Of a stretch of 64,000 nucleotides of DNA, positions 1-64,000 are shown piece by piece. A program made the translations under genes and the position numbers. Within the stretch, counting starts at the first letter, position 1; every line of letters begins with the position of its first letter. The notes beneath the pieces are model-generated. The model saw only the letters and a list, made by a program, of their open reading frames with translations. It searched no databases and was not told the origin of the DNA. The stretch comes from Eledone cirrhosa (Eukaryota). The stretch lies in assembly GCA_964016885.1 (NCBI GenBank), contig OZ024741.1, positions 328,972,001 to 329,036,000 on the forward strand, read 5' to 3'.

Positions 1-182
1 GGTCTATCTGGTTCCTTACCGCAATTCCTTTGTTATATATATATATATATATATAGGAACGTCGAAACGGCTTGAGCTCAGCCGTCGGGGTCCTACTCGT
101 TCCTATTACCCACTCTACTACCTTAAGTATTGAGTACTTTGGTGCGTTATGGTCCACCTGGTTCCTTACCGCAATTCCTTTG

Positions 183-219
<37 letters not shown>

Positions 220-345
220 AACGTCGAAACGGCTTGAGCTCAGCCGTTGGGGTCCTACTCGTTCCTATTACCCACTCTACTACCTTAAGTATTGAGTACT
301 TTGGTGCGTTATGGTCCACCTGGTTCCTTACCACATTTCCTTCGT
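1..345. repeat. Tandem fragments of dispersed repeat family R1 (PLE terminal/5' fragment) separated by (TA)n
   Basis: ~130-bp unit (gtcgaaacggcttgagctcagccgt...ggttccttaccgcaattcctttg) repeated at ~57-183 and ~218-345. The same family recurs at 18831-19025, 31010-31380 and 44650-44903. Confidence 0.8.
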
Positions 346-2165
<1,820 letters not shown>

Positions 2166-2463
2166 TTTAACCATGGTAAGAATAAATGTATGATAAAGGT
2201 CAGTGAATGACAAAAATTCTCCAATATTTGGATATTTCTGATTCGATTACTAGATAAAAAGTTATTATATGTGAATTAAAGAAAAATTAAAACTATTCCT
2301 TAAGAGTGAAAATCTCCTCTAATCCCCGTGAGTAGTTTATTGGGGTTTTACAAATTTTGGATTCGTATATATTTTTTTTCTTTTTTTGTTTCCGTGTGTA
2401 TGTGCGTGTGTTTTACTATCTCCTTTCTTATTTTATATTGAGAGACATTTCTCTATGTATATA

Positions 2464-2571
<108 letters not shown>

Positions 2572-2611
2572 CAATACATATATACACAAATATATATATT
2601 TTAGATATATT

Positions 2612-2647
<36 letters not shown>

Positions 2648-2686
2648 CAAAAATATTAATAAATGGAAAATATCTTTATATTTCTA

Positions 2687-2743
2687 TTTTATTATACGTA
2701 TTTCAAGGGTACTAACATTTTAGTACGCTTTCGTCAGATAAAA
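2687..2743 (-). ncRNA. Type I hammerhead ribozyme motif (PLE pLTR)
   Basis: ttttat-CTGACGA-aagcgtactaa/ttagtaccctt-GAAA-TACGTA(palindromic stem III)-TA-ataaaa. Confidence 0.85.
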
Positions 2744-3419
2744 TACAATAATTGGTGTAAAGATAGTGACATATATTCATGTGAACTTCATGTTATAAGT
2801 TCATTGAAGATAGTGAATATAATTTTTCAAAACTCATGGGAAATATGCTAATGAGGATAACGTTAAAACTGAAAAGGATCGTTGACTGTAGAGGCTAGAT
2901 AGATTTTAAATATTTATCTAAATTTTGTTTAAAAGGGTTTGTTATTAAATTTAAAAAATATATTTTAATGTTAATTTAGGATTTTTTATAGAAATATGCA
3001 TATTTTAAGAATATGGAAGTATTTATAATATTTAGGTGAGAATTATGAAGTAATGTATTAAATTGAGAACTATTAATTCATTAAAGCAATATAATAAGTG
3101 AAAGATACCCTGTATTTATATGTACGATTGGATATATTTTACGCTTATATTTTAATATTATGATGAGTGCAGTTGTAAATATAATGTATTGCTGTATAAG
3201 ACATTATTGTATATCTTTATTAAAAAAATGTATTTAGTACATAGATAATTATGCGTGAATATAGATCTTATTTAAGTATATATAATCATGAAAGAGTTTA
3301 AGATATGTCAAGCGATGATATATATGCATTTTCTATATATACCTTCAGAATGTGAAAATAATTATATCTTTTAAGTGAAGATGTATAATATTATGTATAA
3401 TAGTATTTATAATCTATTA

Positions 3420-3573
3420 TTGCTTTGACGCATAGAGTTACGGTCCTTGCCATTCTGAGTTCAAATGCCGCCGAGGTTTACTTTGCCTTTCATCCTTACG
3501 GGGTCGATAAAATAAAGTACCAATAATGCACTGGGTAATTGCTGGCCTTGTGCCAAAAGTAGAAACAATTATT
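3420..3573 (+). mobile_element. tRNA-derived SINE family S1, partial copy
   Basis: B-box-like gagttcaaat; body actttgcctttcatccttacggggtcgataaaataaagtacc; tail ggccttgtgccaaaagtagaaacaattatt. Confidence 0.85.
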
Positions 3574-3981
3574 GTATAAGGTTAGATATATATTTAAACA
3601 TTTATGTAAAATTTGAATGTCTCGTATATGTGAATTGTAAACAAACTTTTATTAAGGGAAAATTAACTCTAGTGTTTAGTAATTTAAGGAATGTAAATTA
3701 TTTAAAGATATATTGTTTAATCTAATGTTTAACCTAATAATTAATTACAATTTATATTATAATATAAGTAGAAATTCAGAGAACCATATAGTAAATATGG
3801 TCTAGATAATAATAATAAAATAAATATTTATATGTATAGATTTCGATAATAATTATTATTTCTATGTATAAAATTGATAATAGTAAATATTTCTATGTAT
3901 AAATTTAAGAACTTTTAAAGACAACCAAAAATATATATATTGTACATAGGCAACTTATACAGTCCATGTGTAGTATTTTCT

Positions 3982-5720
3982 ATAAATTGTAAATATTGTG
4001 AAATGTTCTGGAGAATCGATGCAAACAAGATTTAAATATTTCCTTTTTTTTTGTTAATAAATGTTTCTACTTTTTGGCACAAGGCCAGCAATTATCCCAG
4101 TGCATTACTGGTACTTCATTTTATCGACCCCGTAAGGATGAAAGGCAAACTTAGCCTCGGCGTGATTTGAACTCAGACCGTAAAGGGGCGTAACTCTATG
4201 CTGCAAGGCATTCTACCAGTACTGCCAATCCACCGCCTTTTTGTGCTAATAATATTACCAGGATTGGTAATTATATGAAAGATTTCTTCAATACAGAAAT
4301 TACAAATTCTTGAGAGAGCCATATTTTGGTTAACTGGCGCTTTCGATATACGTCGCCAAGAGATCGAATAGTCAGTGTTATTGTCTTTTAAAGACCAAAT
4401 TAATTGAGGTTGTGAATTTTTTGTCCGATCGTTTGAAAGTATGTTTATGATTATACCAACGGTCCTTATATTTTGAAGAAGTAGCTGCTATATGATTATA
4501 TAATCTATCTCTAGTTTTTATGGGGCATTTGTATACTAAATTTCTATCAAGGCAATTATTCTGTAAAGGGCATGATATGTTATTTCTGCAATTACATTTT
4601 CTAATATTGTTTACAGATAGGGTATTATTATTTATGCATTCGTTATTATTATTATTATTATTATGTGTAATGTTATTAGTTATATTGTTATTGCTATTTG
4701 AGTTTATTTGGGTTGAGTTTAATTTTAAATTCCTATTATTAATTCTCGCAATATTCCGGGCTATATTCATAGTAGTAGAGTAAGAGAGCTTGACTGTATG
4801 TCTGTTAAAAATGGGGTGATACTTATGGGACTTAGGAAAACATTTATCTAGAGGCTTAAATAATTGGTGTGCTAAAGGTGTCTTAATTCCTAATGAAATT
4901 GGAGGTGAATACCAAATTATATTTCTAGTTCTAGCTTTTTTATTTGATTTATTATTTTGGTTAATTTTTGTTTATTATTAATATTATAATAGACTTTAGG
5001 GGGTTGGTGTATTATTCTTATCCGTGTAGTTAATTTTATTATTGTATCCAGCTCTGTGTAGAGCGTCATTGTAATATTCTGCTTTGTTATCAAATATATT
5101 TTTATTAGCTGAGAATCTAGATAGTCTTTGCTGGACACTATTAACTATAGCCTTTTTAACATTTCTAGAGTGGTTAGAGTAGAAGCTAACGTAGTTTAGG
5201 TTTTCATTAATCTTATTATGGAACGGGTAATATAGGCCTGAGTTAAGGTTTAGTGTAACATCTAAGAAATTAACAATTTTATTATCATTTTCTATTTCTA
5301 ATTTAAGGCCATAATTACTAAAAAAAGTCTATAATAATTATCTTTTTAACTATTGTTATGTTTATCAACTATAAATAACGCATCATCACGATGCAATTTC
5401 CGGCAATTTCCTATGTAAGGCATTAAGAATGAATATTCCACCAAATCCGTGACCTGAGCTGAGTCAGAAGAGCCCATTGTAATAGCGAAATTGTTCTGTG
5501 TACCAGCTCTAGTCCAGAGATCATTGTTAAATTCAATAAGAGTTTTTCGTGCAGCTAATATAATGTTTATTTCTTCGCTAGATAAATCAGTATACTTTGA
5601 TGCGTATATTAGTGCTTTATTATGTAAATTAGGAGTTATTGAAGAATAGTAATTAGCTATATCAATTTGTATAAATTGTGTATTATTTTTAGATTTAATG
5701 TCTAGAAACTTAATGTCTAT
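3982..5720 (-). pseudogene. PLE RT/GIY-YIG ORF remnant, frameshifted and interrupted by a SINE at 4063-4237
   Basis: ORF 4378-4770 plus motifs read in adjacent frames. Confidence 0.85.
4063..4237 (-). mobile_element. SINE S1, near full length, inserted in the PLE ORF
   Basis: Reverse complement begins ggcggtggattggcagt (A-box-like) and contains gagttcaaatc and the S1 tail. Confidence 0.85.
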
Positions 5721-5874
5721 CTAGCGTCTAAACTTAATGGTCCTTTTCAGTGTTAACGTTATCCTCATTAGTATATTTCCCAAGAATCTTCAAAAAGTAT
5801 ATCACTATCTTCAATGAACTTATAACATGAAGTTCACATGAGGTTATGTCACTAACTTTACACCAATTATTGTA

Positions 5875-5931
5875 TTTTATCTGACGAAAGCGTACTAAAT
5901 TATTAGTACCTTTGAAATACGTATAATAAAA
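5875..5931 (+). ncRNA. Type I hammerhead ribozyme motif (inverted pLTR)
   Basis: ttttat-CTGACGA-aagcgtactaa-atta-ttagtaccttt-GAAA-TACGTA-TA-ataaaa. Confidence 0.85.
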
Positions 5932-6053
5932 TAAATATGGTTTTATAAAGATATTTTCCATTTATTAATATTATTGATATTAATGAGACTCCGGGAAAAA
6001 CCGTTGAGTGCTTCTAATCTGTTGTAAATTAACTTTCTTGAATAATCAACAAA

Positions 6054-6167
<114 letters not shown>

Positions 6168-6289
6168 TATACAGCTGTCGAAATAGCCGGAGCTCAGCCG
6201 TTCGGGTCCTGATTGTTTTCCTATATATATATAAATATATACATTAATTTAAAATATTAACAAAATAGATATTCTTGTGATCAGTTATG

Positions 6290-6352
6290 TTTTATTATAC
6301 ACATTTCAGAGGTACTGAGTTAAGTTCAACAGTACGTCCTCATCAGATAAAA
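6290..6352 (-). ncRNA. Type I hammerhead motif (left palindrome arm)
   Basis: ttttat-CTGATGA-ggacgtactg..cagtacctct-GAAA-tgtgta-TA-ataaaa; stem III palindrome degraded. Confidence 0.7.
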
Positions 6353-9300
6353 CAAAATGATGCATGAGATACCCTGACATAGTAGATGGTTAAGATTCAG
6401 TCATTGTAGTGATTAACATATGACACAACTCAATATTTATACCCTAATATTGAAATATATAATACAACTATAGAGAGGGTGCGTGTAATACAGCTTAAAA
6501 AATACTTGGCTTCAATATAACAGTTAAACATTTTTTTTTAAACTACTGAAGAAAGAGGAAAGAAAGGAAAGCATAGAGGGAGAAACAGCTGATGTGATAA
6601 TATATTTAGTAGGTGGCTCGAAAAAACAAATGAAAGATGATTAAAGAGAGAGAGAGACAAAGGGGAGTAATTTATGGTCAAGTTTATAGACAATTTTCCA
6701 TATATGCAATATATATCTAACTTTATTTAGTTGACCGTTACTATTCAAAATATTCAATCTAAGTTATTTCAGAGTATTGAGTAATATTTTAGTTTTTAAA
6801 AGTTAATAAGTATTTGTATTAATATTATATTATACTATCAAGTTTAATTTCTAAAATTCAAATCTTTTTGAAAACAAATTTAAAGGATTTACGAAACACG
6901 AGAAAGAAAATATATAATGCTTTTATACCCTAACGAAGGTAATTTTTACCAAAATTATTTATAATATTGACGACAGTTTATATAATATAATTTATAAAAT
7001 AATTATAGTTATAATTATTAAAGAATTTATGATTAAATAATTTGAGTGCCTAAAGGATCAACCGGCCTCATAACTAAACTTAAAGAAGTCTGAATTTTTA
7101 ATTATATATATGTGTTAATCAATGATTATAATGTTTAAGATAATCCCTTTCAAATATATATAATATAATACAATTATATAATATAGTAAATAAGTTACTG
7201 AAAATATTGTTATAAAATATATATATAGTTAAAATATATTGTTAAAAATTATTGTTAAAAAAATTAATGTTTTATATCGATTGTTTTCATTTAGTTTATA
7301 TATATACTATAAACATATAAGTCAAAACTATATAGGTCCTAATGATAGGGGCTAGATACAAAATAAATATAAAAATTAAAAATAATGAATTGTTTGTGAA
7401 ATTTAATAATGCCCAATATTAAAAATATATTATATTTGTAATAGGGTTTTAATATATAGTAGGCAAAAGATATGTCTAAAATATTTTAGCGAATGTGATA
7501 GAAAGAGGAGCTAAATATTTGAGAAAGCCGAGGGTAATCTAAATTTAATTAAAATAAAATAAATTACATTAAATTATATTAAATTAAGTAAAAATCATTA
7601 TATAAATTCGAACTTCCAGGGAATATCAAACCCTCATAACAATATAGAGTCATTTGAGTATCTAAATTATTTATAAATGTAACTAGGAGTATGTTATTAC
7701 ACTAGATAAACATATTTGTACAACTATATAGAGATATTATTATAGGTATTAATGAAACGGTATACATTTAATAAATTAATAATTATAATCATTATTAGTA
7801 ATACTATTGGTCTCTCTCTCCACTGAACTGGAGTTCAAACTACAATTATAGTATTACTAATAATTGTTTCTACTTTTGGCCTTGTGCCAAAAGTAGAAAC
7901 AATTATTAGTAATACTATAATTGTAGTTTTACCTCCAGTTCAGTGGAGAGAGAGACCAATATTTGTCGACTATTATGGTTTGTTATATTTATACCTAGAT
8001 ATAAAAAAATGCAAATCTAACTTTCTGAGTCTCCAAAACATACTCAAAATGAGTAAAATATGCAAACGCATGAATGGTCCACAGTTCAATTATAATCGGT
8101 AAATTTACAAGTTAAATATCCAAATTATACATTTAAAATAGAAACAGATAAATAAAGATCCAAATCAAAATTATAAATATCTAAAAAAAAAACCTAAGGT
8201 GTGCATATTTATCAAGTAAACAAGTTATCAAAAGAGGATCCTTCATTCTAACATTAATTCTATCACAAATGATTAGAAGATAAAGCATTATTAAAGTTTT
8301 ATAAACCGTTATGACTTTTTAGGCCCAACAGTTGATAAGAGACGTCAAAAATTAAGGCCTGATTGTTTAGTGTTTTTCCTGACTTTTTGCGAGGCTTGGA
8401 ATTTAGATAAAGCTTTATGAAGGCAGTTTGAGAATAATTCCCTTTTTTTGTTAATAAACAAATTTACATTCCAAGCCTTGCAAAAGGTCAGGAAAAAACA
8501 CTAAACAATCAGGCCTTAATTTTTGACGTCTCTTATCAACTCTTGGGCCTAAAAAGTCATAACGGTTTATAAGACTTTAATAATGCTTTATCTTCTAATC
8601 ATTTGTGATAGAATTAATGTTAGAATGAAGGATCTTCTTTTGATAACTTGTTTACTTGATAAATATGCACACCTTAGGGTTGATTTTTTTAGATATTTAT
8701 AATTTTGATTCGGATCTTTATTATCTGTTTCTATTTTAAATGTATAATTTGGATATTTAACTTGTAAATTTACCGATTATAGTTGAACTGTGGATCATTC
8801 ATGCGTTTGCATATTTTACTCCTTTTGAGTATGTTTTGGAGACACAGAAAGTTAGATTTGCATTTTTTTATATCTAGGTATAAATATAACAAACCATAAT
8901 AGTCGACAAATATTGGTCTCTCTCTCCACTGAACTGGAGGTAAAACTACAATTATAGTATTACTAATAATTGTTTCTACTTTTGGCACAAGGCCAAAAGT
9001 AGAAACAATTATTAGTAATACTATAATTGTAGTTTGAACTCCAGCTCAGTGGAGAGAGAGACCAATAGTATTACTAATAATGATTATAATTATTAATTTA
9101 TTAAATGTATACCGTTTCATTAATACCTATAATAATATCTCTATATAGTTGTACAAATATGTTTATCTAGTGTAATAACATACTCCTAGTTACATTTATA
9201 AATAATTTAGATACTCAAATGACTCTATATTGTTATAAGGGTTTGATATTCCCTGGAAGTTCGAATTTATATAATGATTTTTATTTAATTTAATATAATT

Positions 9301-10511
9301 TAATTTAATTTATTTTATTTTAATTAAATTTAGAATACCCTCGGCTTTCTCAAATATTTAGCTCCTCTTTCTATCACATTCGCTAAAATATTTTAGACAT
9401 ATCTTTTGCCTACTATATATTAAAACCCTATTACAAATATAATATATTTTTAATATTAGGCATTTTCAAGTTTCACAAACAATTCATTATTTTTAATTTT
9501 TATATTTATTTTGTATCTAGCCTCTATCATTAGGACTTATATAGTTTTGACTTATATGTATATAGTATATATATAAACTAAATAAAAACAATTGATATAA
9601 AACATTAATTTTTTAACAATAATTTTTAAGAATATATTTTAACTATATATATTTTATTTACTATATTATATAATTGTATTATATTATATATATTTGAAAG
9701 TGATCACCTTAAGCATTTAGACATTATAAACATTATAATCATTGATTAACACATATATATAATTAAAAATTCAGACCACTTTAAGTTTAGTTATAAGGCA
9801 CTCAAACTATTTTATCATAAATTCTTTAATAATTATAACTATAATTATTTTATAAATTATATTAAATAAACTGTTGTCAATATTCTAAATAATTTTGGTA
9901 AAGATTACCTTCGTGAGGGTATAAAAGCATTATATATTTTCTTTCTCGTGTTTCGTAAATCCTTTAAATTTGTTTTCAAAAAAATTTGAATTTTAGAAAT
10001 TAAACTTGATAGTATAATATAATATTAATACAAATACTTATTAACTTTTAAAACCTAAAATATTACTCATTACTCTGGAATAACTTAGATTGAATATTTT
10101 GAATAGTAACGGTCAACTAAATAAATTTAGATATATAATACATATATGGAAAATTGTCTATAAACTTGACCATAAATTACTCCCCTTTGTCTCTCTCTCT
10201 CTCTCTTTAATCATCTTCCATTTGTTTTTTCGAGCCACCTACTAAATATATTATCACATCAGCTGTTTCTTCCTCTATGCTTTCCTCTCTTTTCTCTTTC
10301 TTCAGTAGTTTAAAAAAAAATGTTTAACTGTTATATTGAAGCCAAGTATTTTTTAAGCTGTATTACACGCACTCTCTCTATTGTTTGTATTATATATTTT
10401 TCTCATGTTCTCAATATTAGGGTATAAATATTGAGTTTTGTCATATGTTAATCACTACCATGACTGAATCTTAACCATCTACTATGTCAGGGTATCTCAT
10501 GCATCATTTTG

Positions 10512-10574
10512 TTTTATCTGATGAGGACGTACTGTTGAACTTAACTCAGTACCTCTGAAATATGTATAATAAAA
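10512..10574 (+). ncRNA. Type I hammerhead motif (right palindrome arm)
   Basis: ttttat-CTGATGA-ggacgtactg..cagtacctct-GAAA-tatgta-TA-ataaaa. Confidence 0.78.
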
Positions 10575-10774
10575 TATAATTGATCACAAGAATATCTATT
10601 TTGTTAATATTTTACATTAATATTAATAACTCTGGAAAACACCTGCAGTTGAGTGCTTCCAATCTATTGTAAAACTCATTCTTTGATGTATTCATTGAAC
10701 CTTGTTTACCTTTTAAATTTATATATAGGAAAAGAGTCAGGACCCGAACGGCTGAGCTCCGGCTATCTCGACAG

Positions 10775-10853
<79 letters not shown>

Positions 10854-11325
10854 GACCAAGGATTAATATTATTGTCGTTTATTTATATACATCTACAAAC
10901 GTTTCAATGCAACCAGAATAATTCACCAATAGTGAAGAAAAGCCGAAAATGATCATTTAAGTAATTCCACCATAGGAACTTTACTCCAAGCGGTATCTCT
11001 TCAGGAATTACAATAAAACTATAATTTGTTTAACATCAGAAGGCAAAATAACAAGAATTACACAAGTTTCCTAGTACATAAGCAGAAAGCAAAAGCATAT
11101 GCTTGTGAACATAGTTACTAGACATGCAAAATAAAACGTTATGTGTGTTATTCATACAAATGTTGAAACACATTGAATCTGTCGATTAGTTATACCAAGC
11201 GTTTTCGTGAACTAATATTTCATATACATACACGCACACGCACGCACGCACACACACACACGCATACACACACACACGCACGCACGCACACACACACACA
11301 CGCATACACACACACACACACATAT

Positions 11326-11370
<45 letters not shown>

Positions 11371-11429
11371 TGTGTGCGTGAGTGTGTGTGTGTATACATA
11401 TATATTAATATATACAAAACGAAAGATTA

Positions 11430-13592
11430 ATATGGTTCATTGATTACTCAATGAATACAGTTTTATAATAGATTAAAAGCACTCAACAAAGAAATATTCC
11501 TGAAGTTTTAATATTATTCAAAATATTAACAAATGAAGATATTCACATAATCAAATTATATGCTTTATTATATATATTTCAAAGGTACTGTGTTGTTTTT
11601 TTCCAGTACGTCCTCGTCAGATAAAATATATGATTTGATATATGACATACCTCTACGGTCTTGATATTTCAATTCCAGTATTGGTAGTGATTTATTTCAT
11701 CAAATCTCAACATTTATATACCACAAATAATAATATGATAAACTGAAAGAAGAAAAGGACGTGGAGCGAATTAGAGATATAAGAGAGTGTGTAAGGAATA
11801 GGAGATGCAAGAAAAAAATAAGAAAAAGAAAGAGATAGAATAAAAAATACATATATCAATGAATATGTAGATGGGTGAAAAGGATGAAGAAATATATATA
11901 AACAAGAAGAAAAAAGAAAAACGAAAAAAGAAATAACGACAAACGAATAGAAAAAACCGTTGTTTTCAAATATTAGGTCAATTGAGTCAACCAATTAGTT
12001 ACCATAGACCATTGAATATCTCTAGTATGTGGTTATGGTTAAGCTAATGATACTAATATAATATATCAAAATTAATCAATATACATTACTTTTCATATCC
12101 TTCACATATATAATTAAACATTTATATAATTTAATTTAACTCATTATAGATTTTAATTTCTGGTTTAGGTAATATATTCCATAAGTATTTTGTTACAATT
12201 TCTTTTAAAATTATCTTTATAGCATATTTAAATAATTATTAAACCTGAATTAAAACATATATTAAAATACATGCATATAACACCTTTATAAAATCTTTCA
12301 AATCTTTAATTATCATATAATTACAGGATTAAAATTTTAGTTAAATTTTGATTTAACTTCAGTAATTGCAAATTATTACAGTTTCCTTTTAAAGAAATTC
12401 ATATATTATTCAACTATATAATTTATGTCAAAAAATTAAAATAGCAAGCTATTCAAACAGAATAAAAATATTTACGAAGAATGTAAACAAAAGGAAGATA
12501 ACTCATTCACCATATTTGAGCATTAAACAATATATCTATTCTGAAATCAAGTGATATTTCTAAACCATAAATCAACAATTTTCAAGTTAAATATTGAACT
12601 GTCCTGATCAAAAACTTAGGATACAGAGGCTGATATTTAAATTATTATAATAGATAAAACATCAATACATTATTACTCCGGTAAGGCAAAAATTATAAAT
12701 ATAAATATATTTATAAAAATTATTAATTGTCAATATTCTTTCGAAACTTGTATAATGCTTGGAATGTTTTCCGGTTCTATGTTGGCAGCTGCTAAATAAT
12801 TCTTTTTTCTTATTAATTAAATTGTCACAATTTGTAACTATCAATAGAGTCTCAAGATTGCAAAGATTGTAATTTGGCTAAATGGAAGCGTTCCGATAGG
12901 AATTGGCATTTTCTAGCCGTGTCCAAGGGATGGAGTATTTAATATTCTTGTCCTTCAAAGACCATATTAATTGTGAGAGTGAAGTTGAAGATTTTTTGTC
13001 TGATTTCGAAAAGGATTTTTTATGATTGCACCAACGAAGTTTAAACTCAGATGAAGTCGCACCAATGTAGTTGTATATATTATTATTTGTCTTAATGGTG
13101 CATGTATATACTAGATTCTTGCTCAGGCAGTTATTTTGTAAGGGACATTCTGACTTCCTTCTACAGTTACATTTCTTCTCGATGTTATTTCTGTACCCTA
13201 AACTATTCATATTATTATTATTATCTAAGGGTGTTCTACTATTATTCGTATTTCAGTTATTATTATTGTTATTCCCATTAAGTAATGTATTATTATTATT
13301 ATTGTTATTATCGCTATTTAGATTTTGGTTCAAATTAAGATTTTTACTATATAATTTTGCTATATTTTGAGCAATATTCATAATTGTTGAATAAGAGAGT
13401 TTAACTGTGTGTCTATTGAAGATAGAGTAATATTTATGTGATCTATGGAAGCATTTATCCAAGGCTTTAAAAAATAAGTGTGCTAAAGGTGTTTTAATTA
13501 ATGTTTTAATGCTGGCGGAACATACCAGATTATACATCTAGTTCTTATTTTTTTCCCCGATTTATTCCTCAAGTTGTTGTTTTTATAGTCAA

Positions 13593-13623
<31 letters not shown>
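11430..13623 (-). mobile_element. PLE 3' fragment (thumb/linker + GIY-YIG + ~1.3-kb 3' UTR with HHR)
   Basis: IIWYVPP, HTVKLSYST, CNCRRKSECPLQNNCL, LVYTC..YIGATSSEFKLRWCNHKKSF and INKKKELFSSCQHR in ORFs 13253-13537, 12878-13210 and 12662-12844. Confidence 0.9.
11564..11626 (-). ncRNA. Type I hammerhead motif
   Basis: ttttat-CTGACGA-ggacgtactg..cagtaccttt-GAAA-TATATA-TA-ataaa. Confidence 0.8.
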
Positions 13624-13625
<2 letters not shown>

Positions 13626-16600
13626 AGTTGCATTTATCTTGCTTTATGTTCATACAAGTTATCACCAAGTCACAACCAGTGACCTCAAGAGACAACAAGG
13701 TCCGCCATGTTCAAGAAAGAACATACATACTCACACATGCATCTTTAGTGTTTAGACTTGTGATGTACTTATATTGACAGAATCTTCCTTAGTATATGGG
13801 CAGTTCCCATTAGTACTATCTTTTGTATTTCTCCTATACGCGGGTTTCCTGGGATTTGCGATAAGTAATCATTAGACCCCTTAGGTATCATTCCCAGAGC
13901 GCCTACAACCACTGGTATTGTTTTAGTTCTCAATTTCCACATTTTTCCAATTTCTATCTCCAGGTCCTTATACTTGCTCAATTTTTCAAATGTTTTTATA
14001 GATACATTCTTGTCTATTGGAACAGACATATCAATTAGCAGGCATACCATCTTTTTAAAGTCCTTCAGTATTATATCAGATCTATTTGCATCTATTTTTC
14101 GGTCTGTTTGGATGCTAAAGTTCCACAAGATTGAGATGTGATCTTTTTAAAGTATGGGAGGTGGTTGATGCTCCCACCAATTCTTTTGATGGGGCAGGTC
14201 AAAATGCTTACACATTATCCAATGTATGTATTGTGCAGCTCTGTCATGCCTGTTTAGGTATTCGGTTGGAGCTATAGGACTGCACATTGAAAGTATATGG
14301 TCAATGGTCTCTGGTTGTTTTTTGCATACACGGCATAATGGGCTGCATCCATTTTTTATTATGTTGGCTTGGTAATTTTTTGTTGGCAGACACTGATCTT
14401 GTGCTGATATAATCAGTCCTTCAGTCTCCGATTTCAGTCCAGAGGATGCCAACCACTGATGGGTTAAAGTTTTGTCAACATCAGGATTGTTAGCTCGCTC
14501 TGGGTATTTTCCATACAGAGGCTTTTCTTGCCATTTCTTAGCCAGTTTCTGTAGCAGTTCTTTCTTTGCAGTTACTTTTACCTGCTTTGCTTTTTCTGTG
14601 TTTTCCACTTCAGCAGTAAATGGGACTTCTGAAATTTGTAGTCCATTACTGTATCTTTGTGCATCTTTTGTAATGGGATATGATCTTTTGATGCTTTCGT
14701 GTTTCAAAACGAGTTTGATCATCCAATCGTGTGATTCCCTTAGATATGTAGATAATCCATTTGTTGCAGTTTTCAACGCAATGTCTAACTGGATTAACCC
14801 ATGTCCTCCTTCTTTTCTAAGGAGATATATTCTATCTATATCTGCCTTAGGGTGATGCATTCTGTGCATGGTTAAGAATTTTCGAATTTTTGTATCGAGC
14901 CTACGGATCTCTGTGCTTAACCAGTTGATGACATTGTAACTGTAGGTTACTACTGGTATGGCAGGCGTGTTTATGACATCGATCCTATTCCTTGCATTCA
15001 ATTCTGTTCTTAAGATTGCTCTTACTCTGCGGTAACATTCCTTCCTTATCCTTTCCCTCATTGTCGAGTGCTTGATTCCCTCTCCTTCACAAACACCTAG
15101 ATATTTGTAAGTTTTTTCTTGATCAAGTTCTCTTATCAAGTTCTCCCGATCAAGATTAATGTCTGAACTCTTCAGCAGCTTTCCTCTGGTGAACGTTGCT
15201 TTGGTGCATTTATCTAGTCCAAACTCCATTTTAATGTCATCACTGAACTGCTCCACAGTGGATAATAGCCCTTGCAATTGTTCATCATTTTTTGCAAATA
15301 GTTTCAGGTAATCCATGTAGAACAAGTGATGAATGGTTTTGTCATAGACTTTATATCCATGTTTTGTTTCATTGAGCATTTTCCTTAATGGTATAAGTGC
15401 GATGCAGAATAAAAGCGGTGATAAAGAGTCACCCTGAAAAATTCCACAATTAACATTAACTTCTCCAGCTTCCAGTGATTTTGTTTCACTATTCAAAAGG
15501 AGTGTTGTTTTCCATGTCTTCATACTGAATGACAAAAACCTCCTGACAACGGGGGATATTTTGAAAATCTCTAAACATTTATCAATCCAACTGTGTGGCA
15601 AACTATCGAATGCTTTTTTATAATCTATCCAAGCAATCGATAGATGTTTGTGTCTATTATGACAATCTTCCAGTATCATTTTGTTAACCAGAAGCTGATC
15701 CTTACAGCCATATGAGCCTCGTTTACACCCTTTCTGCTCAATGGGAAATAGGTCATTTGTTATCAGGTGGTCATATGTGTATTCAGTTAGGACTGATGTT
15801 AAAATTTTATACATTGTGGTCAAGCAAGTTATCGGTCTGTAATTTTTGGGATTGTTTGTCTCATCATTCTTCGGAAGCAGGAATGTAATGCCGTTAACTA
15901 GCCATGATGATATCTTTTCTGACTCCTTAACTATTTCATTGTAAAGTTGGGCTAACAGCTCATGAGACTCTGTGAAGGCATTTATCCAAAAGTTTTGTAT
16001 TTTGTCTTTTCCTGGGGATTTCCATTTGCTGGTTTTTCTTAGAGCCAAGCGCAACTGTTCAACCGTTATATTTTCCCATGTTTGTTCCTCAAGATGAGCT
16101 GTATCTTTCATTTGTCTGTCTATCCATGGGGCATGTATGTTATGAACTTTTTCATCGGTCCAGATCTTTTCCCAGAATTCTTGCACTTCCTCCTTGGGTG
16201 GTGTGATTTAGCAGTTATTGTTGACTTACCAATTTTTCTGTAGAAGTTTCTTTGGTTGTTTTTGAACATATTATTGTCCTTATAGAATCTAGATCGTTTT
16301 TCAAAGCGCCTTATACGAGCAGCTTTGGCCGACACTTTTTGCTTGATTATTTCTATCAGCATGTCTATGTCACTTGTTGATTTTATACTGTACTTTTTTT
16401 TCAATTTTCTAAGTTTAGTTTGTTTAACATGTTCACCTACTTTGTAGTTTGTTAAAATTTCTATGTCAGATCGGAGAAGGTTTATTTGGCGATTGATGTT
16501 CTCTTGCCAAGTAGATTTCTTGTGGGAATTCCTTTGTTTTTTCATCTTCACTCCACATAAGTGAGTGGTGACTTTAGCCGATGCATAATAGAGATGATTT

Positions 16601-17590
16601 AAATCAGTAATGTTTAGTTTGTTTTGATGATAATGTTTTTGAGAATTATGTTAGTCTTGTGTATTATCTTTTGGTTCTGTTTGGAGTTCTGGATCTTAGG
16701 GAGGGTGTCTCGTTGCCCCATGTCAGATTCTTTCATTTTCATCCATTCGATCATAATTTCATCCTTCAAGTTGGCAAGTTCATTCTCATTCATTTCTTTA
16801 TCATTTACGATCTCATTATTTTCATTTGGAGTTTCATCTTGAGCATGCACTCCCTTCACTTTTTCGATCCTTTCTTTAATTTGTTCTGTTGCCAGTGATT
16901 CCTCCCCAACCCTGGGATTCGAAGTGTTACGATTTACCTCGTTTTCACTGACACATGTTTCATTATCCCTTCGCTGACTTTGTGCTAATAGCTTGATCTG
17001 ATCAATTTCTATATCAGTTAGTAACTTTTTTCTTACAATATTTCTACGTATATTGGCTAGTTTGTTACTGTCAATATAGCCTCTGTTTTCGGGATGTTTC
17101 TTTTTCCAGTTGATATATGTCTGTTCTGTATTCGATGTATTTGATGGGTAGTACATGGCAGTGTAGAAAGCCTCAAGGACTTCTTTATTATCTTCCCTTG
17201 ACCATTTTTCTCTCTTTTTCTTTGGATTTCTTGGTGGTGAGCATGGAGGGCCAACAGTAGGAGTATTCCGGTTATGGGAGGTTTCCAGCTCCGAAGTGAT
17301 GGGAAGGTTTGAACCATTAGCTGATTTTTCGACCCCTGTCTGGTTCCTCTCTGAGGGACGCGGCCCTTTTTTACCCGGGTGACGGCCGATCCGGTATGAG
17401 ATTTTATCATTAGACATTTACTTTATTTTGTCGCGTTTTATCCTTATCCGCCAAGGGGTAATCATTTCGTGTTACCACTTCTAGGACGAGTGTAAACCAA
17501 GACTAGAGGGGTCGTTCTCCCCTAGAGACACGGCTATTCCCCGCCGGCTGCCATCCCGGCATTTCTTGGTCACGGGGTTTTCTTCTTGTT
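13624..17590 (-). mobile_element. Non-LTR retrotransposon, R4/Dong-like (RT + zinc finger + restriction-like endonuclease), near full length
   Basis: Single ancestral ORF with KSPGKDKI, WIDYKKAFDS, GIFQGDSLSPLLF, LFYMDYLKL, CRVC..ETIDHI..C, RHD, NRSD..LIDMSVP and KLSKYKDL. The 3' end abuts (TAA)n. Confidence 0.93.
13769..17417 (-). pseudogene. Dong/R4 polyprotein broken into four ORF pieces (16614-17417, 16120-16551, 14147-16186, 13769-14128)
   Basis: Collinear ORFs separated by stops or frameshifts; catalytic YMDD is YMDY. Confidence 0.9.
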
Positions 17591-18435
17591 GTTTTTTTTA
17601 AATTGTTATTCTCATGAGTGGTTCCTTAATTTGAGCATTGCGTGGCTTAAGAATGAAATTATTAATAATTGTCTCCACTCCAGGCACAAGGCCAGCAATC
17701 ACCCAGTGCGTTACAATAATATAATATACTTTTTGCTGAAGTTGCCTGTTAATGTTGTTGGCTATGACGGTGGTGGTGATGGGGCTTTTTATATTGTTGG
17801 TGAGGAAGGGGTGAGCCAGCAGTGCCATAGTTGTTGATGTTGACGTTTGGCCGGTGGCCAGGTCACTAAGTCAATCTATTTATATCTTTTGCTAGCCTCT
17901 CCCTTGTCTAGTGATACCGCCACCTTCTCCTTTCTCTCTCAAGTTAACAGGGGAATAGTGGTGGTAGCAATGAAGGAGTGGTTGCAGCGGTGATGGGATA
18001 GTGGTAGCAATGATGGATGGAGTGGTGGCGGCGGTGGCGTTGTCGTTACTGAGTTTTGTGATATGTAGTATCTATGAGTTTGTCGCGTATGTTTAATATA
18101 TATTGTGTTGAAATATTCCGGTAAAATTGGAATTAAACATTTTGTTAAAACTTGAGACAATAATAATAGTAATTATTATTATGATGCTGGGATTGGTTGT
18201 GGTGGTGGTGAAATTGCCGTTATCTGGCTGTTATATTTAGTGTGATGGGGTAGGTGGTGTATCAAGTTCCTGGTGTTGGTGAAATTGCTGTTATTTGGCT
18301 GTTCTATATAGTGTAGATAGAGGGTGTTTTCTTCCATTTATAACCATTTTCTTTTTTGAATACAAAATATATCATACAAAATTGAATATTTGAGCGATAT
18401 AACAATATAATATGGATCCGAAATCATTATTATTA

Positions 18436-18493
<58 letters not shown>

Positions 18494-18772
18494 GAATATT
18501 GTGATTATACTTAATACTATTTTCAGTATTGTCTTCTATATACTCAATATATATATAAATAAATGCCATTGTAAATTAATAGATAAATTAACTAATATTT
18601 TAACACTTCAAACAAAGTAAAATATTTTGTTTTATACATTTTCTAACCCAGAAAAAAGAGAGAGAAATGAAAGGAAAAAAATATATTTTTCTTCCTAATA
18701 ATCATCTTTTTCTCCCTATTTTCATATATATATATATATATTCCAGCTCGTGTGCTCCTTCTCCTCATTTTA

Positions 18773-18830
<58 letters not shown>

Positions 18831-18833
<3 letters not shown>

Positions 18834-19025
18834 CGAAGGAATTGTGGTAAGGATCCAGATGGACCATAACGCACCAGAGTACTCAATACTTAGGGTAGTA
18901 GAGTGGATAATAGGAAAAGATATGACTCCGACGGCTGAGCTCAAGCCGTTTCGACGGCTATTTCTGAGTCCAGAAATAGCCGTCGAAACGGCTTGAGCTC
19001 TGCCGTCGGGGTCATACCTTTTCCT
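18831..19025. repeat. R1 family copy with internal fold-back
   Basis: Matches 1-345 and 44650-44790; gctgagctcaagccgtttcgacggctatttctg is mirrored by cagaaatagccgtcgaaacggcttgagctc. Confidence 0.8.
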
Positions 19026-19822
19026 CTATATATATGTATATATTATGCGTTCATGCAGATTGTATATAAAACTCAGAGTCCCATCATGCGGTTAGAGGAT
19101 CAGTCATGTTGGTCAACTTACTACGATGCCATAGCGACAAATGGATCAATAGATCACACAGCTGGCACGAACTGGCATCTCACCTATCTTTACTGTGGTA
19201 CTCCTTCATACAACTGCAACGGTATGGAAGATGAAAATGGCTAAACACATAAATAAACACACAAATAAATAAACAAACAAACAAAGAAGGAAAGAAATAA
19301 AGAAGGAAGGAAAAAAGAAAGAAAGGAGGAAAAAAGAATGAAAGAAAGAAGGAAATAAATAAATAAATAAATAAAGAAAGAAAGAAAGATAGAAAGAAAG
19401 AAAGAAAGAAAGAAAGAAATAAAGAAAGAAAGAAAGAAAGACACTCTACAATTACGCAGTGGTTGCTAACCAAATGTAATGAAATGAAATGTTTAATCAA
19501 CATCTCTACCTTTGGACAAGAATCCTTAACAGCAAATCAAACTGCTCCTCACACATGCACACGCCCACATACTCACACACTATTATACATGTGCACATGC
19601 ACACACACTCATACACACACATTCACACAAACATTCAAACGGAAACCCCTAAAGTAAGTCCAATTTAATTATATTGAATAACCAAGCTCAAAGGAGAATA
19701 GCAAGTCAGGTGCTCACACATTCATATACATATATTCATACATACATACAAACATACTTAAATACATACATATATACATACATACTTAAATACATACAAA
19801 CATACATACATACATACATACA

Positions 19823-19855
<33 letters not shown>

Positions 19856-19949
19856 TCATACATACAAACATACTTACATACAAACATACATACATACGTA
19901 CATACATATATACATACATACATAAATACATACATACATTTGTGTGTGC

Positions 19950-20041
<92 letters not shown>

Positions 20042-20180
20042 CTGTTTATACAAGGCATCATTGAAATCATTCAAAACTTACCCACTTCAGGTTACTTTTT
20101 CAAAAGTAACGCTGACACCTACAAAACTGGAAAAAAATGTAATATTATCAAACCAACTTTCAAAAGTGAGCAAGTAGTAA

Positions 20181-20214
<34 letters not shown>

Positions 20215-20284
20215 GTTGTTGTTGTTGTTGTTGTTGTTGCTGTTGCTGTTGCTGTTGCTGTTGTTGCTGTTGTTGTTATAGCTG

Positions 20285-21345
20285 TAAAGATAGATTATTA
20301 ATCAACAAAACCATAATAGAAAACTGCAGAAAAGTATAAGGACAATCTTAGCATGGCATAGATTGATTACCAGAAGGCGTTTGACAGTGTTCGCCACACT
20401 AGCCATGAATAAAGTAATGACAACAATAAAGATATTCATTAAACATGACATGTGTAAATGGCAAACAGTTCAGTAGATACAAACAAAAGATGGATACATA
20501 AAAACTGAGCGCTTCTCAATTAAAGGGGGAATATTTTCTGGGGACTCATTCTCCCCACTACTCATCTGTCGAGCATTTACTCCATTATGTGATACACTAA
20601 ACATGACACAACATGATTATAAATGCTACGGCAAGAAATATAAATATCTCCTGTACATGGCAGGCGGCGACAATTTTAAACACTGCTTCATACAGTTCAT
20701 AGATTTAAAAAGGAATTAAACATGAAATTAATTTACAAAAGAAGTAAACAAGACATCCCCCCCCCCCCAAAGGGGAAAAACTAGTGAAAAACTTCTGTAT
20801 TATGCTAGATAAAGCAACTGAGACAAGAAAATTAGATCAAATGTAGACATACAAGTGTTTTGGAAATATTGAACTAGATGGGTTTCAACGCTTTCAGATA
20901 AAAATATTAGAAAGGAATATAAACGGATTACGACTTAACACAAAGATAAATGCAAAGAATAAGGTAATAGTCACCAATATTCTAGTGATACCAGTAGTTA
21001 GCGTGTATCAACATCCTGAACAGTGCAATAAAAGAACTAGAAGGATTTGACAGAAAAACAAGATAATAGAGAAATTATCCAAATATAAAGATCTGAAGAT
21101 AGAAATAACCCGAATGTGGATGATGAAAACAGAAACAATACCTATAATAAAATAATTGTTCTGTAAATGATAAAGAAACAAAGAGAGAGACACATTTACA
21201 AATATTTACACCATTCAGAAAATAGCTTTATACGAAGCGTACTTTCAATACACTACAAGTAACAATACAAAAAACAACACTGAACATACCGAAGGTACGC
21301 AGAGCTATGCTCGGTAACGCTTTACCACGCAATAAAATTAGTAAT
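20285..21345 (+). mobile_element. Highly decayed, internally deleted Dong/R4-like fragment
   Basis: LLINKTIIENCRK, MA*IDYQKAFDSV, GDSFSPLL, LLYM and IEKLSKYKDLKIEITRMW; ends at an (AAT)n tract. Confidence 0.8.
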
Positions 21346-21351
21346 AATAAT

Positions 21352-22075
21352 AATTGTTTCTACGTTTGGCACAAGGCCAGCAATTAACCAGTGCATTACT
21401 GGTACTTTATTTTATCGACCATGTAAGGATGAATTGCAAAGTTAACCTCGGCGGGATTTGAACTCAGAATGGCAAAATAGTAATAATAATAATGGCTTCT
21501 GATTTAGACAGGAGACCAGCAATTTTGAAGGAGGGAGAAGTCGATTAAATCGACGCCAGTGCATCATTGGTCAGATCTTTCGGCGTCTTTCCCACTCAAA
21601 TATCTTATATCTTGTCAGCTTAACTAAAGATTCAACACAACTGGTGAAGACTGTTCCCATGAATTAAATGTTTGTGGGGCTAAAGTATAGAAAGCCAGCA
21701 ATTTTATGGGAGGGGAAAGTCGATAAAATCAACTCTTGTGCATTACTGGTGCTTTATTTCATCGACCCCATAGGGATAAAACGCAAAGATAACCTCGGTG
21801 GAATTTGAACTCAGATTGTAAAGGTGTGTAACTTTATGCTGGAAAGCATGTTGTCCAACGCTTTTCCGATACTCCCAATCTACAATAATAATAATATTTC
21901 TTCTTTTGGCACAAGGCCAGCAATTACCCAGTGCATTCCTGGTGCTTTATTTTATCGACCCCGTAAGGATGAAAGGACAAGTTAACCTCGGTGGGATTTG
22001 GACTCAGAACGTAAAAGGCCATAACTCTATGCTGCAGAGCATGGTGTCTTACGCTCTACCGATACTGTCAAACCA
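21352..22075 (-). mobile_element. Cluster of ~4 SINE S1 copies (minus strand)
   Basis: S1 motifs at ~21352-21475, 21495-21570, 21685-21885 and 21895-22075. Confidence 0.8.
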
Positions 22076-22395
22076 ATTATAGTAACACAAAATTCAAAAA
22101 TAGACATTAAAAAAATACGCCATGAATAATAAGGTCTTTATTTTTCTCGCGGAGTAATATAAATGACCTTGCTTGTCATGCTGGAAAATAATTATAAAGT
22201 GCAATTCAGAATCTTGTTGCATATTAACTGAAGCATGAGTTAATATGTTGCCGAGGGACGTAATCGACATCATCATATCTACAAAATTATGATTTTCAAA
22301 TATTATAAATATCAAGCAAAATGCAAAACAGGTTTTATTTTTTTCAAATCCACTATTGAGAATTGTTATTTTTGTTGTTATTCTTTAGCCCCAGA

Positions 22396-22850
22396 AGGCG
22401 GTGGATTGGCAGCATCTGTAGAGCATCGGACAACAAACTTTGCGACATAGAGTTAAGACCCTTTACGTTGTAATTTCAAATCCTCTCGAGGTTAGTTTTG
22501 CATTTCATCCTTAGAGGTCGATAGAAAATGTAGCAGTAACGCACTCAGGTAGATTTAATCGTCTTTCCCCTCTCACAAAATGTGTTGGCTTTGTGTCTAA
22601 ATTGGAAACAATTATTATTGTTTAGCAGCATGGCGGTGGATTGGCAGTAACAGTAGAGCGTCGGATACTATGTTTTCCAGTATGTAGTTAGAGCCCTTTA
22701 CGTTTTGGTTTCAAATCCCACCGAGGTTAACTTTGCTTTTCATCCTTACGTCGGTCGATAAAATAAAGCACCAGAAACGCACTGGGGTCGGTTTAATCGA
22801 CCTTCTCCCCCAAAATTGTTTGTGTTGTGCCTAAATCAATAACCATTAAT
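22396..22850 (+). mobile_element. Two tandem full-length SINE S1-related copies
   Basis: Both start ggcggtggattggcag and carry ttcaaatcc and ttcatcctta..gtcgata. Confidence 0.8.
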
Positions 22851-22999
22851 GTTTAGTCTTAGACTAAACCTAATCAAGTGAATTTATAATCAAAGACCAC
22901 TCAGCCGTTACTACCCCATTTTCTTCTATTTGTTTATTTGCTTGTTTGTGATATATAGGTACATGCATGGCTGTATGGTTACAGCATATAACACACATG

Positions 23000-23058
<59 letters not shown>

Positions 23059-23236
23059 CATGCATAATCAATTCATTGTTTTACGATCGTTTTTAGAATG
23101 TTGACTGATTATGATGTATCGATAGTGAGTAATCAATAGTAGCTGTGTAGCTTCATATTATTACTCTCGATACTATAGATCATCACACCGGCAGAAACAA
23201 TTACACGCACACACACACACATATATACACACACAT

Positions 23237-23268
<32 letters not shown>

Positions 23269-23280
23269 TTATATATATAT

Positions 23281-23969
23281 ATCTAATGATTCTATGGACT
23301 TACTTTTTATATATTGCTCTGATTATTAATTATTTAATTAATTCGTCATTGAGCCACATCGTGAATGGTTGCCAAAAACATATATATATATATATCTATG
23401 GCTTTGTCTAGTTTATATGTATATACCCTTTACATTTTATATACTCCCATAAGGTTGAGTAAAACTTTAGGCAGTATTCGGCTGCGCCTTCTAGCAACCA
23501 GCCTACTCGCCGACAGGCACCAATCACAAACTCTCTGCCTTGACCACTAGCCACGTGATGATTCTTAGGTATTTTGAATTCGTTTGTGGCGGGGATCATC
23601 TAAGAAAAATCTCAAGTTATCTCCTAATGATTTCCAACGTCGTTGATTTATCCAGGATCAGGTATATCCAAAAATGGAATGAAATCGCCGGGGGTAGATG
23701 TATTTTGATGATTTTGGTAACTTTTATTTTGTCCCTAATTATGTATGGTTAACTATATGTATAGTCAATTTCTATGGGCTATCAGAAATGCTAGGTAAAT
23801 TTTCTGTAGTTATGAGTCGCGGCTAAAAAGGTATATCATTTATCTATTGTTTCTTCATAAGTATATTTTAAACTTATAGCCTCGTTTAGATGATTTTTTG
23901 TGCGGTTGATTTATGCTGATTGGGGAAAGAAATACTGTATACATATTATCTAATGATTCTATGGACTTA
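23281..23969 (+). mobile_element. Diverged monomer of the ~670-bp HHR repeat with 22-bp terminal redundancy
   Basis: Collinear similarity to the 42.8-44.5 kb unit; atctaatgattctatggactta at 23281 and 23948; HHR remnant at ~23618-23700 (CTAATGA-tttcca..tggaat-GAAA). Confidence 0.75.
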
Positions 23970-24027
23970 ATTTACACACACACACACACACACAGAGAGA
24001 CACACACACACACACAGAGACACACAA

Positions 24028-24069
<42 letters not shown>

Positions 24070-24071
24070 GC

Positions 24072-24340
24072 CTGGAGGCACGTGGTAACGGTGTTGGACT
24101 TACGATCATAATGTCGTGGCTTCCATTCCTGGTGTTGTGTTCTTGAGCAAAACATCATTTCACGTTGCTCCAGTATACTCAGCTGAAAATGAGTACCGGA
24201 AATAGCTGGGGGTTTAACCCTGCGATGGACTGTCATCCAGTGCAGGGGGAAAGGGTCTTGTGCGCTAAGTCACTTCAGGGTATGACACCGTGATAAGCAC
24301 TGACCAAATGACCTTTCTTGCTTAAGACAGACTTTAGACT
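24072..24340 (+). mobile_element. tRNA-derived SINE (second family)
   Basis: tRNA-like head, then tgtgttcttgagcaaaacat and aaccctgcgatggactgtcatccagtgcagggg, typical of conserved SINE central domains. Confidence 0.7.
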
Positions 24341-24342
24341 AA

Positions 24343-24432
<90 letters not shown>

Positions 24433-24623
24433 AGAAATAGAAGTATTCGTTGAAAATTGGCTAATCTGCGTTCTGGTAAAGTGGACATCAGTTGCACAAA
24501 AAAAGTGAAAGAGGCGGCTTACCGTTTAATTTTACACACCGAGGTCGTTGGAATTTTGTAACATATCGTGTAATAAATGTTTCTTAGAATTTCAACAAAT
24601 CCTGCCTAGTTTTCCCTAGTACT

Positions 24624-24755
<132 letters not shown>

Positions 24756-24759
24756 TATA

Positions 24760-25065
24760 TAGTAGGAATATTTTCGAAACAGCGGGCGTGTTTGAAATTG
24801 TAAATATAAGTTATCGCCGTATTTTGACTAAAGAAATTAAAGAAATTATTTAGCCTGATAGTGGGGTTAAGAACCGTCAGAGAAATGGAAAAAGATGAGT
24901 ATTGACGTACATGTGCGTCAATACTCATCTTTTTCCCTTTCTCCGAGGGTTCTTAACCCCACTATCAGGCTAAATAATTTCTTTAATTTCTTCAGTCAAA
25001 ATACGGCGATAACTTACATTTCTCATAATTTCAAACCCACTCGCTGTTTCGAAAATATTCTTACA
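24760..25065. repeat. ~150-bp-arm fold-back between (TA)n tracts
   Basis: Centre gagtattgacgtacatgtgcgtcaatactc; ORFs 24626- and 24895+ are mirror images. Confidence 0.9.
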
Positions 25066-25088
25066 TATTATATATGTGACTGAAAGAG

Positions 25089-25216
<128 letters not shown>

Positions 25217-25289
25217 CTCTTTCAGTCACGAAAGACCGTGTTATTTGCAGCAAGAAGGTTCCTTCCCATCAGAGGTGATATTTGTTGGC

Positions 25290-25540
25290 TAGGGGGCCTG
25301 CAGTCGTCTATACTTACCAGTCTCCCCAATCCAAGCCAAAGATATGGTTCAAGGGAAAGGCAAAGGTTGATTGAGCTTGTCACCAGTAACGTCGCAACTT
25401 ATTTCTAAAGCTCAATAAACAGGAGCAACGTTAAATAAAGTGTCTTCATCATGAAGACATTGCATTACCCGGTCCAGGAATCGAATTCACAACCTCATGA
25501 CTGTGAATCCGACGCTCTAATCATTAAATCCCGCACCTTC
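25290..25540 (-). mobile_element. SINE family S2 copy (others at ~26410-26715 and ~50510-50800)
   Basis: Shared ggaaaggcaaagg, aataaagtgtctt and ccaggaatcgaa motifs; tRNA-like B box on the minus strand. Confidence 0.7.
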
Positions 25541-25795
25541 ACACGTACACACACACACACCCACACACACACACACCCACACAAACACACATACACCCCC
25601 ACACACACACCCATACACACAATCACACATACACACACACACACACGCACACATATATATATATATATATGCGTGTGTGTGTGTATGTATATATATACGT
25701 ATATTTGTGTATATATATATATGTATGTATATATATATATATATAATATAAAAGTGAAAACACAGGTAAGCATTAAGAGAATGACTTTATCCAGG

Positions 25796-25894
25796 TATTT
25801 ACCGTTTCATTGGTAAGTGCACCCTTATATTGCTATACTGCAAATAGCAGCCACTCAATTATAATTGTTGTTCACAGTCCAAATTTTCAAAATA
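25796..25894 (-). ncRNA. HHR-like motif, U3-A8 core variant (family A), stem III shortened
   Basis: tatt-TTGAAAA-tttgg..ccaat-GAAA-cgg-TA-aata. Confidence 0.5.
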
Positions 25895-25985
25895 GTGGAG
25901 TTACCCCTAACCGTACGTTGAAACCATCCATGAAACTGGCTTTCTTAACCAAGAACTGGATCACAATAAGCAATTGTTTGCTTCT

Positions 25986-26039
<54 letters not shown>

Positions 26040-26997
26040 GGGCTGCTTTTACAGGAGTGATTGTAGAGCTGTGAAATCTCGCGTGCATTTCATTCCCCGC
26101 TTCATATTCATAACTACATTGTTCCTTTCAGGTGACTATATTGAAAAATAAACCTCATTTGGTCATCCCATGTGAATATCTATGTCAACCTGTAAATCTT
26201 TCAGCATATGACCTTTGCAGCCGACCCTCTTATAAGCATCCTGGATTATGTTTCAGTTTATGACTGTATGTCTCCCTTCACCTAGTGATATAACGAAAAC
26301 GAAATCAATAAATAAGTTCGATAGGATGGGCTAAATGAATGTGGTGCCCCAGCATGACCGCCATCTGATAACTGAACCCATTCAAATTATAAAACCTAAA
26401 AGTTTAAAGACTATGCACTCACAAATACCGATGGGATTTTCACATAGAACCTTCCTCTCTGAAGCTCAAATTAGGGCAAGGTTGTTTGTGGAAGACCAGC
26501 AATAATTCCTTCATAGTAGTCTCCCCTCGCCACGCTACCGATGTTCTCCAAACGCGGATAGAGCTTGGTACTAGTGATGTCACAACTCATTTCTACAAGT
26601 GAGCAAACTGAAGAACATGAAATGATGTCTTGCTCAAGGATACAACGCATCATCCGATCTAAGAATCGAACTCACAACCTCCCGATTTCAAATCCAATGC
26701 TCTAATTACTAAACCTTTACAAAAGAGTACCTCATACTATATTATACAATATGTCGGTGGATGTTTAATTTTTTTTTTGAAATTATTTTAGTGGTCTTTT
26801 CTTTCAAAGATGGTGGTTTGATTTGAATGAGATTTGATTTATGTGTCTAGCATGGAATAACGAGGACCTTGTAGAAGTTTCCTCGTTAACTTAAACCAGC
26901 CACAAATATATGGCCCTACACATGGATTAAATTGCATTACAAAATTGCATCCAGCATTGTTACACAATGATAAATGTGTCCAATCACTCGTTAAAAG

Positions 26998-27105
<108 letters not shown>

Positions 27106-28156
27106 TGTAGGGGCGATTAACGCAATGCTATGCTTTGCTATGTTCCTTGTCTGTTTGATTAACTGCATGTTGTAGTGAGAAACGATTAACTTTGCGAAAT
27201 GCCAGGAGGGGGCTTACTGATAAATCTATATATTCTCGTGGGAGTTGTGATTTCAGAGCAGACAATGTTAGGTCATTGATATCGAGTGATTGCCAGAAGC
27301 CTTTAATGGATTGCATTTTAATTAGAGTTAAATTTTCAATACCAATGTTTTATTAGAATAAAATAAATAAACAATAAATCAACGAATATATAATGATTTC
27401 TCATTTAAGCACATGCCCAGCAATTGTTGGTGAAGGTAAAAGTTGATTATATCGATCCCAGTACTTGATGGCAACTTTATTTTATCGACTCCAGAGCGAG
27501 GTAATCTTGGAGGGATTCATAGGAGATAAAATGCTATAGTTATATATCGGAAAATCATTTCGCCCGACGCTTTAACGCCAATTCAACACTTTTATTGGTT
27601 TTTAATTGAAAAACAAGACAAAACAGTTTTCCTGGAGGATAAAATTGACCCCAGTACTGGACAGATAATTTTTTCCACTACAGAGTGAGGAGAAGTAAAA
27701 CTGACCTCCATAGGATCTGAACTCAGAACGTAAAATGACGTAACTATATGCCGCAAAGCATGTTGGCCGTCGCTCTACCCATACTTCCAATGCACCGACA
27801 TATTGCCGCATCCAATAATACATACAGGAAACGTTAAAACTGAGAGAGGATTTCAAGGACATGCGACAAAATTATATAAAACTAAGCCGTGTATCTTGAG
27901 AGTTATACAAAGAAAACACTTTAAACATATCTGTAAAGAATGATGCACATATAATGAATAATTAATATATATTTTTCAAGGAAATACATACTAAACATTG
28001 TGTGTGTGTCTGTGTCTGTGTTAGTCTGTGTGTGGTGTATGTATAAAGCACAAGCAGCCAACCACGGGAGATAAACATGAAGACTCTAATGAAAATCTTT
28101 ATAAAAAGGTTGTAAACACAAGTGAAACCGGTAAAAGTAGACAAAAATATATAAAT

Positions 28157-28345
28157 AATTGTTTCTACTTTTGGCACAAGGTGAGCAATTAACCAGTATA
28201 TTACTGGTACTTTATTTTATCGACCCCGTAAGGATGAAAGGCAAAGTTAACCTCGGCGGGATTTGAACTCAGACCGTAAAGGGACGTAACTATGCTAAAA
28301 AGCATGGCGTCCAACATTCTACCGATACTGCCAATTCACCGCCCT
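28157..28345 (-). mobile_element. SINE S1, full length
   Basis: Complete head-to-tail match to S1. Confidence 0.85.
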
Positions 28346-28686
28346 TATATAAATATATAAAGAATGATTTCTGATTTAGGCACAAGTCCAGCAAATTTAC
28401 ATATCTAATTATCAAATTACTTGGCACATGAATACAGAAACCTAAATAACACAAAAGTCAGTCATTGCATTTTTCAATTTTCATATATATATATATATAT
28501 ACATATTTACATATATATATATGGAGGGGGGGTGCATGTGTGTGTATGTGTGTGAGTCTCTGGTTCAATCGGCGGTAACCACAGTTAGTAAGGTACTCAA
28601 TACATTAGTAGGGTGTAATATTCATTTTATTAAGGTTAAAAAATTCTTAACTCCAGAGTAACGAGACCTCCTATTTATCATTGATA

Positions 28687-28783
<97 letters not shown>

Positions 28784-29022
28784 TGTGTGTGTGTGTTTGT
28801 TTGTGTAAAAGGTAAACAGAAATAACACAAACGGTACAGTATATGGAAGGAATCTTCCAATCCTCCCTGCATCTCTCCAACCATATCTCCCACAAGAGAC
28901 GCCTATTCCGCTCTACCCGTCCCTTCAATCTTTCTAATTTCTTCTTCTTTCTTCTGATGAAGGACTAGCGTCTGAAGCGTTAATATTAATATTCTCTTTC
29001 TGCTATTTCAAGCGTTAAACTA

Positions 29023-29064
<42 letters not shown>

Positions 29065-29301
29065 GGTAAACAGAAATAACAACACAAATGGTTGGAGAGA
29101 TGCAGGGTGGATTGGATGCGAATAGGAGAGAGAGGCTGGAGGAAGCGTTTGAGTGTGGAATGGAGCTGGCGGAGAAAAGATTTGATATTAGGCATGATGA
29201 GTGTACTGGGGTGAGAGAGAAATAGACTGGTGAGTAGGAGAGTGTGGAAGTAAGAAAGGTCTAGTGGAAGAAAAGTGATAGAGAGTAGTGCTATATTTAA
29301 A

Positions 29302-29490
29302 TAATTGTTTCTACTATTGGCACAAGGCCAGAAAATTACCCAGTACATTACTGGTACTTTATTTTATCGACCCCGTAAGGATGAAAGGCAAAGTTAACCT
29401 CGGCGGGATTTGAACTCAGAATGGCAAGGGCCGTAACTCTATGCGTCAAAGCATGGCGTCCGAACCTCTACCGATACTGCCAATCCACCG
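29302..29490 (-). mobile_element. SINE S1, full length
   Basis: Complete head-to-tail match to S1. Confidence 0.85.
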
Positions 29491-29741
29491 CGTGCTATAT
29501 TTAAATAATGCAAAGAAAATATCAGTGATACAAAATGATTTCCAGGTGGAACTTCAGTTAAACTCCAGGGGTAGATCCAGTTTCAGAGTGAACATCCAAT
29601 TTGAAAATCCAACGAATTTAAAAGGTCCACTTAAGCGTTGATATATATACTTATGCAAATGGTAAACTGAAATAACAACACAAACGGTACAGTATATGGA
29701 AGGAATATATAGTTTAACGCTTGAAATAGCAAGAAGAGAGT

Positions 29742-29775
29742 CTTAACGTTTCGGATGCTAATCATTCATCAGAAG
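29742..29775 (-). ncRNA. Minimal HHR-like motif (related degraded copy at 28951-28984 +)
   Basis: ctt-CTGATGA-atgattagcatcc-GAAA-cgt-TA-ag; the sister copy reads ctt-CTGATGA-aggactagcgtct-GAAG-cgt-TA. Confidence 0.55.
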
Positions 29776-30244
29776 AAAGAATGAGAACTTAGAAAGATTG
29801 GAGGGACGGGCAGGCGGGAATCGGCGTGTTTTGGTGATGATGGTGTGTGTGTGTCTCTGTGTCTGTGTGTGTGTGTGTGTGTTTGTGCGTGTATGTATGT
29901 GTGTGTATATGTGTTTATGTGTATGCATATGTATATGCATATATGTAGCAGTCTGTATGTATCTATGTGCATGTATGTATATGAAATAAGCAGTAATAGA
30001 AACAGTTTACCTTGTAGCGTTATATAGTTATAATGACTGCTATTTATAGCGTCAATATATGCCCGTCGTATTGTCCTGATACAGTGAGTAGAAGGTATAC
30101 CGTATTGGAGTTGCGTTATGCTGATACAGAATGACTTTTTTATATCTATTCAAATAACCCTTTTTTGGTAGATATATTCTTGGCAATTAAACACGTTATT
30201 CACATATATGATCTAACACTGTGTTAATTTTTCTGCTTGTCCCA

Positions 30245-30402
30245 TAGGGTCAGACGCCATGATTTGACGCATCGAGTTACGGCCCTTGCCATTCTGAGTT
30301 CAAATCCCGCCGAGGTTAACTTTGCCTTTCATCCTTACGGGGTCGATAAAATAAAGTACCAGTAATGTACTGGTAATTGCTGGCCAATAGTAGAAACAAT
30401 TA
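30245..30402 (+). mobile_element. SINE S1
   Basis: gagttcaaatcccgccgaggttaactttgcctttcatccttacggggtcg. Confidence 0.85.
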
Positions 30403-30775
30403 TTTGATGAACTTGCCTACTGATGATAGAATTTCAGTTCTCTCAATATTGGTTATTCTAATGTCTTGAAATTCCATCTACTGGCTCTTTTAGTTTTTGA
30501 AACCATGGTTGGGGCACTATATAGGTTGGGATTGGCTTCCTTTAGCTAATTTGATTTGTATCTTCCCCCACCCAACTGTGATTTGGGCTTAAATTTAATA
30601 TTTCTAATACTTCTCTGAGTGGATTATTGGTTTATCAATTTATTGATATATCTTATCCTGTCATTGAGATGTCTACTTATTAGAGACAATTAATTTATGA
30701 GGTTGTAAATTAAAAATATATATATATATACACATAATTATGGTTTTATAATTATAGTTTCCATTTATTAATATA

Positions 30776-30832
<57 letters not shown>

Positions 30833-31009
30833 GATAGATAGATAGATAGATATAGATAGATAGATGTGTGTGTGTGTGTATTTATGTGTATGCATATTCA
30901 TATGCATATATGTAGCAGTCTGTATGTATATATGTACATGTATTTTATGTATATGAAATAAGCTGTATTAGAGACAGTTTACCTTGTAGAGTTATATATA
31001 TATGAAAAT

Positions 31010-31243
31010 GTTTAACCCCGACGGCAGAGTTCAAGCCATTTCGACCCTACCAAGCCATATCCAGACTTTTCGAACCAGCTCAAGTCTCATTACACCCACC
31101 ATGCGAAAACATACTATCGACTTCTCCACCAAGAACATCCACGTTCCAAAAAGGTCCAGAAATAGCCGTCGAAACGGCTTGAGCTAAGTATTGAGAACTC
31201 TGGTGCGTTATGGTCCCTCTGGTTCCTTACGACACCTCCTTCG

Positions 31244-31313
<70 letters not shown>

Positions 31314-31383
31314 CGAATGAGGTGTGGTAAGGAACCAGATGGACCATAACGCACCAGAGTACTCAATACACACCTCCATCGTT
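31010..31383. repeat. R1 family copy with fold-back around (TA)n
   Basis: 31010-31185 is the reverse complement of 44750-44903; 31188-31244 is inverted against 31311-31369. Confidence 0.8.
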
Positions 31384-31404
31384 ATATATATATATATATA
31401 TATA

Positions 31405-33015
31405 TATTAAAATATAGAGAAAAATACTGCAGGTCGCACATGGAAACATGTAATAAAATAAGTCCCTCATCAGTGATTTGCCGAAGATCATAGATATTTC
31501 ATTGCATTAAAAATCATATATCTCACTTCGGTGCAATAATAACCAAAATAAGTTATTAGGACAATTAAAACGCGTAAAGCGAGTGAGACAGGAGAACAAC
31601 AGAAAAATTAGCATACCTTAGGGGAGAAACAAGCTTCAAAAATTATTCGTTTAGCATAAGCTAGGTGAATATATGAGAGCTGAGAGAATAGAACCAACAC
31701 AAACGAAGGCCATTGAGCAGAGAGAGAAAAAATAGCGTTCGTGAGTGCAGGATGAAATGAAGAGAAGAGGGAGAAAAACAGTGAGTGAGTGAAAGTGTGA
31801 GGAAGAGTTAACGGACAAGACAGAGGGGGAGAAACAGAGAGAATGGGGGAACAGTAAGAGAGAGAGAAAAAAACACAGAATCGCAGTGGTAAATATATGT
31901 ATTCAAATATAGAGAAAAATACTGCAGGTCGCACATGGAAACATGTAATAAAATAAGTCCCTCATCAGTGATTTGCCGAAGATCATAGATATTTCATTGC
32001 ATTAAAAATCATATATCTCACTTCGGTGCAATAATAACCAAAATAAATTATTAGGACAATTAAAACGCGTAAAGCGAGTGAGACAGGAGAACAACAGAAA
32101 AATTAGCATACCTTAGGGGAGAAACAAGCTTCAAAAATTATTCGTTTAGCATAAGCTAGGTGAATATATGAGAGCTGAGAGAATAGAACCAACACAAACG
32201 AAGGCCATTGAGCAGAGAGAGAAAAAATAGCGTTCGTGAGTGCAGGATGAAATGAAGAGAAGAGGGAGAAAAACAGTGAGTGAGTGAAAGTGTGAGGAAG
32301 AGTTAACGGACAAGACAGAGGGGGAGAAACAGAGAGAATGGGGGAACAGTAAGAGAGAGAGAAAAAACACAGAATCGCAGTGGTAAATATATGTATTAAA
32401 ATATAGAGAAAAATACTGCAGGTCGCACATGGAAACATGTAATAAAATAAGTCCCTCATCAGTGATTTGCCGAAGATCATAGATATTTCATTGCATTAAA
32501 AATCATATATCTCACTTCGGTGCAATAATAACCAAAATAAATTATTAGGACAATTAAAACGCGTAAAGCGAGTGAGACAGGAGAACAACAGAAAAATTAG
32601 CATACCTTAGGGGAGAAACAAGCTTCAAAAATTATTCGTTTAGCATAAGCTAGGTGAATATATGAGAGCTGAGAGAATAGAACCAACACAAACGAAGGCC
32701 ATTGAGCAGAGAGAGAAAAAATAGCGTTCGTGAGTGCAGGATGAAATGAAGAGAAGAGGGAGAAAAACAGTGAGTGAGTGAAAGTGTGAGGAAGAGTTAA
32801 CGGACAAGACAGAGGGGGAGAAACAGAGAGAATGGGGGAACAGTAAGAGAGAGAGAAAAAAACACAGAATCGCAGTGGTAAATATATGTATTAAAATATA
32901 GAGAAAAATACTGCAGGTCGCACATGGAAACATGTAATAAAATAAGTCCCTCATCAGTGATTTGCCGAAGATCATAGATATTTCATTGCATTAAAAATCA
33001 TATATCTCACTTCGG
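31405..33015. repeat. Tandem array, ~495-bp unit, ~3.25 near-identical copies
   Basis: aatatagagaaaaatactgcaggtcgc recurs at ~31411, 31906, 32400 and 32895. Confidence 0.95.
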
Positions 33016-33050
33016 GCTTCCGTTATATATATATATATATATATATATAT

Positions 33051-33240
33051 AACGGAAGCCCGAGCTCGAAGAAAAAGAGAAAAAAAACGGAAAAAACCGT
33101 ACGCAGGACAGCTTACCGACGACGGCTTCGGCGCGTCGATTAGTGCTTTTCCGGTAGCGTGGCGGCGCCGAAGCCATCGTCGGTAAGCTGTCCTGCGTTC
33201 GGTTTTTTTTCCCTTTTTCTTCGAGCTCGGGCTTCCGTTG
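33051..33240. repeat. GC-rich hairpin (~85-bp arms)
   Basis: aacggaagcccgagctcgaagaaaaa..cagcttaccgacgacggcttcggcgc pairs with gcgccgaagccatcgtcggtaagctg..ttcgagctcgggcttccgtt. Confidence 0.9.
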
Positions 33241-33456
33241 CCGTTGCCGTCGTCGTCGTCGTCGCGTCGTTGTCGTCTTCTTCTTTCACGAGTTCGCTTG
33301 CGGAATGGAAGAATGAAGGCAACGCTGGCGGCGGCGGCGGTCGGTTTTTCGGGCTCGGGAGGGGGGGGCGCGAACAGCCCCGGCGTCGGCACGTCGTCGC
33401 GTCCGGGCCAGTCGGTTGGCGAACGCAGGGGTCCTACTCGTTCCTATATATATATA

Positions 33457-33536
<80 letters not shown>

Positions 33537-33596
33537 TTAGAACCCTGTAACCATTAAGCTCTAAGTATAAAGTACAAATAAATACTGAGCCGATTA

Positions 33597-33688
33597 ACAA
33601 TATATAGTAAGAAACACAGTAAACCGTGTGTCTAAAATTACAAGGGTTGTAATTTTAGACACACGGTTTACTGTGTTTCTTACTATAT

Positions 33689-33693
<5 letters not shown>
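33597..33693. repeat. Perfect hairpin, 47-bp arms, ggg loop
   Basis: acaatatatagtaagaaacacagtaaaccgtgtgtctaaaattacaa-ggg-exact reverse complement. Confidence 0.95.
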
Positions 33694-33722
<29 letters not shown>

Positions 33723-33949
33723 TATAGATATATATTTCTTTATTTACCATAAAGGCATAAAAAGAAGGGACAAATACAAAGGGGGAGTTTACATATAATC
33801 GAGTAAAAAGGGTGTAACATGAAAATAATCGAAAATAACCTCAAAAGGGAGGGGACGTGATGGGGGTTGTACACACCCCCGAAAAAGTGTGCAATCCTTT
33901 GCCCGGGGAGCACATGGAGAAGGTGCTCCCCTCTCCTTTACTTCTTTAC

Positions 33950-36900
33950 CTACAGGATGGTATACAGAGAAGGCCCACTTACACGAGCCATTCTCGCCAC
34001 TATCACCCACCTTTCATAAAACTGCCTGTGGCCAAGCACCTCTCTCTCCATTCTTATCCTTCTTCCGAAGTGATATCGGAAGAAGTAGACCAGACTATGG
34101 CCAGAGAGGAAGTTGCCTGACCTCAGACCTTTCAATCGTGTCCACCAAACAACCTCTTTCAACATGGCTATTACGCACAGAAAAACCGCCTTTGCTTCCT
34201 TTGTGAAGAGGGGAGGCGGTTTGATTGTCATCACGGACTCGGCAGTCTATTTAATCGGCGCCACCCGCGACAGCAGTCGTTCGGCGTAGCCCCACAGATC
34301 AGCCACGCCCGGACATTGCACCAATGCGTGCGCAACGGTTTCTTCGTGACGCACGCATCTAGGGCAAATCTTTTTTGAGGGATCCCTGCCCGGGCGCCCG
34401 TGTCTGTAGAGCCTCTCTCGAACGGGTAGAGCCCCCCGGTAGCACTGCCAGGCCAGTGACTTCTGGAAGTTGTCCATTGGTCCTGGGCCGAAAGTCCTAC
34501 CGAACAGGCTGGCCAGTTCGTCTTCTTCCATGTCCAGCGACTCTCCAAGGGTGTCATCGCCCCTGCTAGCCACCAGCCCTCTATAGAATGATGAGGTGGA
34601 TTCTCTACCGATGGCCTGGCCCGCTTGCCAGAGAGCCCTGGGCGCCTGAGCACACTCAGTGTGCCAGTCTCCCAGTTTTCCGGATCTTTGCTTGACCCAG
34701 GACTGTAGCTCGGTGAGCGAGACGAGTCTCGGAAAGGCTCGTTTCACGAACGGAGCCCACACCGGTTGACCAGTGAGGAATACCTGTAGGTGCCGTAGCC
34801 TTAATGCGTGCCTACGCATCATCAACCACGGCATCCCCAGCCCTCCTTTCGAAGGTTGTTGGCAGCAGATGGATCTTCTCACCATAGGAGGGCGCTTCTT
34901 CCAAAGAATTTGGAAGAGCATGCGTTCCATGGTGGTGAGTGTTTCCTTAGTGCAAGGCACGACAGTCAGGCGGTAGTAAGTGACGGACGCTATGTAAATG
35001 TTCGCCACCTCCGCCCGGCCTTTTAGGGACAGCTTACACTTGGCCCATTTCTGGGTTAGTGCAAACACCTTGTTCGTAACCTCGTTCCAGTTCTTTTCCA
35101 CCTGGAGGTCCGGTCCAAACCAGACCCCAAGCAACTTTACCGGGCCCTCCGTCCAGTGTCCGACGACACCGTCAGGAGGCATCGGTCTGCCTCTTCACGT
35201 TCCGAGTTGCAGCCCGATGGATTTTTCCCGGTTCAGTTTCGCTCCTGACAACCTTTCGTACTCCTCCAGTAAGGTACCGATCGCCTCGATCTCCGAGTCG
35301 GTCGATACCATTACTGTTACGTCATCGGCGTAGGCCGACACCGCTTTGCTCAATCCTCCAACTTCCTCAGTAAAGGCTCGAGAGTCAATACGTACAGAAG
35401 GGAGGAGAGAGGGCACCCCTGTCGAATGGATCGTGTGATTTCGAACGGCTTCGAAAGGTAGCCGTTCACCTTGATCCTAGAACAGATGTGGTTGCTATGT
35501 AAGGCAGTGATCCAGCCTCTGAAAACAGGACCGACCCAGCCGCCGCTAGCACCGCATCCAGGTAACCATGGTCGACCCTATCGAAGGCCATAGACTGAAC
35601 CAAGTTGATCAGGGCCCCACCGAAGCCGGATTTGTTGCCAACCCTCTCTATGATGTATCGCATGAGGTGGAGGTTATCGTGAATGGACCTGGATGGGATA
35701 GCACATGTCTGCGCATCTCCCACCCGGCCACCCACGACAAGCGCCAACCTCTTTGCTAACACCTTGGCCAAAATCTTTAACTCTGTGTTTAGCATGGTTA
35801 TGGGCCGAAAATTATTTATACTATCTCCCTTGTTCTCGTCCTTCCTCACCAGCGTGACTACGCCCTTGGCTACAGAACAAGGAATTCTCCCGTCCTGCTG
35901 CCAATTGCAGTAGACCGCTTCGAGACCTGGAGATTTGCGTCTGCTGCATTGGCTCAGCGCATCTCCGATCTCATCAGCCGAGATTGGTCCCTCGCAGGAC
36001 TCTGCCTCTTCGCTCGAGAGACGCGGCAGGCCGTCGAGGTATGGACCGAAATCCACGCCCCCGCCCGGACCCTCGCCTCCCCCGAACAATCGGGCAAAAT
36101 GACTTTGAAAGGCCTCGCACATCTGCTTAGGCTCCCGGATCACCCGTCCATCTTCGTCTTGCAACGACCGGATGGTGGATCGATTTCCACTCTTAGCTTC
36201 TGTCACGCGGGCCCAGCCAACGGCTTTGGCCCCCTCATTACCTAGAGCACGTATTTTACTTCGAATGACGCAGCCTTCGTGCTTTGCATCGAAAAACTGG
36301 TTCAAGGCCGTCCTCGATGCCAGCACTCTGGCCACATCTTCGCTCTTGATTGCCTCTTCTAATTTACCTGTTAATTCTTTCTCGTTTCTATTCCTATCGG
36401 CAGCTAACATCTTGCTATAACTTATTGATTCTGTTCTAATCTCTCTTTTGAGAGATGCCCACCATCGGTTGTTGACGATTGCACCCGTCAACCTCTCCTT
36501 AACTAATCTGCTAATCCGGTTTCTGTAAGTCTCTTTTGCCGGTAAAGACAAATTAAGTTTCCAGTAACCGGGACCCTGTTTATGTGTTTTCTCGAGATTG
36601 ACTACGCAGGTCACTAATTTGTGATCCGTGTAGCCAACCGTGCGCATTTCTGGACAGCTTAATATGTCCCTATCCTTACTTCTAATTAAGAATCTATCTA
36701 AGTACGATCTATATTGACCACTGTGGTTTCTCCAAGTCCAGGTAGGCACAGTTGGAAAATCTAGTCGATATCTATCGACCAAGTTAAAACGGTTGAGTAA
36801 CCTCTTGAGGATGTTACACCCCCCTCTATTAGGACATGCTCCTGCATAGTCCCAACGTGCATCTAGGATGTCATTCCAATCCCCCGCTAGAAGCAGGGAA

Positions 36901-37301
36901 CGCGACGTTCCCAGAAAAGTCTCCAAACGCTGGAAGAAGTCGGGCCGTTCAGCTCCGAAAGGGGAGTAGACGGCAACCAGTCTCAAGGCCGCACTTTCAC
37001 TACTGCCAACGTCTAGCACCAACAAACGACCCTCCGGGTCCGAGTGCACAACCTGTACGGCAAGACCCAGGTGTTTTTGCAGCAGTACGACAACCCCACC
37101 CCCAACTCCAGGTTGACAGAGAGATGCATGCACCTCAAAGTCATCGAAGGTGGGGGCCAGCTGCCGCACGACGCTGATTTGAGTCTCACAGATAACCATT
37201 ACATTTATACTACATGACCTGAGGTCATTTAGAAGCTTTGCTTGCTTGCAAATTGAGCCCAGGCCACGTGCATTCAAACATCCTACTCTTAACACATCCA
37301 T
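33950..37301 (-). pseudogene. Tx1-type ORF2 (APE-RT), disrupted
   Basis: Pieces 35466-37301, 35195-35416, 34247-35182 and 33950-34234; apparent in-frame deletion after KSPGL. Confidence 0.9.
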
Positions 37302-37627
37302 GTGGGCGGCAGAGCCAAAAGAGAGTGTAGAGACCTACCTTTCCGCTTCCCGGGGTTCGGGTTGCACGACTTCCATGGGGTCGGGAGTGTTGGGTGAAGG
37401 GGTGTCTTGTTGTGGTGTGGGGTCGTCAGTGTGTGGTGGGGTTGGGGTGTTTGGAGTTGTGTTGGGGAGGGGAAGGGGAGGGGGAAAGCTTTTTAGTAGG
37501 ACGCGGTTTATGGGTTTGACAGAGGGTGGTCCTACGTCCTCCTTAAAATCCTTTTTTAGTTTTTGGTAGAGGTTCATTGGGATCTTTATTAATTTTAAAT
37601 GTGGGTAGTTTTCTGAAGAAACAAAGT

Positions 37628-39010
37628 TTACACCTTCGGTTTGTACCGAAGGATTATTGTATATGAGTTTAATTTATTATTGTTTCTGTTGATGTAAGTA
37701 TAGTGTAATGTCTTTTTTTCGGATGGTGTGAGTGTTTCGAAGAGGGGAGGGGCAGGTTTGGTTTTGTTTGTTGCTGGAGGGGTGTTTTCTGTTTTGTTGG
37801 ATTGTGTTGAGATTTGGGTGGGGGTTGTTTGGCCTTGTGTGTTTTGCACATGTTTTCTTTTTTTCCTTTTAATCTGTCTGAAGGACTCCGTTTCTTCCTC
37901 CGAATTCGTTGGGTTATCTTCAGTGTTGGAGGGAAGAGGTATGTTTGCTGGTAATGTTTCCGTGTTGGTTTTCTTTGTGGGGAAGATGGATGTCACTATG
38001 TTAGACTGTGTTGTGTGTTGTGTCTGCGGTGGTTGTGTTGTTTTATTGAGTGAGGGGTTGGGTGGGCCTGTATTTTGTTTTGGGGTAATGTGTTGTGACT
38101 GTTTGTGTTGTGGTGGTGGTGTAGTTTTACTGAGGGACGGGTTGGCTGGGACTGAGTTTTGTTGTTTGTTTATCTGTTGTGGTGGTGGTGGTGGAGCTGG
38201 TGTTGGTAGCAGGGTTTTCTTTTTGTTGAGTTGGGGACAAGCGGCCTTCAGGTGCCCTCTGCCTGCACAGATATGGCAGGACGGCCTTCTCCCCTCCACG
38301 CTAATGTTTATATACCCGTGGCCCTCTAATAGGATTCTGTCGGGTATTTGGGCGATGCGTTCAGGCTTCATTTGCACTACCAGCTCTATACCTGTTCCAC
38401 TGAACGCATTGCCTGTGGTTTTCCCAATGGAAATCACGTTGTCATTCACTGGATCGATGAAGCCAGCTATGAGCCAGCAGTAGTCCACATCTGGCATCAT
38501 TGCATCCAGCCATATGCGTTGAGTTCTTTTACCCATATAAGATGGATAAAAGGTAAAATTTTTCGAACGAATCGGTGACAAAGCACATTTTTTTGCCGCC
38601 GATTCGTTCTTCATGATAATTGCTAGGCTTCCATACAGTCTGTCTTTTCTTATGAAAGTGGTTTCATTAAGTACTTCTGTGGGTACTGTTTTGATATCTG
38701 CTTGAGTTGGCTGTTCAGGTTTTTTTGTACTGTTGTTGATGGTGCGAAACTTGACCGTTCGGCTTTCAATGTCTTTGGTGAATTCTTGAGGCATTTTTAC
38801 CGATAAAATACCATTCTCTCCTTCACTTATGTATTGTTTGGCGTCTGTGATTCTTCGTGCCACATCTGAAATATTTTCCGGTATATAAGTCAAAGATTTC
38901 TTTGTTGTCTGTGCAAATGAAATCTTGTCGTCTGCTTTGCTTTCTGTTATGGTGTTATTTTCAAATGTCATTTTTGTGTTTGTTGTGTCTTTGTTTGTGT
39001 TATTTTTCAA
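37628..39010 (-). CDS. Tx1-type ORF1 (CCHC zinc knuckle, Pro/Thr/Gln-rich tail); probably continuous with 39007-39363 via a homopolymer frameshift and with 37335-37577
   Basis: 460-aa ORF with CX2CX4HX4C upstream of ORF2. Confidence 0.8.
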   Translation of the reverse strand: MKNNTNKDTTNTKMTFENNTITESKADDKISFAQTTKKSLTYIPENISDVARRITDAKQYISEGENGILSVKMPQEFTKDIESRTVKFRTINNSTKKPEQPTQADIKTVPTEVLNETTFIRKDRLYGSLAIIMKNESAAKKCALSPIRSKNFTFYPSYMGKRTQRIWLDAMMPDVDYCWLIAGFIDPVNDNVISIGKTTGNAFSGTGIELVVQMKPERIAQIPDRILLEGHGYINISVEGRRPSCHICAGRGHLKAACPQLNKKKTLLPTPAPPPPPQQINKQQNSVPANPSLSKTTPPPQHKQSQHITPKQNTGPPNPSLNKTTQPPQTQHTTQSNIVTSIFPTKKTNTETLPANIPLPSNTEDNPTNSEEETESFRQIKRKKRKHVQNTQGQTTPTQISTQSNKTENTPPATNKTKPAPPLFETLTPSEKKTLHYTYINRNNNKLNSYTIILRYKPKV

Positions 39011-39635
39011 ATTTTTTTTTTCTCCTTGTTGGAATCCATGTCCAGATTTGTGTTTTCGTCATTTTTTTTTTTCGCAGATTCGTCTGTTTTTATTTTAATT
39101 TTTCCTTCCTTCTCTATGACGTTAGTTGAGAAGGAAGGGGGGACTAAAGCGTGCGAGCTTACAACTCTTACCGCTGTCCCCCCACCACTATTTTCGTTCG
39201 CTGCGTTTAACATTTCTGTTAGACGATTGAAATTTTTTGCCACAAAATTTTTTAAAACAGGTTTTTCACCTCTAGGAGGGGTAAAGATGAGCTGACCCAC
39301 CGCCTGACAGTTCAGACGGGGGGTCAAGCTACACAATTGTATCAAAATTAAATTTGAACTCACAAAATTTCCGCAATAAATTTGAACAAAACTTCTGCGC
39401 GAAGTGAATTACATCCACACTGTAGAACAGACGACAGCTAGATTAATATAGATATAGATATAGATAGGTAAATATACACGGGTGTGTATGATTGTGTATA
39501 GAAGATTATATTAATAAGAGGAATTCCAAATTTGTCTGATTTACTCGTTTTATTTACAATCCTTTAAAATATATATAATATATAATGGTATTAAAATGAA
39601 ATAGTATGATAGAATATTAAATTCTAAGTGTTAAT

Positions 39636-39674
39636 TGAACAAGTACTTTCATGCTTTCGCAATCTTCAGGTTCA
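39636..39674 (-). ncRNA. Minimal type I hammerhead ribozyme motif in the 3' pLTR of the Neptune-like PLE
   Basis: tgaac-CTGAAGA-ttgc-gaaa-gcat-GAAA-GTAC-TT-gttca. Confidence 0.88.
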
Positions 39675-40057
39675 TGATATGTGGTGACAGTCGAGTTTGC
39701 AATTTTCAACTGTAATGAGATGGGTAAATTTCCTACCTTTTATACATTTTATACAGAGAAAAGTGGCTCCAGAATGCAAAGCCCTGTAAACTGTATTTCG
39801 ACCAATCAGTGTGTAGTTTCACTGAATTACTACAGCTGATTGGTTTAAGCGTCACGGCTGGTTGAGCATGTTAACGACCAATAGTCATATCCAACGTATC
39901 AATTGTTTTGCTTTTTTTGCAATGATGAAAATAGCATTTTCTATTAATCATCACCATCAACATCACTTTTATTATTATTATTATTATTGTTGTTGTTGTT
40001 GTTGTTGTTAGTGGTCGTGGTCATAGTGGTAGTAGAAGTAATACCCCTAGGCGTTAT

Positions 40058-42295
<2,238 letters not shown>

Positions 42296-42843
42296 GTTAT
42301 CATATACATAAAATTAAAGATATATATATATGTTGCAACTGTTCACTTTTAAGCTCAATGAAGAATTAATAAATTAAAATAAAAATTTCAGAGCATTATA
42401 TCATAAATCATGTCTATAGAATCATCAGATATTAAAATATATACTATTTCTTCTTCTAATTAGCATAATTAACCATATACAAAATCAAATCTAGCAAGCT
42501 TTAAGAATACATTTTCTTATGGGGAAATCTCCGACAAACAATTGACCGTAGCCTCTTCGCGGCAGCCCCGTTCCATTATTTATCCAACATTTCGGCAGCA
42601 TGCAGAATCCGACCAAATATACCATCAACCACACACAATTAGTAGTAAAATTAAACTTAGAAGAAATGCGCACATACCGTAATTATATCTCTACCATGGT
42701 TTCTTCCTTATTTAGGACATCCAAATAATATGAATTATTATCCAAATAATATGAATTATCCACAGTTACATAGCGATTTTAGCCATTTTTGAATAAAAAT
42801 TTGGCGCGATCGGTTAGAAAAACTAAATGTCTGATTTTGAGTT

Positions 42844-42922
42844 TATCTCCTGAAGAATCCTAAGTCTGGATAATTCATATTATTTGGATGTCCTAAATAA
42901 GGAAGAAACCATGGTAGAAATA
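42844..42922 (+). ncRNA. Type I HHR motif, unit 1
   Basis: tatctc-CTGAAGA-atcct..aggaa-GAAA-CCATGG-TA-gaaata. Confidence 0.7.
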
Positions 42923-43515
42923 TAATTACGGTATGTGCGCATTTCTTCTAAGTTTAATTTTACTACTAATTGTGTGTGTTTGATGGTATATTTGGTCGGA
43001 TTCTGCATGCTACCGAAATGTTGGATAAATAATGGAACGGGGCTGCCGCGAAGAGGCTACGGTCAATTGTTTGTCGGAGATTTCCCCATAAGAAAATTTA
43101 TTCTTAAAGCTTGCTAGATTTGATTTTGTATATGGTTAATTATGCTAATTAGAAGAAGAAATAGTATATATTTTAATATCTGATGATTCTATACACATGA
43201 TTTATGATATAATGCTCTGATTTTTTTATTTTGATTTATTAATTCTTCATTGAGCTTAAAAGTGAACAGATATGCAACATATATATATCTTTAATTTTAT
43301 GTATATGATAACCTTTATATTTAATAATCTCCCAATTGGTTGAGATTAAATTTGGCGATATATGGCTGCGCTTTCTAGCAGCAACACTACCCGCCGTAAG
43401 CAACCAATCACACACTTTCTCTGTGGCTGGTACACAGCTACATAGCGATTTTAGTCATTTTTGTATCTAAATTTGGCGCGATCGGTTAGAAAAACTAAAT
43501 GCCTGATTTTGAGTT

Positions 43516-43593
43516 TATTTCCTGAAGAATCCTAACTCTGGATAATTCATATTATTTGGATGTCCTAATAAGGAAGAAACCATGGTAGAGATA
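43516..43593 (+). ncRNA. Type I HHR motif, unit 2
   Basis: tatttc-CTGAAGA-atcct..aggaa-GAAA-CCATGG-TA-gagata. Confidence 0.75.
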
Positions 43594-44184
43594 TAATTCC
43601 GGTATGTGCACATTTCTTCTAAGTTTAATTTTACTACTAATTGTGTGTGGTTGATGGTATATTTGGTCGGATTCTGCATGCTGCCGAAATGTTGGATAAA
43701 TAATGGAACGGGGCTGCCGCGAAGAGGCTACGGTCAATTGTTTGTCAGAGATTTCCCCAAAAGAAAATTTATTCTTAAAGCTTGCTAGATTTGATTTTGT
43801 ATATGGTTAATTATGGTAATTAGAAGAAGAAATAGTATATATTTTAATATCTGATGATTCTATACACATGATTTATGATATAATGCTCTGATTTTTTTAT
43901 TTTAATTTATTAATTCTTCATTGAGCTTAAAAGTGAACAGTTGCAACATATATATATCTTTAATTTTATGTATATGATAACCTTTATATTTAATAATCTC
44001 CCAATTGGTTGAGATTAAATTTGGCGATATATGGCTGCGCTTTCTTGCAGCAAGCCTACCCGCCGTAAGAAACCAATCACACACTTTCTCTCTGGCTGGT
44101 ACACAGCTACATAGCGATTTTAGCCATTTTTTAATCTAAATTTGGCGCGATCGGTTAGAAAAACTAAATGTCTGATTTTGAGTT

Positions 44185-44262
44185 TATCTCCTGAAGAATC
44201 CTAACTCTGGATAATTCATATTATTTGGATGTCCTAATAAGGAAGAAACCATGGTAGAGATA
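44185..44262 (+). ncRNA. Type I HHR motif, unit 3
   Basis: tatctc-CTGAAGA-atcct..aggaa-GAAA-CCATGG-TA-gagata (perfect 6-bp stem I). Confidence 0.8.
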
Positions 44263-44576
44263 TAATTACGGTATGTGCGCATTTCTTCTAAGTTTAATTT
44301 TACTACTAATTGTGTGTGGTTGATGGTATATTTGGTCGGATTCTGCATGCTGCCGAAATGTTGGATAAATAATGGAACGGGGCTGCCGCGAAGAGGCTAC
44401 GGTCAATTGTTTGTCGGAGATTTCCCCATAAGAAAATTTATTCTTAAAGCTTGCTAGATTTGATTTTGTATATGGTTAATTATGGTAATTAGAAGAAGAA
44501 ATAGTATATATTTTAATATCTGATGATTCTATACACATGATTTATGATATATATATATATATATATTTATATATAG

Positions 44577-44631
<55 letters not shown>

Positions 44632-44649
44632 GATTTTTATATATATATA

Positions 44650-44903
44650 TAACGAAGGAGGTGTGGTAAGGAACCAGATGGACTATAACGCACCAGAGTA
44701 CTCAATACTTAGGGTAGTAGAGTGGGTAATAGAAAAATGCTTAACAACGACGGCAGAGCTAAAGCCGTTTCGACGGCTATTTCTGGACCTTTTTGGAACT
44801 GGGATGTTCTTGATGGAGACGTCGATAGCATGTTTTCTCATGGTGGGTGTAATGAAACTTGAGCTGGTTGGAAAAGTCTGGACATGGCGTGGTATGGTCG
44901 AAA
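44650..44903 (-). repeat. Longest R1 copy (putative PLE 5' end/pLTR)
   Basis: Minus strand encodes MRKHAIDVSIKNIPVPKRS, resembling the KNIP motif near the N-terminus of some PLE ORFs. Confidence 0.6.
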
Positions 44904-45056
44904 TATATATATATATATATATATATATAACTCTACAAGGTAAACTGTCTCTAATACAGCTTATTTCATATACATAAAATACATGTACATATATACATAT
45001 AGACTGCTACATATATGCATATGAATATGCATACACATAAACACACACACACACAT

Positions 45057-45091
<35 letters not shown>

Positions 45092-45096
<5 letters not shown>

Positions 45097-45504
45097 GAGA
45101 AAAACACAGGTAAGCATTAAGAGAAGGATTTTATCCAGGTATTTACGACCGTTACATTGGTAAGTGCGACCTTATATTGCTATACTGCAAATAGCAGTCA
45201 CTCAATTATAATTGTTGTTCACAGTCCAAATTTTCAAAATTCTCTTGAAATAGTTCTTAATATATAGAGAAAAACGTTTTGGGGGGATTGTATTTACTAG
45301 TATAGAGAGGAATTAGAAGGTCGGGAGACAAACGGAATTGTATTGAGAGAGAGGAAGGAGGCGGAGTTAGGAAGTAGAGTGACAAACTGAGATGGAGGGA
45401 GGGGTTGAGGTGGAAGGCTTCCTTGATCAGTTTTGATATGTAGACTTCATGTTGTGGAATGTAGTGAGTTGAAGAGAATTAAATTGATCCTAGTGGGAGG
45501 GAGG

Positions 45505-45567
<63 letters not shown>

Positions 45568-46407
45568 ATATAAAGAGATAAATATTTATATAAAAATAAA
45601 GATAAAGATAATAATGACAAAAATAAAAGCAAAGAAGGGGGGAAAAGAAGAAAAGAAAAGATACCCAAAATGGGAGGGAAGGAAGAAAACAAGAAATAGA
45701 AGAGGAATGAAGAAGAGGGGAGTGATATAGGTATTGGTTTTTGTGGGTAATTAAAAGGGTTTAGATACAACAAGAGGGTATACAATGCACAGTGGAATCA
45801 GACAACCAGAAATGGTATTACATCGGAGCGACTGGGAATACATTTAAAGCCCGTTGGTATACACACCGTTACGCAATGAAACATTCCCACCATCGTTATG
45901 TAACTACCCTTGCAAACAAGACCTGGCAACTGAGGAAAGTAACCATCAATACACCCTGAAGTGGAAAAAATTATCGAACGCGCCCCCATATCGGAGTGGT
46001 ATGAGAAGTTGTCGATTATGTGACCTTGAGCTGTTCCACATTTTATGTTACTCAACAATAAAATCGAAAGATCAATTTATTGTAACCATAGACTCAAAGA
46101 GAGGTTTTCGCACTACAAGTGCAAATCGAACCCTTAACCTCTTACTACCAACTGACAAACTGCATATACTTAGACTTTATACCCTCTTGTTGTATCTAAA
46201 CCCTTTCAATTACCCACAAAAACCAATACCTATATCCCTCCCTTCTCCTTCATTCCTCTTCTATTTCTTCGTTTTCTTCCTTCCTTCCGTCCCCTTTTTG
46301 GCTATCTTTTCTTTTCTTCTCCCCCCCCCCCTTCTTTGCTTTTATTTTTGTTATTATTATCTTTATCTTTATTTTTTATATATATATTTATCTCTTTATA
46401 TCTCCCC

Positions 46408-46473
<66 letters not shown>

Positions 46474-46912
46474 ATCCATCCCTCCCACTATGAACAATTT
46501 AATTCTCTTTAACTCACTACATTCCACGACATGAAGTCTACATATCAAAACTGATCAAGGAATCCTTCCACCTCTAACCCACCCTCCATCTGAGTTTGTC
46601 ACTCTACTTCCTAACTCTCCCCCCCCCTTCCTCTCTCTCTCTATACTATTCCGTTTGTCCCCTCACCTTCTAATTCCTCTCTCTATATACTAGTAAATAC
46701 AATTCCAAGAAAATGGTTTTCTCTATATATTAAGAACTATTTCAAGAGTAACTTACTCACTATTTTGAAAATTTGGACTGTGCACAACAATTATAATTGA
46801 GTGGCTGCTATATGCAGTATAGTAATATAAGGTCGCACTTACCAATGAAACGGTCGTAAATACCTGGATAAAATCCTTCTCTTAATGCTTACCTGTGTTT
46901 TCTCCTTTATAT
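45092..46912 (+). mobile_element. Truncated PLE: GIY-YIG C-terminal remnant (~45790-46130) flanked by inverted copies of its ~700-bp 3' UTR
   Basis: QYTLKWKKLSNAPPYRSGMRSCRLCDLELFHI; 45092-45785 is the reverse complement of 46178-46912. Confidence 0.85.
46761..46862 (+). ncRNA. HHR motif with U3-A8 core and branched stem II (family A)
   Basis: tatt-TTGAAAA-tttggactgtgcac..gtcgcacttaccaat-GAAA-CGGTCG-TA-aata; the inverted copy at 45140-45241 has GAAA>GTAA. Confidence 0.65.
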
Positions 46913-47047
46913 TTTATACTTTATACTCCAAGATTGAACGGAATTCTTACAAACTTGTGGAGTTACCCCTAACCGTACGTTGAAACCATCCATGAAACTG
47001 GCTTTCTTAACCACGAGCTGGATCACAATAAGCAATTTTCTTCTTCC

Positions 47048-47109
<62 letters not shown>

Positions 47110-47125
47110 TAAAATAACAGATTAA

Positions 47126-47176
47126 AGTTTAAGCAAAGAATCGCTGCTTTCACCCTTAACGGGATCTTCTGAAACT
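47126..47176 (-). ncRNA. HHR-topology motif with CAGAAGA (U4A) core and looped stem III
   Basis: agttt-CAGAAGA-tccc-gttaa-gggt-GAAA-gca(gcgattctt)tgc-TT-aaact. Confidence 0.6.
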
Positions 47177-47458
47177 AACAAAGTCAATCTGTAAACGCAG
47201 AAGTGGATATTTCAAAAAACGTTGCAACCGGAGGAAGACAGGAAGACGATACTTTGGTTCATGGAAACGTTCCTTTCACAAAACATACAGGTAATATATA
47301 CTTACCTATGCAAATAAGTAATGGTGTAAACATAACATATACTTAGCTACCACATCAAGAGGTAAAATATCCACGTATAGATCATACTATCCGTTAAGGT
47401 ATAATGTGGGGCTTATCGGGCCCTCTTTGGATTTTAGTCTTCAAATTTATTATTATTA

Positions 47459-47526
<68 letters not shown>

Positions 47527-48586
47527 TACGCCTACAACATAGCGTAAGACACTTCTCCAACGTACCCGTAGTGAGGCTGAACCTAGAAAAACGTGGTTGA
47601 GAAGTAAACTTACTAAGCCGGCTTCTTAGTTAAAAATGAAAGGTTTCCTTGTTGGACACGTACGTCTTGAATTAAGCTACCACATGTTGATCGAATATCA
47701 AATCGTTTGAAACGGTGTATAAATGTAAATATTGTAAAAAGGTTCTATCTAAAAATTAGTTTAATGATTTCGGAAAGTATTATACTGATATTAACATTCA
47801 TAGAAACAATTTGAAAACCCGAATGCAAGAATAGCTGTTAAAACTGTCAAATACCGTCAATGACAGCATGGAAAGCATGTACAGCATGTACGTCCGGTAA
47901 AAATACCTCAAAGAACGGAAATCAGTGGCCAGTGATCGGTAAAGAGAAAAGTAAAATTGTGAGGTGAGAGACAGGTAGATGATATACATAAAAGATTCAG
48001 AAAGGAGAAGAAAAGATGTAGATGTAACAAGATGAAAGAAAGGAAAACTTATATTTATTTATTGTTATTAGATTTAACTATAAAAGAAAATTAGAAATGC
48101 TATTCGCTGCTACACAACGAGTTCTGATTCTTATGTTATGCCTTCTTTATATTCGTAAAATATTGTTCCGAATCATGTGACTACGAGCAGCCAAAATCAG
48201 GAAATATTAACGGATTAACGAGACAAGTGAATAAAGCTGAAGGAATGGAGTTAAAATGTGGTTAATAATATATACTGAAACCGAATTAATAGAATCCTAT
48301 AAAGGGATGGTTAGAAATGTCGCTGTGTGTGTTTAATGAGATTATTCCATGAAGCATATCTAAAATCCCCTGAAGGGAGTAACGGTCTTCTTTCATAATC
48401 ATTAATCCATAATGACCAACATCATATTGCTAGCATGCATCAAAACACAATTGAAATTTCAGGGAAACCACAAACCAATGAAATGATACTTAAAAGTGAA
48501 GCATAATGCTCCTGTATTTTGTTCATGGGAACAAGGTTTACAGATACAAGTAAAACACTCAATACTTCAGATAGTAATAGCGCGTG

Positions 48587-48646
<60 letters not shown>

Positions 48647-48822
48647 GAATAAACATATTGATACTTTGTTCTTGTTTATTATTCTTAATACTCTCTTTCT
48701 TAAGGATACCAACTATGGTGTGATACCAAATGTAGAGTACCACATCGGTAGCTGGACCCATATTGGCATTGAGTGCTCAAACTGGTTAACCAATAGTAAG
48801 TAAATGTTACACACCAGTAAAC

Positions 48823-48853
<31 letters not shown>

Positions 48854-48911
48854 GTGAGGTTTTTTTTACAAAATGAAAAATAACCGAGTGTCCAACACGA
48901 GTGAAAGTATA

Positions 48912-49191
<280 letters not shown>

Positions 49192-49285
49192 ATACTTGGG
49201 GAGCGTCATATTTGTGTAATAATATTGCCAGAATTAATAACAGAAAATATATATAATAAAAAAATATATATATATTTATTTGGTT

Positions 49286-49319
49286 CTTTTACCGGTTTCG
49301 CAGTTCTGCTTTTCAAAAG
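49286..49319 (-). ncRNA. Minimal HHR motif with U3-A8 core (family B)
   Basis: ctt-TTGAAAA-gcag-aa-ctgc-GAAA-CCGG-TA-aaag. Confidence 0.6.
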
Positions 49320-49544
49320 TAGATTTGAGATGGAGGGTCTGTGGTTTTTGTAACATCTGGTTGGTCTCTGAATGTTACTTGTTTTATGTGGAAAAAAAGT
49401 GGCTCAAAATGCCAGGCTTTCCGAGAAGTAATTTGATTGGTTGGTCAATAATTATAATAAATCTCGCGCCAGTTCGCGTTACAAAGTTCTTCAAACAGGG
49501 GGGGGGGGGGGGGGGGGGGGCACAGTTTTTTTTTTTCATATATG

Positions 49545-49858
49545 AGTGTTTGAATTTCTTTTTACTTAAAAAAAGGGGGCTCACCTAGGCTTTTTTTTAA
49601 ATAAACGTAATTTGACTGGTTATAAATGAAATTATGGCTGTCACGTGAATAAGTTTTCATTAAATTTTCGCGCCCTTATTTGGAAATCTATTCTGTAGCC
49701 TTTTTAGAGAATTTTATGACAAGCAAAAGATAATAGTCAAGAGAAATTGGATGGGAGAATTGTTCTGGTTCAGTGAATATGGTTAGTTCGCTGGGGTGTC
49801 AGAATTCAGATTTTCTATTGAATAAAGATAGTAAAGATATGTATGTTTATTTGTGTGC

Positions 49859-49957
<99 letters not shown>

Positions 49958-50247
49958 GTGTGTGTGTTTGAATTTCTTTTTACTTAAAAAAGGGGCTCAC
50001 GAAGGATTTTTGTAATAAACGTAATTTGATTGGTTATAAATGAAATTATGGCTGTCACGTGAACAAGTTTTCATTAAATTCTCGCGTCCTTATTTGGAAA
50101 TCTATTCTGTAGCCTTTTTAGAGAATTTTATGACAAGCAAAAGATAATGGTCAAAAGAAATTGGATGGGAGAATTGTTCTGTTTCAGTGAATATGGTTAG
50201 TTCGGTGGGGTTTCAGAATTCAGATTTTCTATTGAATAAAGAAAGTA

Positions 50248-50248
<1 letters not shown>
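49545..50248. repeat. Direct duplication of ~290 bp (49545-49833 and 49964-50248) separated by (TG)n
   Basis: gtttgaatttctttttacttaaaaaa..cagaattcagattttctattgaataaaga occurs twice. Confidence 0.9.
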
Positions 50249-50285
<37 letters not shown>

Positions 50286-51884
50286 TACTTTATATATATA
50301 CTAGTTTTACAGAATGAATCCTGCTTCGATTCATTTAGAATCAAGTCACGAAGTATATAATAAAAGGTCGAACCAACAAAACGAAAGTTAACTAGATTCT
50401 GATTGAATTGAAACAAACTGTATAATTGCGAGATAACGAATACACGCTTGCATAGTAGCTGAAGCTGCTAGAAATAGAAGTCAAATCTCTCTCACACCAT
50501 AAAGGGTAAAGCCCCCTTCGGTCACGAATTACCTTGGGATTTGCACCTAGAAAATCTCCACCTCTGAGGCACAACTCCTAGCAAGGTGTAAGATCAAAGT
50601 CGCCCAAACATACCTGTCTCTTCTATCTCTATACCACCAATGATGTCCAAAGGAAAGGCAAAGGGAGGTACAGCTGAGTGAACTGCATCAATGTGAAATA
50701 AAGTGTCTTCTTCAAGAACACAACGCATCGCCCCATCCAGGAAACGAACTCATGACCCTGTGATTGTGAACTCAATGCTCTCACCCCTAAGCCATGCGCA
50801 TCATACAATTTTTTTCGATCCTGCAATACAAATATTTTTTTAAATACCCTCTAAAAATGAGTTTGTCTTCAAAAAGAGTTATTAAAATTCAAAGAAATAA
50901 TTTGAAAACTCAAACTCAAGATTAGCTGTTAAAACGACCAAACATCGCCAATGACAGCATGTAAGACGAGTAAACAAGACTTGGATGATCACAAACGGAA
51001 TTTCTTTCATCATAGGTAGAAATTCCTCAGAGCAATCCGTAAAACCCCTAAAAGGTTTGAACTTAATATTTTCTTACATAAGCACATAGCCAGAAATGTT
51101 TGGTGGTGAGGGAACAGCGAGTATACGGACCCAGTATTTAGCTGGTACTTTATTGTATCGACCTTGGAAGGATGAAAATAAAAGTTAATCCCGTTAGGGT
51201 TTGAACACAGAATGTAACGATCCCAGTAAAATACCATGACACTCTTACAATTCTGACCCCTACCACCTACTTTTATCATTATTATTAGTAATAGACAAAA
51301 TTATAAAGATAAATGAATGATTCCTAGACAGATGAATTATTTCTGTGTAAAGGTCACGAATCATCCCAAAATATCCTTGTATCAAAAACTAAATATAGTA
51401 AATGAATAAATGTCTGAAATGAGCTGTTAATAGTAATTTCTCAGACTCTTTAACCACATCTTAAAAGTATATAAGTATTACCACATTAATGATATACTGT
51501 GTGCTTGAATCCGGGAAAAGATATCGACAGAGGAAAACGTCACAGCAAAATAAAATAGGAACACTGTACAACTACGTATAAATATTTATTGCTATCGACT
51601 TTTGTTACAGCTATTTTCTAAGTTTGGGGGTTCTCACACATTCAAATTACAAATCACCCAGTGCTTCTATAATCCATAAGATTTGTCTAATTCCGGTTAC
51701 GCTCGAGCCGTAAACTGTTTAGTATGGCCTTCTAAAAAGAAGACGGGTAAGGGTATCAGCAGTCACTTATAACGTAACAGTAACCCACACGGTATTCGAG
51801 AAATGCGGAGTTTGATTCTCCGTTCGCACCAATCACCACATTTTTCCGTCCCATGATTTTTCAAAGTTATTATTCATAGTGAAC

Positions 51885-52100
51885 GTGGGTGAATTGGCAG
51901 TACCGGTAGGGGCTCGGTCAGCATGCTTTGCGGCATAGAATTACAGCCCCTCACGCTCTGAGTTCCAATCCCGCTGAGATTAGCTTCGACATTCATTTTT
52001 ACTAAGTCGATAAAATAAAGTAGCAGTCACACACTGGGGTCGATTTACCCTCATCCAAAATCGTTGGTCACATGCCTATACCGGAAACCGTTATTTATAG
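51885..52100 (+). mobile_element. Diverged SINE S1
   Basis: gtgaattggcagtaccggtag..gagttccaatcccgctgag..gtcgataaaataaag. Confidence 0.75.
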
Positions 52101-52186
52101 TATTCGACTGCTATTACAGTAATATTTTGCTTTTGGGATTCTCAAATGTTCGAATTTCAAACAACCTAACGCTTAAACAAGCCATA

Positions 52187-52263
<77 letters not shown>

Positions 52264-52630
52264 TATTAGCCTTAACCGTAAATTTATAGCTAGATGGAAT
52301 TTAATATTCAGTATTTTTGTTTATATATCATATAATTATAGGGATATGTTTCTGATGTAAATAAATAAACTTTTTATTGGTTTTAGGGAAAAAAGGTGAA
52401 AAAGTTGAAAAGAAAAGGTAATTATCCCTAGTTGGATTATCAATAACAGATTTGCTAAGTTATGGAATGAAAGCACACTACAGACGTATGACGAAGCATT
52501 TTAAATACGAATATATTGACAACTAACAAGTAATATTCTGGCAACTGTCTGTTCAACTTCACCACCTCGTCCTCGTCGTACTCTATTTTATCTAATACTA
52601 CCTTGAACAGCATCTTGTCCCTTCTAAATG

Positions 52631-52759
<129 letters not shown>

Positions 52760-55700
52760 TTAGAAGGGACAAGATGCTGTGTGGTTACTAATAAAGAGTG
52801 TTTAGAAATGTACGGAAAAACAGAAACAAACGACAGATCTCCTCTTCAGTTGTCTGCTGTGGGTCTAGGATGTTTTGACGGGCCAAAGACAATACGTCTA
52901 TCCACAGTGCGTCAATAACTGGGAAGTTATTGGGGAAGAAAAAGACAAGGAGACGATACAATGATAAAGAAAAAAAGACGAGAAAAACAAAGAAAAGAAA
53001 AAGCACAGAAAACATACCGATAGAGAGGGGGAAACACGAGGAGTAGCACATGTATGTAACAGTAACTAAGGGGGAGAGAGCGGAAGAAGTTAAACCGGCA
53101 TAACCATTATCCCATTATTTCTTCTTACAATCAATAAGAAATTATGTCACAGTTAGTTTAAAACTTAAAAGAGATTCTTGAAGGTAAATATTTCATATAA
53201 GTACTAGGAACTTGGAATATAATCCGTTCTTCCGTCCCAAAATTACTATGTCAAAGACCAACGATGCCAATAATGATTAATCTTCGTTTTTTCCCGTCTA
53301 AGAATTTGAGATAAAATCAACAAGTGAAAACATCGATATATTTTCCCAAAATTTCGCTTTCAGTCTCGATAGTCAATCGATAGAAAGCTTGTTTCCTCAA
53401 AGAATTTTAGAAGAATGATGAAAACGTATTGTTGATAGGAATCTGGTTCGACATCCATTCGAAAATTAGTTTTCTATACGATTTTTCATTTATTTATTTC
53501 TTGTTTTATTTATCCAAAATATCGTCGTAATATAAATAGTACAAAAGTCGATGAAGGCCCGACGAGAAATCGTATATAGGTAAAATATTATAAGGAGAAC
53601 AACAAATAGAATAGAGAATAGAGAAAAGCAAGGCAAAATAAAAGAAAAATGAAACGAATCTTCGGGGAAAAAATCTGGAAGTGGCAAACATTTTATCCTT
53701 GGCTGGGTGGTCTATATCAGCTTTGAACCACAAACAACATAGCTAAGATGTTGCCGCAGAGATCAGCCAACAATATTACACCTTGTTTGTGATCGATATC
53801 TTTACATTAACACAGGGTCACACACATAGAGGGAAGACCTGGATCACCAGTATTTGAATGGGATTTATTTTATTGATCTGTTTCACCGAAATCATGAAAG
53901 ATTAGGAAATATTCAGAGTTGTTGGTACAGCAAAATAAATGCCTCGCTGAGTTTGTTCGGGTCGTTTACACTCAGAGTTCAAATCCCGCCGAGTTGGTTT
54001 TGCCTTTCATTTTTTCAGGGTCGATAAATAAAGTATCAGATCGTGTCCGGTATGTATTGGCAGAAGTCTGAATGTGCCGGATGGAATGCTTTGTGTTATC
54101 TGTTCCGGTTATGGGAGTTCTCCGTTCAAACACTGCTTCGCCACTATAAGGTCTCAGGTTCGATCACATTGTTTGGAATCGTAAAAAAGTGTGATATACC
54201 AAACCTTTGGGTCGTTCCAAGCCTCGTCAGTGTAATTGTGTCGACAGAATCTGTGTGGAAGCCCGTCAGATTGATTTTGCCTGTAATTTTAAAATATCAG
54301 CTTTTTCACATCCTCTCCTGTTGAATCTCAGTAAGAACTACGTAAAGTATACATGTGTCTAGGGAATGTTCAGCCACTTTCTCGATAATTTTACGTGCAG
54401 GTTGTATTGATGTTCGAACATCGGCAAAACCGACGAGGTTCAATTCTCAGTTCAATGGTTATAGTAGTTGTTCGGATAAGATCCCCTCCCCACAAAAAAA
54501 AATATGAATCCACTGTCGTTCTTTCTAAGCCTATTATTTCAAACAATTGGACATTTATTTGTCTTTAAACCAAACAGGACTGAAAGAAAAAGGAACGAAA
54601 ACAAAAACAAAAAGAACTGCCAAAGAGAAACTGATTTCATGGAAATTAAAGCTTTGTTTCGGGGGCTAATTTTTCTCTGCCTTGTAGTAAAAATGTTGGT
54701 ATCAAAGGAATTTCCAATTAGGTTGGAATTTAGTATGCATATACTTCTCTATTCTGAAACATTCGATTCCAATCTATCGGGAAAATTTTACTCTATGCAG
54801 AAATCACAGAATAAAGGTCAGGTTTCAATTTAAGAATGTAATTTAGCTGTTATTCTTTGTTCCCTGATTGCCTGAAGGACATTAATGGCTTTTGATCCTT
54901 TTTCTTCAATATCGATTCCAGATATAGTTTTAGATGTTTCCGCGCTTCTCCGCTTCTCTCCCCTTCATTCTATTCTAATTAGACGTAACCACTTCTCGAG
55001 ATAATGAAACGGAGGCTATAGCAATTTATATTTCGAGTCAAAGGGATCATGACCAGAGCCAGTTAATAGTTATAACTGTAATGGTTTAATCACAATATTA
55101 ATATTAGTGATTATTGATTTTCTTTTTGGTAATTTATTATGATGAGAAGTTTTTATTAGCTAGAGGCTAATATAGATGGTTGAATTGTTCCCTCTGTAGT
55201 GTAGCTACTTTGTAGCTACATTAACCGGATATTTACTATTCTACTACAGTTTGAATGTTTCATTCTACTATTTCCATGTATATAATTCGATAGAATGTTA
55301 AACAGTAACATTTTATAAAAGCCCTCTAGTTAAAAATAAGGTCCAACAAGAAACTCTATCCACTCAAACTTCATCCAATCCCATCCTGCTGACTTAATGG
55401 ATGCAGATACAATGGTTAAGAAGTTCGGTTTGCAATCGTGAGTCCGGGCTAGTTCGATCTTTTGCAGCTTGATATCTGGGGAACTTTCGTTTTCCATAAT
55501 CTCGTTTTAATCCAATCCTGGTGAGTGACGTTTGGTAAAGGGAAACGTGTGTGGAAACCCATCAGATGTATCGTATCTATAATTCAAGGGACCTACCTTA
55601 TTACATAATGTCTCACACTGATACTGCCTCTGAACTGCGTTGAGGATAAATGTGTGCATGCGTGTGAGTTTGTATATGTTTGTGAGTTTGTGTGTGTGTG

Positions 55701-55861
55701 TGTGTGTATGTGTGTGTGTGTATGTGTGTGTTTGAGTGTGTGTGTGTGTGCGTGTGTGTGTTTGCGTGTGGAATACTCAAGATATTTGATCGAACGATTC
55801 AGAAGCAAACACATTTGGACAGTCGGTTAGTGTCGTACCAATCATCTGTTTTATAGCTCAA

Positions 55862-56051
55862 TAACTGTTTCTACTTTTGGCACAAGGCCAGCAATCACCC
55901 AGTTCATTACTGGTACTTTATTTTATCGACCCCCCTAAAGTATGAAAGGCAAAGTTGACCTCGGCGGAATTTGAACTCAGAATGGAAAGGGCTGTAACTC
56001 TATGCGTCAAAGCAAGGCGTCCGACCCTCTACCGATACTGCCAATCCACCG
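55862..56051 (-). mobile_element. SINE S1, full length
   Basis: Complete match to S1. Confidence 0.85.
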
Positions 56052-57003
56052 TTTTAGAGCTCAATAACGTAAAATAGATAGGTCATCTATTGAAAATGTT
56101 CACTGTCCAGGTGGTCGGCTTAGCTTGGGCTTCTGAGCTAGTTGAATATAGGGATGTTGGGTGTTGGAGACAGGCTTAACATCATAGAGGAATATCGCAC
56201 TAATGTAAGATTTGCTGAAGATGCCCAAAATTAGTACACTATGACACATTGTCAGTAGAATTGGGACGACTGAAATTTATAAAGATTTTACATTTTTATT
56301 TTAATTTAACGCCAACAAAGCAGAAATATAAGCATAATTAAATTTCGTCCATATGCCACCACATTGAATTAAACTTAAGGATCAGTCTGCCTTGTCCTGG
56401 CGGACAGGATGAAAAAGACATTGCCCTAGAGGATGACGAGGGAGATGCTGGAATAGCAATTCCACTTAGCAGCACTCGCACTTTCGGGTAGCCACCTCCA
56501 CTTTATAGCGCTGTCGATACTTTGACGTGTTGCCCCAGGTTAAGAGTTTGTTCGCTTCGTGGTTCTAACCGACAGGATTGGGAATACGTTGCCCCGGAGG
56601 AAGGTAAGGGAGACGAGCTGAAAATAAAACACTCTATCTTGCTGGGCTCACATTTGCGAATAACCAAATCTGCTCCAGTAGCAGTGAATAAGGGCGACAT
56701 CATGATTTGAAATCCCAATATATTTTAGAGTGTCAATGCAATCAACTAACATTCTGTTTTATTCTCCTCATCTAAAATGGAGACTATTACAATATAAGGA
56801 ATGTTGTAAAAGTATAAATTAGTTAATAAAGTTTAAATGGCCTCAAATAAGAATAGATTACCTTAATGTTACTGCAAATAGGTACAGTTGAATAGGTGTG
56901 GTGATTAGTGTCTCTGAAACATTTCTCACTTATTTTTTTTTTATATTCCAGGCATCAGAATAAAAACATTGTTTTACACCCACACACACACGCACACATA
57001 CAG

Positions 57004-57074
<71 letters not shown>

Positions 57075-57169
57075 CACATATATATATGCGTGTATAAAAC
57101 ATATATTTATATATGAGAGAGTTATATATTTATATATATATATAGAGAGAGGGGGAGATAAACAGATAG

Positions 57170-57222
<53 letters not shown>

Positions 57223-57448
57223 CATAGCTTCCAGATAAACACGAGAAAAACAATGTATATGTATACATATAAATGTAATACGTATATATAATATATAAGT
57301 GCATATATATATATGTATGAATGTATGTATGCATTAACAACCATTGATAGTAAATTAACGCACATTATTAACGATAATATGGTACATAAGAATTCAAAGA
57401 CCTTGTTTGCCTCCAGTGTTGACGCAGTGGTGAATATAATATTGCGTT

Positions 57449-57488
<40 letters not shown>

Positions 57489-58119
57489 CATATGTGTGAG
57501 TGTGTGTCTGTGTGTGTGTGTGTGTATATACATATATTGATATAGATATATGCATATATACATATACATACATATACATATGTATTTATATGTATATATA
57601 TATGTGCATATATATATATATATATAAGAATATATATATTTATATATACATTTATACATATATATGTGTGTGTGTGTATGCCTGTATGTATGTATGTATG
57701 TATGAGTCGCGATACAAACATCATTAGTATTTACTATTTACGCAGATGTTTATCTATCAACCCCATCATTTAACAAGTGATGATTGTCGGTATTCAAGTT
57801 TGGTAGTTTGGTATCAATGTATTAGAGAGCGATTTACGTGTATAATTGGTCCATTAGTCAAATTTTGAATCTGAAATTTCGAAACACAATGATTCACCTA
57901 ATATTCACCTAAATATCTGTCGCCGATATAAGTTCCATAAGCGATTGACACATTTGATCTCTAGCAAAGACAATCAATGAAAGTATTGACTGCAACCTCC
58001 CCATAATGTATAATGGTATGATGTACCAAGTAGGACGTCATCCGCCTACCACCATTGCATACCAATGCTGCCAACCCTCAGCAGCAACCACAGGCTCACC
58101 ATTACCACTGCTACCTACC

Positions 58120-58657
58120 CTGGATTGGTAGTGTCGGTAGAGGGTCGGACACCATGCTCTGCAGCATAGAGTTACGGCCTTTACGGTCTGAGTTCAAATC
58201 CCGCCGAGGATCACTTTGCCTTTCATCCTTACGGGGTCGATAAAATAAAGTACTAGTAATGCACTGGGGTAATTGCTGGCCTTGTGCGAAAAGTAGAAAC
58301 AATTATTATTGAGGGCTGTGGATTGGCAGTATAAGTAGAGGGTCGGACTCCATGATTTGCAGCATAGAGTTACGGCCCTTTATGATCTGGTATCGAATCC
58401 AGCCGAAGTTAACTTTGCCGTTCATCCTTACGGCGTCGATAAAATAAAGTACCAGTCACGCACTGGAGTTGATTTAATCGACTTCCTCCTCCCCCCAAAA
58501 TATGCTGGCCTTGTACCTATAGTATAAACCATTATTATTGCCGCAACTCCCCCGAGGTTAACTTTGCCTTTCATCCTTACGGGGTCGATAAAATAAAGTA
58601 CCAGTAATGCACTGGGGTAATTGCTGGCCTTGTGCCAAAAGTAGAAACAATTATTAT
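58120..58657 (+). mobile_element. Three tandem SINE S1 copies
   Basis: S1 at ~58120-58288, 58315-58540 and 58552-58657. Confidence 0.85.
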
Positions 58658-59728
58658 TGCCGCAACCCTACCGTCACTTCAGTCTAACCCGCGGAGTTGC
58701 AACCATCCGACCATCAGCACAGTCTTCCGCTCATTACCGCTGCCGCTTACCCACCACTCCTGATGGCGTCTATTCACCGCATCTATCGTCGGACCATCAT
58801 CACATCTTCCCCTCCCATCTCTCCTGCCTGACCCTTATTTATCGTTGCCGTCAGTTCACCACCACTGCAACTAGCGTCCCATCACCATTGATGCCGCCTA
58901 TTCTGTGCTGTTATGTGGAATGTGGGTATTTGGTGGGGGTTTTATGTACAAATACGACAGAATGATCTGTTCATCCATCTAGGCATCTATGGTTCCAGAG
59001 ATTCTAATGAAATCCTTGCAGCACCCTCGTGATATTCAGCGTACCTTCTGCATTTATACTTGATGGTGAAGGCCATCCCTCTCTAGGTATGAACACAGCC
59101 GGATTCTTCCAGAGACTTAGAAAGTGAGATAGAGGAGTGGTGAATGGAAAACAAATATAGTGAAAGAATTGAAGCCAGTACTGAACTAGTAATTTATCGA
59201 CCTTAAAAGGTAATCTATCGACCTTAAAAGGTAATTTATCGACCTTAAATGCGAAGTTGTCCCGCGTGGGATTCGAACACCTCAGAGCGGAGAGAATAGG
59301 AACTTATACCTGGAAAGTATTCTATCCGACATTCCTACGAATCTATCAATTTGTCGCATACAATAATGGTTTACAAACAATACGAATTATATATTTATTT
59401 ATGGAGCTTTACAAAAGAGTCATACATATACAACACCATTTTTCCGGTACTTATATCGGACGGCAATGTCACACGGCAATTTTTACTCGGGTATAATTAC
59501 GAGAAGAACCTTGAATGATATCTGACCTGCCAGGCAAGTTAATTTGCGTTAGGATGGTAAAGTGATCAGTGTAATTTTCATAATATAAATTTCACTCACC
59601 GAAACACTTTATCTTACATGGCACTAATTTTACCCAGATATAACTATAGGAGAACCCTTGAATGGCCACTAACTGAGCCACCGGACATGATAATTATAAT
59701 GCTAAACTGATGAATGTAACCTTTAATC

Positions 59729-59873
<145 letters not shown>

Positions 59874-60275
59874 GGGGAAGGTGAAATTGGAAATAGCACA
59901 GAAAATATTTTAGGGGTTTGTTTTTCGTTTTTTTTTGTTTTGTTTTTTTATCCTTTCTTTGATTCGTCAAAGTGACATTATTGAAAAGATGACATTATTG
60001 AAAAAATGAAAGGGACAATTCTTTAAAAAAAGTTTTATAATGTATATAAAGTATATAAAGTATTAACGGTTTCGATGTATTATTAAAATTCATCTTATCA
60101 AATATTGAGTATTACAATTAAAAAGAATTAATAGGAATTAAAAGCTAAAAATTAAAGATTTAAAATTAAGTGTTGGGGTAAGTTTTTTCCCATCTTCGTA
60201 GCTCAGAAGTGCTCATTCTCCAGTCCACATAAATGCTAATATATATATATACATATATTTATATTCATATATATA

Positions 60276-60705
60276 TGACTGTCGTCATGTACCCACCTGC
60301 TCCGGATAAAGTTTTCAATGAACCCTCCATACACGTATACGGCCAAAAGCTGAAGGCTGCTGACACATTTGTGTATTTGGGGAGTACTCTGAGTGTGACC
60401 TGCTCTCTGGATCTAGAAGTTGGTCTACGTGTTAGTAAGGCAAGTGAGTCATTTGGAAGGCTCAACGACCGTCTTTGGTGCAGGCGAGGAATCACAAGAA
60501 GGACCAAGGTGATAGTGTATGCTGCATGTGTACTGTCAGCTTTGCTGTATGATGTGAGACATAGGTTGCCTACAAAAAGGCATATTCACAGACTGGAACG
60601 GTTTCACCAGCAGTGTCTCAGAAAGATGCTTGGTATCAAGTGGCAGATGCATGTGAGTGATGTTGAGGTCCTTGAGATAAGTGAGTGTCGGAGCATTGTG
60701 GCGGT
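60276..60705 (+). mobile_element. RTE-clade LINE fragment (post-RT region)
   Basis: FVYLGSTLS..EVGLRVSKASESFGRL..WCRRGITRRTKVIVY..VLSALLY..LERFHQQCLRKMLGIKWQ..EVL. Confidence 0.85.
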
Positions 60706-61336
60706 TATCATTTACCTAAAGTATACTACACTAATAATACCTAATATATTTCTATATATATATACATCCATATATCTAATAATATGTTGATATCTTGGTT
60801 GAAGAATAATTAGTGCATTTACACCCAGTTATACAAAAGTATATATTTATCCTTAACATCCTTCAATATATTATCTTATTTTATTTTTATATTCGTCGTT
60901 ATTATTTGCCTCAAACATACTGGATCATTAATATATACCTATATACATAATAGTTATTTAAATATTTATAACAATAAGTACCTCAAAAACTTTACATACC
61001 TAATATGTTGGTATATTTATTAAAGTTTGAATTTAGGTAAATAATCAACAGTATATTATTTCATCCTTTATGTGCCAGCTAAATCCCTTAAATGTTACTC
61101 TTAAAATTCAGAAGTTTAGAAATGATAACACATTTATCGAATTTATACAAATAATATATAAATAACCAACAAATAATCCATGAATCTGGAGTTTTCACTA
61201 TAATATTATGAATTAAATATTTTCAAATTTAACCGTTTAACTTTCGAAAAAACCTCCTTCTACATATTTCACCCCCCCCCCCCCTACACTTTATCTTAAC
61301 CATATAACATCTCAGGGTATGTCATGTATCAGTATA

Positions 61337-61387
61337 TTGTGTCTGATGAGGACGTACTGTTGTACATCCGAAATATGTATAATAAAA
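61337..61387 (+). ncRNA. Type I HHR motif (stem I partly degraded)
   Basis: CTGATGA-ggacgtac-tgtt-gtacatcc-GAAA-tatgta-TA-ataaaa. Confidence 0.7.
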
Positions 61388-61389
61388 TG

Positions 61390-61443
<54 letters not shown>

Positions 61444-61446
<3 letters not shown>

Positions 61447-61861
61447 GATATTAAATAAATGGAAACTATATTTATAAAACCATATTTATTTCATTATATA
61501 TATTTCAGGGATATCATATTAAAAATATGGTATGCCTTCTTCAGACAAAATACAATATAAACAGTCTTATAAATAGATAGATTTGACTACCAAATCTATC
61601 AACTTTTTAAATGAAAGTTGAAGTTGTAAGGTATGTCAAATCTATCTATTTATAAGACTGTTTATATTGTATTTTGTCTGAAGAAGGCATACCATATTTT
61701 TAATATGATATCCCTGAAATATATATAATGAAATAAATATGGTTTTATAAATATAGTTTCCATTTATATAATATCGTAAATATACTCCAAATACTTGTTG
61801 AGTGCTTTTATATCAGTTATAAATATTTACTCGTTGTAACCCAACAATTTAAATAAAACTT

Positions 61862-61865
<4 letters not shown>
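61444..61865. mobile_element. Solo inverted pLTR pair (arms ~61444-61587 and 61635-61778) with outward-facing HHRs
   Basis: HHRs at 61489-61550 (-) and 61672-61733 (+): ttttgt-CTGAAGA-aggcatacc..atatccct-GAAA-TATATA-TA-atgaaa. Downstream ttgagtgctt box as at 6005 and 10650. Confidence 0.8.
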
Positions 61866-61959
<94 letters not shown>

Positions 61960-62321
61960 CATTTATGTGCGCGTCTGTACGTTATTAACGGTATTGAAGG
62001 CTGAACATTAAAGCGTTAGACTATAGTCATAGTAAATGACTAACATAACATTTCGCAAATATTACATAATCAAATTCATGAAGGAAACTTTTAAATTCCC
62101 TCACCTGTTTCATGATTATGGAGTGTATATATGTATGTATATGCGTGTGTGTGTGTGTGTGTGTGCGTGTGAGTGTATGTATAGAGAGAAAGAAAGAAAT
62201 GGATAGATAGGTTGATTGATTGGTTGATAGATAGATAGATAAAAAGAATGATAGAAATAGATAGAGATATAGAGAGATACATAGGTATACATATGTATAT
62301 AATTTGATCAATATGCACATA

Positions 62322-62381
<60 letters not shown>

Positions 62382-62587
62382 AACACATATATATATATGT
62401 ATATATATATATGGGGGAATTAATGTTCAGCGTAATGAAATATTGATCATTATATAATAGAAAATCGATTAAAATGAGTTAATCACATCAGGAAATTTAA
62501 ATTTTCTGATTTATCGATAAATTTAAGTGACCATACTTCTTGATATTTCATTCCTGTTACTGGAAATTGCGCATTAATATATATAGA

Positions 62588-62700
62588 TGTTCAAATCCCG
62601 CCGAGATTAACTTTGCGTTTCATCCTTGCGGGGTCGATAAAATAAAGTACCAGTAATGTACTGGTAATTGCTGGCCTTGTGCCAAAAGTAGAAACAATTA
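62588..62700 (+). mobile_element. SINE S1, 3' half
   Basis: gttcaaatcccgccgag..ggccttgtgccaaaagtagaaacaatt. Confidence 0.85.
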
Positions 62701-62911
62701 ATATATATAGATGTTTTGCGTGCGCGTAAATGTTTGTGATCGTGTGTATGTTTATGTATATGTATGTGTGTGGGGGGGGGTCGTTGTTTGTGTAGATTTG
62801 AAATTGGCCTTATGAGATGTGTTATATATATATAGTTAGGGAAGCAGAAAATTGCTTATTGTGATCCAGTTCGTGGTTAAGAAAGCCAGTTTCATGGACG
62901 GTTTCATCGAC

Positions 62912-63012
62912 TATTTTGAAAATTTGGACGTGAACAACAATTATAATTGAGTGGCTGCTATTTGCAGTATAGCAATATAAGGTTGCACTTACCAATGAAA
63001 CGGTCGTAAATA
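62912..63012 (+). ncRNA. HHR motif with U3-A8 core (family A)
   Basis: tatt-TTGAAAA-tttggacgtgaac..gttgcacttaccaat-GAAA-CGGTCG-TA-aata. Confidence 0.65.
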
Positions 63013-63157
63013 CCTGGATAAAATCCTGTGTTTTCTCTTTTATACTATATATATATATATAGTAATAATAATAAATGTGGAGACTAAAATCTAAAGAGGG
63101 TTTGATAAGGATAATATATATATATATATATATTTATTTATTAAAATAACAGATTAA

Positions 63158-63208
63158 AGATTAAGCAAAGAATCGCTGCTTTCACCCTTAACGGGATCTT
63201 CTGAAACT
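63158..63208 (-). ncRNA. Second copy of the U4A HHR-topology motif
   Basis: Same as 47126-47176 with one stem I mismatch. Confidence 0.55.
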
Positions 63209-63598
63209 AAAAAGGTCAATCTGTGAACGCAGAGGTAAATATTTCGAAAAACGTTGGAACCGAAAGAAGACAGGAAGACGATACTTTGGTTCGTGAAACG
63301 TTCCCTGGCAAAGAACGAAAAAAAACGAATATAATACGTCATTATTTGGTGCGGTGAAAACAATTACAAAGACAAAACCACGTTTATGGTATAAATGAAG
63401 TCTTAGACTAATATTCTATTAGGTGGTTCATGGAGACGTTCTCTGGCAATGAACGAAAAAAACGAAGATAATACTTCATTATGTGGAGCGGTGAGAACAA
63501 TTACACGCAAAGACAAAAGCACGTAAAATTCTATCTGATATAAATTTATCCTTATCGAGCCGTCTTTGGATTTTAGTCTTCAAATTTTTTATTATTCC

Positions 63599-63680
<82 letters not shown>

Positions 63681-63701
63681 GTATCTATGTATGTATGTAT
63701 G

Positions 63702-63747
<46 letters not shown>

Positions 63748-63875
63748 TAGATATATGAGGTGAGTTTATTGTAGTACAATAAAGCAATGCAAATATCGGA
63801 TAAGTAGCACTCAACAGTTTATGGGACCGGAGTATAAATAATATAAAATCAAAAGATGGTTAAAATAGTTCCATG

Positions 63876-63946
63876 TATTTTATTATGCGCATTTCAAATA
63901 CAAATATCATCATGGGATGATATTTGCGTTCTCATCAGATAAAATA
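63876..63946 (-). ncRNA. Type I HHR motif with long stem II
   Basis: tattttat-CTGATGA-gaacgcaaatatcatc..gatgatatttgtattt-GAAA-TGCGCA-TA-ataaaata. Confidence 0.85.
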
Positions 63947-64000
63947 GGGAGACATGATATGAAGCTTAAAAAACACTTGCGAGCAGTGAAGTGTTAAATC

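Follow-up and report, generated by a model that had tools for sequence, protein, structure and literature searches.

Retrozymes and their proposed link to PLEs have already been published (PMC7229834; bioRxiv 10.64898/2026.07.22.740005). As described in the accessible text of both reports, metazoan non-LTR retrozymes (Cervera and de la Pena 2020, PMC7229834; Li, Clavereau and Pollet 2026, bioRxiv 10.64898/2026.07.22.740005) are non-coding, AT-rich units with a type I hammerhead, which occur as monomers, dimers and arrays and for which PLEs are proposed as helpers; the repeat analyzed here agrees with them in these respects. Its units are 666-697 bp long, compared with 170-400 nt in PMC7229834 and up to 972 bp in bioRxiv 10.64898/2026.07.22.740005, and, unlike the retrozymes described in these texts, they have a stem II of ~50 nt and a long conserved rod. 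The accessible parts of the two reports give no two-site end map, helper clade or cis-signal. The route by which animal retrozymes enter DNA and the target of recognition by PLE RTs are presented as proposed, not demonstrated, in the accessible text of the papers cited here.

Several features of PLEs recur in the present repeat. In the Hydra clade (Craig et al. 2021, PMC8557442), as here, insertions comprise partial tandems, an inverted 5'-truncated copy and a one-ended tail, and the targets are (TA)n. The tail measures 30-40 in the accessible text of that paper and 101-126 nt here; its origin is ascribed there to endonuclease resolution, whereas here both ends adjoin copies of one predicted RNA hairpin. 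In addition, the present repeat encodes nothing, unlike the PLEs described there. The minimal hammerheads of PLEs (Cervera and de la Pena 2014, PMC4209133, as far as accessible) likewise have a palindromic short stem III, an extended stem II, a U3:A8 variant and opposite-strand pairs 100-700 bp apart. Unlike these, the motif studied here lies mid-unit in a free non-coding element, and the DNA 3' end is located about 310 nt downstream of the predicted cut site. MRC1 and other non-autonomous Chlamys elements (PMC8557442) are also partners of PLEs, have pLTRs and insert in multiple head-to-tail copies, but according to the text available they share 3' sequence with their autonomous partners, whereas the four subfamilies (A-D) of the present repeat share only a short structural motif with an autonomous element, H1. 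No sequence match of the A-D unit to a known pLTR was found. The literature search found nothing on cephalopod retrozymes, the A-D family or the hairpin, although Repbase and the supplements of PMC8557442 and of the 2026 preprint may hold such families. What is new here is one old non-coding superfamily with a complete hairpin pair at both end sites.

The focal copy and its superfamily

The window (the whole stretch of 64,000 nucleotides analyzed, from Eledone cirrhosa) lies in a microsatellite-rich genome of 3.0 Gb. The initial annotation of this DNA had described the focal copy as a diverged, permuted monomer, with a 22-bp terminal redundancy, of the unit found in an array at 42.8-44.5 kb. 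The collinear similarity to that unit was borne out over the whole length: positions 23281-23962 aligned with 43849-44532 of the array, with identity at 463 of the 641 base pairings (72%; 64% of 725 columns), and the alignment score of 358 compares with a maximum of 70 among 100 dinucleotide shuffles. The end repeat was also recovered, starting at 23280 and 23947 with the period of 667 already noted (exact over 23 nt, 26 nt with one mismatch, 33 nt at 94%), and it is indeed unit-internal sequence, not a target-site duplication. Two other proposals did not hold. The focal copy was thought to begin at a different phase, but its 3' end (~23973) is in phase with that of the array (44551, unit position 34); the apparent permutation is thus a product of the chosen unit start. 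Furthermore, the near-equal periods of 667 and 670, taken as a sign of conserved unit length, are a coincidence: compared with the ~697-bp unit of subfamily A, the focal copy is shorter by ~35 nt, with losses of 9 nt at 23611 and ~25-27 nt at 23717. The features of the focal copy and of the array are as follows.

23281..23973, + strand: one-armed insertion of subfamily A, comprising one unit and ~26-36 nt from a second lap, with a short-type 3' end (unit position ~26-34)
23280..23306, + strand: 5' redundant stretch (putative second-lap cDNA) matching 23947-23969, with TA microhomology joining the (TA)n target
23316..23354, + strand: bulged hairpin 1 (GCTC-TGA...TCA-TT-GAGC), candidate RT handle, directly 3' of the short end site
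23443..23460, + strand: bulged hairpin 2 (CTC-CC-N4-GG-TT-GAG), directly 3' of the long end site
23480..23530, + strand: conserved GGCTGCGC..CTAGCA..CCAATCA block, from the alignment
23618..23702, + strand: type I hammerhead motif, mutated (G5 to A and two stem I changes), predicted cut after 23696
23718..23930, + strand: long imperfect rod hairpin, conserved in A, B and C, the foot of which (its base) is deleted in the focal copy
23947..23973, + strand: 3' terminal stretch (priming-site end)
42285..42738, - strand: subfamily-B inverted arm, long end (unit position 144) at 42285
42761..44551, + strand: subfamily-B direct arm of 2.7 units, short end (position 34) at 44551

The focal copy is a member of subfamily A of a non-coding hammerhead superfamily with thousands of copies. 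The unit lengths are ~697 (A), 670 (B), 666 (C) and 688 bp (D), with a mutual identity of 68-79% and with intermediates, and the earlier suggestion of an old family with subfamilies thus proved correct. A search with the focal copy gave 4054 seed candidates in the genome, the best 40 of which were scored; copy counts are lower bounds, each drawn from the best 40. Among these, the 29 closest relatives, with a unit of about 697 bp, have 93.0% mutual identity and 91.5% identity to the focal copy. The window array belongs to the younger subfamily B (96.9% between insertions). Most subfamily-A insertions comprise one to two units, the focal copy being a monomer, while the window array has 2.7 tandem units and locus L140 has nine.

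The unit has a GC content of about 33% (base counts) and no ORF of at least 130 aa across it. No ORF with RT and GIY-YIG domains was found in the unit, and the repeat is therefore classed as PLE-mobilised, not as a PLE. The focal copy is probably an ordinary, dead member of a retrozyme superfamily. For its conserved block at 23480..23530, a promoter role would be a guess. A very high-copy SINE-like repeat is located to the right of the focal copy (24060-24330; contig depth up to ~5e5).

Hammerhead and rod

Each unit contains the parts of a type I hammerhead, namely stem I (TATCTC/GAGATA), CUGANGA, a long stem II, GAAA, a short near-palindromic stem III and GUA. Stem II (~50 nt) opens with a mismatch in A-C. 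Intact cores were observed in 32 of 44 hammerheads of subfamily A and in 17 of 19 mapped ones of B. The paired stem II arms and the CTAATGA core that had been reported for the focal copy are both present, but CTAATGA is not a trait of the subfamily: only 2 of the 44 subfamily-A hammerheads have it, and it is a private mutation of the focal copy. G5 is essential for the hammerhead, and the focal one is probably inactive because its G5 is replaced by A.

Compensatory changes were also examined (12 copies, four subfamilies). In seven of 14 named pairs both partners have changed; among them is C3:G8, replaced in D by U3:A8, a core variant described for PLE hammerheads (PMC4209133, accessible part); these represent a few events inherited by only 3-4 subfamilies, not 25 independent ones. 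No hammerhead match was obtained from Rfam at the gathering threshold, and the active fold was not obtained among minimum-energy folds of the motif alone (z +0.3 to -1.4). In the rod downstream of the cut site, 97.5% of cells are paired and 4 of 48 pairs show double changes, on a structure derived from the same alignment on which pairing was scored. Circular folds of the hammerhead strand had lower z values than those of the other strand in A (-4.3 vs -1.9) and B (-2.8 vs 0.0); no preference for the hammerhead strand was found in C, D or the focal copy.

Some further structures were noted. In subfamily A (L003, 1845-1940), the loop of stem III is able to pair with the core CUGAUG, forming an inactive rod that may serve a circular form as an off state. 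We also considered whether another hammerhead surrounds the 22-mer and rejected this, since no stems are present and the A consensus there reads CTAATGA. Elsewhere in the window, a type I hammerhead-like match occurs at 63944 on the minus strand and is present in L138 too. A 495-bp unit in 3.3 copies (99% alike) lies between (TA)n tracts at 31398-33015 on the minus strand and carries CTGATGA with GAAA upstream, possibly a rearranged hammerhead; the scan gave no canonical type I hammerhead match in this unit. A short GC-rich inverted repeat (33050-33230) is located beside this array.

End sites, predicted bulged hairpins and the probable helper

End positions are counted from unit position 1, which is the 22-mer. 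With the full query, 25 of 35 A-arm 3' ends fell at 34 and seven at 142-160, the others being at 12, 26 (the focal copy) and 413. An internal-fragment query placed 27 of 30 main-arm 3' ends at 26-34 and three at 142-162, and with a query placed downstream of the ribozyme, 22 ends were short, five were long (127-160) and three fell elsewhere (30 rows, two of them duplicates). The two sites are spaced 110-126 nt apart. The 5' ends are scattered, and because they vary, the redundancy ranges from about 26 nt (the focal copy, the shortest seen) to about 450 nt; such variable length is unlike an LTR.

These data bear on the origin put forward in the initial annotation, that is, permuted copies left by reverse transcription of a circular or multimeric RNA. 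Synthesis of more than one unit across the ribozyme junction stands, as 27 of 30 arms read through it. Random permutation, with priming anywhere on a circle, would explain copies exceeding unit length and junction read-through equally well, but with three differently placed queries the 3' ends lie at two sites (30 of 30 ends with the internal-fragment query), so the copies are not randomly permuted and we regard this version as the least credible of all those considered. The phases of genomic copies, by which that proposal was to be judged, came out fixed at the 3' end and variable at the 5' end.

In A, 11 of 14 head-to-head insertions combine a short end with a long one; the figures are 14 of 16 in B, where a segmental duplicate was left out, and 10 of 12 in C, where the query favoured long main arms. 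The exceptions are one A insertion (L224) with two short ends and six insertions with a broken or intermediate second end. In the subfamily-B insertion of the window, the array ends at the short site (44551) and the inverted arm at the long site (42285). This pairing is a PLE footprint. A fixed 3' end, a 5'-truncated partial tandem, an inverted 5'-truncated arm and a one-sided tail were all found, and this two-armed arrangement corresponds to that described for PLEs in the accessible text of PMC8557442. The same two-end rule is followed by N1, an autonomous Neptune-type PLE, in all five complete two-armed insertions fetched.

It is very probable that the repeat is a PLE-mobilised retrozyme. 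An origin at the DNA level, as a satellite, a Helitron-like rolling circle or the solo terminus of a coding element, could account for the lack of a strand-biased editing scar and for later tandem reshuffling in L140; against it stand the fixed 3' and ragged 5' ends, the (TA)n targeting, the inverted arms with a one-sided tail and the head-to-tail units without any ORF, and no PLE ORF was found continuous with the unit. We consider such an origin very unlikely.

Each of the five units inspected (focal, A, B, C and D) has exactly two copies of a predicted bulged hairpin motif, CTC-(stem-loop)-TT-GAG, both on the hammerhead strand and none on the opposite one. The hairpins are located at 37/161 in A, 38/150 in B and 38/156 in C, with ends at 34/160, 34/144 and 36/150, respectively. 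They thus begin 1-6 nt past the BLAST-defined ends; as the latter include TA microhomology, the true gap between end and hairpin is about 5-9 nt. Two or more such motifs appeared in 0 of 300 and 2 of 300 shuffled units, for a motif defined after sight of these sequences. Across the genome, the hairpin-2 pattern had 3336 matches, compared with 31 for a reversed control. Of the first 30 such loci, 29 are similar to A-D (one weakly) and the remaining one is the autonomous H1; a further 20 loci, chosen for unusual loops, comprise 18 A-D-like sequences (one weakly), a second Hydra family (L420) and an unrelated sequence.

By its motifs, H1 matches a Hydra-clade PLE. Long frames of 916-1039 aa with YRDD, CxCX5C and IVY..YIG are present in seven of eight fetched loci, with DKT in six and RWR in four, and the Hydra-clade features RWR, ADKTK, CNCRVSANC, IVY..YIG, a canonical hammerhead and (TA)n targets were all found. 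Its C-terminal GIY-YIG lacks two cysteines in the core, as the definition of Hydra requires. In its motifs and canonical hammerhead, H1 is thus like the Hydra clade as accessible in PMC8557442. H1 has both hairpins, 101 nt apart, in addition to the hammerhead, and the hairpin motif is present in the Hydra element L373/L415. Its arms end at reference position 92 (three) or 192-193 (25), with one elsewhere and four running into the next unit, and the CTC starts lie at 100 and 201; that is, 28 of 33 arms end 7-8 nt before a hairpin. Short and long ends are paired in all three complete two-armed H1 insertions.

Fixed ends just before hairpins that also mark Hydra-type ends likely identify both the copying enzyme and the signal it reads. 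We thus view the focal copy, with reasonable though not full confidence, as a decayed one-lap copy of a hammerhead repeat that was written into a TA/CA microsatellite by a Hydra-clade RT/endonuclease reading the hairpins. The helper would be a Hydra-clade relative; H1 itself need not have served the older subfamily A. A-D have nothing but this hairpin in common with an ORF-bearing Hydra element. Moreover, four subfamilies 20-30% diverged have kept the hammerhead, the long rod and two hairpin copies, which amounts to a natural experiment.

The helper may instead have been a Neptune-type or other non-Hydra PLE, the hairpins being incidental or an ancestral relic. In line with this, young N1 adjoins the array and obeys the same two-end rule, and the U3:A8 core is common to D and several Neptune-type families. 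On the other hand, Hydra families carry the hairpin at a matching distance from their own ends, and the tails of N1 and three other Neptune-type elements have none, which makes this alternative unlikely. Inspection of the N1 and L132-family ends did not reveal the motif; both have two fixed ends, and hence the two-end rule alone needs no hairpin. A profile of A-C (nhmmer/BLAST) was also compared with about 130 PLE loci (49 GIY-YIG loci and the window, 20 more, the N1 unit, 30 of the L132 family, 30 old Hydra and 4 H1), and only neighbouring insertions but no shared terminus were detected. As A-C have no primary-sequence similarity to the tested autonomous PLEs, including H1, the link to the helper rests on the short motif.

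The L132 family (L132 2030-5130, L295-L324) consists of PLEs that carry a short hammerhead-like motif and end at two 3' sites ~44 nt apart, without the CTC..GAG hairpin. It was rejected as the helper in spite of its similar last 10 nt because it has no hairpin, and L121 and L132 were rejected as pLTR links, being separate insertions in flanking (TA)n. In the window, a 5'-truncated Neptune/Nematis-type N1 copy is located at 39450-42120 on the minus strand; it carries a minimal hammerhead (39675), and a stop interrupts its GIY-YIG region. N1 is a young family that has a unit of 4204 bp, many ORFs of 775 aa, a further frame of ~496 aa upstream and two 3' ends ~55 nt apart. C-terminal fragments of Hydra-type PLEs are located at 4378-4971 (minus strand, with CxCX5C) and 45760-46100 (plus strand). 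The former has 104,672 candidates genome-wide, a few relatives of which have a bulged hairpin far downstream.

Template and proposed mechanism

Of 30 copies picked solely by the 36 nt after the cut, the 27 that read through the cut site indicate that the usual template was continuous at the junction, either ligated or uncut. The other three stop within 6 nt of it (0.7 expected), one of them having supplied the search pattern and two loci being duplicates; 5' ends thus cluster weakly at the cut site. Rare alleles are common to laps (27/202 in A, 25/112 in B) and to opposite arms of one insertion (14/111 in A, 23/104 in B), compared with 0.9% (A) and 0% (B) for separate insertions, L140 and one duplicate being left out of these counts. 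Such sharing fits one template molecule, and it could also arise from one source locus or from conversion between arms. The nine units of L140 are 96.8% identical to one another, and identity between separate insertions is 96.9%; since units within this array resemble one another no more closely than separate insertions do, long arrays do not give clean evidence of a rolling circle. No scar of RNA editing was found as a sense-strand bias of A>G over T>C (63 vs 90 in A, 32 T>C vs 34 A>G in B, p>0.38).

The architecture of a partial tandem or pLTR plus tail could result from a circle, although a circle is not required. The same PLE machinery may have used a linear template, either an uncut read-through transcript of more than one unit or repeated template jumps, with a hammerhead that rarely cuts. 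Repeated jumps or read-through are the usual assumption for pLTR formation, and the autonomous 4.2-kb N1 makes the same multi-unit two-armed arrays. In addition, PLE-type hammerheads cut poorly in vitro (PMC4209133, accessible part), one of nine Xenopus dimers is described as cut, and the active hammerhead fold is not the predicted minimum. This reading deserves attention, yet we find it doubtful: compensatory changes keep the hammerhead in four subfamilies, the near-palindromic stem III suits dimeric cutting, and the three of 30 arms that stop within 6 nt of the cut give a weak hint that cutting occurs. Other retrozymes, according to the text available of PMC7229834, accumulate as circles. 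On balance, we lean slightly towards a ligated circle over an uncut multimer or repeated jumps on linear RNA.

The mechanism that we propose would be as follows. A Hydra RT/endonuclease complex would bind the hairpins and break (TA)n, and each DNA end would then act as a primer at an AU-rich stretch that lies 5-9 nt upstream of one of the hairpins. The RT would run across the ribozyme junction for more than one lap and stop at a random point, after which the cDNA would be joined to the other arm or to the target. In the focal copy, synthesis may have stopped ~30 nt into lap two. As the hairpin lies 3' of its own priming site, only a copy of a full lap carries it, and the focal copy does so. 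The complete picture of a ribozyme RNA circle with a Hydra start signal, whose two hairpins place two RTs, one per end of the (TA)n break, at internal sites, is quite possible though not probable. If it is true, a circle without protein would inherit its start signal by a full lap only, both the helper and the cis-element of animal retrozyme mobilisation would be named, and a telomerase-related RT would use internal, structure-guided priming. The proposal yields a concrete enzyme, a template, a ~16-nt motif and another explanation of the PLE 'tail'.

Besides the elements described above, two sets of non-LTR retrotransposon-like ORFs were observed in the window, at 14147-17417 and 34247-39058, both on the minus strand.
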